DNA from: Hyphomicrobiales bacterium | GTDB lineage: Bacteria > Pseudomonadota > Alphaproteobacteria > Rhizobiales > JACESI01 | Direction of reading: 5' to 3' | Length of the DNA stretch: 64,000 nt | Assembly (NCBI GenBank): GCA_039964305.1 | Contig: JBDVXS010000142.1 | Location: forward strand, 731-64,730 | Shown: one piece after another, positions 1 to 64,000 of the stretch | Position numbering within the stretch: the stretch's first letter is position 1 | How the letters are laid out: every line of letters starts with the position of its first letter | Notes under the pieces: generated by a model | What the model was told of the DNA's origin: nothing | Seen by the model: only the letters and a program-made list of their open reading frames with translations | Database searches by the model: none | Made by a program: the position numbers and the translations under genes

Positions 1-292
1 CCATCGCAGCCATGTTTGCAATTTTTGGGATCGGTTCGCCGTCATTGGGGAAGTCGAACGGATCAAGGGCCTCTGCACCTGACAGGGAGGCTGCATGCTT
101 CAAATCCCAACCTGCGCAAAAGGCACCGCCTTCGCCCCAGAACACAGCGACCTTTGCATCATCATCAGCATCGAACTTCAAAAAGGCATCGTATAGTGCG
201 ACTGCACTTTCCGGATCCATTGCATTGCGAGCCTCGGGTCGTGAATGAATGATTGTCCAAATAGGGCCCTCCTTTTCTACGCGGATGCTCAT
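1..292 (-). CDS. enoyl-CoA hydratase/isomerase (crotonase) family protein, N-terminal part only (gene runs off the window start)
   Basis: Absent from the ORF track because it is open at the window edge. Manual reverse-strand translation from the ATG at 292..290 gives MSIRVEKEGPIWTIIHSRPEARNAMDPESAVALYDAFLKFDADDDAKVAVFWGEGGAFCAGWDLK..., a typical crotonase N-terminus. The ATG directly follows the TGA stop (295..293) of the upstream ligase. Confidence 0.7.
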   Translation of the reverse strand, partial: MSIRVEKEGPIWTIIHSRPEARNAMDPESAVALYDAFLKFDADDDAKVAVFWGEGGAFCAGWDLKHAASLSGAEALDPFDFPNDGEPIPKIANMAAM

Positions 293-1915
293 TCAAAGAA
301 CCTCGCCGTAGCCGCCCGCAAGATACTGCTCCCGGATAGCGAATTTCTGTACTTTACCGGAGCCAGTCAGTGGGAACTCCGACACCTGCAACCAAACCGA
401 AGGGGTTTTTTGTGCCGACAGCTGAGCGCGACAATGGTCGCGCAGGTTGGTCACGTCTGGCGAAGAATCGGACAAGATGAAAGCGGCGATAATCTCTCCC
501 CATTTTTCATCAGGCAGGCCAACTACTGCAACTTGAGCAATGTCAGGATGTGATATCAGGGCAGCTTCAATCTCTGCCGGGAAATGGTTTTCACCGCCGC
601 GGATGATCATATCTTTTACACGGCCTGTAACGCGAATGAAGCCTTGTGCATCGAGTGTGCCCAGATCACCTGTATGAAGCCAACCATCTTTATCCACGGC
701 TGCTGCAGTAGCCTCTGGATTGTCATTGTATCCGATCATAACGGCATAAGAACGGACGCAAATTTCACCCACTTCACCAATTGGGAGGACCTGATTGTCT
801 TCGGGGGAGCGGATCGAAACTTCTGTTTGCGGAAGGGGTTGGCCTGCGGTTTCAACAATTTGCTCAAGCGTTGCTTCTACCGGGTTCAAGCTGATCATCG
901 GACAATGCTCAGTTTGCCCAAAAGCAGACAATAGATGGCAATCAAGGCGGTCTCGTACCCGGCGAACAAGATCAGGAGGAACGGGTGCTCCGCCGGTTGT
1001 AATCACTTCCAATGAAGACATATCGCGAGGCGTCTTCTCCAGGGATTCAAGAAGATTGAACAACATGGTCGGCACCGCAAAACAAGTGGTGACGCCTTGC
1101 TCCTCAATCAATTTGGCAAATATGTCCGCATCAAACCGCTTGATGAGCAGCATTTTGCATGCGGCCTGGAGACAACCCAAAGAACTGGTTGCACAACCTG
1201 CCGTGTGAAACAGCGGCATGAAATTAGCCCAGACAGAGTGCGGTCCTACTTGCTTACGATCGCAGTAGAGCCTTGCATTGTTCACCAAACCCTGGTGACT
1301 TAAGACAGCGCCTTTTGGGAAGCCGGTTGTCCCCGAAGTGTATTGAATTTGGGCAGGATCATCCGGCTTTACCTGAGGGAGCTTTGCCTCCCTGTTGCCC
1401 GATGCATAGAGGGCGGTCTCGTCTTCAAGATTGATAAATTCCCTGAGCCTTGCATTATCCTTGATTGCTTCATTGGCTATCGCCAGCATGGGATTGCCAC
1501 GATATTCCGCCACATAGAAAAGACCCACCGCGCCTGACTGTTCAACGACATAGGCAAGTTCTTTTGCCTGAAATGACGGATTGGCTGTGACAAGAATCAA
1601 CCCAGCCAGCGCACAGGCATATTCCATGAATATCCATTGCGGGATATTGGGTGCCCAGACGACAACTTTCTCTCCTTGTTCGAAACGTGTTGAAAGAGCG
1701 TATGCGAGACGTTCTGCCTCTTTCAAAAGTTCCGCATAGGTCCATTGCTGGCCGCAACTACCATCGTCCGCAACATCCACCATCGCGACGGCATTTCCAT
1801 GAGATTCTGCGATATCTCGTAGTAAGGCCCCGACCGTTGTATCAAACAAGGCTGCATCGGTATGTTTGGGGAAGAGGGATATTGTCAGGTTGGCGTCGTA
1901 CATGCGTATTCCCAA
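293..1915 (-). CDS. AMP-dependent acyl-CoA synthetase/ligase
   Basis: 540-aa ORF with the AMP-binding signature YTSGTTGFPKGAVLSH, a later TGDLG...GRVKDMIIRGGEN segment and a C-terminal GKVQK. The ORF begins with TTG at 1915. An in-frame ATG at 1903 (MYDANLT...) is an alternative start. Confidence 0.85.
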   Translation of the reverse strand: MGIRMYDANLTISLFPKHTDAALFDTTVGALLRDIAESHGNAVAMVDVADDGSCGQQWTYAELLKEAERLAYALSTRFEQGEKVVVWAPNIPQWIFMEYACALAGLILVTANPSFQAKELAYVVEQSGAVGLFYVAEYRGNPMLAIANEAIKDNARLREFINLEDETALYASGNREAKLPQVKPDDPAQIQYTSGTTGFPKGAVLSHQGLVNNARLYCDRKQVGPHSVWANFMPLFHTAGCATSSLGCLQAACKMLLIKRFDADIFAKLIEEQGVTTCFAVPTMLFNLLESLEKTPRDMSSLEVITTGGAPVPPDLVRRVRDRLDCHLLSAFGQTEHCPMISLNPVEATLEQIVETAGQPLPQTEVSIRSPEDNQVLPIGEVGEICVRSYAVMIGYNDNPEATAAAVDKDGWLHTGDLGTLDAQGFIRVTGRVKDMIIRGGENHFPAEIEAALISHPDIAQVAVVGLPDEKWGEIIAAFILSDSSPDVTNLRDHCRAQLSAQKTPSVWLQVSEFPLTGSGKVQKFAIREQYLAGGYGEVL

Positions 1916-3127
1916 CTATTCCGCGGCTACTGAACGAGTGGGAATATCTATCAGCTTTCCTCGAGGAATTAGGCGCTCGGCATCATACATGGGCAGCGTA
2001 CAAAGTTCCGCGCTACACGTTGATCCATCGGTGGTCTCTACTTCAACGTTTGTTCCTGGCCCCCGCGCGGGATCGTCCATACGAACAATACACACCCCGC
2101 ATTCCTGGTAGGGCGAATAGCTGGATGAGCAAACGCGCCCCACTTCTTTACCATCAATCGTGATGCTCCGGCCCAATTGTGCGATGCCACCGCTTACGCG
2201 CATACCCCAGGTTCGACAGGATTTGTCAGCCTTCTCCAGCGCTTTGCGGCCAATAAATTCACGATCATCAAATTCCACAAACGCACCAAGCCCGGCTTCA
2301 AAGGGTGTCGTTTCCGCACCAAAATCTGAGCCTGCGTTCAGTAAGCCGGCTTCAATCCGGCGGGCTCTGAAAACCGGCGTGCCAGTCAGCAGGAGATCAA
2401 ACCCCTTGCCCACATCCATTATCCGGTCGCCGATGGCCCGAACGTCTGTATCGGGAAGCAGATATATCTCCCAGCCTAACTCGTTGGTGAAGCCGGATCG
2501 GCTGATCCAGCAGGTCTGGCCTGCTATCGAAACTTCCGCACAATCGAAATAGCGAAACGGGTCTGGCATCGCTCCATCAAGCACAGCATCTAAAAGTTCA
2601 AGTGAGCGTGGCCCTTGAATTTGGCTGACCCAGACATTTGGATCGTGAATCCGTACATTCAGCCCCTCGGCATGAGCCTTGTACCAGCTGAACAAATCCC
2701 CATCAGCCTGAGCCATCCAGAAACGGTCTTCGGCCAGGCGCAACAAGATGCCATCTGTAATCATTCCACCATCGTGATAACAGGCAAACTGATAAGAGCA
2801 TCGGCCCGGTTTAACCTTGCTTACATTGCGCGTGAAAACCTTGTTGAGGAGTGCTTCTGCATCAGGGCCGCTGATCTCTATTGGAAGCTCGCCCGTATGA
2901 CGGAAGATGACATTGGTGCGCACCGCCCAATACATTTCATCTTCAGTTGCGTGACTAAGGTACTCCGGTGTGAGGCGTGAATTGTACAGCGTGTACTCAG
3001 GATCAAACGGTAATTCCATATAGCTCAGAGGATGGGGAGGCATGGTTCGAGCCAGTTCCCGAGGACGCGCCCCTGTGTTTGAAATGGCTTTGGCAGAAAA
3101 TCTGAATTGGGAGAGTTCATACGTCAT
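1916..3127 (-). CDS. aminomethyltransferase (GcvT/glycine-cleavage T) family protein, probable folate-dependent demethylase
   Basis: The layout matches the GcvT/DmdA/LigM fold family. Recognisable segments are ...IEISGPDAEALLNKVFT..., DGGMITDGILLRLAEDRFWM, SRSGFTNELGWEIY and RIEAGLLNAGSDF. The maximal ORF starts at GTG 3136 and the first ATG is at 3127. The stop TAG (1918..1916) abuts the ligase ORF. Confidence 0.8.
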   Translation of the reverse strand: MTYELSQFRFSAKAISNTGARPRELARTMPPHPLSYMELPFDPEYTLYNSRLTPEYLSHATEDEMYWAVRTNVIFRHTGELPIEISGPDAEALLNKVFTRNVSKVKPGRCSYQFACYHDGGMITDGILLRLAEDRFWMAQADGDLFSWYKAHAEGLNVRIHDPNVWVSQIQGPRSLELLDAVLDGAMPDPFRYFDCAEVSIAGQTCWISRSGFTNELGWEIYLLPDTDVRAIGDRIMDVGKGFDLLLTGTPVFRARRIEAGLLNAGSDFGAETTPFEAGLGAFVEFDDREFIGRKALEKADKSCRTWGMRVSGGIAQLGRSITIDGKEVGRVCSSSYSPYQECGVCIVRMDDPARGPGTNVEVETTDGSTCSAELCTLPMYDAERLIPRGKLIDIPTRSVAAE

Positions 3128-3228
3128 GGCAAACACCGTTCTATTATTTTTGACATAAATGGAGAATTACTCTGCAATCTCATTCGATATTTGAAGATAT
3201 TTCGCTCAACTGTTCACCGTCAAACTCA

Positions 3229-3255
3229 ATTATTTGCACAATTCGTTCAAATAAT
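3229..3255. promoter_or_regulatory. candidate LysR-type operator (inverted repeat ATTATTTG-N11-CAAATAAT)
   Basis: Perfect 8-bp arms are separated by 11 nt. The site lies in the divergent intergenic region 14 nt upstream of the LysR start. Its geometry resembles the T-N11-A LysR box. Confidence 0.35.
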
Positions 3256-3268
3256 TTAAACAATTTTG

Positions 3269-4138
3269 ATGCAATTCCGTTCCTACGACGCCCTTAAAAC
3301 CTTCGACGTTGTCGCACAGCATCTCTCCATGACAATTGCTGCGGACATACTGAACCAATCGAAGGGATCGATCAGCTATCAGATCAACAAACTCGAAAAT
3401 GAACTTGGGTTGGAATTGTTTATCCGCGCCAATGCGCGGCTAATCCTGACAGATGCAGGCCGAAGACTATGGCACGTCTCCCAGAACGCTCTTGGTCAAA
3501 TAGATCGGGAAATAACAAACCTGAAGTCATCACCAGCGCACAGCATTACGATCGGTGCTTTGACCTATTTTTCCTCAAGATGGTTATCATCGCGCCTAAC
3601 CCGGTTCTTTGAAACAAATCCAGGTATCAGTTTGCGAATTGAGCCAATCAATTCAGTTGACGCACTAAAAAACACCGAAGTCGATCTGGCAGTAATCTGG
3701 GGCTTTGATGATTGGCCAAGATACAGCAGTGAAAGATTGATACATCTTCCCGCGTCTCCAACTGCCAACAAGGAAGTGTCTGAGAAAATAGAGACGGTTG
3801 GCCTGTCTCAAGCCCTAAAGACAATTCCACTTCTCGGTGACAGTTCCGGTGATGCGGGTTGGCGGGCATGGCATGAGGCTGCCGGACTGTCATATGAGCC
3901 AAGCCCATCCAGTCTGACTATTCCTGATTCAAACAGCCGGGTACAGGCCGTCATTGACGGTCAGGGAATTGCCCTTTGGGATGATTTGGTATTTCCAGAA
4001 ATCGAAGCGGGCAAGTTGGTCAGGGTTTCAGATGTTTCCTTATCAAGTGCCGGATACTACTTAGTTGAAAATTCGAAGCCACCAACTCCTGCCGCGCTGG
4101 CTTTCCTGAACTGGTTGAAGTCGGAAATATCTGGCTGA
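3269..4138 (+). CDS. LysR family transcriptional regulator (GcvA-like)
   Basis: The N-terminal wHTH is LKTFDVVAQHLSMTIAADILNQSKGSISYQINKLENELGLELFIR, followed by a LysR substrate-binding domain. It is divergent from the GcvT-ligase operon. The track ORF starts at TTG 3266, with an ATG at 3269. Confidence 0.85.
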   Translation: MQFRSYDALKTFDVVAQHLSMTIAADILNQSKGSISYQINKLENELGLELFIRANARLILTDAGRRLWHVSQNALGQIDREITNLKSSPAHSITIGALTYFSSRWLSSRLTRFFETNPGISLRIEPINSVDALKNTEVDLAVIWGFDDWPRYSSERLIHLPASPTANKEVSEKIETVGLSQALKTIPLLGDSSGDAGWRAWHEAAGLSYEPSPSSLTIPDSNSRVQAVIDGQGIALWDDLVFPEIEAGKLVRVSDVSLSSAGYYLVENSKPPTPAALAFLNWLKSEISG

Positions 4139-4349
4139 CCAGCGACATGAAATTTTTGTCCGCAATGGGCTCAAAGCAGTCATCCACCCCCTTCAAACCC
4201 AGTTGTCTGACTACTTCCATCCATAATCTCCCCAAAACGAGTGACCCGATGGTGACCGAGGACCCCATGTGAAAGTGTGACCAGACATCGAATAGGTAAC
4301 AAAATACCGTCTAAGGCATTGAAAAATATACCAGAAAATCTCAAGAAAA

Positions 4350-4426
4350 TGGCGCGCTCGGGAAGATTCGAACTCCCGACCCCTAGATTCGTAGTCTAGT
4401 GCTCTATCCAGCTGAGCTACGAGCGC
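4350..4426 (-). tRNA. tRNA-Arg (anticodon ACG)
   Basis: The reverse complement folds by eye as GCGCTCG-TA-GCTC-AGCTGGATA-GAGC-A-CTAGA-CTACGAA-TCTAG-GGGTC-GGGAG-TTCGAAT-CTTCC-CGAGCGC-G-CCA. The acceptor stem is 7 bp, a T-loop TTCGAAT is present, the anticodon loop is CT-ACG-AA and the CCA is encoded. Confidence 0.9.
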
Positions 4427-4579
4427 GTCTTGACCTATTCGGTCTTGAGGTTGCGAACGTTTGACGTTGGCAACAGTCCTGCACGGATTAATGCTTTCAA
4501 TGGGGAAAAGCAACCCGCTTTTTTCAAAGAGTTGCTATTCTTTCAAAACTTCTGCGTTTCGTCGTTAATTGGAGCCAAA

Positions 4580-6100
4580 TTAACGGTCAGGAATAATGAT
4601 TTCGAAGCTTGCGCCGGGGCTATCTTTTTCAAGCAGCTTGATGGTGCCGCCATGGGCTGTGACGATCTCGTGGGCAATGGCAAGGCCGAGGCCCGTGCCG
4701 CCTTTTGAGAACGATCCTTTGAAGGCCTCAAACATATGTACTTTGGCGCGTTCTGGAATGCCGGGGCCTGTATCTTCAACAAGAATTTGTGTGGCGCCGT
4801 TTTCTTTGTGCGCTTTGATGCAGAGGCGTTTTACGACAGCATCATTGTCCATCGCCTCAAGTTCTTTCACCGCATTGCGCGATAAGTTCATAAGCACTCT
4901 AAAAATTTGTTCTGGGTCGGCATCAAATTCCAAGTCTTTTGGAACACGGTTATTCCATTTGATGGTTTTATGGTCGTCAACTTCAAGCAAGGATGCGAGT
5001 TCTTGAACAAGATCGTGAAGGTTGACGAGTTGCCGTTTGGGGTCTTCTTCGCGGGCACTGCCATAGACAAGCGTGGATTGGCAATATCCGATAGCCCGAT
5101 CAATCCCGGCAATCAGTTTAGGGGCGAAGCGTTGCACTTCTGGGTCTGGCAGTGAGGTCAAGCGGTCGGAGATCAATTGGACGGAGGCCAATATATTGCG
5201 TAGGTCGTGGTTTACCTTGGAAACGGCGAGCCCGAGATTTGCCAGATGCTTTTGGCTTGAAAGCGTGCCTTGAAGTTCTTTTTGCATGCTGCACAAAACG
5301 TATTCAGCAACGCCTAGCTCATCAGAACGGTTTGATGGTTCGATGACATTGTCTTTAGCTTCGGGGTTTTGCGAAAAGGCCACCATATTGTTCGCAATGT
5401 TACGAATAGGGCGCACGAACAAGATGCTGAGCGCTAAATAGACCATGGCTGCGGTGAGCAAAGAAATAATCAAAGATAAGATCATCACGTTGCGTGTGTA
5501 GGTTAGCATTGCTGCACGAAGCGGCTCTTCTAAGGCGATTACTTCGAAAAGCTGGTTGCTTCCAGGTGGCGAGCCGCGAACCAGTATAGAGCGTGGTTGA
5601 GGGGTTAGGAGTGTATCCACCGCATCGCGAATAGATTGGAAAGCACCTGTTTCATTGACGTCAAATTGGCCACCCATTTCTGAGGTGTCGTGCTCGAGCA
5701 TCGCAACCAATTGGCGGCGGCCATCTTGCTTTTGGGCCAGTGTTACAACGTCGAAACTTCGAAGGGCCGCTTCCATACGGCTGTTTTCCTCACGCGTTCG
5801 CGTGACATCCGCGTCACCGCTACTTTCACCTTGATATAGCAACAAAACAGTCTGGGCGCGGGTGAGGCGATCTGTCAGCCAATCATTGCGGAATTTAGCA
5901 ACGGACGGCAAGAAGACAAAGATCTCGCTCAACATAACAAAGCCCATAGTCAGCAAAAGGAGCTTGGTCGATAAACCGCTAAAACGGACCTTTTTCCTTG
6001 AAGCGAGAGTTTGGGCAAGCGGCGTTGGGCTCTCGCTTGTTGCGAGGGCTGCTTCTGATGTGGAGCGCTGAATGAGCTCGTGATCAGGTTGCTCGTTCAA
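4580..6100 (-). CDS. membrane sensor histidine kinase (no adjacent response regulator)
   Basis: The H-box is VSKVNHDLRNILASV, the N-box is RVLMNLSRNAVKE and the G-boxes are EDTGPGIP and GGTGLGLAIAHEIVTAHGG. Two hydrophobic segments flank a periplasmic-type region of about 150 aa. Confidence 0.85.
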   Translation of the reverse strand: MNEQPDHELIQRSTSEAALATSESPTPLAQTLASRKKVRFSGLSTKLLLLTMGFVMLSEIFVFLPSVAKFRNDWLTDRLTRAQTVLLLYQGESSGDADVTRTREENSRMEAALRSFDVVTLAQKQDGRRQLVAMLEHDTSEMGGQFDVNETGAFQSIRDAVDTLLTPQPRSILVRGSPPGSNQLFEVIALEEPLRAAMLTYTRNVMILSLIISLLTAAMVYLALSILFVRPIRNIANNMVAFSQNPEAKDNVIEPSNRSDELGVAEYVLCSMQKELQGTLSSQKHLANLGLAVSKVNHDLRNILASVQLISDRLTSLPDPEVQRFAPKLIAGIDRAIGYCQSTLVYGSAREEDPKRQLVNLHDLVQELASLLEVDDHKTIKWNNRVPKDLEFDADPEQIFRVLMNLSRNAVKELEAMDNDAVVKRLCIKAHKENGATQILVEDTGPGIPERAKVHMFEAFKGSFSKGGTGLGLAIAHEIVTAHGGTIKLLEKDSPGASFEIIIPDR

Positions 6101-6215
6101 CAGGAACTCCTCGGTGCCGGTGCAGTTATTGCAGAGTGTATCATTTTAAAGCCAAGCTGTGATAATTCAAACAAAAGATGGTAACTTTTACGATATGGAG
6201 TGTTAGGCCTGCCTG

Positions 6216-7643
6216 TTACCCAAAGATGCGTAGGAAGCGAACAAGTTTCTTGAGCCACCATTTTCCTAACATCGGTTTGTAAAACTCGGTTGAGGCGCGT
6301 TTGCCAATTTCGGTCATGGTTGGATAAGGCGGCACATAGCCTGTCATGGCGCTAACTTTCATGCCTTGCGACACGGCAAGCGTCCAAATGTTAATCATTT
6401 CTGATGCCCCATGCCCAACAATACCGGCGCCCAAAATCACGCCTTTCTTATTGGTGATCACTTTAATCAGGCCGCTGGTTTTGCGTTCCGCTTGTGCTCG
6501 GTCATTTTCCACATAAGGCCATCGTAAAACGCGAATGTCTTTGTGCTTTTGCTGAGCTTCGGCTTCCGTGTAACCAACATTGGCCATTTCAGGATCGACA
6601 AAAGTCGCCCATGGCATGACATGACTATTTTCTTTTGCGCCCGCTCTAAACAAGATCGAGCGGATAACAAGACCGGCATGATAGCCAGCAACGTGCGTAA
6701 ATTGAAGGCCACCAGCAACATCACCAATGGCGTAGACGCGTTTATTGGTAGAACGCATTTTAGCGTCAACCGTAATGCCGCGTCGGTCAAAATCGATGTT
6801 CGCTTTTTCAAGATCAAGGCTTGCAACATTTGCTTTGCGGCCTGTCGCCACCAATAAATGAGAGCCTGAAATCGTAATCTCTAAGCCATCTCGTTCAGCA
6901 ATTACATCTACGCCACCTTCAACAGAAGGCTCTAAGCGAACAACTTTCGTGTGCTCATGGATGTCGACGCCTTCTTGCTTAATGTGATCAAGAGCAACGG
7001 CGGCAAGCTCTGGGTCCGATTGCGCTAAGCTGCGGGCGGCTTCGATAACCGTTACTTTGCAGCCAAGACGGCGATGGGCTTGTGCCATTTCCATGCCGAT
7101 TGGACCCGCACCAATAACGATAAGATGCTCGGGTCTTTCGGTGGTTTCAAACAGGTTTTCATTGGTGAGGTATTCAACGTTCTCGATGCCTGGTATTGGC
7201 GGCACGAAAGCGGACGACCCAGTAGAAACCACAAAACGACGTGCTTTAATTTCATATTTGCCAGCAATCACTGTTTTGCTGTCTTGAAAGCGTGCTGCTT
7301 CCGTAATCACGCGCACGCCAAGCCCAGTAAAGCGCTCAACGGAATCGTTTGGCGCAATGGCTGCGATAACGCTGTGAACATGGTCATGGACTTTTTGAAA
7401 GTCGACTTCAGGTTCTTTAGCCGTAATGCCGAACTTTTCAGATTGACGAAATGTTTCAGCGATTTTGCCCGATGCAATCATCGCTTTGGATGGGACGCAC
7501 CCATAGTTAAGGCAATCGCCGCCCATCTTGTCTTTTTCGATCAAAACAACGGAAACACCGAAGGCGGCAGCTGCCGCGGCTACGCTAAGGCCACCTGAGC
7601 CAGCACCAATTACACAAATGTCTGGTTTTAATAGTTCAGTCAT
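6216..7643 (-). CDS. FAD-dependent pyridine nucleotide-disulfide oxidoreductase (class I, MerA/dihydrolipoamide dehydrogenase-like)
   Basis: The FAD-binding fold is DICVIGAGSGG and the redox-active disulfide is GGDCLNYGCVPSK. An NAD(P) fold (LIVIGAGPIGMEMA) and a dimerisation domain ending in ...PPYPTMTE are also present. Confidence 0.85.
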   Translation of the reverse strand: MTELLKPDICVIGAGSGGLSVAAAAAAFGVSVVLIEKDKMGGDCLNYGCVPSKAMIASGKIAETFRQSEKFGITAKEPEVDFQKVHDHVHSVIAAIAPNDSVERFTGLGVRVITEAARFQDSKTVIAGKYEIKARRFVVSTGSSAFVPPIPGIENVEYLTNENLFETTERPEHLIVIGAGPIGMEMAQAHRRLGCKVTVIEAARSLAQSDPELAAVALDHIKQEGVDIHEHTKVVRLEPSVEGGVDVIAERDGLEITISGSHLLVATGRKANVASLDLEKANIDFDRRGITVDAKMRSTNKRVYAIGDVAGGLQFTHVAGYHAGLVIRSILFRAGAKENSHVMPWATFVDPEMANVGYTEAEAQQKHKDIRVLRWPYVENDRAQAERKTSGLIKVITNKKGVILGAGIVGHGASEMINIWTLAVSQGMKVSAMTGYVPPYPTMTEIGKRASTEFYKPMLGKWWLKKLVRFLRIFG

Positions 7644-7727
7644 CTAACTTCTCAATTATTGAAAATGAAACTCTGTGAGTCTACTCGCACTGAGAGCTTT
7701 AAGGGTAAATTGGATACGGCGTCAAAT

Positions 7728-8483
7728 TTACGACGCTGTATCACCAGCCTTATTTTTACGATTGCGAACATATTTTACAATCAATGGCACCACTGAGGCG
7801 ATCGCAAGCGCTGCTAAGCCAAGCGTCACATTGGTTACGATGTTGGAGTCTTTTTCAAAGCTTGTACCAACCTGCTCGCCGATGAATGAATAGGCATAGG
7901 TGCCTGGAATAATGCCTAGGAAGGTTGCCAAGGCGTAACGGCCAAGGTCCATGCCGAAAAAGGCAGGGGCAAGGTTGGTAATCCAAAATGGCACCACAGG
8001 CGCGAGGCGCAGGGTCAAAAGATAGTTGAAAGCATCTTTTTGAAAGCCATCACGAAGCTTAGACATACGCGGGCCCGCTTTTTCAGCAAGGAAGTCACCG
8101 AGCGATGTTTTCGCGATAAGGAAGATAATTGACGCGCCAATTGTTGCGCCAATAATTGTCAGTGTTCCACCAACAGCCCAGCCGAAAATTGCACCACCAG
8201 CAATTGTTAAAAAGCTCGCCCCTGGAAATGAGACGGAAACGGCGACGATGTAGATAATGAGATAAGCAGCCATTGCGACAACAAAATTATCTTGGACGAA
8301 GCCATCAAGCAGCGCTTTGTTGTCAGACAAAGTGTCGAGCGACAGGTATTTATGAACACCTGAAAAATATCCAGCAAGGAGCAAGGCGGCAATCACAGCC
8401 AACGGTGCAAGGCGCTTCATCAAGCTACTAGAATTTCCCGCATTAGGTTGGTTCGAAGCTGTGTTATCCATAGCCATATCCAA
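7728..8483 (-). CDS. TVP38/TMEM64 (DedA/SNARE-associated) family membrane protein
   Basis: A polytopic membrane protein of about 250 aa with a glycine-rich re-entrant-type segment (FPGASFLTIAGGAIFG) typical of the DedA/TVP38 family. It lies 84 nt upstream of, and co-oriented with, the flavoprotein gene. Confidence 0.75.
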   Translation of the reverse strand: MDMAMDNTASNQPNAGNSSSLMKRLAPLAVIAALLLAGYFSGVHKYLSLDTLSDNKALLDGFVQDNFVVAMAAYLIIYIVAVSVSFPGASFLTIAGGAIFGWAVGGTLTIIGATIGASIIFLIAKTSLGDFLAEKAGPRMSKLRDGFQKDAFNYLLTLRLAPVVPFWITNLAPAFFGMDLGRYALATFLGIIPGTYAYSFIGEQVGTSFEKDSNIVTNVTLGLAALAIASVVPLIVKYVRNRKNKAGDTAS

Positions 8484-8769
8484 GTTTGCTCCAATTTGTA
8501 TTGTTCGTGATCGGCATGTTGTCGCAATAAGCGGTTTCTAACATTGCCCACTGTTTTATCTGTGTTGTTGATATTTATATAGGGGTAATTCTAAACAGCG
8601 AGCAAACAAAAGTACGGTTTGACGAACATGTTATCTGAGTGGTTTTTGGATCACGAGCGCGTGACCAAATTACGTGAGTGAGTACCAAAGGATCAAACGT
8701 ATCGTGTAAAAGGTGTAAACGGGCTGATTGTTTTGGTAGATTTCATGGCGCATTCTAGTCTGATAGACA

Positions 8770-8798
8770 TTGACTTTACCGCTACATTCAATCTATAT
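8770..8798 (+). promoter_or_regulatory. candidate sigma-70 promoter for rpmH (TTGACT-N17-CTATAT)
   Basis: This matches the alphaproteobacterial housekeeping consensus CTTGAC-N17-CTATAT and sits about 125 nt upstream of the rpmH ATG. It is a sequence match only. Confidence 0.3.
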
Positions 8799-8924
8799 GC
8801 CGCCATATCCAAAACGCGGGTAATGAAGACGTTGGCAAGAAGAAGCTTCAATTAGCAGTTTTCTTGTGAATTCGCCAACCCGCTTTAAAAAGTTGAGGCC
8901 TGTGATACATCGCAGGAAAATCTG

Positions 8925-9059
8925 ATGAAACGTACATTTCAGCCAAGTAATCTTGTTCGTAAACGCCGCCACGGTTTTCGTGCGCGCAAAGCAACCGTCG
9001 GTGGACGCGCTATTCTTGCTGCTCGCCGTGCAAAGGGCCGCAAAAAGCTTTCAGCTTAA
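8925..9059 (+). CDS. rpmH: 50S ribosomal protein L34
   Basis: Too short for the ORF track. Manual translation gives [44 protein letters not shown], the canonical L34 sequence. It is followed by rnpA as in most bacteria. Confidence 0.95.
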
Positions 9060-9114
9060 CGCGAGTTTAAGGGTGTAACCGTTGGTCGCCACCCACGCAT
9101 TTTCATTAAATGTG

Positions 9115-9555
9115 ATGAAGAAGAGAGCCGCGTTTTTAAATGCGGCTAAAGGCGTTTTCTTGCCAAGAAAATCTTTCGTCGTGCAGCGTAACGAGCAGGT
9201 CGAGATGTCCAATGCAACGGATGGCTCTTTGCTTGATCCAAGAGTTGGTTTCACGGTGACGAAGAAGGTGGGCAATGCCGTTGTTCGCAACCGAGTGCGT
9301 AGAAGAATGCGCGAAGCGGTGCGGGCGGCATCCTCGGATTTATTCCAAAATGGCCATGACTATGTGCTGGTTGGCCGTAAAGAAGCATTGAGTGTTGAGT
9401 TCAATACCCTTTGCGCTGACATTGAAAGCACGCTAAAGAGACTGGCGCGCGGTGAAGGTAAGCCCGCACGCCCATACAAATCACGCACTGCCCGGTCGCA
9501 TCAAAAGCAAACGACCAGCAATACTGACAGGACGACACGCTCTCATGCAGGATAA
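9115..9555 (+). CDS. rnpA: ribonuclease P protein component
   Basis: Contains the RnpA RNR motif region VGFTVTKKVGNAVVRNRVRRRMREAV. It sits between rpmH and yidC. The ORF is open from TTG 9082 and the first ATG is at 9115. It overlaps the yidC start by 11 nt. Confidence 0.85.
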   Translation: MKKRAAFLNAAKGVFLPRKSFVVQRNEQVEMSNATDGSLLDPRVGFTVTKKVGNAVVRNRVRRRMREAVRAASSDLFQNGHDYVLVGRKEALSVEFNTLCADIESTLKRLARGEGKPARPYKSRTARSHQKQTTSNTDRTTRSHAG

Positions 9556-11413
9556 TAAGAATTTCATTATAGCGATTGTGCTTTCCATGATGGTTTTGCT
9601 GGCTTGGCAAGTACTTATCATTGGCCCGCAGGAAGAAGAACGTCGTCTTCAGGTTGAAGCGCAGCAAGCAGCTGAGCAGCAAGCAATTGCAAATGGCACA
9701 GCGCCGGCACCCACAACGCCATCAGGGCAAGCCACAGGCACGCAACAACCCGCAAGCGGTGTTGTTCCATCAGCGCCCGGTTCAGCGGTTACGCCTGCAA
9801 CGGCCAACGAAGGAGCGGTAACACTAGAAGCCGCTCTTCAAAGTGGCCAGCGTGTTGCAATTGAAACAGAAAGCCTCAGCGGTTCCATCAATCTGGTTGG
9901 TGGTCGCATCGATGACCTTCTGCTTAAAGACTATAAGCAAGAAAATGTTGACGATTCCCCACTTGTACGTTTGTTCCATCCTGTCGGTAGTGAAGAAGCC
10001 TATTATGCGGAAACTGGTTTGGTTGCCGCAGCTGGTGGACCAGCTTTGCCAAACAGTGAAACCGTTTGGAGTGTTTCAGGCAATAAACAACTTGGCGTTG
10101 GTAAGCCTGTTGTCCTCACATGGGACAATGGCGCGGGTCTGACATTTGAACGCACATATGACCTCGACGCGAACTATATGTTTACGTTGACGGACAAAGT
10201 GAAAAACAGCGGCAGCGAACTCGCTACCCTTTATCCTTATGGCTTCGTATCGCGCCGTGGCGAGCCAAGCACCACAGGTATTTGGATTTTGCACGAAGGC
10301 TTGATTGGCTTTTTCGGCAAAGATATTGGTCTTGAAGAGGTTGATTATGACGACCTTGAAGACACCAATGTGCAAGAAGTTGAAAAGACAGACGCTGGCT
10401 GGCTCGGTATCACCGACAAATATTGGGCAGCGACCCTCATTCCACCGCAAGCAACGCCATTTAAAGGCCGCTTTGCTCACAAGCCTGGCACACAGCCATC
10501 CTATCAAGCAGACTTCCTGTCTGACCCAATTACGGTTGCAGCAGGCGGTGAAGCGAGTGCGACAACGCGTTTGTTTGCTGGTGCAAAACAAACAACGCTC
10601 ATTGATCAGTACGAAAAAGATTTGAAAATTGAAAACTTCGAATTGATGATTGACTGGGGTTGGTTCTACTTCATCACCAAGCCGTTGTTCTACCTTCTAC
10701 ACTGGTTGTTTGGTGTGTTTGGAAACTTCGGTGTTGCGATTTTGGGTGTGACCGTGATCGTGAAAATCATCTTCTTCTGGTTTGCTAACCGTTCTTACGT
10801 CTCAATGAGTAAGATGAAGTTGTTGCAGCCGAAGATGAAAGAAATTCAAGAGCGCAACAAAGATGACAAGCAGCGACAGCAGCAAGAAGTGATGAAGCTC
10901 TATAAGGAAGAGAAGGTAAATCCGCTTGCGGGTTGTTGGCCGGTTCTCATCCAAATTCCGGTCTTCTTCTCGCTCTACAAGGTGCTGTTCGTCACCATTG
11001 AAATGCGTCACGCGCCGTTCTTTGGCTGGATACAAGATTTGGCGGCACCTGACCCGACAACCATTTTCAATCTGTTCGGGCTGTTACCATTCACCTTGCC
11101 AGAATGGATGCCACTATTGGGCATTTGGCCGATCCTCATGGGCATCACGATGTTTGTCCAAATGAAATTGAACCCTGCGCCACCTGACCCAACACAGCAG
11201 ATGATTTTCAACTGGATGCCAGTGATCTTCACAGTGATGCTTGCAACGTTCCCTGCGGGTCTTGTGATCTACTGGGCATGGAACAACCTTTTGTCGGTCA
11301 TCCAGCAATATGTCATCATGACTCGCCAAGGCGTCAAAGTGGATATTCTTGGCAATGTGATGGATACGTTTAGAAAGAACAAAAAGTCTAAACAGATCGA
11401 GAAAACGGATTAG
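9545..11413 (+). CDS. yidC: membrane protein insertase YidC
   Basis: The N-terminus [22 protein letters not shown] is typical of YidC. A large periplasmic P1 domain is followed by the conserved C-terminal 5-TM core (...[23 protein letters not shown]...). The track ORF start at 9452 is an upstream extension overlapping rnpA. Confidence 0.95.
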
Positions 11414-11415
11414 TC

Positions 11416-12072
11416 ATGAGCAATGACGAAGAAATTCAAAAGGCGGCGCTGGAAAAGGGCCGCCTTTTCTTTGCAAGACAATGGACCTTTTTGTTAAGTG
11501 TCGCAGATCTGCATGGCTTGCCAGAATTTGATGGTCTGGAGATTGCTTTTGCGGGACGCTCTAACGTGGGCAAATCATCGCTGATAAATGCCCTCACAGG
11601 CACCAAAGGATTGGCGCGCACATCAAACACACCAGGTCGCACACAATTCTTGAACTACTTCTTGCCTGATTCCGTTGAAAAGGCAGAACTCGCCATCGTC
11701 GATATGCCAGGTTACGGCTATGCCAAGGCGCCTAAGCCGCTGGTTGAACAGTGGACTGATTTGATTATGCGCTACTTGCGCGGGCGGACAAATTTGCGTC
11801 GCGTCTATGTGCTGATCGATAGCCGCCACGGTATGAAGAAGAATGACATTGAAGTGCTCGATATGCTGGACCGCACAGCCGTGTCTTATCAGGTTGTTTT
11901 GACCAAAGTAGATAAGATTAAAGTGCCAGCTGTAAAGCGTGTAACGGAAGAAGTTCACGCCGCCCTTAAATCGCGCCCTGCCGCCCACCCTGAGGTGATT
12001 GCTACCTCAAGCGAAAAAGGTGAGGGGGTTGCAGAGCTTCGCGCCGTGATCACCGCGCTGACTGACCGCTAA
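11416..12072 (+). CDS. engB: ribosome biogenesis GTP-binding protein EngB/YihA
   Basis: The G1 motif is [16 protein letters not shown]3 is DMPGYG and G4 is TKVDK. It lies immediately downstream of yidC. Confidence 0.9.
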
Positions 12073-14080
12073 CTTTCCCTAATTTCTGTTTTTGCCAAGG
12101 CGGCGCTTGCCGCTTCACCGTTCCATGGGGTGTTTTCTCCCAAAAGTGCGGGGCAGAATAAAGTTGGAATAATGCACGCCATGCCGCAATTGATAAGAGC
12201 GGCCAGTAAAGCGGTAGCGTCAGGCTGTAGATGAAGAGTTTTTGTTTGCCCCGATAAGCTAATGCCCGATAGGCAAGAAACATATGCACTAAATAAGCAA
12301 AGATGAGGTTTGCCGTTAAAAGAAAGAAAACGTAATGCGGACCTCCCAAAATGCCTAAGGCTAATTGCCCGCCTAAGTAGGCAAGAAAAAAGAGATGTCC
12401 AAGGGCTGAGATGAGCAGCAGGGATGAATAAAGTTGTAGGCTGAGGAAGCGAGCAAACCCAAGTTCATTTAACGTCCGCTTCGGGTTTCTCAAATGCACT
12501 ATGCTTGTCTGCATCCAGCCTTTGAACCAGCGCGTTCGTTGCTTGAGCCACACCCCATAATTTTCTGGCGCTTCCTCAAAAGTTGGGACATCGATCATTT
12601 CAACATTATGGCCAAACCGTTTGAGCCTGATGCCAAGGTCTGCATCTTCGGTGACATTATGGGGATCCCACCCACCAACGGCTCTTAATACATTACAGCG
12701 AAAATGATTGGATGTGCCGCCTAACATGACGGGCGCTCGCCAGCTTGAAAGGGCGGGTAGAAGCCCATCAAACAGGCTTGCATATTCAATCTCGAACATA
12801 GTGGAAAGCCAGCGGCGGTTCGCATTGTCGATTACTAAAGGGGCTTGAATGCAGGCGGTGGAAATATCAGCATGGAGAAACCGATGATAGGCTGCGCGTA
12901 ATTGTTGTGGGTCTGGGCGGTCCTCGGCATCATAAATCACCACAAACTCTCCACGCGCAATGGCAAGAGCGTAGTTCAGCGCGCGTGGTTTGGTTTTTGT
13001 CGTACCCGCTGGCACCACCACAATGCTAAATATGCAATTGCCAGCCGTTGCCTGTTCAAGTGCGTGTTTGGTCGCCAGATCATCTTCTTCAATAACAAGT
13101 TTAATATCGAGCTTAGTGCGGGGCCAATCAATATCATTCAAGGCTGCAACCAGATCAGGAACGATATTGGCTTCTTTATAAAGGGCAACCAAGACGGAAT
13201 AGACAGGCAATTGCTGGTCTGGAGTACGGGTTGGAATGGGAATTTGTGCTTTATTATGTCTCAGGTCTAGTGCTGCGAGCAGACGGATGCAAATGGCAAC
13301 AAAAAACAGAAGGCTCAAGATTAATCCTGCTGAAACGACGACAATGTGTTGACCCGAAAACACCAAAGCCAATAGGCCGATTAAGGCAGCGGTACAAACC
13401 CATAACATGATGCTCTTGTTGACTTTGAACGCAGAAAATTGCGGCATGAATTTTCGCATGGTGGAAGAAGCATGCTGTTCTAGTGGTGTCTTTAGATGAT
13501 CGAGCAATGCATCTTTAATGGTGCTCGGGCTTGCAATGAAAAAGCGTTCTTTCAACTCAGGAGCATGTGTCAGGCGGGAAAGCAGATCACGCGCTTCATG
13601 TTGCTGAGGAGCAAGCACCAACTTTGTGGTTCCCGTGGTTGGGCGAAGGAGAAGACGAGGGTTCTCACGCAGTTTAGAAATGATGTGGCGATCGCTAAGG
13701 TCAATCTCAACCAGTGCTGGATTGATGCTTCGCAGAAATGGCAACCCTAAATGATGAGCGAGAAGACGGTAATAAACCTCCGCGTTAAGATGGCCACTTG
13801 CAATTAATTCGTGATGGGCTTCAACGGCATGCTGTTTAGCTGTTTGTTGAATGGCCCAAAGCATATTGAAATCGAAACCGTGACCAACCAAAAATGCAAT
13901 ATCGTCCTCTAGTTCGCGAACATAAGGTCGAGGTGAAAATTGATCTGCGTTAAGGGTGTATGGGATTTGCTCGCCAATCGGGGTGACTATAGCTGAGCTT
14001 TCAGCTAAGAACGATCCAGCAGAAGTAACTTGATCCGTCCGCCCTTCTATGGTCGGTTCTGGCGGGAAATGAGTACCCAA
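12050..14080 (-). CDS. membrane-embedded family-2 glycosyltransferase (processive beta-glycan synthase type) with an N-terminal T2SSE_N-like domain
   Basis: The GT2 core has the motifs [24 protein letters not shown] and the processivity motif QRTRWFKGW. It is flanked by 2 N-terminal and at least 4 C-terminal TM helices. The first 200 aa or so contain ...[25 protein letters not shown]..., resembling the GspE/MshE N-terminal domain. The only start at the ORF head is TTG 14080, so the true start is uncertain. Confidence 0.8.
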
Positions 14081-14101
14081 AGCAACTGAGCCCTTAATGA
14101 T

Positions 14102-14998
14102 ATGACCAAAATATCGTACGACACAATTTGGAAATATAGTAGATTATTTATTTGTAAATCATCTCTTATTTATAAATTGATTTTCTTGTCTCTTGCATTT
14201 TCTACTGGATCTATTGCAAATGCACAAGAAGCTCGTGTTGAAGTTCCAAAATTTATAAATCCAAACACAGCTGCTTCTTCGGTAAAAGTGACAACCGTTC
14301 GTTCGATCCGCTTTTTAACAACGAGCGACTTTCCGCCCTTTAATTTCATTGATCCATCAGGGAATCTTGACGGTTTCAACATTGGTTTAGCGCGGGAAAT
14401 TTGTTTGGAAATAAAAGCCCGTTGTACCATGCAGGCTTTGCCGTGGGACGATTTGCAAAAGGCATTAAAGCGGGGGCAGGGTGATGCCATTGTTGCAGGG
14501 CTTGCTCTAACTGATCGCACAATCCGCGAGTTGGCCTTCACCAAAACTTACCTGCGGTTTCCAGCACGGTTCTTTTCCAACGCAGCATTTGCGGCAACCT
14601 TTGGTGACTTTAGAACACCAAAGGGCTTGAAGATTGGTGTGGTCAAAAACACGGCCCATGAAGCGTTCTTGAAGCGCTTCTTTCCAGACAATGAACTTTT
14701 GCCTTTTGATAATCAGGACGAACTCAGAATAGGCGTTTTAAAAGGGCTCGCGCAGATCGGCTTTGCTGATGGTGTGCAAACGTCGTTCTGGCTCCAAAGT
14801 GCATCCGCAAAAGAATGCTGCACCTTTGTTGGCGGGCCTTATATCAATACGGACTTTTTCGGTAACGGCCTCTCAATGGCAGTCCCAATTGGTCGGCAAG
14901 ATTTGAAAGATACGTTGAACGACGCTCTTATTCGTTTGATGCGTAAAGGCAAATACTCAGAGATTTATCTGAAATATTTCCCGATCAATTTTTTCTAA
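14102..14998 (+). CDS. periplasmic solute-binding protein, family 3 (amino-acid-type SBP), no adjacent permease or ATPase
   Basis: A signal peptide ends in ...SIANAQE. SBP_bac_3-like segments include FLTTSDFPPFNF, GFNIGLAREIC and DAIVAGLALTDRT. Confidence 0.7.
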   Translation: MTKISYDTIWKYSRLFICKSSLIYKLIFLSLAFSTGSIANAQEARVEVPKFINPNTAASSVKVTTVRSIRFLTTSDFPPFNFIDPSGNLDGFNIGLAREICLEIKARCTMQALPWDDLQKALKRGQGDAIVAGLALTDRTIRELAFTKTYLRFPARFFSNAAFAATFGDFRTPKGLKIGVVKNTAHEAFLKRFFPDNELLPFDNQDELRIGVLKGLAQIGFADGVQTSFWLQSASAKECCTFVGGPYINTDFFGNGLSMAVPIGRQDLKDTLNDALIRLMRKGKYSEIYLKYFPINFF

Positions 14999-15809
14999 TT
15001 TTTAAAAACGGTAGGACCAAGTTCCAAAGCAGATTGACGGGCTTTCTGTCTTGGTGCTCGTTCAGGCCTATGGTCATGCCTTCATGCCCATCTTTTGGGT
15101 CGACTGTATAGGTTTTAAACAGCCGATCCCAAAACGCGAAGTTAAACCCATAGTTGCTATCTGTTTCAGTGGGATGAACTGAGTGATGGATGCGGTGCAT
15201 ATCGGGGGTGACAAAAAAGGGTCGCACGATCTGGTCAAGCGCTAAGGGCAGTTTGATATTGGAATGGTTGAACATGGCCATACCGTTCAAAACAACTTCA
15301 AACAATAAGACCACGACGACTGGTGCGCCGAGAGCGACAACAATGGCGGCCTTCCAAACCATGGATAAAATAATTTCTAACGGGTGAAAGCGTAAAGCCG
15401 AGGTCACATCTAAATCCACATCCGCATGGTGCATTTTGTGAATGCGCCACAAGATTGGCAGTTTATGGCTTGCCCAATGTTCAAGCCAAATAACAAAATC
15501 TAAGACTAGGAATGAAACGGCGAATGCGACGATGAAAGGCACATCAAAGATGTTGAATAGGCCCCAGCCATTTGTTTCCGCCTTAAGCGCAGTGCCGACG
15601 GCTGCCGCTGGAAAAATCAGACGCAAAACAACGCTATTGACGATTGTCAGCGCACCATGAGAAAGCCAGCGCCCTGCTTTGACCTGCTTGCCATCAATCT
15701 TACTTCTGGCTCGACGCGGCAACCAAATTTCTAATAGGGCCATAAGCCCAAAAATGCCGAGAAAGGCAGTTAGGCGAATAGTCGGTTCGTTGTTGACGAT
15801 AAAATCCAA
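14985..15809 (-). CDS. fatty acid hydroxylase / sterol desaturase family membrane protein
   Basis: Contains the di-iron histidine boxes HWASH, HKMHHAD and HRIHHS in a protein with 4 or more TM helices. Confidence 0.8.
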   Translation of the reverse strand: MDFIVNNEPTIRLTAFLGIFGLMALLEIWLPRRARSKIDGKQVKAGRWLSHGALTIVNSVVLRLIFPAAAVGTALKAETNGWGLFNIFDVPFIVAFAVSFLVLDFVIWLEHWASHKLPILWRIHKMHHADVDLDVTSALRFHPLEIILSMVWKAAIVVALGAPVVVVLLFEVVLNGMAMFNHSNIKLPLALDQIVRPFFVTPDMHRIHHSVHPTETDSNYGFNFAFWDRLFKTYTVDPKDGHEGMTIGLNEHQDRKPVNLLWNLVLPFLKIRKN

Positions 15810-15835
15810 CTAAAACCTCTGTTTGCTAGTGGCGA

Positions 15836-16249
15836 TTAAGCCATGCGGTGGCGAACACGGGCACCATATTCAATGGCAGCAACTGATAGTTTATCAAGGT
15901 CCAAACGATCACGAAGCATTTGCAAGAAGCGAAGTTCTTCTTGTTCAATGTGCAAATCAGCCGCAGCAACTTCAACAGCCAATGCATAAGCGGTGTCGTA
16001 AAGGTGTAGCGGCAAGCTCTCAGCAACCACTGTCAACACATCTGCAAGGCCGTCATCTTCGCGCAGTTTGTCACCGCAAACGGTTGCCACATCAACAAGG
16101 TCGTCAGGATTGAAGTCACGGAAGACAGGCAAAATTTTCACCATATCGCCAATGCGCAAAAGTTCGGTTTCGTCCATGCTTTGATCGACGGCGGACATTG
16201 TCACCATGACATAAATCAGGGCCTCAAAATGGGAAACTTGGCTGCTCAT
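15836..16249 (-). CDS. TerB-like (tellurite resistance TerB family) protein
   Basis: An acidic all-helical protein of about 137 aa with two TerB-type repeats (AVDQSMDETELLRIGDMV... and AADLHIEQEELRFLQMLRDRLDL). The ATG at 16249 is preceded by GGAGAG. The track ORF begins at an upstream TTG (16276). Confidence 0.6.
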   Translation of the reverse strand: MSSQVSHFEALIYVMVTMSAVDQSMDETELLRIGDMVKILPVFRDFNPDDLVDVATVCGDKLREDDGLADVLTVVAESLPLHLYDTAYALAVEVAAADLHIEQEELRFLQMLRDRLDLDKLSVAAIEYGARVRHRMA

Positions 16250-16492
16250 GGAACTCTCCGTTTGTCTGCTATGCAAAGCAATTTAATCATCTGATGTGTA
16301 AGCTCAAATGCCGTTTACATCAAGAAACTATTATTCGCCTGTGATACTTACACCCTTTAAGGCGCAAAAAAGTACAATTTTTGCAAGCCTTGGCCGTTGA
16401 ACGGCTTGACCCAATAGGGGTGTAAGCCTAGTTTCCCGCCAACGTCGAGCCGTTTTTCTCTCGTTTTATCAAGCTTCTCAAAAGGAATTATT

Positions 16493-18118
16493 ATGCCGAA
16501 TGCCAGCACAGGCGCTCAAGCCCCTTTGACCATTACGCCCGCTCTTGTTGAGGCGGCTCGTAAATCAAAAGCATGGCCGTTTGAAGAGGCCCGCAAACTG
16601 GTGAAACGGATTGAGCAAACAGGCAAAAAGGAAGCCTTGTTTGAAACAGGCTATGGCCCGTCTGGTCTGCCCCATATTGGCACCTTCGGTGAAGTCGCCA
16701 GAACCACAATGGTTCGCACGGCGTTTCGTGTTTTGACAGAAGATAAAATTCCAACACGGATGATTTGCTTTTCAGATGATATGGATGGCATGCGCAAAGT
16801 GCCGGGCAATGTTCCCAATAAAGACATGCTCGCTGAGCATTTGAACAAGCCGCTTACTCGCGTGCCCAATCCGTTTGATAGTGAACATCCAAGCTTTGCC
16901 CACCACAACAACGCGAAGCTTTGTGAGTTCCTTGATAGCTTCGGCTTTGACTATGAGTTTGCCAGCGCCACGGAATATTACACATCGGGCAAATTCGACG
17001 ATATGTTGGTAAAAGCCTGCGAAAAATACCAAGACATTATGGACGTGATGTTGCCAACTCTTGGCGAGGAACGTCAGGCGACTTATTCGCCAATTTTGCC
17101 AATCTCACCAACCACTGGCAACGTTTTATATGTGCCGATGAAAGAGGTAACGGCTGATGGCATGGTGACCTTTGAAGATGAAGATGGCAGCGATGTCACC
17201 CTCTCGGTCAAAGGCGGTAATGTGAAGTTGCAGTGGAAACCAGATTTCGGCATGCGCTGGGCAGCCCTTGATGTTGATTTTGAGATGTTTGGCAAAGACC
17301 ACCAGATTAACTCCAATGTTTATGACAAGATTTGCCGTATCTTGGGTGTTCGTCCGCCAGACCATTATGTCTATGAATTGTTCTTGGACGATAAAGGCGA
17401 GAAGATTTCAAAAACCAAAGGTAATGGCATCTCCATTGATGAATGGTTGTCTTATGCTTCTCCTGAAAGTCTTTCGCTCTTCATGTTCCAAAAGCCGCGT
17501 ACAGCAAAACGGCTTTATTTTGATGTGATCCCGAAAGCGGTGGATGAGTATTTCACCTTTGCATCAAAGATTGCAGAAGCTGATGAAGTCGCGCTTTTGC
17601 AAAATCCTGCATGGCACATTCATGGTGGCGTTGCCCCTGTTGCTGACATGCCAATTAGCTTTTCCATGTTGTTGAACTTGGTGTCAGCCTCCAACGCAGA
17701 AGACCGCGAAACTCTTTGGGGCTTCATCTCAAGCTATGCAGAAGGTCTCACCCCTGAAACACATCCAAAACTTAATGAGCTTGTTGGATACGCTATCCGC
17801 TATTTTGCGGATTTCGTAAAACCTACCAAAAGCTTCCGTGCGCCGACTGACCAAGAACGTGCCGCAATGGAAGATTTGGCTGCTCGCCTTGGTAAGCTAC
17901 CGGCCGATTCAGCTGCTGATGTGTTGCAAACAGAAGTGTTTTCGGTTGGTAAAGAGCACGGTTTTGAAAACCTGCGCGAATGGTTTCAAGCGCTTTATCA
18001 AGTGCTGCTTGGTCAAGACCAAGGCCCGCGCTTTGGCTCCTTCATCCAGCTTTACGGTATCGAGGCGACAATAAAGCTGATTACAAAAGGTTTAGCTGGC
18101 GACCTGTCAAACAGCTAA
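16493..18118 (+). CDS. lysK: lysine--tRNA ligase, class I
   Basis: The class I signature motifs are [12 protein letters not shown] (HIGH-like) and KISKTKGNG (KMSKS-like). The length of 541 aa is typical of the alphaproteobacterial class I LysRS. Confidence 0.9.
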
Positions 18119-18141
18119 GCGCTTAAGCGAGGAAAACGATT

Positions 18142-18477
18142 ATGCTGATTGATATGCGCACTTACACCTGTCGGCCCGGTATGCTGCAAAAGCAAATCGC
18201 GCTTTATAAAGAATTCGGAAAAACGCCGCAGACCCGTCATCTTGGTCAGCCGGTTGCTTGGATGATCACGGAGACAGGCAACGTCAATCAATTCGTGCAC
18301 CTTTGGGCCTATGAAAACGCTGCTGACCGCGAAGAAAAGCGGGCCGCGATGGAATCAGATCCTGACTGGCAAGATTATAAGCGTCGTAGTTCAGAGCTCG
18401 GCGCCATGCTTAATCAGGAAAATCGTCTCATGAAGCCATGTGATTTCTTTGCTTTGCCCATGAAAACCGTTGAATAA
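18142..18477 (+). CDS. NIPSNAP family protein
   Basis: 111 aa. The segments MRTYTCRPGMLQKQIALYKE...VHLWAYENAADREEKRAAM match the NIPSNAP alpha/beta sandwich pattern. Confidence 0.65.
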   Translation: MLIDMRTYTCRPGMLQKQIALYKEFGKTPQTRHLGQPVAWMITETGNVNQFVHLWAYENAADREEKRAAMESDPDWQDYKRRSSELGAMLNQENRLMKPCDFFALPMKTVE

Positions 18478-18664
18478 ACGGCACGATTGCTTGTATTCGG
18501 CATATTTTTACCCAAATTTAAGTATGTAAATGCGTAACTGTTCATAAGTTTCAGCAAGTGTGCTGCTGACGCGGTACTCCTGTTATTGTGATTTATAAAC
18601 AACGTGCTTGTGTGTTAGTAGAAGCCGCAAAAGGTCGACACCAAGTTGGGTGCGATAATCGATT

Positions 18665-20158
18665 ATGATGGCCAAACTGGATCAACGTCTAAAAATGCAG
18701 AAGATGATGCACCTAAAGCCCGTTTATAAGCTCATGCTTTCGAGCCTGTTATGCTTGTCCGTCGCGATTCCTGCATCTGCACAAGAGATAACCAGATCGC
18801 CTTTGCAACCTTTGACTGTTGACGGAGCGAAGAGGTCACCAGTTGAAACAATTGCGCCAACGACATCCATTCGTGTTCAAAAGCCAACCACGCAAAGCGC
18901 CACTTCAAGTTCTGGCCAAGCCTGTGAAGGCAAGCTCGGCGTTCATCGCACCATAACGGTATCGCCTAAGAATACGTTTTTGGTTGGCGTTGATAACCAC
19001 GCCCGCATCGGTTTGAAGAAAAAAGAAATCGTTCTCACCTTTGATGATGGGCCGCGCGCAGGGATTACGGAACCAATCTTAAGGGCGCTTGCGAAGGAAT
19101 GCGTGCTTGCGACGTTCTTTGCCATGGGGCGCTCTGTTAGAGAGCATCCTCATTTGCTGGCCCGTGCGGCGAAAGAAGGCCATACCATCGGCACGCACAC
19201 CCAAAGCCACCCGCTTTTGACAAAACGCAACAATGACGGTGTTGCTGCAGAAGTGAGACGCGGTATTGCCTCGGCTGAAGCAGCTCTTGAAGGCTCTGGA
19301 CACAAGCTCGCTAATTTTTTCCGCTATCCCTATCTCGCCCGTTCAAAACGTACAGACAAAATCGTCAAAGGTTTTGGGCTTGTTGGTTTTCATATGAATA
19401 TTGATAGCTGGGATTGGAAAGACCAAACGCCAGAGCAAATGCTACAAACCACATTGCGCCGGACGCGCGGTGAGGGCAGCGGCATTGTACTGTTCCATGA
19501 TATTCAGGAAAAGACGGCGGTAGCGCTGCCTAAATATCTGCGGATTTTACGCCAAGAAGGATATAAAATTGTCCATCTGATACCAGGTGATAGTGACTTT
19601 AATTTCCGTCAGGATTTAGCGAGCCGCGTGCCGACACCTTTGGTGCGCCCTGCTTATGCGTCAAATGCGCAATCTGGTGCAATCATTCCAGCAAGTACTG
19701 GGGATGCTGCAATAACCAATGGTTTGACTGATAGCACGGCGGTTGCGTCGGTTGCTCCAAAGGCCACGGATGTTACAGATGGTTCATCGCTAGATGGCAG
19801 CCGCGAGAATGCTGCTGCCCGTCTTCGCGCTTTGGCGTTGAAAAAGAACGAAGCAGAAAAAGAAGAACTTGCAAGGCAAGAGCGTGCGAAAAAGCTAGCC
19901 ACTTTGCCGCAACCACCGTTGCCAAAACGCAAGCCAAGACGACGTAAAGTTGCTGCTATTAAGCCAAAATCGAATATAACGGAGTTACGCGGATCTCAAT
20001 CTACCAATTCAGAACCGCTGAAACCTGTTGTTATTGAAAACCCAGGTGATCAGCAGATTGTATCGGTCACGGAAGGCTTGGAACCCGCGCGGAAGAAGAA
20101 AAAGAAGAAGCGGTTTCGTCGTTTGAGAAGTATTTTCACCGACTCAAGCCAACGCTAA
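18665..20158 (+). CDS. secreted polysaccharide deacetylase (NodB homology domain) with a long low-complexity basic C-terminal tail
   Basis: A signal peptide (...AIPASAQE) is present. The NodB motifs are LTFDDGP, HTIGTHTQSHP, RYPYL and IVLFHD. The last 190 aa or so are Ala/Pro/Lys-rich and end in KKKKKKRFRRLR. Confidence 0.8.
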   Translation: MMAKLDQRLKMQKMMHLKPVYKLMLSSLLCLSVAIPASAQEITRSPLQPLTVDGAKRSPVETIAPTTSIRVQKPTTQSATSSSGQACEGKLGVHRTITVSPKNTFLVGVDNHARIGLKKKEIVLTFDDGPRAGITEPILRALAKECVLATFFAMGRSVREHPHLLARAAKEGHTIGTHTQSHPLLTKRNNDGVAAEVRRGIASAEAALEGSGHKLANFFRYPYLARSKRTDKIVKGFGLVGFHMNIDSWDWKDQTPEQMLQTTLRRTRGEGSGIVLFHDIQEKTAVALPKYLRILRQEGYKIVHLIPGDSDFNFRQDLASRVPTPLVRPAYASNAQSGAIIPASTGDAAITNGLTDSTAVASVAPKATDVTDGSSLDGSRENAAARLRALALKKNEAEKEELARQERAKKLATLPQPPLPKRKPRRRKVAAIKPKSNITELRGSQSTNSEPLKPVVIENPGDQQIVSVTEGLEPARKKKKKKRFRRLRSIFTDSSQR

Positions 20159-20224
20159 CATCACTTTAGCGGCTCTAGGCACAAGTAAGCTTACATTTTT
20201 TGAGGGTTCAAAGCAGTCGCGAGC

Positions 20225-20881
20225 CTATTGGCTCGCCCAAGTGATTTTCATCATCCACTCAATGTTATCTTTATTGAGGCGCTGCTCCGCTTTTTCCGTA
20301 TTAAATGTCGTCAACATCACGGCATCATTGTCATTCTCAAGCAGTATGCGGACAAGGTGTTTACCTGTTGAGAGTTTTATAACCACGCGGTCACCGGCTT
20401 GGGTTCTCACCTGTCGGGATACAATGACAATGTCATTTTCGCGGTAAACTGGCAGCATTGAATTATCAGTAACTCTGCAAGCGTAATCACCGTCAAACTG
20501 GCCTTTAGGAAGGGGGATAATCTCCCATTTTCCTGCGCTGTCTTGAACATCTCCCTCAAAGAAACCGTTGTGTGGCAGCTCTGTTGGAATGGTGTTTACA
20601 TTAGAAGTGTAGACGAGGTCTGTGGCTGACCGAGGTGCTCCAACTCTACCATCGGGCTTCAAAATCATGCCAAAATCTAGAAAGTCAGTCTTGGTTACAT
20701 CAAGTACTTTTGCCAGTGATTCTGTTGATGGCCAACGTTCTCGGCCTTCTTTGCTGAAGCGTTTCGATTTGTTGAAAGCCGTTGCATCAAGCCCCGCTTT
20801 GCGCGCAAGCCCAGAAGGGCTAAGCCCATTTATATCTGCCAATCGATCGATGGCAGTCCAAATTTGGAGATGTCTGAACAT
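20225..20881 (-). CDS. HTH (XRE/cI-like) transcriptional regulator fused to an S24 LexA/cI-type autopeptidase domain
   Basis: The N-terminal HTH is IWTAIDRLADINGLSPSGLARKAGLDATAFNKSKR. The C-terminal S24 domain has the Ser motif (DNSMLP) and Lys (VVIKL). It is not canonical LexA, because the N-terminus differs. Confidence 0.75.
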   Translation of the reverse strand: MFRHLQIWTAIDRLADINGLSPSGLARKAGLDATAFNKSKRFSKEGRERWPSTESLAKVLDVTKTDFLDFGMILKPDGRVGAPRSATDLVYTSNVNTIPTELPHNGFFEGDVQDSAGKWEIIPLPKGQFDGDYACRVTDNSMLPVYRENDIVIVSRQVRTQAGDRVVIKLSTGKHLVRILLENDNDAVMLTTFNTEKAEQRLNKDNIEWMMKITWASQ

Positions 20882-21030
20882 TTTTACTACTCAAAGCAGG
20901 TGAAAATCCCGCTTTCCTTCTCCGTGATGATTCGAATTCTTGGAGGTGAATTGCTTCCTCCGACTGCATGAATTATCAAGCAATCGAATCTCTTATATCA
21001 CGGATAACGTGTATTGCAACTAAATACACG

Positions 21031-21645
21031 TTAAGAGTTTATAAAACTACGTCTGGTTGTAATGGCTTCATCTAGGAGTGAAATCCTATCCTGACCCCAA
21101 AAGCATTCGCCATTAAGCACATAGGAGGGGACGCCTAGTGCGCCTGCCTCTATGGCAAGTTGAGTGTTTTTGTCGCGTATCGTTGTTATTGCTTGGCTTT
21201 TCGCCAGATCCAAGGTCGCTTCTGGGTTGTGATTGTGCTTTTTAAGGAGGTTGAAAAGGGTAGTTTCATCGGCAATATTCTTTTCATGTACCCAAACTGA
21301 GGCAAATATTCCTGCCATGTATGGTTGTGGCTCCTCGCCTTGTTCTAACAGTGCAATGATTGTGTTGTCTGCAAGGGTTGGATCTACTGGGAAGTATTTC
21401 GGTTCTTTATTTAGGGGAACATTACGGTGTAGCGCGAAACGTTGGAGTTCAATTAAACGCATGCGTTGGCGAAGTACGGGACGCTCAGCTGGCGGTACGG
21501 CGCCAGTTTCTACCCAAATGCCACGTATATTTACGGGGCGTATGTTCAGCTTAAAGCCATGTTTTGCCGCAACTTCTTGGATTGGCTTGAAGCCAAGGTA
21601 GTTAAAGGGCGAAGATGATGTGAGGTAGTAATCGATCTCTTTCAT
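21031..21645 (-). CDS. 2-hydroxychromene-2-carboxylate isomerase / DsbA-like thioredoxin-fold family protein
   Basis: The N-terminus IDYYLTSSSPFNYLG has an SPF in place of CxxC. The C-terminus GALGVPSYVLNGECFWGQDRISLL is typical of the HCCA isomerase/GST-kappa family. Confidence 0.7.
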   Translation of the reverse strand: MKEIDYYLTSSSPFNYLGFKPIQEVAAKHGFKLNIRPVNIRGIWVETGAVPPAERPVLRQRMRLIELQRFALHRNVPLNKEPKYFPVDPTLADNTIIALLEQGEEPQPYMAGIFASVWVHEKNIADETTLFNLLKKHNHNPEATLDLAKSQAITTIRDKNTQLAIEAGALGVPSYVLNGECFWGQDRISLLDEAITTRRSFINS

Positions 21646-21678
21646 GGCGATTCTCTTTTTGAACGGGTAAGATTGTAT

Positions 21679-22248
21679 CTAAGACGCTACTCGATTTTTA
21701 CTCGGTGTAAGGCGCGCCTTCAAAAACGTGTCTTCGGTTTCCCCTATTATAGGAGTATCGCCGGAATATCCAATTATGTCTGCAATCTCATCAACAGTAA
21801 GGAATATGCGCTTTTTTCGGTTGTAAAATCCGACACGGGCAAGCGCTCTGGCTGCAATCACTTCTTCGCCATCTCGCATTACATAAAACGATTGTTCGGC
21901 CAAAACACCTGTTCCTTCGCCGCCTAAAAAGCGTGTTCGCATAGTAAAGAGTTCAAAGGGTTTTATCTCGCGGCGGTATTCAATGTGGTAGCCCGCAACC
22001 ATCGGCGCCCATTTCTCACGTTTAACAGCTTTACCAAGGCCCGCGCGAATGGCGTAATCAATGCGCCCAATATCTGTGAAGGCTGCGTAACGCGAATGAG
22101 TCATGTGAAAGTTGATATCGCAATCTGTCGGCCAAACCCGAAACGTCAATACGCTTTCGCCATGGGGATAGTCTATCTGCCCATGTTCTGTACGCGCCTT
22201 CCAAAAGGCTGTAATTACGGTCCAGACCAGACGGAATATAAGGTTCAT
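21679..22248 (-). CDS. hotdog-fold acyl-CoA thioesterase family protein
   Basis: 189 aa. The segment VWPTDCDINFHMTHSRYAAFTDIGRIDY resembles 4HBT-type thioesterases. It lies directly downstream of the beta-oxidation operon. Confidence 0.5.
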   Translation of the reverse strand: MNLIFRLVWTVITAFWKARTEHGQIDYPHGESVLTFRVWPTDCDINFHMTHSRYAAFTDIGRIDYAIRAGLGKAVKREKWAPMVAGYHIEYRREIKPFELFTMRTRFLGGEGTGVLAEQSFYVMRDGEEVIAARALARVGFYNRKKRIFLTVDEIADIIGYSGDTPIIGETEDTFLKARLTPSKNRVAS

Positions 22249-22335
22249 AACAATCGTCCCAATTCGTTGGGTGAGCTCAAAAAAATACCCGACACTTTTA
22301 CAAAGTGCCGGGCATCAATTCAATTTTCTTTAGAA

Positions 22336-24561
22336 TTAAGCAGCTTGATCAACGCCTGATTTAGGGTTGAACCGCTCATAAAAGCTCTCGCCATTCTTCG
22401 CCATTTCAAGCAATAGCTTGTTTGGCTTAAAGCGAACGCCGTGTTTCTTTTGCAGCTTTTTGCAAAGAGTGACGAAGTTCTCGGTGCCGATCATATCGAT
22501 GTAAGACAAGGTGCCACCAGACCAAGGCGCAAAGCCAAAGCCTAGAATGGAGCCAACGTCTGCTTCACGAACATCGGTGACTACACCTTCTTGGAATACA
22601 CGAGCGGCTTCCAAAGCTTGTGAGACAAGCAAGCGGTCTTTCAACTCTTGCACGTCCAAAGCGTCTGTATCTTCAATTTGCGGATACATATCTTTTAGGC
22701 CTGGCCAAAGATGCTTCTTGCCTGGTTTTGGTGGGTACTCATAAAAGCCTTTAGCGTTTTTGCGGCCAAGACGTCCGTGCTTGTCTACCATCGTGTCAAC
22801 CAGTGACATCAGTTCAGGATCAACGGCTTTCTCGCCAAGGTCAGCAATGGTTGCGCGCATGATTTTCTGGGCAAGGTCGATGGCCACTTCGTCATTAAGA
22901 GAGAGCGGGCCAACAGGCATGCCTGCCATTTTCGCAACATTTTCAATCATCGCCGCCGGAACACCTTCCGTCAGCATCAAATGACCTTCGCGGATATAGT
23001 TGAGCACGCAACGGTTGGCATAAAAGCCGCGTGTATCGTTCACAACAATCGGTGTCTTCTTGATCATGCGTACATAATCAAGAGCAGTCGCCAGTGCTTT
23101 GTCGCCGGTCTTTTTGCCGACGATCAACTCAACCAGCATCATCTTATCAACGGGTGAGAAGAAGTGGATGCCGATGAAGTTTTTAGGGCGCTTGGATGCT
23201 TGCGCCAAACCGGTGATTGGCAAGGTCGATGTGTTAGAAGCAAAGATGCAATCAGGTTTGATAACGGCTTCAACTTGCTCGGTCACAGCACGCTTGATTT
23301 CGCGTTCTTCAAACACAGCTTCAATCACAAGATCAACATCTGCAAGCTCATTATAGTCGGTCGTTGCCGTAATGAGATTGAGTAGTTTCTCTTTGTCTTC
23401 TGCTTTTGCTGAGCCACGCTGTACTTGCTTGGTCATCAAGGCATCTGAATGAGCCTTGCCCTTGTCGGCAGCTTCTTGTTCGCGATCAATGAGCACGACA
23501 GGAATACCCGCTTTTGCGGTTACAAAAGCAATGCCAGCACCCATAAAGCCTGCGCCAATGACGCCAATCTTTTTGATGTTGCTTGGAGCAACCCCATCTG
23601 GACGACGAGCGCCTTTTTCAAGCTCGCCTTTTGACAGGAAGAGCGAGCGGATCATGTTACCTGCCTGCGGTGATTTCATGCAGGCTGTGAAGTAACGCGC
23701 TTCAATGCGAAGGCCAGTATCCATCGGCACCATTGAGCCTTCATAGACGCAAGACAAGATGTGCTGCGCTGCTGGGTAGTTCATGGCTGTTTGGCCGCGC
23801 AAAATGGCGTTGGCTGCTGGCCAAAGCTGCATACCAGCTGGTGTATAAACACGGCCACCAGGTGCCTTGAAGCCTTTTTGATCCCAAGGCGCAACCGTTG
23901 GTACGATGCCGTCTTTGATCATTTGTTTGGCAGCTTCAATAAGCTTGTCTGCTGGCGCTACATCATCAATAAGCCCAAGCGCTTTTGCTTTGATTGCTTT
24001 GAGACGTTGACCTTGTATGAGCATTTGCAAGGCTTGCTGCATATCTTTTGCGAGACGAGACACACGCTGTGTGCCGCCTGCACCTGGCAAGAGGCCAACC
24101 TGCACTTCTGGGAGTGCGAGGCGAAGCTTGTCATGGTCTGAGGCAACACGGGCGTGGCAAGAAAGAGCAAGCTCTAACGCGCCACCCATGCAGGTACCAT
24201 TGATTGCGCAGACAGTTGGCTTTTCAACCTTTTCCCATGCGCGGTAAATCGCACCAAGACGGGAAACGCCCTCAAACAACATTTGCGTTGCGGCTTCTTC
24301 GTCTTTGGCTTTTGCTTCATTGTATGTTTGGAGCGAGCCTTCCAACATGGAAAGATCTGCGCCGCCTGAGAAGCTATCTTTTTTGCCAGAGCAAATGATG
24401 GCGCCTTTAATCGCGTCATTTTCGCTGACTTCTTTGGTGAAGGCGACAATGTCATCCATGACGGTATCATCAATCACGTTCATGGATTTATCTGCCATGT
24501 CCCAAGTGATGAGAGCAATGCCGTCGCTGTCGACGTCGAGGGTGAAGTTTTTATAAGTCAT
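22336..24561 (-). CDS. fatty-acid oxidation complex alpha subunit type: enoyl-CoA hydratase / 3-hydroxyacyl-CoA dehydrogenase (FadB/FadJ-like)
   Basis: 741 aa. The N-terminal crotonase domain contains FSGGADL and GTCMGGALELAL. The central NAD fold is IGVIGAGFMGAGIA, followed by 3HCDH C-terminal domains. Confidence 0.9.
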   Translation of the reverse strand: MTYKNFTLDVDSDGIALITWDMADKSMNVIDDTVMDDIVAFTKEVSENDAIKGAIICSGKKDSFSGGADLSMLEGSLQTYNEAKAKDEEAATQMLFEGVSRLGAIYRAWEKVEKPTVCAINGTCMGGALELALSCHARVASDHDKLRLALPEVQVGLLPGAGGTQRVSRLAKDMQQALQMLIQGQRLKAIKAKALGLIDDVAPADKLIEAAKQMIKDGIVPTVAPWDQKGFKAPGGRVYTPAGMQLWPAANAILRGQTAMNYPAAQHILSCVYEGSMVPMDTGLRIEARYFTACMKSPQAGNMIRSLFLSKGELEKGARRPDGVAPSNIKKIGVIGAGFMGAGIAFVTAKAGIPVVLIDREQEAADKGKAHSDALMTKQVQRGSAKAEDKEKLLNLITATTDYNELADVDLVIEAVFEEREIKRAVTEQVEAVIKPDCIFASNTSTLPITGLAQASKRPKNFIGIHFFSPVDKMMLVELIVGKKTGDKALATALDYVRMIKKTPIVVNDTRGFYANRCVLNYIREGHLMLTEGVPAAMIENVAKMAGMPVGPLSLNDEVAIDLAQKIMRATIADLGEKAVDPELMSLVDTMVDKHGRLGRKNAKGFYEYPPKPGKKHLWPGLKDMYPQIEDTDALDVQELKDRLLVSQALEAARVFQEGVVTDVREADVGSILGFGFAPWSGGTLSYIDMIGTENFVTLCKKLQKKHGVRFKPNKLLLEMAKNGESFYERFNPKSGVDQAA

Positions 24562-24576
24562 CTGTTTGTCCTCGCC

Positions 24577-25785
24577 CTAAACGCGTTCAATGATTGTTGC
24601 TGTGCCCATACCAGCACCGATGCACAAAGTGACCAGTGCCGTGTTGAGGTCGCGACGTTCTAATTCATCAAGAACAGTGCCCAAGATCATAGCGCCCGTT
24701 GCACCAAGTGGATGGCCAAGCGCAATTGCGCCGCCTGCAACGTTGATTTTATTGTGGTCAATATCGAAGGCCTGCATGTAGCGAAGCACGACAGAAGCAA
24801 ACGCCTCGTTGAGCTCGAACAGATCAATGTCGTCGGGCGTCATCTTCGCATTTTTGAAAAGCTTCTCGGTCACATCAACTGGACCTGTCAGCATAAGCGC
24901 TGGTTCAGAACCAATATTGGCAAAAGCTTTAATGCGTGCGCGGGGTGTCAGGCTGTTCTTCTTGCCAGCGCGTTTTGAGCCGATCAAGACGGCTGCTGCC
25001 CCATCAACAATACCAGATGAGTTGCCCGCGTGGTGAACGTGGTTGACGCTTTCAAGTTCAGGATGCGCTTGTATGCCGACCTGATTAAAGCCACCCATAT
25101 TGCCCATCATTTCAAAAGATGGATTGAGCGAGGCAAGTGATTGCATGTCTGTGCCTGGACGACGGTGTTCGTCATTATCCAAAATGGTCAGACCGTTGAT
25201 GTCTTTGACCTTGATCACTGATTTATCAAAGTGACCTTTGTCCCAGCTTTCAGCCGAACGTTTTTGGCTTTCAACAGCATAAGCATCCACATCATCACGG
25301 GAGAAACCGTATTTTGAGGCGATCAAGTCAGCCGATACGCCTTGCGGCATGAAATAAGAAGGAAGAGCAACCGCTGGATCAACGGGCCACGCACCACCAG
25401 ATGCACCAAGGCCAATGCGAGACATGCTCTCAACACCGCCTGCAACAACCAAATCATGCTGGCCAGCCATCACTTGGCTTGCACCCATATTAACCGCATC
25501 AAGACCTGAGGCGCAAAAACGATTGATTTGCATGCCAGGTACAGACTTATCATAGCCCGCTGAGAAGACGGCAGCGCGCGCAATGTCGCCACCAGCTTCA
25601 CCCACAGGGTCGACGCACCCAAGCACCACATCGTCGAGCTGCTTGGTGTCGAGTTCGCTGCGATCGCGGATCGCGCTTAGGGTTTGGCTTGCGAGATTAA
25701 CCGCTGTCACTTCATGCAGTGAGCCGTCTTTCTTGCCGCGTCCACGGGGGGTGCGAACATGGTCGTAGATAAAGGCTTCAGCCAT
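24577..25785 (-). CDS. acetyl-CoA C-acyltransferase (3-ketoacyl-CoA thiolase, FadA-like)
   Basis: The active-site Cys region is INRFCASGLDAV. The C-terminal thiolase signatures are NEAFASV and GGAIALGHPLGATGA...LCIGAGMG. Confidence 0.9.
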   Translation of the reverse strand: MAEAFIYDHVRTPRGRGKKDGSLHEVTAVNLASQTLSAIRDRSELDTKQLDDVVLGCVDPVGEAGGDIARAAVFSAGYDKSVPGMQINRFCASGLDAVNMGASQVMAGQHDLVVAGGVESMSRIGLGASGGAWPVDPAVALPSYFMPQGVSADLIASKYGFSRDDVDAYAVESQKRSAESWDKGHFDKSVIKVKDINGLTILDNDEHRRPGTDMQSLASLNPSFEMMGNMGGFNQVGIQAHPELESVNHVHHAGNSSGIVDGAAAVLIGSKRAGKKNSLTPRARIKAFANIGSEPALMLTGPVDVTEKLFKNAKMTPDDIDLFELNEAFASVVLRYMQAFDIDHNKINVAGGAIALGHPLGATGAMILGTVLDELERRDLNTALVTLCIGAGMGTATIIERV

Positions 25786-25814
25786 AGTCTGTTCTCCTCA
25801 ATGTGGATTGGTTT

Positions 25815-27602
25815 TTAGAATTGGTCGGCAGGCAAAGACATCATTATCTCTGAACCTGCTGAAATTCTCGCCAATCTCATAGTTGTTTCTGGCATCATAC
25901 GTTCCATGTAAAAGCGGCCAGTAATCAGTTTAGTCTGGTAGAATGGGTTGTCATCATTAGCTGCTTTTTCGAGCGCTACTTTTGCCATTTGAGCCCACAT
26001 ATAACCAAGCGCTACCGTGCCGAACATATGCATATAGTCGACAGAGCCAGCACCCGCATTATCTGGGTTGCTCATTGCATTTTGCATAAACCACATGGTC
26101 GCTGCTTGAAGGTCTCCAAGCCCTTTTTTGAGCGGCGCTGTATAGGTGGCCATCTCTTCAATGTCGGCGGTTTCTTTGATGAAACCTTCCACTTCAGCAA
26201 AGAATGCCATAACCGCTTTGCCGCCATCCTTTGGCAACTTACGGCCAACAAGATCGAGAGCCTGCACGCCGTTTGCGCCTTCATAAATCATGGCAATGCG
26301 CGCATCACGCACAAATTGCTCCATGCCCCATTCAGACACATAGCCATGGCCTCCATACATTTGTTGCGCAGACACAGTGTTATCAAAACCAACATCCGTC
26401 ATCACGCCTTTGATAACAGGCGTTAACAGGCCCATGAAATCATCTGCAATCGCACGTTCTTTTTCATCATCAGCACGGTGTGCAATGTCGCCTTTCAACG
26501 CGGTCCACAAGAGAAGGGCGCGGGCACTTTCGTTAAACGCTTTAATGCGCATGAGTGTGCGGCGCACATCTGGGTGCACCATCAAAGGGTCTGCTTTTTG
26601 GTCAGGGTTTTTGTCACCCGTCAGTGAGCGCCCTTGCACGCGGTCATTGGCGTAGGCAACAGCATTTTGGTAGGCAACTTCTGATTGGGAAAGACCTTGA
26701 ATGCCAACACCAAGACGGGCTTCGTTCATCATGGTGAACATGGCGCGAAGACCTTTGTTTTCTTCACCGATGAGATAGCCCGTTGCTTCGTCATAATTCA
26801 TGACGCAGGTAGAGTTGCCGTGAATACCCATTTTCTCTTCGACAGAGCCACAAGAAACAAGATTGCGGTCGCCAATTTCACCATCATCTGAAATGTGGAA
26901 CTTCGGCACGATAAACAGTGAAATGCCTTTGGTTCCTTCAGGTGCGCCTTCAATACGGGCAAGCACGAGGTGAATGATGTTTTCTGTAATATCTTGTTCG
27001 CCAGCCGAGATGAAGATTTTCTGGCCAGAAATTTTGTAAGAGCCATCATCTTGCGGCACAGCTTTTGATTTGATGAGACCCAAATCTGTCCCGCAATGCG
27101 GTTCAGTCAAGTTCATCGTGCCAGTCCATTGACCTGAAATCATGTTTGGCAGGTATTTTTGTTTCTGCTCAGCATCGGCGTGTACCTGAATGGCTGCAAT
27201 CGCACCCTGTGTCAGGCCGTGATACATGCTCCATGCCATATTGGCCGAAGAGGTATATTCGCTTGATGCTGCATTCAAAACGTAAGGCAGGCCCTGTCCG
27301 CCATATTCTGGGTCGCAGGCCATACCGATTAGGCCAAGTTCAGCAAATTGGTGGAAGGCATCGCCAAAACCAGTTGGTGTTTTAACCGAGCCATCATCAG
27401 CGCGCACGCAGCCTTCTTTGTCACCAATTAGGTTGAGAGGTTGAATGACTTCTTCAGAAAAACGACCAGTCTCACTCAATATAGCTTCCACCATATCAGG
27501 CGATGCGTCTTCAAAACCTGGCAAGTTGTTGTATTTTTCCATTTTCAAAACATCATTGAGTATGAAAAGGGTGTCATCGACGGGTGCTTTATAACTTGGC
27601 AT
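25815..27602 (-). CDS. long acyl-CoA dehydrogenase (about 595 aa, FadE/AidB-like with C-terminal extension)
   Basis: ACAD N, middle and C domains are present ([10 protein letters not shown], ...[30 protein letters not shown]). The ATG at 27602 is preceded by GGAGGT. The track ORF starts 4 codons earlier, at 27614. Confidence 0.9.
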
Positions 27603-27615
27603 TTTTACCTCCATA

Positions 27616-27633
27616 GCTTACGTTAACGTAAGC
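27616..27633. promoter_or_regulatory. perfect 18-bp palindrome GCTTACGTTAACGTAAGC, candidate operator of the adjacent MerR-family regulator
   Basis: The sequence is exactly self-complementary. It lies 14 nt upstream of the acyl-CoA dehydrogenase ATG. On the coding strand it is bracketed by GTGACG (-35-like) and CTATGG (-10-like). Confidence 0.45.
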
Positions 27634-27908
27634 GTCACTTATTAAGTTAGAGATAGCCAAACCGATAGAAATTTTCAAGGGCTTTGATACTCAAACTCGT
27701 TAAAATGTGCCTGCATATGCCTATTCGGCGCCAGAATTAGCAGGATTCACTGTTTTGGTTTCCACATCTCACAACATAGTGACGCATATTTTCATGGCTT
27801 GGGAAAGGGGATGCGATCTCAAAACCGCCATCTATGCAATCAATTTAGCCATTTAAATAAAAGAGCACTCGAATTGGTGAGCGCTTAAAAAGAGTGTTTT
27901 TGAAAGCC

Positions 27909-28286
27909 TTATTTGCTTTCTTTTTCTACGAGCATCCCTTCAACGATCATCACAGTTTGCGATAGTTCGCCAATTGCTTGCTCAACATCCTGTTTTTGCT
28001 TTTCGAGCAAGGCAATTTGTTCATTGAATCGCTTGAGAGAAACTTTCAACTGGGTGGATTGTCCGTCCTTCAAGTCATAAAGGTCGAGCATCTCTTTAAT
28101 TTCTTTCAATGAGAAACCAACGCGCTTTCCCATGATTACAAGCTTTAACCGTGCGCGGTCACGACGGCTATAAATGCGTGTCACGCCGTCGCGGCGAGGG
28201 TGGATAAGATTTTTGTCTTCATAAAAGCGTAGAGTCCGCAAACTCACATCAAATTCCTTGGCAAGATCTCCAATTGTGAAGGCCAT
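27909..28286 (-). CDS. MerR family transcriptional regulator (LiuR-like)
   Basis: The N-terminal MerR HTH is FTIGDLAKEFDVSLRTLRFYEDKNLIHPRRDG, followed by a coiled-coil dimerisation helix. It lies upstream of, and co-oriented with, the acyl-CoA dehydrogenase operon. Confidence 0.85.
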   Translation of the reverse strand: MAFTIGDLAKEFDVSLRTLRFYEDKNLIHPRRDGVTRIYSRRDRARLKLVIMGKRVGFSLKEIKEMLDLYDLKDGQSTQLKVSLKRFNEQIALLEKQKQDVEQAIGELSQTVMIVEGMLVEKESK

Positions 28287-28682
28287 TGATGTTCTCCAGT
28301 TTTACCCCGCTTGAGGGGCTGCTTGTTTGATGTCCTAAGGAGCGCTGCACGCATGCCATAATTGTTGGCAACTGACAGATCGGCCTTTTCGAACCAGTTC
28401 TTTGCGGTTCGGCATTAGGCAACCCTCAGTTGCATTTGGAATAACGTTTCATGCACTTTACGTAAAGGTTAGCATATATAGACTTTAGTTTAATTATGCA
28501 ACTATGATTTCGATATGTTTTTTAGGAACATGTTCTTGTTTTGGCCCGCAGTCCCAATTTGGCACTAAAATTATAAGGCCCTTCCTGAAAACTATAGGCT
28601 TTATGGAGGCAAAACAGTGCGAAAAGTTAAGTTTTTTAAAATCCGTTAACTCCGCGTTTACCACGTTTAACGAAAACTGAGC

Positions 28683-31600
28683 ATGGGCAGGAATGCCTTG
28701 ACAAGTGATTCGTGGAGCATTGCGACACGTTCGGCATTCATGATCAATTCGCTAGTGCGGGAGATAACGGTGAACCTTAGGCAGACAGCTGCAAAGAAAG
28801 CGCATAGTCCTGATCAAGGCTATGGCACGCTTGAACATCAAGCTGAGAACGCTGCCCGCTTGGCGGGCAAAAGCGTTGAAGAGTGGCTTCAAGACGTTAT
28901 CAACGAGCAAACCACTGCTTTGAATGCGGCGGCCAATCACGGCGCGGCTGAGCAAGATGATGCGGATTATAGTGCCAAATCTGCCGTTCTCAATGAACTG
29001 GTCGATCGTGTGCGACATTTGGAAAATTCGTTCGAGGCAAACCAACAACCACAGTTTGCAGAAGCGAACACCGATTCTCTATCAAGTGCTCTTGATAGCG
29101 CCGCTCGCACATTGAATAACAATTATGATGAGGATGCCCGTGCGCTGATTGAAGGCATTCGCGCCCGTGCCCAAAGCCAGAACCAATTGCCGCCTAATCC
29201 GCCACAAGCGGCACCCGCTCAACCGCAAGGTATGCCTTTCGCTCAAAATCCAGCGTTTAATCCGCACGATGCCAATGCTGACCGTATGATGGAAATGCTT
29301 GGTACGCTTGGATATTTGGAACAACAACTGAAAGCTAATTTGCAACAAGTAAATCCGCAACCAGCGGTGATGATGCAAGCAGCGCCTCAACAACAAGTTT
29401 ATGCGCAACCGGCTGTTGCAGCTGTTGGCATGCCAATGCCAGCACCACAAGTGGCTCCTGCTCCTGCTCCTGCTGCGCCAGCGGCCCCAGTTGAGGATCA
29501 AGAAGGTGCGATGCGTCTATCAAGACTTGAAGACCAGCTTGCCCGCATTGAAAAACATCTGACAACTCCTGAAGAACCTAAATCATCGGATGAGCCAGAA
29601 CAGGACGAAGATCAGGTCTACAGACCGAAGAGAAATCGTCGTACTAAACGCAGCACCAAATCTGGTGGTTCTGGTGAGGCACCAATCCTGTCTAAATCAA
29701 GCCATAAAATGGGCAAAAAGCAGGGTAATCAGGCTTTGCGCCAAGCAATGGGCGCGATTGTTGATCAACACGCCGATGGCGATATGGAGCGCGACGATGC
29801 ATCTGCCAACGTTGCCGATGCTGCGCAAACAGCGCGTCAGAATGTGGGTCGCCGTGAAACGGATCAGCATTTCCAAGCGTTGATGACAAAAATTGAGGCG
29901 CTTAGTGCCGGGGCAACGGACCGCGATGTTATTGAAAACCTCAAAGGCGAATTATCCGCCTTAAAAGGTGAAGTGACTGCTGCAAACGCACAAACTAGTT
30001 TCGCGGGTCAAAATATACATGATGAAGTCAAACGGCTTCGGACTATTATCGCTACAATGCAAGAAAGCAGTATCGATTCCGCCCTTGGTTCTCGCCTAGA
30101 AACTCTAGAAACAGATGTGAACCGGATCGCCGAGTTCCTTTTGAAATCGCCAGACCTTTCTGCCGTGCCAGAAGATACATCGAAGTTGCAAAGTGAGTTG
30201 AACCGCCTCTCAGACGGTCTGCTTGCTGTCATCGACAGAACTGAACAAACCACAAGCCGTAACGGCGGGTTGGTTGTGTCGCAGTTGCAGGAAAATCTAT
30301 CGGAGTTGCGCAATGACATCATGTCAAACATGCAGCAACTCAATATTCCGTCCAACGTAGCAGGCGCAGTCTCAAGCAGCCTCGAAGATCGTTTTAACAC
30401 TCTTCAAACCGATTTTAATGACTCATTGTCTGCTTTGAATGGTGAAGTGGCAGGGCTCGGATCAGGCTTGAAAGATCAAGTGTCAATCATCAGTGCTCAA
30501 GTGCATTCTGCAACAGAACGCCTAGAGGCATTGGGTGATGCTCGAAATGGCGATGCAGTTGCTGTTGAAAAGTTTGCGCAAATGGAAGGGCGGCTTGTGA
30601 AAGCTGCTGAGCGCCTTGAAGCTGCGAGTATGGATGCTGCAAGTGCGCAAGGGGAAACGCCTGCAAGCCTTCTTCAATTGCCAGTTGACCTTGTGACCGA
30701 GCAAGGTTTGCGTAGTGAACTTAGTGAGTTTGCAACATCGCTCGGCTTAACGCTTGAAAGCGGTCAATCATCAATGGTCAAGCGTATTGACGACGCGTTG
30801 GCCAAACTTGATATGTTTGCCGACCAGCAAGATAAGATGATTGAGGATGTCGCCCGTCGTTCAGCTGAAAAAACGGTTCAGCAGATGGGAACCGTGAACA
30901 TTGCTGCAAGTGATGACCCAGCCGATACATCTTTGATGATGTCCGACTTAACGCAAATCCGTCAAATGGCGGATCAACTTATTCAAAACAATTCCTCTTC
31001 CTTCATGTCCGTTCACGGGCTACTCGATGGTGTCGCCGGACGACTTGCTAGCCTTGAACAACAAGGCAATGTTACTCCCGAAGGGGATAATGCGTCATCT
31101 GCTGCATTGGCCGCTGAGTTACAAGATTTGCGTAACTATCTGTCTGGCATGAAAACATCGGCAGATGATCTTTCAGCAGAAACACGTTCATCATTCCATT
31201 CTGTAAAAGACATGCTTTCGCGCGTGTCAGATCGCCTTACTGTTTTGGAAGCTAGTGGGGCGGCGGCAGCTCCATTGGTGGCATCAGTTGCGACCTTTGA
31301 AAATGAAGATGTTGATGCTTTTGATGACGAACAGACTTTGGATGAAGACGTAAAAGTCCCAGAAGAGCCAGCTGTGCGTGCGTCTTCTGCTCCAACAGAA
31401 GAAGAAGTCATGCAGCGCATGCGTGACCACGTAAAGGCTCGTGAGCCTGATGCGCCAATTTTAGTGCCCGCTGATGATGATGTGCCGATTGAACCTGGTT
31501 CTGGTCGTCCCGTCATTCAAGTTGAAGCTGAGCCTGATTTAGACAACACCCAAAAGCAACTCGCGCATGATGAGATAGCGCCTCAATTTGAAGATGAACA

Positions 31601-33302
31601 TGAAGATGATGACTTTGACAGGGATGTTGAAGATCAAACGTCAGATAGCAAAACCGGATCAAGGTCAGATTTCATTCAAGCTGCTCGCCGCGCCGCACAA
31701 GCGGCGGCTGCTGAACAAGCGCTGCAATTGGACGACGAACCTAAAAAGGGAAAATCTTCTCTTTCAGCAATTCGTGACCGTATAAACAAGGTTGCGCGCG
31801 GTGGACGAAAAAGCGTTGTTGAAGATCATAACGACGATCATGACCAAGAAAATGTCACAGTTTTAGAACTCGACAAAAAATCTGCCATTGAACCAGATAT
31901 GACGGATCCTGTTTTGGATGGGATGAATGAAAAGCCAAGTGAGTTTAGTGACGATTTGGCTGATCATCTTGCTGAAGAGAAGCCAAAGAGTGGGCCACTT
32001 CGTACAGCCTTGATGGCGTCCGTTTTTGTGGCGATTCTTTCAATCAGCGGCTATCTACTCAAAGAGCCAATCAACAAATTAATTACGGGCAAGTTTGCAA
32101 GTACGGCGTCACAACAACTCCCACCACCGGTTGTGACGAAACCAGCCGTAGTGAAAAAAGCCGTGCCACAAGAAGCTGCAAAGTCAGAAGTAAGCCCGAC
32201 GGCTAATTCTGGAGAAGCAACGACGCCTCCTGAAGCTGTTATTGATCTTAATGCTTCAAGCTTACCCCCATCATTGGATGATGCAGACGCCGTTTCTGAC
32301 ATCATTGATGGAACTGAAATTGTTGACCCAAGCACCACACAATCAATTACGCGACAGCTAGATTTTAATGAAGCCTCACCGCAAAGTGGCGCGATCCGCG
32401 ATGCGATGAAGTTATTGCCGAAAGACAAAGTATCTGAAAAATTATCTGATGCATTGTTAGAGGGTGACCCGACAGCCCTTCTGGAAGTTGGTCGTCGCTT
32501 TGGTGAGGGCGCAATTTTTGAGCGTGATCTTAAAAAGTCTGCGTTTTGGTATGAGCAAGCCGCCGCACAAGGATCAGCGATTGCAAAGTTCCGCCTTGGT
32601 ACTCTTTATGAGGACGGTGTTGGCGTTCCTAAAAACCCGATTGAAGCAAAACGTTGGTATATCGAAGCTGCTGATGAGGGCAATGCCCGCGCAATGCACA
32701 ATCTTGCGGTGCTCCATGCTGAAGGGGCGCTTGGTCGTCCTGACTTTGAAGGGGCTTTCCAATGGTTTGAGAAGGGCGCTAATCATGGTGTCAAAGATAG
32801 CCAATTTAACGTCGGCATTTTGTATGTCCGAGGCCTTGGTGTCCAAGCAAGTCTAATACAGGCCTATAAGTGGTTTGATGTTGTTGCCAAAGTTGGGGAC
32901 CTCGATGCGGCTGAAAAGCGTAATGAAATAGCTAAAGCATTGCCCGCAGATCAACTCAAAGATGCCAAGGCTGCAAGTGCCGCCTATAAGCCAATTCCGA
33001 TCAAAGTGGATGCGAATGTCATTTCGCCATCACCAGATTTTTGGTTGAAGGGTTCTAAGCTTGCCTTTGGTAAAACGCCAAATGGTTTGAACAAGTCGAC
33101 CCCGAAGAGAAAAGGTTCGCCACAAGTGCGCGAAGCTCAGCTTCTCCTTAATCGATTAGGCTTTAAAACGGGCGTTCCTGATGGGCTTGTTGGTAAGAGA
33201 ACGCGAGATGCTGTGAGAGCATTCGAATATGAAATCGGAATGCCGCAAACGGGTAGAGTGAATAAAAACTTGATCCAGTTGCTCAAGTCACAGAGCATTT
33301 AA
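28683..33302 (+). CDS. podJ: PodJ-like polar organising protein (coiled-coil/low-complexity cytoplasmic region, one TM, periplasmic Sel1 repeats, C-terminal peptidoglycan-binding domain)
   Basis: 1539-aa ORF. The single TM helix is LRTALMASVFVAILSISGYLL (about nt 31990-32060). There are at least 3 Sel1 repeats (AFWYEQAAAQGSAIAKFRLGTLYEDGVGVPKN..., about 32530-32900). The PG_binding_1 motif is REAQLLLNRLGFKTGVPDGLVGKRTRDAVRAFEYEIGMPQTG (about 33120-33290). Alternative starts are ATG 28740 and GTG 28770, the latter preceded by GGGAGA. Confidence 0.7.
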   Translation: MGRNALTSDSWSIATRSAFMINSLVREITVNLRQTAAKKAHSPDQGYGTLEHQAENAARLAGKSVEEWLQDVINEQTTALNAAANHGAAEQDDADYSAKSAVLNELVDRVRHLENSFEANQQPQFAEANTDSLSSALDSAARTLNNNYDEDARALIEGIRARAQSQNQLPPNPPQAAPAQPQGMPFAQNPAFNPHDANADRMMEMLGTLGYLEQQLKANLQQVNPQPAVMMQAAPQQQVYAQPAVAAVGMPMPAPQVAPAPAPAAPAAPVEDQEGAMRLSRLEDQLARIEKHLTTPEEPKSSDEPEQDEDQVYRPKRNRRTKRSTKSGGSGEAPILSKSSHKMGKKQGNQALRQAMGAIVDQHADGDMERDDASANVADAAQTARQNVGRRETDQHFQALMTKIEALSAGATDRDVIENLKGELSALKGEVTAANAQTSFAGQNIHDEVKRLRTIIATMQESSIDSALGSRLETLETDVNRIAEFLLKSPDLSAVPEDTSKLQSELNRLSDGLLAVIDRTEQTTSRNGGLVVSQLQENLSELRNDIMSNMQQLNIPSNVAGAVSSSLEDRFNTLQTDFNDSLSALNGEVAGLGSGLKDQVSIISAQVHSATERLEALGDARNGDAVAVEKFAQMEGRLVKAAERLEAASMDAASAQGETPASLLQLPVDLVTEQGLRSELSEFATSLGLTLESGQSSMVKRIDDALAKLDMFADQQDKMIEDVARRSAEKTVQQMGTVNIAASDDPADTSLMMSDLTQIRQMADQLIQNNSSSFMSVHGLLDGVAGRLASLEQQGNVTPEGDNASSAALAAELQDLRNYLSGMKTSADDLSAETRSSFHSVKDMLSRVSDRLTVLEASGAAAAPLVASVATFENEDVDAFDDEQTLDEDVKVPEEPAVRASSAPTEEEVMQRMRDHVKAREPDAPILVPADDDVPIEPGSGRPVIQVEAEPDLDNTQKQLAHDEIAPQFEDEHEDDDFDRDVEDQTSDSKTGSRSDFIQAARRAAQAAAAEQALQLDDEPKKGKSSLSAIRDRINKVARGGRKSVVEDHNDDHDQENVTVLELDKKSAIEPDMTDPVLDGMNEKPSEFSDDLADHLAEEKPKSGPLRTALMASVFVAILSISGYLLKEPINKLITGKFASTASQQLPPPVVTKPAVVKKAVPQEAAKSEVSPTANSGEATTPPEAVIDLNASSLPPSLDDADAVSDIIDGTEIVDPSTTQSITRQLDFNEASPQSGAIRDAMKLLPKDKVSEKLSDALLEGDPTALLEVGRRFGEGAIFERDLKKSAFWYEQAAAQGSAIAKFRLGTLYEDGVGVPKNPIEAKRWYIEAADEGNARAMHNLAVLHAEGALGRPDFEGAFQWFEKGANHGVKDSQFNVGILYVRGLGVQASLIQAYKWFDVVAKVGDLDAAEKRNEIAKALPADQLKDAKAASAAYKPIPIKVDANVISPSPDFWLKGSKLAFGKTPNGLNKSTPKRKGSPQVREAQLLLNRLGFKTGVPDGLVGKRTRDAVRAFEYEIGMPQTGRVNKNLIQLLKSQSI

Positions 33303-33342
33303 GGCCAGCGACCAAACCAAAGGCCTGCGAAATAATTCAAAA

Positions 33343-33379
33343 GCTGTCGTGAAGATGTCTTCTTCACGGCAGCTTTTTT
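33343..33379 (+). terminator. rho-independent terminator after the podJ-like gene
   Basis: A 13-bp stem (GCTGTCGTGAAGA-tgtc-TCTTCACGGCAGC, one G-U pair) is followed by TTTTTT. Confidence 0.8.
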
Positions 33380-33410
33380 GTATCCTGAGTTCAGGCGGCA
33401 AGACACAAAA

Positions 33411-33465
33411 GCCAAGCACGCCAAGCACGCCAAGCCACGCCAAGTAAGCCAAGCATACCAAGCCC
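33411..33465. repeat. short imperfect tandem repeat, about 6 copies of GCCAAGYAY (9-10 nt unit)
   Basis: GCCAAGCAC GCCAAGCAC GCCAAGCCAC GCCAAGTAA GCCAAGCATA CCAAGCCC, read directly. It lies in the spacer between the convergent podJ-like and GGDEF genes. Confidence 0.7.
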
Positions 33466-33484
33466 GTTTATTTCGTTCATTTCT

Positions 33485-34705
33485 TTATGCGGAAGGGTAT
33501 TGGACGATGGTTGTTGAAGGTTGTTCTTCAGGTGCCACAGGTTCCAGATGCGTTTGATCAAGGCACACACGATTGCGTCCTTTTTCTTTTGCAAGATAAA
33601 GTGCTTGGTCTGCGCGGTGGTAAAGCTCTTCTGAAATTTCGCCGGTCTTAAGCGTCGCAACACCGAAACTTGAGGTAAGTTTTTTATGCTTCGGCATGCC
33701 TTCAAATTGGGCGGCTTGAAATTGCGTCCGCATATTCTCAGCCACTAAGCGGGCACCAGCTGCGTCTGCATTCCACAAAACGATGCAAAATTCTTCGCCA
33801 CCAATGCGGGCGACAAGATCAGTTTTGCGGGAGCATTCTGTCAATAACTTGCCAAAGGTTGCAATCACGCGGTCACCGGTCTGGTGGCCATACGTGTCGT
33901 TGACTGATTTGAAGTGATCAATATCGGCAATGATCATGCTCAAAGGAAGCGGGCTGCGTTCAAGTTTACGGAAGATAGCTTCATACTCTTCTTCGAAGGC
34001 CCGGCGCGTCTTAAGCCCTGTCAAAAGATCTGTGCTTGAAATGCTTCTGATTATTTTCAACATGTCATCCGTCAAAATGGAGATAATGCTTAAGCCTGCG
34101 ACCATGACCATTAAAATGATGCCGAAGTTGAACAACATCCAGCTTGCTGAGTGTTGATAATTAGCCGCCAACGGTGCGTTTGGCTGCGCGTACATAACAA
34201 ACGGAAAGGCCGCGCAAAAAATCGAAAATGTGAATAGAATGACACTGATGGAGCGATGGTTGGATATTTGTTCTGAATTTGCATCCTTGAGCCAGATCCA
34301 CCCACAAACAAAAAGCAACACGGCTTGTACGCCGTTAACAGGAGCCAGCCGAAGGGCGGCCAGATCAGAGCTGGTGATGGCAATGTAGCCTGCAATTAAA
34401 CCAATAACGCCTGTCGCTGAAATCAGGGCGTAAGGCGTCTTAACCTTTGCTCGTGCACAACTGCCCAAGATCAACAATCCCAAGCTTACGGTATCAAGCA
34501 CGACGGCGATGATTATATTTGGATAAGACAAGCCAGGGATGAGGTTGTGCGAAAGCAAAATGCTGAGAGAGCAAAGCGCAAATGCACCAGCAAATGCCAA
34601 GATATGGCGCGCCTCTGTTTGTCGCGACCAAAACACGAAAAAATTCATGCTTATTAGAAACGCAATAATCGGGGCTAAGAAGCCAAAAAGTAGCTGTTCC
34701 TGCAT
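33485..34705 (-). CDS. diguanylate cyclase (GGDEF) with a multi-pass membrane N-terminal domain
   Basis: The C-terminal GGDEF domain has the active site RIGGEEFCIVL and an RxxD I-site (RKTD) five residues upstream. The N-terminal 210 aa or so form about 7 hydrophobic helices. Confidence 0.85.
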   Translation of the reverse strand: MQEQLLFGFLAPIIAFLISMNFFVFWSRQTEARHILAFAGAFALCSLSILLSHNLIPGLSYPNIIIAVVLDTVSLGLLILGSCARAKVKTPYALISATGVIGLIAGYIAITSSDLAALRLAPVNGVQAVLLFVCGWIWLKDANSEQISNHRSISVILFTFSIFCAAFPFVMYAQPNAPLAANYQHSASWMLFNFGIILMVMVAGLSIISILTDDMLKIIRSISSTDLLTGLKTRRAFEEEYEAIFRKLERSPLPLSMIIADIDHFKSVNDTYGHQTGDRVIATFGKLLTECSRKTDLVARIGGEEFCIVLWNADAAGARLVAENMRTQFQAAQFEGMPKHKKLTSSFGVATLKTGEISEELYHRADQALYLAKEKGRNRVCLDQTHLEPVAPEEQPSTTIVQYPSA

Positions 34706-34869
34706 GAGATTCGAATTTCATCCTGTTGAAGTGCTATCAAACCAGTAAAAAGTTAATTTTTCTTAACCAATAGGTAATTGCTCGGAAATTTGGCCCTAAG
34801 CGGATGAGTGTTGTGGATTTTTGGTATAAGATCAGTTAAACCACGGGCAAAATAGAAAAGGCCCTCCGT

Positions 34870-35484
34870 ATGACCATTCGTTTCCATATTGGCGATTTAC
34901 CGAATTTGGACAAATACACTGGCGATGTTGCAATCGATACCGAAGCAATGGGCTTGAACCCACATCGTGATCGGCTTTGCGTTGTACAATTGTCTCCAGG
35001 TGATGGCAGCGCTGATGTTGTGCAGATTAAAGCGGGTCAAAGTGAAGCGCCTAACATTCAAGCGTTGCTGGCTGATCAAAGTAAAACCAAAATTTTCCAT
35101 TTTGCTCGCTTCGATGTTGCATTGCTGGAGCACAGTTTTGGTACAGTGACGATGCCAATCTTCTGCACAAAGATCGCCTCGCGCCTTACACGGACCTATA
35201 CCGATCGCCATGGATTGAAAGATCTCACCCGCGAATTGTTGGATGTGGATATTTCAAAACAGCAGCAAAGTTCTGATTGGGGTGCTGACAAGTTGTCTGA
35301 TGCGCAACTTGCTTATGCTGCATCTGATGTTCTCCATCTTCATGCCATGCGCGATATTTTGGTTCAAAGGTTGGCTCGCGAAGACAGAACAGACATTGCG
35401 AATGCTTGTTTTCAATTCCTCCCAACACGGACAAAACTTGACCTAATTGGTTGGCCTGAAACGGATATTTTCGCGCATTCCTAA
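34870..35484 (+). CDS. rnd: 3'-5' exonuclease, short RNase D-like (DEDDy)
   Basis: The Exo motifs are VAIDTEAMGL, HFARFDVALL and YAASDVLHLH. The size of 204 aa and the position upstream of lptC are as in many Rhizobiales. Confidence 0.8.
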   Translation: MTIRFHIGDLPNLDKYTGDVAIDTEAMGLNPHRDRLCVVQLSPGDGSADVVQIKAGQSEAPNIQALLADQSKTKIFHFARFDVALLEHSFGTVTMPIFCTKIASRLTRTYTDRHGLKDLTRELLDVDISKQQQSSDWGADKLSDAQLAYAASDVLHLHAMRDILVQRLAREDRTDIANACFQFLPTRTKLDLIGWPETDIFAHS

Positions 35485-35737
35485 ATTTGGCCGTAAATTT
35501 ACCTCTCAATTAAGGCTTAATACCTTGGGGGTATGGTTGGCCTGTCTGGTTGATTGAACAACAAAGTGTTTGCTTTGAGGATTGGCGGCATTTATCCATT
35601 GGAGTGGTTTTCGTAAGAGACCATTCAAGCTTGAATCGCTATTATTACATTCTGTGTTATTCTGTTACTCAGCATTAATACGCGAAAAAAGTGTTGACGA
35701 GTTAATTGAAACGACTGGGGACTTTCTGAGTGCTTGT

Positions 35738-36505
35738 ATGAACGCGCATGATCCTAAAACTCACCAACTAGCACAGGGCTTAACGGCGCCTAATGCTGAA
35801 GTGCGTTCGCCGGTTCAGGCAGCTGTGCAAGCAACGTCACCAGAAATTCAGCCGCAGCCTACCGCGGCGCAAAGAAATGCAGCTGAACAAAAGAAGTTCC
35901 ATTTGGCCCGGCGCTATTCGCGTCGTGTGCGTGGTTTGAAACTAGGCCTGCCGATCATGGGCGCTATCTTCATTATCGCCTTTATCGGCGTCGCCACAAC
36001 AGCGCACTATTTGGAAACACCGTTCGGTATTGCCACCATTGATTTAACGGACGGCCAAGTTGTGATGGACAGCCCAACCCTAAACGGTTTTACGGCCAGT
36101 GATTCGGCCTATGAAATTGTGGCAAGTCGTGCGCTGCAAGATTTGAACGATCCCAAAAAAGTATTGCTTGAGAAAATTGGCGCAACCTTGACGCTCACCG
36201 ACGGCAATGTGGTTTCCGTTAAGGCCAATAATGGGAAGTTTGACATTGAAGGTGAAAACCTCCGCCTCAGCGCTGGTGTGAAAGTTCACATGAGTGCTGG
36301 CTATGAAGCTGAACTTGATAATGCCGTAATTGACATTAAAACTGGCGTCTTAAAGAGCGACCAACCTGTTTTAATCAAGGCCGACATCGGTGAGATTCGA
36401 GCCAATAGTATAATTGTACGAGATAATGGAAACTTTATCTTCTTCGAAGACCGTGTGCGTATGGTTGTGCAGCCCAATAAAATTCGTCGCAAACCACAAT
36501 CATAG
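35738..36505 (+). CDS. lptC: LPS export system protein LptC
   Basis: A single N-terminal TM helix (LGLPIMGAIFIIAFIGVATTAHY) is followed by a beta-rich OstA-like region. It lies immediately upstream of lptA-lptB. The start was chosen at ATG 35738, whereas the track ORF opens at 35582. Confidence 0.65.
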   Translation: MNAHDPKTHQLAQGLTAPNAEVRSPVQAAVQATSPEIQPQPTAAQRNAAEQKKFHLARRYSRRVRGLKLGLPIMGAIFIIAFIGVATTAHYLETPFGIATIDLTDGQVVMDSPTLNGFTASDSAYEIVASRALQDLNDPKKVLLEKIGATLTLTDGNVVSVKANNGKFDIEGENLRLSAGVKVHMSAGYEAELDNAVIDIKTGVLKSDQPVLIKADIGEIRANSIIVRDNGNFIFFEDRVRMVVQPNKIRRKPQS

Positions 36506-36535
36506 TTGGTACGTGGACAAGGAATAATTCACTAC

Positions 36536-37090
36536 ATGGTAACATCTGTCACAAAACTACTGCTTGCAATTATGCTCTTGCCATTGATGATGCTGGAGCT
36601 TGCGAGTGCCCAAGCAACGGGCGATGCGTTTTCAGGTTTCCGCTCTGATAACAATGAGCCAATCCAAATTGAAGCTGATAGTCTTGAAGTTCGCGATGCT
36701 GAAAAGCGTGCTGTCTTCAAAGGCAATGTCGATGTTCGCCAAGGGCCAACCACCATGAAGACTGCACGTTTAGACGTGTTTTATGATGGCTCTGTTAGTG
36801 CGGGCGGAGTAGGCGGCAATCAAGGCATCAGCCGGATTGAAGCAAAAGGCAAAGTGATTGTAACCTCTGGTAGCAATACCGCCACAGGCGGCCGAGCCGT
36901 CTTCAACATGAAAACTCAAATCGTGGTCATGTCTGGCGGTCGTGTGGTGTTGACCCAATGTAACAACGTTATCGTGGGTAAAAAATTGACAGTTAACTTG
37001 ACCAACAACAAGGCTTCACTGTCAGGCGGACGCGTATCAGCTGTGCTGGACCGAAGAGAAGCGTCAGGTGGAAAGAAGAAGTGTAACTAG
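36536..37090 (+). CDS. lptA: LPS transport periplasmic protein LptA (OstA-like)
   Basis: The signal peptide is MVTSVTKLLLAIMLLPLMMLELASAQA. The OstA_N pattern is PIQIEADSLEVRDAEKRAVFKGNVDVRQG..L.A..L.VFY. Confidence 0.8.
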   Translation: MVTSVTKLLLAIMLLPLMMLELASAQATGDAFSGFRSDNNEPIQIEADSLEVRDAEKRAVFKGNVDVRQGPTTMKTARLDVFYDGSVSAGGVGGNQGISRIEAKGKVIVTSGSNTATGGRAVFNMKTQIVVMSGGRVVLTQCNNVIVGKKLTVNLTNNKASLSGGRVSAVLDRREASGGKKKCN

Positions 37091-37178
37091 GGAGCTTTCC
37101 TGCCCATCCCTGTTTAAACAGTTATACGTTTTCAAAAATTTTCTGACAAATTATGCCAAACCAGCTACATAGAGCAGC

Positions 37179-37973
37179 ATGAACCGACACACTGATCCTT
37201 CCACCTTGCAGCCAACACAGGCAGCCGAATCGTTGCGTGACAACACGGGGCGTGGATGGTTGATCGCGAAAAACATCAAAAAAAGCTATAATGGCCGCAC
37301 GGTCGTTGATGGTGCCAGTCTTGCAATTGGCCGTGGTGAAGCGGTTGGCCTTTTAGGCCCGAACGGCGCTGGCAAGACCACGACGTTTTACATGATCACT
37401 GGTTTGGTGCGTGCGGATCAAGGGCAAATCTATCTCGATCGACACGATATTTCCCCTCTACCGATGTATCGCCGTGCGCGTCTTGGCATTGGTTATTTAC
37501 CGCAGGAAGCCTCTATTTTTCGTGGGCTGAGTGTTGAAAATAACATCAAGGCCGTCTTGGAAGTTGTGGAGCCAGACAAAAAGCGCCGTAAAGAAGACCT
37601 TGAAAATCTTTTGCATGAGTTTGGCATCGAGCATTTGCGTAAATCGCCTTCAATCGCCCTTTCCGGTGGTGAGCGACGTCGTTGCGAAATTGCCCGTACT
37701 CTTGCAAGCAGACCTAACTTTGTGCTGCTTGATGAACCGTTTGCGGGCATTGATCCGATTGCGGTTGGTGACATTCAGGTACTGGTTAAACATTTGACCC
37801 GTCGCGGTATTGGTGTGTTGATTACCGATCATAATGTGCGCGAAACTTTGGGTGTGATTGACCGTGCCTATATTATCCACTCTGGCCAAGTGTTGACCCA
37901 AGGAACACCGCAAACCATTATTGCAAATCCAGATGTTCGCCGTCTTTATTTGGGCGACCAATTCACTCTTTAG
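37179..37973 (+). CDS. lptB: LPS export ABC transporter ATP-binding protein LptB
   Basis: Walker A is GPNGAGKTT, the signature motif is LSGGERRR, Walker B is FVLLDEPFAGID and the H-loop is ITDHN. Confidence 0.92.
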   Translation: MNRHTDPSTLQPTQAAESLRDNTGRGWLIAKNIKKSYNGRTVVDGASLAIGRGEAVGLLGPNGAGKTTTFYMITGLVRADQGQIYLDRHDISPLPMYRRARLGIGYLPQEASIFRGLSVENNIKAVLEVVEPDKKRRKEDLENLLHEFGIEHLRKSPSIALSGGERRRCEIARTLASRPNFVLLDEPFAGIDPIAVGDIQVLVKHLTRRGIGVLITDHNVRETLGVIDRAYIIHSGQVLTQGTPQTIIANPDVRRLYLGDQFTL

Positions 37974-38099
37974 CAAATTTTGGTAGAGTTTTTCTGCGCA
38001 TTTACACTTTAAACGGATTTATGCTTTAAGTGTAAAGCAAGAGTCGGACCAGTTTTGGTTTGTCAGCGAAAAAACTTGACCGAAAGGCATGCGAAAGCG

Positions 38100-39641
38100 A
38101 TGGCACTCGCCCCGAGATTAGAATTCAGGCAGTCACAATCCCTTGTGATGACGCCGCAGCTTATGCAGGCAATAAAATTGCTGCAGCTGTCTAGTCTTGA
38201 TTTGGCGTCGTATGTTGAAGGTGAGCTCGAGCAAAACCCACTGCTTCACCGTGAAGATGAATTTAGCGATGGAACCCGTTCAGATAATAATGCTGAAGCC
38301 AGCGCCGATTCGGGTGATAATGTTGCGTCATCGAGTGAAAATGAGTGGCTCGATGGCCCCCTTGAAGCCAACCCTCAAGAGATTGCCGCAACGTTTGATA
38401 CAGACGCGGAGAACGTCTTTCCCGACGATGCTGGCAGTGCCGGCATTGAAGCTTCAACAGTCACAGGCCGTGATACACATCAAATAAACTCCACTGTGCG
38501 CTCTGGCGGTGAGGATGATTATAACCTTGAGGCTTTTGTCGCTGAAGAGGTGAATCTCGTTGATCATCTCATGTCTCAGCTTGGCCATATCATCACAGAC
38601 CCTGCGCAAATGCTGATCGCGAGAACATTGATTGATAGCATTGATCAAGCTGGTTACATGCGCGGTGATTTAGAGGAAATTGGTGAAAGCCTAGGGGCCG
38701 CCAATAGCGTTGTTAAAGAAACCCTTGATGCACTTCAAACGCTTGATCCTCCAGGTATTTGCGCGCGTAATTTGCCAGAATGTTTGGCGCTTCAGCTCAA
38801 AGATAAAAACCGTTATGACCCCGCCATCGCAACATTGCTGGATAATCTTGAGCTTCTAGCAAAGCGAGACTTTGCAACGCTTAAAGAACTCTGTGATGTC
38901 GATCAGGATGACCTGATTGATATGGTGAATGAAATCAAAGCTTTAGACCCAAAACCGGGTGAAGCTTTTGGGAATGTTTTGGCGGAAGCAATTATCCCTG
39001 ATGTCACTGTTCAGGCGCGCCCTGATGGCAGCTGGGCGATCGAGCTAAACGTTGAAGCTTTACCTCGGGTTTTGGTCGATCAAACCTATTATGCAACCGT
39101 TGTTAAAACGACGAATAATGAGACGGAAAAGGCTTACCTTACCGACTGTTTGCAAACGGCTAATTGGCTCGTGAAAAGCCTTGATCAGCGTGCAAAGACC
39201 ATCTTGAAGGTTGCGACTGAAATTGTTCGTCAGCAAGATGCATTTTTGACTAAGGGGGTTGAGTATCTTCGCCCTCTCAACCTGAAAACAGTTGCTGATG
39301 CAATTGAAATGCATGAATCGACGGTAAGTCGCGTCACGTCTAACAAGTTCATCATTACTCCGCGTGGCATTTTTGAGCTAAAATATTTCTTTACCGCTGC
39401 CATCGCCTCTTCAGAAGGGGGTGAATCGCATTCTGCTGAGGCCGTGCGCCACAAAATACGGACGCTAATTGACGCAGAAGATCCGAAGAAAATTCTTTCA
39501 GATGATACACTTGTCAAAATGTTGAAAGATGGTGGCGTTGATATTGCTAGGCGTACAGTTGCCAAATATCGCGAAGCCATGCGTATTCCGTCATCGGTTC
39601 AGCGTCGTCGCGAGAAAAAAATGCTTCTTGCAACCAAATAA
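38100..39641 (+). CDS. rpoN: RNA polymerase sigma-54 factor RpoN
   Basis: Region I is MALAPRLEFRQSQSLVMTPQLMQAIKLLQLS. An acidic region II follows, and the C-terminal RpoN box is ARRTVAKYREAMRIPSS. The ATG at 38100 lies within the longer track ORF. Confidence 0.95.
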   Translation: MALAPRLEFRQSQSLVMTPQLMQAIKLLQLSSLDLASYVEGELEQNPLLHREDEFSDGTRSDNNAEASADSGDNVASSSENEWLDGPLEANPQEIAATFDTDAENVFPDDAGSAGIEASTVTGRDTHQINSTVRSGGEDDYNLEAFVAEEVNLVDHLMSQLGHIITDPAQMLIARTLIDSIDQAGYMRGDLEEIGESLGAANSVVKETLDALQTLDPPGICARNLPECLALQLKDKNRYDPAIATLLDNLELLAKRDFATLKELCDVDQDDLIDMVNEIKALDPKPGEAFGNVLAEAIIPDVTVQARPDGSWAIELNVEALPRVLVDQTYYATVVKTTNNETEKAYLTDCLQTANWLVKSLDQRAKTILKVATEIVRQQDAFLTKGVEYLRPLNLKTVADAIEMHESTVSRVTSNKFIITPRGIFELKYFFTAAIASSEGGESHSAEAVRHKIRTLIDAEDPKKILSDDTLVKMLKDGGVDIARRTVAKYREAMRIPSSVQRRREKKMLLATK

Positions 39642-39832
39642 TCCCTTATTGCTTTATGAAACCTTGCCAGAGCCCTGCTTAGTCAACAAGTTATTAGATA
39701 ATAGCGCAATCAATCCCAGTTTTTTTCTTAAAAGTGCTGACGGCCTTGTTTCAAGAGGCTAGACTTCATTTCGAAGCACCGTTCTTGCTGCTTTGCTGGT
39801 TCGGTGTCGATAGCAAAAAAAGGAATGATAAT

Positions 39833-40402
39833 ATGAACTTACGTGTATCTGGAAAGAATATCGATGTTGGTGAAGCGCTCCGAACCAACATTACCGACCA
39901 AGTTGATGCAGCAGTAAGTAAGTATTTTGATGGCGGGTATACAGGCCATGTGATCGTTGAAAAAGAAGGCTCTATGTTCAAGGTTGAATGCAAAGTTCAC
40001 CTTGATACGGGGATTGATCTTGTTGCCAACGGTTCGGCCCAAGATGCGCACCCAGCTTTTGATAAAGCGGCTGAACGCATTGAAAAGCGACTAAGACGGT
40101 ATAAGAGAAAACTCAAAGATCATCGTGCTGCGGCGAATCAAAAGAGCCAATTGGCACCCGCTTATATTTTAGCTGGGCCAACTGATGACGAAGAAAATGT
40201 GGATGAGGACAACGCATCCCCAGCCATAATTGCCGAAAATGAAACAGCTATTCTAACAATGACGGTCAGTACTGCGGTAATGGCAATGGACTTAAGCAGC
40301 CAAGATGTGTATGTATTCCGAAATCCTGATAGCGGGGAAATCAACGTGCTGCATAAGCGCCCCGATGGAAACATCGGTTGGATTGACCCATCACAAAGTT
40401 AG
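39833..40402 (+). CDS. hpf: ribosome hibernation promoting factor (long HPF)
   Basis: The N-terminus is MNLRVSGKNIDVGEALRTNITDQV...KRLRRYKRKLKDH, followed by the C-terminal dimerisation domain. It lies downstream of rpoN. The ATG at 39833 is preceded by AAAGGAA. Confidence 0.9.
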   Translation: MNLRVSGKNIDVGEALRTNITDQVDAAVSKYFDGGYTGHVIVEKEGSMFKVECKVHLDTGIDLVANGSAQDAHPAFDKAAERIEKRLRRYKRKLKDHRAAANQKSQLAPAYILAGPTDDEENVDEDNASPAIIAENETAILTMTVSTAVMAMDLSSQDVYVFRNPDSGEINVLHKRPDGNIGWIDPSQS

Positions 40403-40478
40403 ACATGAATTAGTAGACCTGCAACTGTCGTAATTGATTTCGCGATCGTTTGTTTATGGTTATATCGAAGGTGGCACA

Positions 40479-40943
40479 ATGGACTTATCTGAGTTGCTCA
40501 ATGAGAATGCTATTTTGCCGGCACTTAAAGTGTCGAGCAAGAAGCAAGCCATTCAATGTATTTCAGAAAAAGCAGCTGAAATAACAGGTTTAAATGAGCG
40601 CGAAATCTTTGAGACTTTGTTGCAAAGAGAGCGCCTTGGCTCTACGGGCGTTGGATCTGGCATTGCGATTCCGCATGGTAAATTGCCAAGCCTTGATAAG
40701 ATATATGGGGTTATGGCGCGGTTGGAACGTCCAATTAGCTTTGATGCAATGGACGACCAGCCGGTTGATATCATTTTCTTGCTGCTCGCTCCTGAGGGTG
40801 CGGGCGCTGATCATCTTAAAGCGCTTGCCAAAATTGCCCGTGTTTTACGTGATGGCGATATGGTCCACAAAATCCGTGCAACATCGGATGCTGAAGCGCT
40901 TTATTCTGTGCTTTTAACACCGCCTAACCAAGAAGCAGCCTAA
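40479..40943 (+). CDS. ptsN: PTS IIA-like nitrogen regulatory protein PtsN (EIIA-Ntr)
   Basis: The PTS_EIIA_2 domain has the phosphorylatable His in GSGIAIPHGKL. It occupies the classic rpoN-hpf-ptsN position. Confidence 0.9.
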   Translation: MDLSELLNENAILPALKVSSKKQAIQCISEKAAEITGLNEREIFETLLQRERLGSTGVGSGIAIPHGKLPSLDKIYGVMARLERPISFDAMDDQPVDIIFLLLAPEGAGADHLKALAKIARVLRDGDMVHKIRATSDAEALYSVLLTPPNQEAA

Positions 40944-40961
40944 CCAAGCTTCTTGATGGCC

Positions 40962-41228
40962 TTAGTGTAGGCTCACCATTTCCAAATCATATTCATCTGC
41001 ATTGGCTTCTGCGATGGAGCGGTCATCAGAGATCATCAAAGGTTCCCCATCTGCGCCCAGCAAGGCGTAGAGCTTATAAGGAACTTCGCCGTCAAGCATG
41101 CCTGGATATAAGACTTCGAAATCTTCAGGCGACAGTTCCCTAATATACGCAAAGGCTTCCTCGCCAAAATGAAGAAGCTCCTCCTTTGTAAAGGTATCTT
41201 GGATTTTTGTTCCAATAAAGTCGGTCAT
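40962..41228 (-). CDS. DUF1150 family small acidic protein
   Basis: 88 aa with ...AFAYIRELSPEDF...YALLGADGEPLMISDDRSIAEANA. It forms the usual alphaproteobacterial partnership downstream of an hsp20 gene. Confidence 0.65.
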   Translation of the reverse strand: MTDFIGTKIQDTFTKEELLHFGEEAFAYIRELSPEDFEVLYPGMLDGEVPYKLYALLGADGEPLMISDDRSIAEANADEYDLEMVSLH

Positions 41229-41319
41229 TTTTACCTTCCTCTTGGTCAGAGCGCGTATGCCACCCGAATCAATCTATCAGATTCTCTCTTAATGGCTTCC
41301 GCTTTTTTAGTTCCTGACA

Positions 41320-41760
41320 CTAGTCTGCCTGTGAAATCTTAATCTTTTTTATAAGCCGCTCAGGTTGTGTGCGGGTTAAGTCTACAGAAAGTAAACCGCT
41401 GGCCAAATTTGCAGCACCCACTTCCATGCCATCTGCCAGCACAAAGGTGCGTACAAATTGCCGCGCCGCGATGCCTCTGTGGAGGTAAGTGCGTGTTGGG
41501 TCGTCCGTTTGTTTGCCCTTAATCACCAGTTGCTTGTCTTCAACGGTAATATCCAAATCCTCATCATTGAAACCCGCAACAGCCAAAGTGATACGAAGTT
41601 TCACGACCCCTTCATCATCGGCAATTTGTTCGATGTTATAAGGCGGGTAGCCTTCATTTCCGCCTTTGGAAACTTGATCTAGCAAGCGCTCAATTTCGTC
41701 AAACCCCAAAAGCAGGGGGTTTGAAAAATAAGGCCCGCGCGGTGGTGCATTGCGCGTCAT
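41320..41760 (-). CDS. small heat-shock protein, Hsp20/alpha-crystallin family (IbpA-like)
   Basis: The segments are ...GYPPYNIEQ...LRITLAVAGFNDEDLDITVEDKQLVIKGK...YLHRGIAARQFVRTFVLADGMEV. The start was chosen at ATG 41760, with AGGA 7 nt upstream. The track ORF opens at 41787. Confidence 0.85.
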   Translation of the reverse strand: MTRNAPPRGPYFSNPLLLGFDEIERLLDQVSKGGNEGYPPYNIEQIADDEGVVKLRITLAVAGFNDEDLDITVEDKQLVIKGKQTDDPTRTYLHRGIAARQFVRTFVLADGMEVGAANLASGLLSVDLTRTQPERLIKKIKISQAD

Positions 41761-41833
41761 ACCGATTCCTTTCAATGCCCTTGTCATACAAGCAGCATGA
41801 GATGAGACCCCGATCGGGCGTCTTCGTTGTATA

Positions 41834-41864
41834 AAATATGGGTAGAATTGACGGTGGTTTCAAG
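41834..41864 (-). promoter_or_regulatory. candidate RpoH (sigma-32) heat-shock promoter of the hsp20-DUF1150 unit
   Basis: The reverse strand reads CTTGAAA-ccaccgtcaattcta-CCCATAT. This is close to the sigma-32 consensus CTTGAA-N13-17-CCCCATNT and lies about 70 nt upstream of the hsp20 start. Confidence 0.55.
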
Positions 41865-41874
41865 TGTCGACGAA

Positions 41875-42606
41875 TTAACGCAATGATACTGGAAAAACCA
41901 CAAACCGACGGTCTGGCCCTTCAAAGCCGAGTTGGAACACGCTGATTAACGCAGCCGCGAAATCGCCTGAACGCTCGGCTGGCAAGTAAATACGTGACAG
42001 GCGATATTTCAGCGGACAACCGCGCGATAGAAAAATCTTCTCATCACGATGGACAAAGCGGCGTTTACCGTTGGGATCAATTTTTTCCATCTGAAAACCA
42101 AGCGTATCAATTGGGCATTTGCCTGCACTTGGTACGGGAATATGTTTTAAAACCAAATCGAAAAAATCGCCTCTTCCCTGCGTTGGATCACTATGGCTTG
42201 GAATAACCACGCGCGAAATGATCGGTGCTGATAATCCTTCACTGCTATCTGCAAAATCACCTAAGCCACGGGCATAAGCGACGACTGCGGGGTGGTTCAG
42301 TTTATACTTTCTCAAAATATTTTTTGCTGTGCTTTTTACCTCCCACCGAACAGAAGCAAGGGATGCATTCTCTTTCTTTTTCAGCAAACGCACTGGTGTG
42401 GAAGGAACGAAAGTGTCTGTTTCTAGGTCGATGATATAGAGGTTTGAATAGGGAAAGCCGGAGCCATCTTGCACGCCATATTCTTCAAACCCGAAATAGC
42501 GGCCATCTTTCGAAAAACCGATCACTTGTTCATAGGCGAAATCGCCCGCCTGAGCGGTCGCCAGCAAAGCCAGTTTCAAAAATAAGCTTAAGATGATAAT
42601 CCGCAT
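41875..42606 (-). CDS. secreted hypothetical protein (possibly DUF2259-like)
   Basis: The signal peptide is MRIIILSLFLKLALLATAQA|GD. I recognise no catalytic motif, and the family assignment is only from memory of similar alphaproteobacterial proteins. Confidence 0.55.
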   Translation of the reverse strand: MRIIILSLFLKLALLATAQAGDFAYEQVIGFSKDGRYFGFEEYGVQDGSGFPYSNLYIIDLETDTFVPSTPVRLLKKKENASLASVRWEVKSTAKNILRKYKLNHPAVVAYARGLGDFADSSEGLSAPIISRVVIPSHSDPTQGRGDFFDLVLKHIPVPSAGKCPIDTLGFQMEKIDPNGKRRFVHRDEKIFLSRGCPLKYRLSRIYLPAERSGDFAAALISVFQLGFEGPDRRFVVFPVSLR

Positions 42607-42675
42607 TTCGGTCTTTCCATTTGTTGGCTAAATCTATTCAATAAGAATGCTTTTATCAAAGCTTAGGGGACGAAT

Positions 42676-44277
42676 TTGGCAGAACCACGATTATCAATCA
42701 AGCGCGCATCGAACCGTGTTTTGAACCTTGGGAGTTTTGCAACGCAAGCCGCTAAGCGTGTTGGAGATGATCCTGCGGTGATCTGGGGCAATGAGGTGCG
42801 TAGTTGGGCAAATTTCAACGCCCGCGCCAACGCAATTGCCTTGCAGTTACAAGCGCTTGGATTGGTGCGCGGCGACCGCGTTATGATCCATTCTCCTAAT
42901 TGTCCTGAGTATCTTGAAAGCATGGTCGCCATAGTGAAGGCTGGCTGTGTGATGGTTCCGACCAATTTCCGCCTTTCCCCCGATGATATCGCGGATATGG
43001 CGCTTCGCACAGAAACCAAGGCAATCATCGGCCATGCCGCCTATCCAGCGCATATGGATGTGGTGCAGCAAACAGCTCAAACATGTGAAAACCGTTTGGT
43101 GATCGCAGGTGAAGGTGCAGACGGTTTTGATAAGGCGGTCGCGCTTTATCGCGTTCAACCGTTTCAAGATGTCGACGTTGAGTATGACGACCCATGCTGG
43201 TTCTTTTTTACTTCTGGCACCACCGGAAAACCAAAAATTGCAACGCTCACCCACGGGCAAATGTCCTTTGTTACAGTCAATCATGTCGCCGATCTAATGC
43301 CAGGGCTTGGCAAGGGGGATGTGTCGATGGCTGTGGCGCCCTTGTCGCATGGGGCGGGTGCGCATTTCTTTCCGCAACTGGCTCGTGCCGTGCCGACAGT
43401 TTTGACACAAGGCAGCGGGCTTGATCCCACGGAAGTCTGGTCGTTGGTGGAAAAGCACAAGGTCACCAACATGTTCACCGTGCCGACAATCGTGAAGCGG
43501 TTGACGGAGCATGAAGCCGTGGAGCGTTTTGATCTCTCCTCATTGCGTCATGTTATTTACGCTGGTGCGCCCATGTATCGGGCGGATCAAAAACACGCCC
43601 TTTCTAAACTTGGCAATGTCATTGTTCAGTATTTTGGTCTGGGTGAAGTGACGGGCTGCATTACGGTTCTGCCTGTCGATGATCACAGCCTTGATGATGA
43701 TAAAATGCCTGTTGGTTCATGCGGCTATCCGCGCACGGGTATTGATGTCGCAATCTTGGATGATAAGGGCGGGCGGCTTGAGGTGAACGCTACAGGTAAT
43801 ATTTGCATTGGAGGCCTTGGCGTCTTCGCTGGCTACTACCAAAATGACGAGGCAAACCGCGAAGTATTCCTAGATGGCTGGTTTATGACGGGTGATCTTG
43901 GCCATGTGGATGAGCGTGGTTATGTCTATATTACGGGACGACGCTCAGACATGTATATTTCGGGTGGTTCTAATGTTTACCCGCGCGAGGCGGAAGAAAA
44001 AATATTGGAGCATCCAGCCATTGATGAGGCCGCGATCGTTGGTGTGCCTGACGCTGACTGGGGCGAGGTTGGCGTTGCTGTCATCACCTTGCATGAAGGT
44101 GCCGCCTTTGATGAAGCAGAGTTCAAGCTCTGGCTCATGGATAAGGTCGCCCGCTATAAGCAACCAAAGTCGATCTATATTTGGGATGAGATGCCAAAAT
44201 CGGGCTATGGGAAGATTGAGAAGAAGCGGATTAAAGCGATGCTTGAAGAGCAAGGTTTGATTGAATTAATAAACTAA
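42676..44277 (+). CDS. AMP-dependent acyl-CoA synthetase/ligase
   Basis: Contains FFTSGTTGKPKIATLTHGQ, TGDLG...GRRSDMYISGGSNVYPRE and GKIEKKR. It has a TTG start at the ORF head. Confidence 0.85.
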   Translation: MAEPRLSIKRASNRVLNLGSFATQAAKRVGDDPAVIWGNEVRSWANFNARANAIALQLQALGLVRGDRVMIHSPNCPEYLESMVAIVKAGCVMVPTNFRLSPDDIADMALRTETKAIIGHAAYPAHMDVVQQTAQTCENRLVIAGEGADGFDKAVALYRVQPFQDVDVEYDDPCWFFFTSGTTGKPKIATLTHGQMSFVTVNHVADLMPGLGKGDVSMAVAPLSHGAGAHFFPQLARAVPTVLTQGSGLDPTEVWSLVEKHKVTNMFTVPTIVKRLTEHEAVERFDLSSLRHVIYAGAPMYRADQKHALSKLGNVIVQYFGLGEVTGCITVLPVDDHSLDDDKMPVGSCGYPRTGIDVAILDDKGGRLEVNATGNICIGGLGVFAGYYQNDEANREVFLDGWFMTGDLGHVDERGYVYITGRRSDMYISGGSNVYPREAEEKILEHPAIDEAAIVGVPDADWGEVGVAVITLHEGAAFDEAEFKLWLMDKVARYKQPKSIYIWDEMPKSGYGKIEKKRIKAMLEEQGLIELIN

Positions 44278-44321
44278 ATGGTGAATTAAAAAGCACGAAA
44301 TTGCGGGCCTTCGGTCGCGCC

Positions 44322-44341
44322 ATATAAAGATTTCTTTATAT
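44322..44341. promoter_or_regulatory. 20-bp palindrome ATATAAAGA-TT-TCTTTATAT upstream of ahcY (candidate operator)
   Basis: Perfect 9-bp arms are separated by a 2-nt spacer. The site is about 110 nt upstream of the ahcY ATG and is read directly from the sequence. Confidence 0.3.
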
Positions 44342-44451
44342 GTTCTTGCGTCAGTGACCAAACCCGTGCTAAGGACGCGCAAAATGCCGAGGAGTGGTAG
44401 GGTTTCTGTTGCTCCTTTCTTCTTTAAAATGATGCTTATGGGATACCGATA

Positions 44452-45855
44452 ATGGCTGACTATTACGTAAAAGACATTGGCCTTGCTGACTTTGGCCGCA
44501 CAGAATTGGACATCGCTGAAACTGAAATGCCGGGCTTGATGGCTCTGCGTGAAGAGTTTGGCAAAAGCAAGCCGTTGAAGGGTGCGCGCATTGCGGGTTC
44601 ACTTCACATGACTATTCAAACAGCTGTGTTGATTGAAACATTGGTTGAACTTGGCGCAGAAGTGCGTTGGGTATCTTGCAACATCTTCTCTACACAAGAC
44701 CACGCTGCCGCTGCAATTGCTGCTAAAGGCATTCCAGTTTTTGCTTTCAAAGGCGAAACACTCGAAGAATATTGGGCGTTTTCAGACCGCATTTGGGAAT
44801 GGCCAGATGGCGGTTACGCAAACATGATTTTGGATGATGGTGGCGATGCAACCATGTTGATCCTTAACGGTTCAAAATCTGAAACAGATCCAAGCATTCT
44901 TGAAAATCCAGAGAACGAAGAAGAAGAAGCCTTCTTCGCGACAATCAAGAAGCGTCAGGCGCAAGACCCGACATTCTATTCAAAAGTAAAAGCCAGCCTG
45001 CGCGGTGTTTCTGAAGAAACAACAACAGGCGTTCTTCGTCTTTATGATTTGGTGAAAAAGGGTGAGCTTCCTTTCCCTGCAATCAACGTGAACGACAGTG
45101 TAACAAAATCGAAATTCGATAACCGTTATGGCTGCCGTGAATCATTGGTTGACGCGATCCGTCGCGGTACAGACACAATGATGGCCGGTAAAGTTGCAAT
45201 CGTTTGTGGCTACGGTGACGTTGGTAAAGGTTCTGCACAATCACTTCTTGGTGCTGGTGCCCGCGTTAAAGTAACTGAAATCGATCCAATCTGTGCGCTT
45301 CAAGCGGCAATGGATGGTTATGAAGTTGTAACAATGGAAGACGAAGCGCCAAACGCTGATGTTTTCGTTTCTGCAACAGGCAACAAAGACGTCATCACCG
45401 TTGACCACATGCGTGCTATGAAAGACATGGCGATCGTTTGTAACATCGGTCACTTTGACAATGAGATCCAAGTTTCTGGTTTGAAAAACTTTAAATGGAC
45501 AAATGTTAAGCCGCAGGTTGATTTGATTGAGAAGCCAGATGGTAACCGTATGATCCTTCTTTCAGAAGGTCGTTTGGTGAACCTTGGTAACGCAACAGGC
45601 CACCCGTCATTCGTGATGTCTGCATCATTCACAAACCAAGTTCTTGCTCAAATGGAGCTTTGGGCTGATTCGAATGCAACAGAGAAAAAATACGAAAACG
45701 ACGTCTATATTCTGCCTAAACACCTTGATGAGAAGGTTGCTGAACTGCACCTTGAAAAACTTGGTGTGAAATTGACAACCTTGTCAGATGAGCAATCTGA
45801 CTATCTTGGAATTTCTCCACAAGGCCCATACAAGCCGGAGCACTACAAGTATTAA
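44452..45855 (+). CDS. ahcY: adenosylhomocysteinase
   Basis: 467 aa. The N-terminus is [30 protein letters not shown] and the NAD fold is [12 protein letters not shown]. The C-terminus ...[10 protein letters not shown] is canonical. Confidence 0.97.
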
Positions 45856-45884
45856 TCGCATCTTAACTGCATACTAGATGTTGT

Positions 45885-45925
45885 ATCCGCGCGGGTTTGC
45901 TCTCGCGCGGATTTTTATTTTTCAG
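45885..45925 (+). terminator. rho-independent terminator after ahcY
   Basis: The stem ATCCGCGCG...CGCGCGGAT (9 bp, GC-rich) is followed by TTTTTATTTTT. Confidence 0.85.
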
Positions 45926-46078
45926 CATTTTTTAAAAAAAATAGCTTTTGTTTGGACGCATTCAAACAGTATCTTGGTAACGATTCGGTAAGATTTACAT
46001 TCAATATTGTACGTTGGTGAGCTTTTGTAATGGGTGGCTCGTTAGCGCGATAACGGATTCGTTGGCCAAGGAAGAAAC

Positions 46079-48607
46079 ATGCACACCCGCTTCAAACAGC
46101 AATTCATGAACAAGGCGTCAAGCTTTGCTGGGTTCTGCCTGAAGCGCATGAAGACCCTCGCCATATCATCTACATCGCTTTTCTCATCCCTGCTGTTTAC
46201 TAAGTCAGCCTCTGCCAATGAGCTTTTTCAAGTAATCGGCTCTGACCTTGGCACAACACAAGTTTTTTCCTACGCCGCCTTTCTGGCAACGCTTGCCTTT
46301 GCAATTGTCAGCACCTTCGTGTTTCTGCGCTCTCGCAATGAGGCTGTGAAAGACCGCGATGCGATGGCCGATGAACTGGCCGAATTGCGTGCGAGCTCAG
46401 AGCGGTTTGAAAGCCTCATTCAAGCAGATGATCAGCGTCTTGTTGTTTGGGCAACACCAAAATCAAGCCCTACTGTCATTGGTAGTCTTCCAGAAGCATC
46501 GGATGCGCCAGAAGATGCTGCGACCTTTATGGCCTTTGGTAAATGGCTAGCCCCAGCCTCTGCTGCTGGCTTAGAGCGCCATATCGAAGACCTACGGGAA
46601 AATGGCACAGCCTTCCAACTGGCTGTTAGTACAAGATCTAGCAATTATCTTGATGCCTATGGACGCACAGTTGGAGGACGGATTTTTGTCCGCTTCCGCG
46701 ATTTGTCTGGCGACCAGCAAGTTATGATGGAATTACGTCGTCAGCTTAAGCAGAGCTCGGCTGATGTTGAGAACTACCAAGCGTTACTTGAAGAAATTGA
46801 TCAGCCAGCGTGGTTGATGCAAAATGGCGACAATGGTCGTGAGTTACATTGGTCAAACAAAGCGTATCTAGCCGCTGTGGAAGCAGGAAAAACTGAGGGG
46901 GAGCAAGCTTTTCTGTTTGACAGTGATGCACGTGCTGCAATAGCCGCCGCTCATAATGACAGTGCTTTGTTTAAAGAACGAGTCAACGCAATTTCTAAAG
47001 GCGCGCGCCGCACCTTTGACGTTGTGTCTGTACCAACAGATAATGGCAGTGCAGGTATTGCGACAGATGTGAGTGACGCTCAAAAAGCGCAAGCAGCCCT
47101 AAGCCGCACCATTGAAAGCCACGAAAAAACTCTGGACGAATTTGCAACAGCAGTGGCAATTTTTGATCAAAATCACAAACTCACCTTCCACAACAAAGCC
47201 TATGGTGAGCTGTTCGACCTTTCCGATTCCTTCCTGGCCAGCGGTCCGACGGATTCTGAGGTGATTGATAAATTGCGCTCACTGGAAAAATTGCCAGTGG
47301 AAGCAAACTTCCGCGAGTGGAAGAGCAGTCTGTTAAAAGCGCATCTTAGCGTTGAGATGAACGAGTCGACTTGGCACCTACCAGATGGGCAAACGCTGCG
47401 TGTTGTTGCAAGCCCACGTTCTACTGGTGGCGTGACATGGATTTACGAGAACATGACTGCGAAGCTTAATCTTGAAAGCCGCGTTAATGTCTTATCCCGC
47501 CTTCAAGATGAAACGCTAAACCGTTTGCATGACGGTGTAGCGGTGTTCTCTAGTGATGGCCGTTTGACACTTTCCAATAGCTCTTTTGGCGACCTGTGGA
47601 AAATGGATGATGAGATGCGAGGCGAGATGCCTCACGTTAATCAGATTGCAGATTTCTGTGTTGAAACGCAGGGCAGCAAAGACGACTGGCATCAGCTCAA
47701 AATGGCGGTTGTTGGTGTTAGTGATAACCGTGATGAAGCCTCTGGCACGATGGAACGTCCTGATGGTTCGGTCATTCAATATTCCACCAATGCGTTGATT
47801 GATGGGCGCACGATGGTGAAATTTATCGACATCACCGACAGCGTTAATTTTGAGCGCGCACTGACGGAAAAGAACGAGTGGCTGAAAGAAGCCGACACGC
47901 TTAAAAACGATTTCGTGCAGCATGTAAACTATGAGCTGCGTTCACCGCTCACCAATATTATTGGCTTCACCCAGCTATTGGCCGACGCAGACATTGGCCC
48001 GCTGACCGATAAGCAAAAAGAATATACCGACTATATTCTTTCCTCATCATCTTCACTGCTTGCTATCATCAATGATATTTTAGACTTGGCGACGGCTGAT
48101 GCAGGTGTGTTGGAACTTGATTTCAGAGCAATCTCAGTGCGCGATGCCATTGAGAACGCGACTGAGGGTCTGCAAGACCGTTTGCGTGAGCGCGATATTG
48201 AGCTTGAAATGAAGCTCCCTAAAGAGATTGGCGAGTTCGTCGGTGATGAACGTCGGATCGTGCAGATTTTGTTCAACCTGCTTTCTAATGCGATTAAGTT
48301 TTCTGACGATGGCGGAAAAATTGCGTTGAATGTTCGCCAGAGCGAAGACAACATCGTGTTTGAAGTGCAAGACTGGGGCGCGGGTATTCCTGATGCCTTT
48401 ATCGACCAAATTTTCAGCCGTTTTGAGAGCCGTGCAACAGGGCAAGTTCGCGGTGGTGCTGGGCTTGGTCTTTCAATCGTGAAACAGCTTGTTGAACTTC
48501 ACCAAGGTGAAGTTGAGGTCAATAGCACGGAAGGGCAGGGAACGATTGTCACCTGCACAATGCCAGCTGTGCCACCCGTTGATGCTGATAAGGCAGCTGC
48601 AGAGTAG
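46079..48607 (+). CDS. divL: DivL-like multi-PAS sensor kinase homologue with Tyr in place of the phospho-acceptor His
   Basis: 842 aa with N-terminal hydrophobic segments and several PAS-like repeats. The DHp H-box reads DFVQHVNYELRSPLTNIIGF, with Tyr (TAT 47930..47932) where SHELRTPL normally has His. The CA domain is intact (LLSNAIKFS, DWGAGIP, GGAGLGLSIV). It lies next to ahcY and tsaE. Confidence 0.7.
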   Translation: MHTRFKQQFMNKASSFAGFCLKRMKTLAISSTSLFSSLLFTKSASANELFQVIGSDLGTTQVFSYAAFLATLAFAIVSTFVFLRSRNEAVKDRDAMADELAELRASSERFESLIQADDQRLVVWATPKSSPTVIGSLPEASDAPEDAATFMAFGKWLAPASAAGLERHIEDLRENGTAFQLAVSTRSSNYLDAYGRTVGGRIFVRFRDLSGDQQVMMELRRQLKQSSADVENYQALLEEIDQPAWLMQNGDNGRELHWSNKAYLAAVEAGKTEGEQAFLFDSDARAAIAAAHNDSALFKERVNAISKGARRTFDVVSVPTDNGSAGIATDVSDAQKAQAALSRTIESHEKTLDEFATAVAIFDQNHKLTFHNKAYGELFDLSDSFLASGPTDSEVIDKLRSLEKLPVEANFREWKSSLLKAHLSVEMNESTWHLPDGQTLRVVASPRSTGGVTWIYENMTAKLNLESRVNVLSRLQDETLNRLHDGVAVFSSDGRLTLSNSSFGDLWKMDDEMRGEMPHVNQIADFCVETQGSKDDWHQLKMAVVGVSDNRDEASGTMERPDGSVIQYSTNALIDGRTMVKFIDITDSVNFERALTEKNEWLKEADTLKNDFVQHVNYELRSPLTNIIGFTQLLADADIGPLTDKQKEYTDYILSSSSSLLAIINDILDLATADAGVLELDFRAISVRDAIENATEGLQDRLRERDIELEMKLPKEIGEFVGDERRIVQILFNLLSNAIKFSDDGGKIALNVRQSEDNIVFEVQDWGAGIPDAFIDQIFSRFESRATGQVRGGAGLGLSIVKQLVELHQGEVEVNSTEGQGTIVTCTMPAVPPVDADKAAAE

Positions 48608-50112
48608 TGGCGCAGAACAGCCCTTTTTATTCTCTATTTCTTGAAGATGAAGCCGCGAGTTTGCGGTTTGGTGAAGACTTTTCTCCTGTGCTTCGCCCCC
48701 ATGATTGCGTGCTTTTGGATGGTACTTTGGGCATGGGGAAGACGACAATCGCCCGTGCGATTATTCGCTCATTCTTAGGCGATGATGAAGCTGAAGTGCC
48801 AAGTCCAACGTTCACTTTAGCCAATGTCTACGACAAAGGCCGCACCCCGCTTACTCATTACGATCTTTATCGTTTGTCTGAACCTGAGGAGCTTGAAGAG
48901 ATAGGCTTTGCAGAAAGTTTGGATGCCGCGATCGTGCTGGTCGAATGGCCTGAGCGTGCCCTGCAAGAAATGCCAAGCGATGCTTTGCGCATTGAAATTA
49001 CAGAACAAGACGGCGGGCGGTTGCTACAGTTTTTCGGCCCACAGCGGTGGCAAAAACGGTTGCATCGAACGCTTTCAGTGAGAACTTTTCTCAATGACAA
49101 TGAATGGCAAGATGCAAGGCGCCGCTTTTTGCAAGGCGATGCGTCTCCACGTGCCTATGAGCTTATAACCCATCCAAATGGTACAGAGGCGGTGTTGATG
49201 GATAGCCCCGCCATTGAGGATGGCCCCATTGTAAAAGACGGCAAGCGCTATAGTGAACTGGCGCATTTGGCGGAAGATGTGAAGCCTTTCCTTGCCATTG
49301 GCGAAGCGTTGCGAGCAGCAAACCTTCCAGCACCTGAAATGTATGCCCATGACTTGGAGCAGGGCATCTTGCTGATGCAGGACTTTGGGCAGGAAACAGT
49401 CATTGCCAACGGCGCACCCCACCCAGAGCGGTATCAAGTTGCCATTGATATTCTAGCGAAAATGCATGGTCAGGAGTGGCCTGCTTCTGTCGGGTTGCCT
49501 GATGGGAGCGACTACCACTTGCCCGCGTTTGATCAGAGCGTTTTCGATATTGAAATTTCGCTGCTTGCAGACTGGTATGCGCCAAAGGTCGCCGATATCA
49601 GCTTCAGTGAAAAGGTTTGGAGCGAATATCTGGCTATATGGCAAGGTCTGTTTGAGCTTGTTTCAACAGGTGAGAAAAGCTGGTTCCTTCGTGATTACCA
49701 CTCGCCCAATCTTATGTGGCGTGAGAACCAAACAGGCTTAGAGAAAATCGGCCTTATCGACTATCAAGATGCGCTGATTGGGCCGTCCGCTTATGATGTG
49801 GCGTCGCTCTGCCAAGATGCCCGTTACACGGTGCCCGAAGAGATGGAGCACATGCTCAAGACGCGTTACATCGATGCGCGTCATATCCAAAATAAGCCCT
49901 TTAATGTGGAAGCTTTCGAGCGCGATTACGCCATTATCGCAGCAGAGCGTGGCACGCGTTTACTTGGCCTTTGGCCGCGCCTTAAATATCGCGATGGCAA
50001 GCCGCATTATATGGATCATATGCCACGAACCAAAGATTACCTTCGTCGTGCTTTAAAACATCCAGTCCTTGTTGACCTAAAACGCTGGTATGCAGATAAT
50101 CTCGAGCTATAA
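48607..50112 (+). CDS. tsaE: bifunctional TsaE (t6A ATPase subunit) / aminoglycoside-phosphotransferase-like kinase (AmgK-type) fusion
   Basis: The N-terminal 150 aa or so carry the TsaE P-loop (GTLGMGKTTIARAII) and HYDLYRL. The C-terminal 340 aa or so have the APH/choline-kinase fold with LRDYHSPNLMW (catalytic loop) and GLIDYQDA. The GTG start overlaps the divL stop (TAGTG). Confidence 0.8.
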   Translation: MAQNSPFYSLFLEDEAASLRFGEDFSPVLRPHDCVLLDGTLGMGKTTIARAIIRSFLGDDEAEVPSPTFTLANVYDKGRTPLTHYDLYRLSEPEELEEIGFAESLDAAIVLVEWPERALQEMPSDALRIEITEQDGGRLLQFFGPQRWQKRLHRTLSVRTFLNDNEWQDARRRFLQGDASPRAYELITHPNGTEAVLMDSPAIEDGPIVKDGKRYSELAHLAEDVKPFLAIGEALRAANLPAPEMYAHDLEQGILLMQDFGQETVIANGAPHPERYQVAIDILAKMHGQEWPASVGLPDGSDYHLPAFDQSVFDIEISLLADWYAPKVADISFSEKVWSEYLAIWQGLFELVSTGEKSWFLRDYHSPNLMWRENQTGLEKIGLIDYQDALIGPSAYDVASLCQDARYTVPEEMEHMLKTRYIDARHIQNKPFNVEAFERDYAIIAAERGTRLLGLWPRLKYRDGKPHYMDHMPRTKDYLRRALKHPVLVDLKRWYADNLEL

Positions 50113-50159
50113 TCATTGCAGTGAGTCGCAAAGGCGACATGCAGAGGATTAAAGTGGCG

Positions 50160-50888
50160 ATGAGCGGCAGAAAACATCCAACGAAAGCATTTGTAGCAGC
50201 AGCTGGCCTGGGTAAGCGCATGCGCCCCCTAACGGCGACCACGCCAAAACCGCTGATCGAAGTCTGCGGGAAATCACTGATTGATTATGGACTAGACGCC
50301 CTTGCCTTAGCAGGCACTAAGCAGGCTGTCGTTAATGTCCATTACATCGCGGACTTATTAGAAGTGCATGTGAAGCGGCGCAGCGAACCTGAAATTATCA
50401 TTTCTGATGAACGCGATGATCTGCTTGAAACAGGCGGCGGCACCGTGAAAGGCTTGCCTCATCTCGGTGATGAAGCGTTTTTTTATCTCAACGCAGATTC
50501 CATATGGATTGAAGGTGTGAAACCCAATTTCACCATTCTGGCTGATACTTGGGATGACGATAAGATGGATGCGCTTTTGCTGTTGTCTCCTACCATCAAC
50601 GCGGTCGGCTTTAGTGGTGCTGGTGATTTTACGATGGACAGCGAAGGCCATTTGAAGCGCCGCCGTGAAAACATCGTCGCTCCTTATGCTTATGCCAGTG
50701 CTGCCATCTTCCATCCGCGTTTGTTTAAAGACGCACCAGAAGGCAAGTTCTCTCTCAACGTGTTGTTTGACCGTGCCATTGAAGCGGGCCGTTTTTTTGG
50801 TGTTCAAATGGATGGTGTTTGGCTGCATGTTGGAACGCCAGAGGCAATTGACGAGGCCGAGCGGGCTATTCGCTCTGCTAACAGTTGA
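50160..50888 (+). CDS. nucleotidyltransferase family protein (MurU-like N-acetylmuramate-1-phosphate uridylyltransferase)
   Basis: The N-terminus AFVAAAGLGKRMRPLT is the G-x-G-T/K-R-x-x-P-x-T sugar-nucleotidyltransferase motif. It follows the AmgK-like kinase. Earlier in-frame starts lie at 50121 and 50139. Confidence 0.75.
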   Translation: MSGRKHPTKAFVAAAGLGKRMRPLTATTPKPLIEVCGKSLIDYGLDALALAGTKQAVVNVHYIADLLEVHVKRRSEPEIIISDERDDLLETGGGTVKGLPHLGDEAFFYLNADSIWIEGVKPNFTILADTWDDDKMDALLLLSPTINAVGFSGAGDFTMDSEGHLKRRRENIVAPYAYASAAIFHPRLFKDAPEGKFSLNVLFDRAIEAGRFFGVQMDGVWLHVGTPEAIDEAERAIRSANS

Positions 50889-53800
50889 GGATAGAAGTGG
50901 ACGGTTTTCAGCGAGCCAATGTCTATACGATACCGCCGGATGTTCCTTTCTTGAAAACGCTGGCTAACGCCATTTTGGATGGCAGCTTATTGCCGCCAGA
51001 ATTTGAGCACGCCAATCCTCTCGCCCTTTCAACGGTCACGATTTACCTGCCAACCCAGCGTTCTGTTCGTTTGTTGGAAGATGCGTTTTTGGACGCGGCC
51101 TCATCACCCACGTTGATCCTGCCGACCATTAAAGCGCTTGGCTCTGTTGATGAGGATGATGCCTATTTTGATGTGAACCAGTTCGCAGCACCTGAGCAAT
51201 CTGTCCTACCCGCTATTTCCCCGATTACGAGGCAATTGGTGCTGACCCGGCTTGTGATGAGTTGGGGCCATGCCATGAGTAAGCAGGACAGCGCGGTGCG
51301 TTCAGGCGATCAGCCTTTGCTCGTGCCTGCGTCGCCTGCTGATGCGGCGTGGCTTGCTGCTGATCTTGGCGAGTTGCTTGACCGCGCCATCACAGAAGAA
51401 ATTTCATGGGATAAGCTTGGTAGTTTGGTGGAAGCCAAAGACCTTGCAGCCTTTTGGAAGTTGAGTGTCGAGTTTTTGAAAATCGTCACAGAGCTTTGGC
51501 CGAACCTTTTAAAAGAGCGTGGACTGGTTGACCCAGCCACACGGCGAGACTTGTTGATTGCACAAGAACAAGTGCGACTTGCGACAACCAACGGTCCAGT
51601 CATTGCCGCTGGTTCTACGGGGACGCTGCCCTCAACAGCACGTTTTCTGGCAGCTGTCGCAAAGCTGCCTAATGGCCGTCTTGTTTTGCCAGGCTTTGAT
51701 AAGAACCTTGATGAAGCGTTTTATGAGGCAATTGGTGGCAGCGATGAACGTGAGCAAGCCATCAGCGGCCATCCGCAATATGGCATGAAGCAACTTTTGT
51801 CTGGTGAAATTGGAATTTTGCCAGATGAGGTCGATGAGTTAGGCACGCGCAACCAAGCGGCACAGGACCGTTCAGTCCTTGTCTCTCATGCGATGTTACC
51901 AGCCCCCGTCACAAATCACTGGCCGCAGCTGCGTAGTCGATTTGATGGTGAGCAGGTGACCCGCGCCTTTGAGGGCGTCACTTTCGTCAACGCAAAAAGC
52001 GATTCAGATGAAGCGCTCGCCATTGCGACAGCTCTGCGCGAATTTGTGAATAATGCAGAAGGCTATGCCGCATTGGTAACGCCGGACCGTGCGCTGGCCC
52101 GCCGTGTTGCGCTGGAGTTGCAGCGTTGGGGTTTGAAGGTGGACGATTCTGCTGGGCGGCCTTTGCCAAAAACAGCCCTTGCTGTTTTATCGCAACTCGC
52201 CATCGAAACCGTTGCCAGTGATTGTGAGCCTGTAAAACTACTGGCACTGTTAAAGCATCCACTTGCAACCTTCGGTCTTGAACCTTTAGAAGTGCGCCGC
52301 GCGGCGCGTGTGCTCGATCTCGCCATTTTACGAGGCCCAAGAATTGCGGGCGGGATGAAAGGGCTATCTGCTCGTCTTGAGAATATGCGCAATGAAGTTT
52401 TGCGCGTAACAGGCAAAGCACCTGATGTAACGGGCAGTGATCCTGTCGCGCTAGAAGATGCGAAGCGGGCAATTGGCCGTCTTCATCCTGCGATCAAAGG
52501 CTACGCCATAGCCGATTGGGATGCCGCCGAAACCCTTGTTACGCGGCTTCGTGAGATATTCGAGCCACTGGAAACGCTTTTTGCAGCGGGCGATATTGTG
52601 CCCGTGAGCACCCTTTCAAAAGCGCATCAAGCAGCGCTGTCTTTGATTGAAGGTGATGGCGCAAAACCACAGCCTGCGCGAAAAGAAATCGCAAGCTTGT
52701 TTGAAACAATCCAGTTGCCGGACGGCGATGATTTTGAAATCAAACCTTATGAATATCCAAAACTGTACCGCGCCTTGCTCGGCAATGGCACAGTGCGCGA
52801 GCGCGGAGCGGAAGACCCGCGCATTCTAATTTTAGGTGCGTTGGAAGCACGGCTGTTAAACCCTGAGTTTATTGTTCTGGCAGCCCTCGATGAAGGCTCT
52901 TGGCCAAAGCAAGCTGATACAGACGCCTTTATGTCGCGTAGTATGCGCGCAGAAATGGCTTTGGAAGCACCTGAGCGGCGTATTGGTCTTGCAGCTCACG
53001 ATGTGTGCCAAGGTCTGGGCGCGCCGCGCGTCATGCTCACGCGGGCTGCAAAACGCGGTGGAACACCTACGGTGATGTCGCGCTGGTTGCAGCGTCTTTT
53101 GGCCTTGATCGGTGAAGGTCATGCAAAGGCACTAGAACAACGTGGGCGTGATTATCTCAACCATGCAGCAAGCCTTGATAAGCCGCTTTCAGTATCGCCA
53201 CCAAGCGTTGAACGACCCAACCCGAAACCGCCTGTTGAAACGAGGCCGACATCGCTTTCCGTTACCAGAATTGAAGTCTGGGTGCGGGATCCTTATGCCA
53301 TTTACGCCGACCGAATTTTGCAATTAAAGCCAATCGATCCCCTCGGCCATATGCCCGGATTTGCCGAACGCGGTACGATTATCCACGAGGCGCTCGATCG
53401 CTTCAACAAAACGTGGGACGGCGTGGTTTCCGAAGAAGCATTGCAACGCTTTCTCGAGATTGGGCGCAAACTCTTTATTGAAGAAATGGCCGATTTCCCA
53501 GATCAACGCGCCCTATGGTGGCCACGTTTTGAACGCATCGCGCATGCCTATCTCGCATGGGAAGAAAACCGCGAGCCACAACCGACCAAGCGCCATTCTG
53601 AGGTTTATGCGCGGTTAGAAATTCCTGTTGATGGCGAAGATTTTGTTTTAAGCGGAACGGTTGACCGACTGGATGAATTGGCAGACGGTTCTCTTTCCAT
53701 CGTTGATTTTAAAACCGGCAATCCGCCAAGTGCTAAACAGGTGAAATCTGGTCTTGCCTCGCAATTGCCGTTGGAAGTTGTAATGCATCATCGTGGCGCG

Positions 53801-54115
53801 TTTGAGCCGCAAGGCTTGGCGAAGGATATGCCAGTTTCAGAACTTGGCTGGGTAAAGCTTGATGGCCGTGAAGATCAAGCCCATCTGCAAACCGCCATCC
53901 AGTCTGTGAAAAAGGGAGAGGTTCCCGATACGCCAGATGACCTTGGAGATATGGCTGAAAAGCAATTGCTTGGTCTGATCAAACAATATCGTGACCCAAA
54001 CCAAGGCTACATGTCGCGCCCGCGCCCTGATTTTGATTTTCGTTATGTCGGACCATACGATCATTTGGCCCGTGTGAAAGAATGGCTGGTGGCTGATCAG
54101 GAGGAGGGCGAATGA
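50885..54115 (+). CDS. addB: double-strand break repair protein AddB (alphaproteobacterial type)
   Basis: 1076 aa. The N-terminus is ...VYTIPPDVPFLKTLANAIL and the C-terminal PD-(D/E)XK nuclease region is GTVDRLDEL...IVDFKTG. It is translationally coupled to addA (ATGA overlap at 54112-54115). The start is ambiguous between TTG 50885 and GTG 50897. Confidence 0.85.
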   Translation: MRIEVDGFQRANVYTIPPDVPFLKTLANAILDGSLLPPEFEHANPLALSTVTIYLPTQRSVRLLEDAFLDAASSPTLILPTIKALGSVDEDDAYFDVNQFAAPEQSVLPAISPITRQLVLTRLVMSWGHAMSKQDSAVRSGDQPLLVPASPADAAWLAADLGELLDRAITEEISWDKLGSLVEAKDLAAFWKLSVEFLKIVTELWPNLLKERGLVDPATRRDLLIAQEQVRLATTNGPVIAAGSTGTLPSTARFLAAVAKLPNGRLVLPGFDKNLDEAFYEAIGGSDEREQAISGHPQYGMKQLLSGEIGILPDEVDELGTRNQAAQDRSVLVSHAMLPAPVTNHWPQLRSRFDGEQVTRAFEGVTFVNAKSDSDEALAIATALREFVNNAEGYAALVTPDRALARRVALELQRWGLKVDDSAGRPLPKTALAVLSQLAIETVASDCEPVKLLALLKHPLATFGLEPLEVRRAARVLDLAILRGPRIAGGMKGLSARLENMRNEVLRVTGKAPDVTGSDPVALEDAKRAIGRLHPAIKGYAIADWDAAETLVTRLREIFEPLETLFAAGDIVPVSTLSKAHQAALSLIEGDGAKPQPARKEIASLFETIQLPDGDDFEIKPYEYPKLYRALLGNGTVRERGAEDPRILILGALEARLLNPEFIVLAALDEGSWPKQADTDAFMSRSMRAEMALEAPERRIGLAAHDVCQGLGAPRVMLTRAAKRGGTPTVMSRWLQRLLALIGEGHAKALEQRGRDYLNHAASLDKPLSVSPPSVERPNPKPPVETRPTSLSVTRIEVWVRDPYAIYADRILQLKPIDPLGHMPGFAERGTIIHEALDRFNKTWDGVVSEEALQRFLEIGRKLFIEEMADFPDQRALWWPRFERIAHAYLAWEENREPQPTKRHSEVYARLEIPVDGEDFVLSGTVDRLDELADGSLSIVDFKTGNPPSAKQVKSGLASQLPLEVVMHHRGAFEPQGLAKDMPVSELGWVKLDGREDQAHLQTAIQSVKKGEVPDTPDDLGDMAEKQLLGLIKQYRDPNQGYMSRPRPDFDFRYVGPYDHLARVKEWLVADQEEGE

Positions 54116-57100
54116 GTGCAGATTTCGCCGTTGATGAGCGCACCAAAAGCTTGCAAGCAACTGCGTCAAACCCAGCCTTATCTGCATGGGTTGCCGCCAA
54201 TGCTGGCTCAGGCAAGACCTATGTTTTGGCACGACGGGTTATTCGTTTGTTGCTGGCAGGTGCTGACCCCTCGAAAATCCTCTGTCTCACCTTCACCAAA
54301 GCAGCGGCGGCTGAAATGTCCGCACGGGTGTTTGATGAATTGGCAAAATGGGCAACGCTCAGTGATGAAGCCTTGTTTAAAGAAATAGACGACTTAACTG
54401 ACAGGCCCCCAAATGACATAGTGCTTAATACCGCTAGGCAGCTTTTTGCCAAAGCGCTTGAAACACCAGGTGGGCTGAAAATTCAAACCATCCATGCGTT
54501 TTGTGAACGCTTGCTGCACCAGTTTCCTGTGGAGGCAAATGTCGCTGGGCACTTTGAGGTGCTTGATGATGTGGGCAAAGAACATTTGATCCATCAGGCG
54601 CAGCGCTCTGTTTTGCTGGAGGCCGCCGATCACCCAACAAGCCCAATTGCCAATGCCTTGTCAGATGCTATCGCTCATGCGTCGGACACAGGCTATCAAC
54701 AAGCGCTGGCAGCCTATCTGCACAGCTATAAAAAGCTTGATCAATGGCTCGAACGGGCAGGCAGTATTGATGGGGCCTTGCAGGAACTGGCGAGCCACTT
54801 CGGTATTTCCAGCAATGACACAGCGGCGGGCCTGAAAGAGCAGATGCTCATCTCGCCTCATATGGATAGCGTCTATCTGGAGAGCGTTCGCCAAGAGCTT
54901 TTACAAAGCTCTGTGAAGTTCAAGGAAATGGGAGAGATCCTAACCGACGCTTTGCACCCCAATCCGTCCAATGTGCGTGTTCAAGCTATGTTGTCTTTCT
55001 TTTTCACTCAGAAAGAAGAAGCGAGAAAAATATCAAGCATCGCGTCAAAAGACATCGTTAGTCTGTTTCCCGACCTTGAAGAACGGGTTGCACAAGAACA
55101 AGAACGCTTGTCTGGATTGCTGGATAAGAAAAAGGCGCTTGCGACATTGGACGCCACGCGGGCCTTGTTGATTTTAGGGTCAACAGTGAGCGCAGATTAT
55201 CAACGCCGCAAAGCTGATACGGGCATGATGGACTTTGATGATTTGATTGAGAAGGCGGCTCAATTGCTTGAAAAGCCTGATGCAGCGGCATGGGTGCATT
55301 TTAAGCTCGATCAGGGGCTTGATCACATTCTGGTCGATGAAGCGCAAGACACAAGCCCGCGCCAGTGGGATGTGGTGAGCCATCTTGCAAATGAGTTTTT
55401 CACAGGCGAAAGCGCGCGCCTCGTCGATCGCACCATGTTTGCGGTGGGCGATGAAAAGCAGTCGATCTATTCGTTCCAAGGTGCCTCGCCAGAGAAGTTC
55501 TCTGACATGCGCGATCATTTCTTCAAGCTCTCAAATGCTGCCAACAAAAAGTTTGAGAGAGTGCCGCTTTCTCTCTCCTTCCGTTCGACAGCAGATGTTT
55601 TGGGTGCCGTGGATTTGGTATTCAGCAATGAAGACATTTCCCAGCAATTGACCAATGAGTATGTTGACCACAGCGCTGCCAGACTCAATCAACCAGGCTG
55701 TGTTGAAGTTTGGAAACCATTTACGCAACCGCCAAAGCTTGAGCATGATGATGACTGGTGGAAGCCGCTTGATCGGTTGGGGGAAGAATCTGAAAAGGTG
55801 GCGCTGGCCAAGAAAATGGCGTCAGAAATTAAGGCTCTCATAGCAGGCGATGTGCGCCTTGAGGGCACGGGGGAGATTGTTACCGCAGGCGATATCTTGA
55901 TCCTCACCCGAAAACGTGGCCCGCAGGTTGAGGCGATAAACCGAGCGCTAAAATCGCAAGGTGTGCCCGTCGCGGGTTCTGATAGATTGAAACTGCTTGA
56001 TAACATCGCCATTCTCGATTTGATGGCACTGGCAGATTTCGTGCTCTTGTCCGAAGACGATTTAGCGCTTGCTGGTGTTTTAAAATCGCCGTTGATTGGC
56101 CTCTCAGAGGAAGAGCTTTTTGACCTTTCTCACGACCGTCGTGGCACCTTGTGGAGTGAGTTGTTCTTACGTGCACAACATGGCGATGCGCCTTATGTGC
56201 AAGCGCATGAACAATTGGACCGCTGGCGGCGCGAGGCCGATTTTACGCCGCCGTTTGATTTCTTCTTGAACATCCTATCGCGAGACTTGGGTCGTCGTGC
56301 GTTTTTGACATCCTTGGGCGCGGAGACGGACGAGGTGCTCGATGCTTTCTTGTTGCAAGTGCAGACCTACGAGCAAACCGAAGTGCCTACCTTGCAAGGG
56401 TTTGTGTCGTGGTTCCGTGATGGCTCGGTTGAAATTAAACGCGACATGGAATCAAGCCGCGACGAAGTGCGTGTGATGACGGTGCACGGTGCAAAAGGTC
56501 TTGAAGCGCCGATTGTGTTCCTCGTTGATGGTGGAGCGCCGTATCATTCAGTCCATCAGCCGGATATTTTGGGGCTGGGTGAAAATGACGATGCGCCATT
56601 TATTTGGAAGCGCGGCAAAGAGCATCAGACCGAAGCGCAAGTGGCAAGCCTTAGCCGTGATAAGCAGTCGTCAATGGCTGAGTATTATCGCTTGCTCTAT
56701 GTCGCCATGACCCGCGCTCGTGACAGGCTTTATGTGGTGGGCACGGCAGATAAAAAAGGGGCGACCAACAAAGAAGGCTGGTATGCGACCATTTCCAACG
56801 CGCTGTCTGACGACGAAAACTGTGAAAAAGTCATAGGTGATGATGGCGAGGTTGAACGCTGGCGTTGGCAAATGAGTTCTGCGCCTGCCTTGCCTGCCAA
56901 AAGTCCGAAGGCGCAACTGTATGAAGTCTATACCGCGCCAAGCTGGTTAAACGAAAGTGCGCCCGAAGCGCCGAGCGCTCTTAATTTTCTATCGCCATCA
57001 AAAGCGTTTGGGGCAGATGAACAATCTGAAACCATTGATTATGCCGCCAGCCAGATTGAGGCGAGTGCAGATTTGCTGGCCGATATTCCACCGGCAGAAC

Positions 57101-57609
57101 GCGGTACGCTTATGCACCGACTACTGGAACGATTGCCTGCCCAAGCGCCTGAAGAACGTGAAGCCATTGCAGCGCGGTATCTCGGCGAGACATTGCCGCA
57201 AGCAAGTTTAGAAAGTCGAGCGATTATGAAAGCCGAAGTGCTTGCTGTTCTTTCTAATCCTCAATTGGCTGCACTCTTTGAAGAGAAGGCAGGTAAAGCG
57301 GAGGTGACAGTTGCTGGTCTGGTTGAGCTTGAAACAGGCAGCATTATGGTGCGGGGTCAAATTGACCGTTTGATTGTGACGGATGAGAGTGTGCACATTG
57401 TTGATTTCAAAACGCACCGTAAAATTGTGGTTGAGGGTGCGGAGCGCAGACAAATTGAGCGCCAACTCGCCCTTTACGCCAAGCTTCTAACGTCGCTTTA
57501 TCCAGATAAACAGATCGTCGCTTCAATCCTGTGGACCGCTAATCAACAGCTTGAAACGCTCGATGTAAACAGCTTGGCCAGTGCGCTAAAGGGGTTGCAA
57601 ACACGCTAA
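54112..57609 (+). CDS. addA: double-strand break repair helicase AddA (UvrD/Rep-type helicase-nuclease)
   Basis: Walker A is ANAGSGKTYVL. The helicase motifs are FTKAAAAEM, ILVDEAQDTS, VGDEKQSIYSFQGA and TVHGAKGLEAP. The C-terminal nuclease region is GQIDRL...IVDFKT. Confidence 0.9.
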   Translation: MSADFAVDERTKSLQATASNPALSAWVAANAGSGKTYVLARRVIRLLLAGADPSKILCLTFTKAAAAEMSARVFDELAKWATLSDEALFKEIDDLTDRPPNDIVLNTARQLFAKALETPGGLKIQTIHAFCERLLHQFPVEANVAGHFEVLDDVGKEHLIHQAQRSVLLEAADHPTSPIANALSDAIAHASDTGYQQALAAYLHSYKKLDQWLERAGSIDGALQELASHFGISSNDTAAGLKEQMLISPHMDSVYLESVRQELLQSSVKFKEMGEILTDALHPNPSNVRVQAMLSFFFTQKEEARKISSIASKDIVSLFPDLEERVAQEQERLSGLLDKKKALATLDATRALLILGSTVSADYQRRKADTGMMDFDDLIEKAAQLLEKPDAAAWVHFKLDQGLDHILVDEAQDTSPRQWDVVSHLANEFFTGESARLVDRTMFAVGDEKQSIYSFQGASPEKFSDMRDHFFKLSNAANKKFERVPLSLSFRSTADVLGAVDLVFSNEDISQQLTNEYVDHSAARLNQPGCVEVWKPFTQPPKLEHDDDWWKPLDRLGEESEKVALAKKMASEIKALIAGDVRLEGTGEIVTAGDILILTRKRGPQVEAINRALKSQGVPVAGSDRLKLLDNIAILDLMALADFVLLSEDDLALAGVLKSPLIGLSEEELFDLSHDRRGTLWSELFLRAQHGDAPYVQAHEQLDRWRREADFTPPFDFFLNILSRDLGRRAFLTSLGAETDEVLDAFLLQVQTYEQTEVPTLQGFVSWFRDGSVEIKRDMESSRDEVRVMTVHGAKGLEAPIVFLVDGGAPYHSVHQPDILGLGENDDAPFIWKRGKEHQTEAQVASLSRDKQSSMAEYYRLLYVAMTRARDRLYVVGTADKKGATNKEGWYATISNALSDDENCEKVIGDDGEVERWRWQMSSAPALPAKSPKAQLYEVYTAPSWLNESAPEAPSALNFLSPSKAFGADEQSETIDYAASQIEASADLLADIPPAERGTLMHRLLERLPAQAPEEREAIAARYLGETLPQASLESRAIMKAEVLAVLSNPQLAALFEEKAGKAEVTVAGLVELETGSIMVRGQIDRLIVTDESVHIVDFKTHRKIVVEGAERRQIERQLALYAKLLTSLYPDKQIVASILWTANQQLETLDVNSLASALKGLQTR

Positions 57610-57776
57610 CGTGAGCAAGCTACATTATCATTGTCTTGCAAAATGATGTGGAATTCCTATGTCTAGTAACGAATTAACAATCGAGCCATGCTTGCTTATG
57701 GGCAAGAATATGGAATCATTGTAGTAAGCACGTAAGGAAAGCCGCAAAGAGCGGCTTTAACAAAAGGGACAGAAAT

Positions 57777-58097
57777 ATGCCAACAACAGCCGTGACAGAC
57801 GCATCTTTTGAGCAAGAAGTCATCAATTCAGACACACCCGTCGTTGTAGACTTTTGGGCTGAATGGTGCGGACCTTGTAAGATGATTGGCCCATCACTTG
57901 AAGAAATCTCAGATGAGATGAGCGATAACGTCAAAATCGTGAAGGTCAACATTGATGAGAACAATGAGACAGCCATCAAATATGGTGTGCGCTCAATTCC
58001 AACAATGATTATGTTTAAAGATGGCGCGCCTGTTGATACAAAAGTTGGTGCAGCGCCTAAAAGTGATTTGGCAAAATGGATTGGCGCAAGCGTCTAG
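57777..58097 (+). CDS. trxA: thioredoxin
   Basis: 106 aa with the WAEWCGPCK active site and [14 protein letters not shown]. Confidence 0.95.
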
Positions 58098-58133
58098 GCT
58101 CAGGCTTTAATCCAAACCAAACAATAAAAACAA

Positions 58134-58163
58134 GAAAGCCGGAGCTTGCTCCGGCTTTTCTTT
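58134..58163. terminator. bidirectional rho-independent terminator between trxA and the convergent hypothetical gene
   Basis: The stem GAAAGCCGGAGC-tt-GCTCCGGCTTTTC is flanked by an A-rich run upstream and TTTTCTTTGTTTT downstream. Confidence 0.8.
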
Positions 58164-58196
58164 GTTTTGGCTTTGAAAGTCTTGAATTTGAAATAT

Positions 58197-58448
58197 TTAT
58201 TGCGTTTCAGGCATTTCCAAACAACGGAAATCAGCAGGCAGTCGATTTCCTTGGAAATCAATGTGAACCACATTGATATCATGCCGTCGACACCACACCT
58301 GAACACCAATACTCGTAAATCCAATATCAACTGCTGCGTATTCACGCATGGATAATCCATTAGAACGGCCTTGTAGCACGTCTTCGGAACATTTGGCGCA
58401 AACGATGGGATGCGTCAGGCTATATTTGAGCGCGGTTGTATCTGTCAT
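58197..58448 (-). CDS. hypothetical small Cys-containing protein (83 aa)
   Basis: The sequence is MTDTTALKYSLTHPIVCAKCSEDVLQGRSNGLSMREYAAVDIGFTSIGVQVWCRRHDINVVHIDFQGNRLPADFRCLEMPETQ. It has four Cys (CxxC plus two distal). I recognise no family. The track ORF opens 17 codons earlier. Confidence 0.45.
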   Translation of the reverse strand: MTDTTALKYSLTHPIVCAKCSEDVLQGRSNGLSMREYAAVDIGFTSIGVQVWCRRHDINVVHIDFQGNRLPADFRCLEMPETQ

Positions 58449-58572
58449 ACAGAATCTGTAGCGAAAACACGCAGAAACCTCAATATCGTCAAACTGCAAG
58501 ACACAGATTTCTCACATTTGCCTTATTTCAACAATCAACCAAACTATTTAGTGGGACATTTCTTGAGTTTAT

Positions 58573-58604
58573 AAAAGAAAAGGGGCCACTTGAAAGTGAC
58601 CCCC
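58573..58604 (-). terminator. rho-independent terminator (minus strand) ending a short transcription unit
   Basis: The reverse strand reads GGGGUCACU-UUCA-AGUGGCCCC (9-bp stem, one U-G pair) followed by UUUUCUUUU. Confidence 0.7.
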
Positions 58605-58664
58605 GTCCGCAAGAGGCGTGGAACGTTGCCTCAATGCGCTTTGGGCTTTCGCCCGTGCCAATGG

Positions 58665-58742
58665 CTATGCAGACAATGAAGGCTGCTCCATCGTCATACC
58701 CATATGGCTTTGCACATTGTGCCTCAAATACGTGACTGACAT
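58665..58742 (-). CDS. candidate 25-aa small ORF (MSVTYLRHNVQSHMGMTMEQPSLSA)
   Basis: The reverse strand shows a strong Shine-Dalgarno arrangement, GAGGAGGTGATCCA-ATG. The ORF ends at TAG. About 60 nt of hairpin-rich RNA (GGGC-GAAA-GCCC) and then the terminator at 58573-58604 follow. Coding status is unproven. Confidence 0.3.
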   Translation of the reverse strand: MSVTYLRHNVQSHMGMTMEQPSLSA

Positions 58743-58974
58743 TGGATCACCTCCTCTCATTTGTTTCAGATGAGAACAAAGGTAGAGATTCTTTTTATCT
58801 TGGCAAGGGTTCGCATGTGGACGTTTTGGCGCAGGCAAGTAAATATTCGATCAAATCAAAATTTATTTGCCTCAATTTATACGTTCTCTATAACGGAGCG
58901 CATTCATCTAACAGCGCCTGTTCCATGATCAATCGTGTTGGATGGGTGCGACCACCATTGAAAGTCTTAGCTAA

Positions 58975-60270
58975 ATGGCATCAAACACTTCTGATCAAAA
59001 GACATTGCGCTTTGTGCGTACTGTTGTTGAGCATCTTGAGCTACCGATTCCTGTTTCTCTTTGGAATGGTGATGTTCTGGGTGGTGACGGTGATTTTGAT
59101 GCGGCAAAGACGCTGCATGTACATGTGGCTTCACCGCAAGCGGTTCGAACTGTTGCGCGCCATCCCTCGCTTGATAGCTTGGTTGAGCTTTGGTCTTCCA
59201 AGCAAGTTGATTTGATAAACGGTACCATTTTTGATGTGGCCGCCATGAACAAGCCCTCTGGTTTGAAGGCGAAGCTCAAGACCTTGCCAAAATGGGCGCT
59301 TTTAAAAGATTTACCTTCTTTATTGCTGGGTGATCGCAATTTTGAGGCCGCAGCGAGCAATCTGTCTGGTGACAACGCCCATGTGAGCGGTTCCAGCAAG
59401 AGCGCAATCCAGCATCATTATGATGTTTCCAACGGTTTTTATAAGCTCTTCCTTGATGATGCGATGTTATACACATGCGCTTATTTCAAAGACTGGGATA
59501 ACACGCTTGAGCAGGCGCAATTTGATAAGCTTGATCATATTTGTAAAAAACTCCGCCTAAAACCCGGCGATCGCCTGCTTGATATTGGCTGTGGTTGGGG
59601 CGCGATGCTTATTCATGCAGCCAAGCATTATGGCGCCACGGGGCACGGTGTTTCTTTGTCACAAGAGCAAACCGAACTGGCCAGAAAGCGGATTGAAGAA
59701 GAAGGCTTGAGCGACAAGATCACCATTGAGATAAAATCATACACTGAGCTTGAGCAGCGCTTTGACAAGATTTCATCCATTGGCATGTTTGAGCATGTTG
59801 GTATTGAAAACTACGCCACTTATTTCTCATCTGTGGCGCGTTTGTTAGAACCGGGTGGGATTTACCTGCACCACGCAATTACGCGGCGTAATAAAAAGGG
59901 CAAGCGGTTCCGTAAAAAGAGCAAAGAGCATAAGGCGCTGGTTAAATATATCTTCCCAGGTGGCGAGCTTGATCATATTGGTATGTCGCTTTCAAATCTG
60001 GAAGCGCATGGCTTTGAAGTCCACGACGTTGAAAATCTGCGTGAGCATTACGGACGCACGTGCCGCATTTGGGCAACGCGGTTGTGGGATCGCTTTGATG
60101 AAGCAATCGCAGAAGTTGGTGAGCCGAAAGCGCGCCTTTGGTTTTTATATATGGCGGGTTGTGCACTCGCGTTTGAACGCGGGGCGGTGCAAATCAACCA
60201 AACCGTTGCAACACGTCGCAAACGCAACAAGAATGTGATGCCACAGACACGCGACGATCTTTATAACTAG
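58975..60270 (+). CDS. cyclopropane-fatty-acyl-phospholipid synthase family SAM-dependent methyltransferase
   Basis: The motifs are HYDVSNGFYKLFLD, the SAM motif I LLDIGCGWGAML and ISSIGMFEHVG. 431 aa. Confidence 0.85.
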   Translation: MASNTSDQKTLRFVRTVVEHLELPIPVSLWNGDVLGGDGDFDAAKTLHVHVASPQAVRTVARHPSLDSLVELWSSKQVDLINGTIFDVAAMNKPSGLKAKLKTLPKWALLKDLPSLLLGDRNFEAAASNLSGDNAHVSGSSKSAIQHHYDVSNGFYKLFLDDAMLYTCAYFKDWDNTLEQAQFDKLDHICKKLRLKPGDRLLDIGCGWGAMLIHAAKHYGATGHGVSLSQEQTELARKRIEEEGLSDKITIEIKSYTELEQRFDKISSIGMFEHVGIENYATYFSSVARLLEPGGIYLHHAITRRNKKGKRFRKKSKEHKALVKYIFPGGELDHIGMSLSNLEAHGFEVHDVENLREHYGRTCRIWATRLWDRFDEAIAEVGEPKARLWFLYMAGCALAFERGAVQINQTVATRRKRNKNVMPQTRDDLYN

Positions 60271-60368
60271 CCAAATTCACCGCCAATCAAGGAATGACGG
60301 GAACAAAGCGCTAGACAGCGCCATTCGTTCGTTTATGTCATAAGCACGAATTAAACGGAGCATCGACC

Positions 60369-61406
60369 ATGCACAACAAAATCCCAGCAACTGTTTTCAC
60401 AGGCTTCCTCGGTGCGGGCAAAACGACCATCATTCGCCAGCTTTTAGAACAAGCAAATGGCAAAAAAATCGCGCTTATCATCAACGAATTTGGTGACGTG
60501 GGCGTGGATGGTGAAGTGTTGAAAGGGTGCGGCGACGAGGTTTGCTCTGAAGACGATATCGTTGAGCTGGCAAACGGCTGTATTTGTTGCACTGTGGCGG
60601 ATGACTTTTTGCCCACCATGTCGAAACTTCTAGACCGCGAGACGCCGCCAGATCACATCGTCATTGAAACATCGGGTTTAGCGCTGCCTCAGCCGCTGGT
60701 TAAAGCCTTCTCATGGCCAACAATTAAAGAGCGTGTTTCTGTTGATGGCGTCATCACTATTGTAGATACGCCAGCTGTTTCAGAAGGCCGTTTTGCAGCC
60801 AATGAAAAGGCCGTTGAGGCGCAGCGGGCTGCTGATGAAAACCTTGATCATGAAAGCCCGCTGCATGAGCTTTTTGAAGATCAACTCGTTTGCGCAGACA
60901 TGGTGCTTCTTAATAAATCTGATTTGGTTGATGGCGATACGCTTTCCAAAGTTGAGGCCGACCTTCGTAAAGAAGTGCGCCCAGGTGTTTCCTTCATTGC
61001 GACCCATGAAGGGGCAATTGATGGTGGCATGTTGCTCGGTCTTGATAGTAAGGCCGAAGACGATATGGCAAACCGCCTCTCGCACCATGAAGCCGACCAC
61101 GGGCACGAAGATCACGACCATGATGATTTTGAAAGCTTCGTTGTGAACACGGGGACATTTGCGGATAAAGACGCAGCCGTTGAGCAATTCACCAAGGTGA
61201 TGCAAGACCACGATATTTTGCGCCTTAAGGGGTTTGTTTCACTTGAAGGTGTTGCAGCTCGTCTTGTGGTGCAAGCGGTTGGTCCCCGCGTAAATGCTCA
61301 TTTTGATCGCCCTTGGAATGCCGGTGAAAAACAGGCAACATCCCTTGTTGTGATCAGTGAAAAAGGCATGGATGAAGCGGCGATCCGTTCAGCGCTTTCT
61401 GCGTAA
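60369..61406 (+). CDS. cobW: cobalamin biosynthesis protein CobW (COG0523 G3E GTPase)
   Basis: The P-loop is GFLGAGKTT and the metal motif is GCICC. There is a His/Asp-rich stretch (HHEADHGHEDHDHDD). It lies directly upstream of cobN. Confidence 0.9.
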   Translation: MHNKIPATVFTGFLGAGKTTIIRQLLEQANGKKIALIINEFGDVGVDGEVLKGCGDEVCSEDDIVELANGCICCTVADDFLPTMSKLLDRETPPDHIVIETSGLALPQPLVKAFSWPTIKERVSVDGVITIVDTPAVSEGRFAANEKAVEAQRAADENLDHESPLHELFEDQLVCADMVLLNKSDLVDGDTLSKVEADLRKEVRPGVSFIATHEGAIDGGMLLGLDSKAEDDMANRLSHHEADHGHEDHDHDDFESFVVNTGTFADKDAAVEQFTKVMQDHDILRLKGFVSLEGVAARLVVQAVGPRVNAHFDRPWNAGEKQATSLVVISEKGMDEAAIRSALSA

Positions 61407-61454
61407 ATCCATAAGCCACTCAAAGCCAATTCAGCAGGTTGAAAACACAGACAT

Positions 61455-64000
61455 ATGCATTTATTGGCAGCACAAGCAGGCGAGATTAGCGATGGCGATG
61501 AAGCCATCGACCTTGGTCAATCGCCTGCTGATGTAATTTTTCTAAGTGCTGCTGATACGGAAATTGTTGCCCTTTCAAAAGCAGGTGTGAGCACGCCTTA
61601 TTCGTTGCGGCTTGCTAATTTGATGCAGCTTAAACATCCCATGTCTGTGGATGTTTATCTTGAAAAAACCTGCGGCAAAGCAAAGCTGATTGTCGCCCGT
61701 CTTTTGGGTGGGCGTGCTTATTGGTCTTATCTGGTGGATGAGCTAACAGCTTTTGCCAAAGCCAATAATATTAAGCTCGCGCTCTTGCCCGGTGACAATA
61801 AGCTGGATGAAGAACTCACCAGTCTTTCAACCGTCAATGAGCAGGATTTTCATGCGCTTTGGGGCTACTTAATTGAAGGTGGCCCAGCCAACGCCTTGGG
61901 GTTTATTGGTTACGTCGCGCATATGCTTGACCCTCAGCGGCCAGAAGCAAACCCACCTAAAGCATTGTTGAAAGCAGGCTATTATTGGCCCGGTATCGCG
62001 CAGCCATCATTGATCGATTTAGAAGCCACATGGATACCCAATGCACCTGTCGCGGTGGTGGTGTTTTATCGCGCACTTCTAGAAGGTGGCAACGCTGCGC
62101 CTATTGATGCGTTGATCCACGGGCTATGGAATGAAGACATCAATGCGCTGCCGATCTTCGTGCCAAGCTTAAAAGACCCGCTTGCTATGGCGCTACTTGA
62201 TGAAGTGGTGCGTGAGGCGGAACCATCGGTGATCCTCAATACGACAGGCTTCGCGGTCTCAAGCTATGATGGCAGCGAGAGCCTGAACCCGTTTGAAGAG
62301 GCGGATTGTCCTGTGTTGCAGGTGGTGCTTTCTTCTAGTTCTAAGCAGGCATGGCAAGATGATATTCAAGGCCTTTCCGCCCGTGATTTAGCCATGCATG
62401 TGGTGCTGCCAGAACTCGATGGCCGCATTATGAGCCGCGCCGTTTCGTTTAAGTCTGCGGCTCAATTTGATGAGCGGACCCAGACTAATATTGTCACCTA
62501 TGAGCCACAGCAAGACCGCATTGCCTATGTCTCCAAACTGGCTAAGCATTGGGTGAAACTGCGCCACGCTAAGAATGGCGAGCGCAAGGTCGCGATCATT
62601 CTTGCAAACTATCCAAACCGCGATGGACGCATTGGTAACGGTGTTGGTTATGACACGCCGCAAAGCACGATTGAAATTTTAAAAGCGTTGGATGGTGAAG
62701 GCTATCACGTCAAAGATATTCCAGCCGATGGCACAACCTTGGTGCACCAACTTTTGGATGGTACGACTAACGCAGAAACGCGCGGGATTAGCACAGCTCA
62801 ATTGTCTGTTGAGGACTATGAGGTGGCCTTCGCGAAGCTTCCGCAAAAGGTACGTGATGAAATTCTCGAGCGCTGGGGTGAGCCATCTAAAGACCCGTTT
62901 GTAAAAGATGGCGCGTTTCAATTAGCAATAAAAATGCATGGTAATATCGCTGTCGGTATTCAACCCGCACGCGGCTATAATATTGACCCGAAAGAAACCT
63001 ACCACTCACCAGACCTCGTGCCGCCGCATGGCTATTTCGCGTTTTACATTTGGTTGCGTGAGCGGTTCGGTATTCATGCAGCAATTCATAATGGCAAGCA
63101 CGGCAATCAAGAATGGCTTCCGGGTAAAGCGTTGGCCTTGTCTGAGGAATGTTACCCCGAGGCGGTCCTTGGTCCGTTGCCAAATCTCTATCCGTTCATC
63201 GTCAATGACCCGGGTGAGGGCACACAGGCAAAGCGTCGTTCTTCTGCGGTCATCATCGACCACTTAACGCCACCGCTCACCCGCGCTGAGACCTATGGCC
63301 CGCTTAAAGACCTTGAGGCTTTGGTGGATGAATATTATCTCGCCAGCGGCCTTGATCCGCGCCGTCTAACACTGTTGCGCAAACACATTCTTGATTTGGT
63401 GCGGGCTGAAAAACTCGACCTTGATGCGGGCATTTCAGATGATGATGGAGAAGACGACGCCCTCCAGAAATTGGATGCCTATCTGTGCGATTTAAAAGAA
63501 GCGCAAATTCGCGATGGCTTGCATGTGCTGGGCCTCTCGCCTGAAGGGGAGCAGGAGCGCGATTTATTGGTCGCACTCACGCGGGTGCCGCGCCGATTGG
63601 GTGAGGGTGGTGATCAATCCTTGATCCGCGCCTTGGCTGATGATTTGGGGTTTGGCTTTGACCCGTTGGACTGTGATTTTGCTGACCAATGGGACGGCGA
63701 AAAACCATCTGTCTTGGCTGAGTTGGATGCTAGCCCATGGCGCAGTGTTGGCGACACGGTGGAACGCTTGGAACTCTTGGCGCAAAAGCTTGTAACGTCG
63801 CATTCCACGTTATCGGACTTGATCCAACAATCAGGCTCTGAGGATGAACTATTTTCTTCAACCAATGTGCTTGAGGCTCTAGCGACGACCATTCGCCCAA
63901 AACTCCAATCCTGCGGCGCGAATGAGCTTGGCAATCTGCTTAAAGGTTTGAACGGCCAGTTCGTCCCTGCTGGACCTTCTGGCGCTCCAACCCGTGGACG
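61455..64000 (+). CDS. cobN: cobaltochelatase subunit CobN (N-terminal 848 aa or so; continues past the window end)
   Basis: Absent from the ORF track because the frame stays open to the window edge. Manual translation from ATG 61455 gives MHLLAAQAGEISDGDEAIDLGQSPADVIFLSAADTEIVALSKAG...RLANLMQLKHPMSVDVYLEKT..., a typical CobN N-terminus. It follows cobW. Confidence 0.9.
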   Translation, partial: MHLLAAQAGEISDGDEAIDLGQSPADVIFLSAADTEIVALSKAGVSTPYSLRLANLMQLKHPMSVDVYLEKTCGKAKLIVARLLGGRAYWSYLVDELTAFAKANNIKLALLPGDNKLDEELTSLSTVNEQDFHALWGYLIEGGPANALGFIGYVAHMLDPQRPEANPPKALLKAGYYWPGIAQPSLIDLEATWIPNAPVAVVVFYRALLEGGNAAPIDALIHGLWNEDINALPIFVPSLKDPLAMALLDEVVREAEPSVILNTTGFAVSSYDGSESLNPFEEADCPVLQVVLSSSSKQAWQDDIQGLSARDLAMHVVLPELDGRIMSRAVSFKSAAQFDERTQTNIVTYEPQQDRIAYVSKLAKHWVKLRHAKNGERKVAIILANYPNRDGRIGNGVGYDTPQSTIEILKALDGEGYHVKDIPADGTTLVHQLLDGTTNAETRGISTAQLSVEDYEVAFAKLPQKVRDEILERWGEPSKDPFVKDGAFQLAIKMHGNIAVGIQPARGYNIDPKETYHSPDLVPPHGYFAFYIWLRERFGIHAAIHNGKHGNQEWLPGKALALSEECYPEAVLGPLPNLYPFIVNDPGEGTQAKRRSSAVIIDHLTPPLTRAETYGPLKDLEALVDEYYLASGLDPRRLTLLRKHILDLVRAEKLDLDAGISDDDGEDDALQKLDAYLCDLKEAQIRDGLHVLGLSPEGEQERDLLVALTRVPRRLGEGGDQSLIRALADDLGFGFDPLDCDFADQWDGEKPSVLAELDASPWRSVGDTVERLELLAQKLVTSHSTLSDLIQQSGSEDELFSSTNVLEALATTIRPKLQSCGANELGNLLKGLNGQFVPAGPSGAPTRG

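Follow-up and report, generated by a model that had tools for sequence, protein, structure and literature searches.

Xanthomonas reportedly carries an xagABC(D) operon in which XagB is a biofilm exopolysaccharide glycosyltransferase. Biofilm formation by Xanthomonas requires XagB-dependent EPS (Zhang et al. 2013, PMC3609779), and a 2015 paper predicted that the xag operon has a c-di-GMP receptor (PMC4624772). In E. coli, the GT2 synthase NfrB, part of the NfrA-NfrB-YbcH system, is activated by c-di-GMP (Junkermeier and Hengge 2021, PMC8669469). The signature of the MshEN domain consists of two tandem 24-residue motifs, RLGxx(L/V/I)(L/V/I)xxG(L/V/I)(L/V/I)xxxxLxxxLxxQ, and c-di-GMP is contacted by Arg1, Gly3, and Gln24 of each motif (Wang et al. 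2016, PMC5013675). The MshEN-GT2 architecture has been on record since 2016, when it was listed as "MshEN - Glyco_trans_2_3" in Supplementary Table 4 of the same paper, with Rhodobacter sphaeroides Rsph17029_0522 as an example. Some of the MshEN proteins listed there have no recognisable c-di-GMP motif (PMC5013675).

The DNA analysed here, which we call the window, is a stretch of 64,000 nucleotides from a Hyphomicrobiales bacterium. It encodes a GT2 synthase whose closest characterised relative, as judged by sequence, is the biofilm-EPS synthase XagB. The identity to X. cucurbitae XagB is 35.7% over 588 columns (synthase residues 92 to 656, E 9e-105), and several relatives of the synthase carry the JGI name "glycosyltransferase XagB". 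The two proteins share the order of an MshEN-type N-domain, two TM helices, a GT2 core, and C-terminal TM helices. The identity takes in most of the N-domain, and a juxtamembrane "P..SA..V" segment is common to both. However, XagB matches PF05157 (E 1e-12), and its LLG...Q and RLG motifs are still near-canonical. The operon of XagB also encodes XagA, a membrane protein (XagC), and a GH113 hydrolase (XagD), whereas the window synthase is paired instead with a divergent SBP gene. Homologues of XagA, XagC, and XagD are absent from the window and were found among the related loci only in L063, L068, L071, L074, and L081. With its own near-canonical MshEN domain, XagB could be the receptor predicted for the xag operon.

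NfrB is also a GT2 enzyme fused to an MshEN-type domain, and 338 columns of the GT cores align at 25% identity. However, its MshEN domain lies at the C terminus rather than the N terminus, and motif II is perfect there, RLGGSMLMQGLISAEQLAQALAEQ. The relatedness is distant. The window synthase reaches 28.6 bits with the NCBIfam model PRK14716, against a cut-off of 431, and the window holds no NfrA or YbcH homologue. Rsph17029_0522 is alphaproteobacterial and has the same domain order; it is a catalogue entry, likened here by architecture alone. The Rhizobium leguminosarum glucomannan synthase GmsA (RL1661) had looked attractive as a family member because XagD belongs to GH113, a beta-mannanase family. 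[quoted passage not shown]

The synthase gene and its catalytic core

The features of the locus, in window coordinates, are as follows.

12050..14080, minus strand: XagB-family GT2 synthase gene, whole; 676 aa, TTG start
13934..14080, minus strand: disordered, weakly conserved N-terminal tail, residues 1-49 (AF2 pLDDT <50)
13448..13927, minus strand: degenerate MshEN/T2SSE_N-fold domain, residues 52-211 (profile, AF2, Foldseek, hhalign)
13751..13906, minus strand: positions equivalent to the two c-di-GMP motifs, residues 59-110 (alignments)
13268..13417, minus strand: two predicted N-terminal transmembrane helices, residues 222-271 (AF2 helices 222-242 and 244-271; hydropathy peaks 220-275)
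12566..13201, minus strand: predicted cytosolic GT-A catalytic domain, residues 294-505, with DAED at 384-387 and TEDAD at 477-481 (Pfam, invariant residues, secondary structure)
12461..12559, minus strand: predicted interface helices with QRTRW (514-518), residues 508-540 (AF2 helices 508-529 and 533-540)
12155..12457, minus strand: predicted C-terminal membrane helices, residues 542-642 (AF2 helices 542-577, 585-610, and 613-642)
12125..12142, minus strand: WEKTPH, near-invariant C-terminal motif, residues 647-652, a possible gating-loop equivalent
14081..14101, no strand: 21-bp spacer between the divergent start codons of the synthase and SBP genes (sequence)
14102..14998, plus strand: gene for a secreted SBP_bac_3-fold protein with a non-canonical pocket (PF00497, 4.5e-24)
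14985-15809: FA_hydroxylase gene, the neighbour past the SBP gene

The product of the synthase ORF is 100% identical to MEP1444015.1, whose record is titled [quoted passage not shown]. The TTG at 14080 is the sole in-frame start within the first 60 codons, and it is kept in two orthologous loci, L085 and L086. Residues 1 to 49 align with the orthologues with zero indels, and the codon-position bias in this stretch is weak. The divergent spacer is likewise 21 bp in L086 and is 31 bp in L085. A promoter and terminator scan of positions 11900 to 15100 gave nothing exceeding shuffled expectation.

Pfam matches to the protein are to GT2 families only: PF13632 (8e-21, residues 380 to 583), PF13641 (7e-18, residues 294 to 520), and PF00535 (4e-8). 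The motifs VIYDAEDRP (residues 381 to 389, nt 12914 to 12940), TEDADLG (residues 477 to 483, nt 12632 to 12652), and QRTRWFKGW (residues 514 to 522, nt 12515 to 12541) mark the core. In an alignment of 60 members, D384, D387, E478, D479, D481, Q514, R515, R517, and W518 are invariant. The full-length AF2 model has a pLDDT of 88 and a pTM of 0.87. Its best solved Foldseek matches are BcsA (2.6e-15), HAS, and chitin synthases, and the target-normalised TM score is about 0.6 with both the Chlorella-virus HAS (Cv-HAS) and Xenopus HAS (XlHAS1). The catalytic signature and predicted fold are those of polymerising, chain-translocating BcsA/HAS-type synthases, and from them we infer the processivity, substrate, and polymer of the enzyme.

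The window synthase thus resembles BcsA, the hyaluronan synthases, and PgaC in catalytic motifs and predicted fold. However, it has no PilZ domain and no BcsB or PgaABD partners, and it has fewer TM helices than BcsA. It matches the NCBIfam models of BcsA and PgaC, with scores well under the family cut-offs (65 bits versus 992 for BcsA and 58 versus 422 for PgaC). At the C terminus, hydropathy supports only helices at 548 to 578 and 583 to 604; the third helix is amphipathic. Four TM helices in total have clear hydropathy support, so a single subunit may not form a complete channel. In the WEKTPH motif, W647, K649, T650, and H652 are each at least 90% conserved among relatives; this motif may stand in for a gating loop, by analogy with FxVTxK and WGTR.

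A first-pass annotation of this DNA had proposed an ORF at 12050 to 14080 with TTG 14080 as the only start at its head, a D, D, D, QxxRW core with TM helices on either side, and a likeness to processive membrane GT2 synthases. The ORF and its start stand. The core is present as D/DxD/TED/QRxRW, the AF2 model places helices on both sides of it, and the motifs and predicted fold agree with the proposed class.

The N-terminal domain and its c-di-GMP motif positions

Residues 52 to 211 comprise a helical bundle, an alpha/beta subdomain, and a long juxtamembrane helix. PF05157 did not match the synthase at E values up to 10 with the N terminus alone or up to 1 with the whole protein, and 35 clade members gave no match either. 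The positive controls (XagB, NfrB, and the synthases of L071, L073, and L080) matched at 4e-6 to 2e-15. The Pfam blank taken alone would suggest that there is no MshEN domain, but profile and fold methods overturned that reading. A family profile of the N-domain found PilF GSPII (E 3.6e-7), MshE 5HTL (0.01), and XpsE-N 2D27 (0.019) in the PDB. The AF2 model of the domain has a pLDDT of 90, and all of its top 18 Foldseek matches are MshEN-type domains. With hhalign, the clade profile aligned to the Pfam-positive, GT-fused MshEN domains of related synthases at 98.5% probability (E 2.6e-15); against the single NfrB MshEN sequence the probability was 4%, with the register correct. On this profile and model evidence, the N-domain and the MshEN c-di-GMP receptor domain are homologues, though the relationship lies below Pfam detection.

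The T2SSE_N/MshEN-like N terminus of the first-pass annotation was therefore well placed, and it spans about 160 residues; the peptide quoted for it is residues 92 to 116 (nt 13733 to 13807), inside the range given there. The annotation had suggested both a PF05157 search and fold prediction for this region, and the MshEN fold was recovered by the second and missed by the first. It had also raised the possibility that c-di-GMP gates the enzyme, and this was not supported. Where RLG...Q is expected, the motif I site (residues 59 to 82) has DDI...K and the motif II site (residues 87 to 110) has EAH...H. The relaxed motif of Wang et al., searched as a regular expression, matched none of 120 listed relatives. 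Among 115 relatives, neither Arg at position 1 nor Gly at position 3 is among the six commonest residues in either motif; Gln at position 24 occurs in 8 of the 115 in motif I, and in motif II it too ranks below the six commonest residues. The relatives retain the structural Gly10 and the positions of the hydrophobic core. Near-canonical motifs are kept in Xanthomonas XagB, in Parvibaculum, and in a Rhodobiaceae MAG, a gammaproteobacterial MAG, and a Solirubrobacterales MAG.

By these alignments, the Hyphomicrobiales clade of the synthase has lost the c-di-GMP-contacting residues and kept the structural core. The N-domain would thus be without canonical c-di-GMP sensing, and it might hold a non-canonical site. 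Non-binding domains of this fold serve to dock proteins in other machines. The GspE N-domain docks to GspL. The N-domains of XpsE/GspE (2D27) and of Xanthomonas citri PilB (7LKO), the latter docking PilZ according to the 7LKO title, have the same fold and have lost key c-di-GMP residues, but they are borne by secretion or pilus ATPases and not by a glycosyltransferase. In XpsE, c-di-GMP binding was lost through the same kinds of substitution as those seen here (Wang et al., PMC5013675). MshEN-type domains are widely used for predicting c-di-GMP receptors. Here, in a large clade of a synthase family that matched more than 600 species genomes in our scan, the fold stays and the binding signature is gone, and a c-di-GMP-gated annotation of the clade enzymes would probably be wrong.

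The divergent SBP gene

Of 83 related loci, 61 have an SBP homologue upstream of the synthase gene in divergent orientation, and in 59 of these the two genes are immediate neighbours. The 83 loci are species-level and come from many alphaproteobacterial families. Other neighbours of the synthase gene vary between loci, and the SBP gene is the only conserved one. It is thus a conserved partner of the synthase gene, and the first-pass view of a stand-alone synthase beside an orphan SBP has to be revised. The SBP gene also accompanies the synthases of L060 and L073, which have intact motifs, so the partnership is older than the motif loss.

The partner does not look like an ordinary amino acid receptor. 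In HisJ numbering (1HSL), the pocket signature consists of the alpha-carboxylate-binding Arg77 and of Ser69/70/72. The window SBP has Thr, Ala, Gly, and Ala at these positions, and the Arg77 position is never Arg in the 61 orthologues. The pocket signature of amino-acid-binding SBP_bac_3 proteins (HisJ/LAO/ArtJ) is thus missing from the window SBP, which also scores under every NCBIfam cut-off. The altered pocket residues run across the whole partner family. The vicinal Cys239-Cys240 pair, His186, and Trp230 each show conservation of at least 90% among orthologues. The exact translation from ATG 14102 was not found in the protein collection, so the annotated SBP start may differ.

The other genes named in the first-pass annotation fared better. 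The neighbours reported there, an SBP and a lipid hydroxylase, are the SBP_bac_3 and FA_hydroxylase genes, and a NodB deacetylase (18665-20158) and a GGDEF gene (33485-34705) had correctly been called unlinked. A link between the synthase and the NodB-type deacetylase gene was considered and rejected, because L086, the closest relative, is the only locus where the two are near each other, apart from two weak matches elsewhere. No export or accessory genes linked to the synthase were found in its clade, and in the window it has no linked genes for outer-membrane export.

Mode of action

As a whole, the locus is best explained, at a probability of roughly 60%, as encoding a XagB-family GT2 polysaccharide synthase with a degenerate MshEN domain and an SBP-fold partner. 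The enzyme would build a chain from a nucleotide-sugar and move it across the inner membrane, and its product would be a polysaccharide, probably beta-linked. The N-domain descends from an MshEN c-di-GMP receptor domain whose binding residues were lost in the Hyphomicrobiales clade. Its role is probably structural, autoinhibitory, or that of a docking module, as in XpsE and Xanthomonas PilB, whose N-domains do not bind c-di-GMP. The synthase probably works together with the divergently encoded periplasmic SBP-fold protein.

It is unlikely that the N-domain still binds c-di-GMP and gates the synthase, as MshEN does in NfrB and PilZ does in BcsA. Homology to true c-di-GMP-binding MshEN domains, the near-canonical motifs of the Xanthomonas, Parvibaculum, and three MAG relatives, the retained Gly10 and hydrophobic core, and the GGDEF gene elsewhere in the window would all fit such gating. 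However, Arg1, Gly3, and Gln24 are replaced in both motifs, even the relaxed motif fits none of the 120 relatives, like substitutions abolish binding in XpsE (PMC5013675), and PF05157 gives no match. A non-processive minimal GT2, which would transfer a single sugar or a few to a lipid or to another acceptor in the membrane, is less likely still. Only four helices are clearly hydrophobic, the clade has no linked export or accessory genes, and a minimal archaeal membrane mannosyltransferase (6yv7) is also a good structural match (target-normalised TM 0.62 to 0.69). Against this reading, QRxRW and TED are invariant, BcsA and HAS are the top structural matches, and the homologue XagB is genetically tied to biofilm exopolysaccharide.

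Control may instead have moved to the periplasm. There the SBP, on binding either the nascent polymer or a small ligand, would activate or guide the synthase, leaving MshEN as a structural remnant. We regard this as doubtful, though not far-fetched. The divergent pair is strongly conserved, it predates the motif loss, and the pocket has been remodelled in a family-specific way, with Arg77 lost and His186, Trp230, and the vicinal cysteines conserved. However, the AF2 model gives the synthase very short periplasmic loops, and adjacency could mean co-regulation only. The fuller scenario is speculative and improbable as a whole: a synthase that formerly sensed c-di-GMP would have lost its cytosolic site, and a dedicated SBP-fold protein, its pocket remodelled, would now control or complete the synthase from the periplasmic side. 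If true, a periplasmic-ligand-gated or SBP-assisted synthase would be a control mode not described for GT2 synthases.

Because the XagB-family synthase gene is so regularly paired with an atypical gene of the periplasmic binding-protein kind, the pair offers experiments a way into an exopolysaccharide system that is still uncharacterised. Its carriers include rhizobia, Brucella/Ochrobactrum, Nitrobacter, Rhodopseudomonas, Methylobacterium, and their relatives. In a sister lineage the synthase gene is interrupted by an insertion, and its function is therefore dispensable at least there.

Fold of the synthase and of its N-terminal domain

The synthase gene is an intact ORF of 676 codons with a TTG start, and its product is identical to MEP1444015.1 (NCBI label, [quoted passage not shown]). 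TTG 14080, the one start that the first-pass annotation saw at the ORF head, is the sole in-frame start within the first 60 codons; it is kept as TTG in two orthologous loci.

12050-14080, minus strand: GT2 synthase
14102-14998, plus strand: SBP_bac_3-fold solute-binding protein (SBP)

Pfam found only GT2 families in the protein (PF13632 at 8e-21), and NCBIfam gave weak, subthreshold matches to BcsA, PgaC, and NfrB-type models. The three catalytic peptides cited earlier are all present (residues 381 to 389, 477 to 483, and 514 to 522), and their key residues do not vary across 60 aligned relatives. The gene overlaps engB/yihA (plus strand, 11416-12072) convergently at the 3' ends by 23 bp (12050-12072), as in the related locus L004.

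An AlphaFold2 model of the full-length synthase, computed with 60 relatives as input, was confident (mean pLDDT, 88; pTM, 0.87). Residues 1 to 49 are predicted to be disordered, and the model contains the following elements.

Residues 52-211: folded N-domain
Residues 222-271: two TM helices
Residues 294-505: GT-A domain
Residues 508-540: interface helices with QRTRW
Residues 542-642: C-terminal membrane helices

In a Foldseek search of the PDB, the full-length model matched BcsA (2.6e-15) and the Chlorella virus and Xenopus hyaluronan synthases (target-normalized TM, ~0.6); a minimal archaeal mannosyltransferase and chitin synthases ranked after these. Only four TM helices have clear support from hydropathy, so the channel may require oligomerization or a partner. 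The C-terminal WEKTPH (residues 647 to 652) is nearly invariant and presumably resembles the gating-loop motifs of BcsA and HAS.

PF05157, the Pfam model of MshEN, did not match the whole synthase, its isolated N terminus, or 35 clade members. However, a profile of the N-domains of 35 relatives, run against PDB sequences, had only T2SSE_N-type domains as top matches: Thermus PilF (3.6e-7), isolated PilF GSPII-B domains (~1e-3), Vibrio cholerae MshE 5HTL (0.01), and XpsE-N (0.019). For an AlphaFold2 model of residues 50 to 228 (pLDDT, 90), each of the first 18 PDB matches by Foldseek was an MshEN, GSPII, PilB-N, or XpsE-N domain (best E, 9e-5; target-normalized TM, ~0.6). When the N-domain profile was compared with a profile of N-domains from five related synthases above the Pfam MshEN threshold, the probability was 98.5% (E, 2.6e-15; 147 columns). 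Because all three lines of evidence show the MshEN fold, the first-pass guess at the structure was correct. The enzyme is a GT2 synthase-type protein with a cytosolic, degenerate MshEN domain.

c-di-GMP motifs and the XagB family

MshEN binds c-di-GMP through two tandem 24-residue motifs, RLGxx(L/V/I)(L/V/I)xxG(L/V/I)(L/V/I)xxxxLxxxLxxQ. The Arg stacks on guanine, backbone amides of the Gly and the next residue read the guanine Hoogsteen edge, and the Gln contacts ribose and phosphate; substitutions at the Arg/Gly/Gln positions abolished binding by XpsE (Wang et al. 2016, PMC5013675). The synthase equivalents, aligned at residues 59 to 82 and 87 to 110, keep the structural Gly10 and the hydrophobic core, but both lack Arg1, Gly3, and Gln24. 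In column counts over 115 relatives, Arg at position 1 and Gly at position 3 fall outside the six commonest residues in both motifs, and Gln seldom occurs at position 24. None of 120 listed relatives matched a relaxed form of the published pattern; motif II of NfrB, the positive control, fits it. Therefore, canonical c-di-GMP gating, which had been proposed earlier, is unlikely.

A scan of species-representative genomes yielded at least 600 matching stretches, every one encoding a relative. The best 80 are mostly from Hyphomicrobiales and other Alphaproteobacteria (Rhizobium, Ensifer, Mesorhizobium, Brucella tritici, Nitrobacter, Rhodopseudomonas, Methylobacterium, Microvirga, Xanthobacter, and Roseibium) and include Xanthomonas cucurbitae, where the matching locus is its xag operon. 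X. cucurbitae XagB shares 35.7% identity with the window synthase over 588 columns, which cover residues 92 to 656 of the latter. Near-canonical motifs are kept in XagB, a gammaproteobacterial MAG, a Solirubrobacterales MAG, Parvibaculum, and a Rhodobiaceae MAG. The family is thus ancestrally MshEN-GT2, and the clade that includes the window protein has degenerated from that state. The first four were scanned with PF05157, and all passed its threshold. In X. cucurbitae xagB (L081 5836-7743), the MshEN domain is Pfam positive (E, 1e-12), with motifs LLGRALVSAGVITDEQLGAALALQ and RLGDVILAQRGVPAQRFYAIVAAH.

XagB-dependent EPS contributes to Xanthomonas biofilm, and the xag operon is upregulated in rpfG (HD-GYP) mutants (PMC3609779). 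Roelofs et al. 2015 predicted a c-di-GMP receptor, then unidentified, in the xagABC operon (PMC4624772). XagB itself may be that receptor. The final gene of the operon, xagD (L081 9031-9999), encodes a GH113 glycoside hydrolase (E, 8e-32). GH113 is a beta-mannanase family, a speculative hint that the XagB product is mannan-like. In contrast to that operon, the window holds no homologues of XagA, XagC, or XagD.

Neither the enzyme class nor its domain architecture is new, and the XagB family is known as well. MshEN-Glyco_trans_2_3 appears in Supplementary Table 4 of Wang et al. 2016, which also catalogued NfrB, with MshEN and GT2 in the reverse order relative to the window synthase (PMC5013675). 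Later work showed that NfrB is an EPS synthase activated by c-di-GMP (PMC8669469); no NfrA or YbcH homologues lie in the window. Two features appear to be undescribed: a large alphaproteobacterial clade has lost the c-di-GMP signature systematically, and the pairing of the synthase with an atypical SBP-fold protein is conserved.

A conserved divergent SBP-fold neighbor

The SBP gene had been called an orphan. However, gene calls place an SBP_bac_3 gene next to and divergent from the synthase gene in three relatives, and tblastn found a homologue in 61 of 83 related loci (29 to 72% identity), always upstream and divergent and directly adjacent in 59. Three of the 22 remaining loci have no upstream sequence. 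The neighbor is thus conserved. It is present in the motif-bearing Rhodobiaceae and Parvibaculum loci, so the partnership is older than the motif loss. Other neighbors vary (FA_hydroxylase in 11 loci, TerB in 24), and a NodB-type deacetylase is syntenic in the closest relative only.

The SBP is most like Arg/His/LAO-binding proteins (3tql, 1.6e-27), and every NCBIfam score was under the cutoff. We compared the pocket using residue roles that we take from the 1HSL literature. Whereas HisJ and LAO have an Arg (Arg77 in HisJ) that binds the amino acid carboxylate, none of the 61 orthologues has Arg there. In place of Ser69, Ser70, and Ser72 the orthologues mostly carry Ala, Gly, and Ala, and 57 of 61 have His instead of Gln122. 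By these comparisons, the pocket is altered across the family. Vicinal Cys239-Cys240 (in KECCTF), His186, and Trp230 are each at least 90% conserved. The usual HisJ-type disulfide (C101-C108) is also kept. The exact translation from ATG 14102 had no identical entry in the protein collection.

A 21-bp spacer (14081-14101) parts the divergent starts; it is 21 bp in L086, the closest relative, and 31 bp in the orthologous locus L085. Each promoter must therefore sit within the coding sequence of the other gene, unless a start is misassigned. The flanks carry housekeeping genes: rnpA, yidC, and engB at 9082-12072, and at 14985-18118 a class I lysyl-tRNA synthetase gene, with FA_hydroxylase and a TerB-like gene. 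The SBP, FA_hydroxylase, TerB, and lysK block is also syntenic in Chelativorans.

Proposed function and a disrupted allele

We suggest that the synthase would polymerize a nucleotide sugar at the inner membrane into a glycan that is probably beta-linked. Instead of sensing c-di-GMP, the N-domain would serve a structural or docking role, and the periplasmic SBP-fold protein would be a functional partner. No outer-membrane export genes are linked to the synthase, so its product may be periplasmic or cell associated. Periplasmic control through the SBP overlaps with this explanation and is rather unlikely. Canonical c-di-GMP gating, given the motif losses, is a little less probable still. That the synthase is a non-processive minimal GT2 is very doubtful; the minimal archaeal mannosyltransferase was among the structural matches, after BcsA and the hyaluronan synthases.

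In a sister lineage (L086 6001-7395 and 11101-11751, 80 to 89% identity), a ~3.7-kb insertion with an IS1595-type transposase interrupts the synthase gene after codon 461. Four protein clusters (P0004 to P0007), which come from different samples, share an identical "GLM*" junction; the disrupted allele is therefore widespread.
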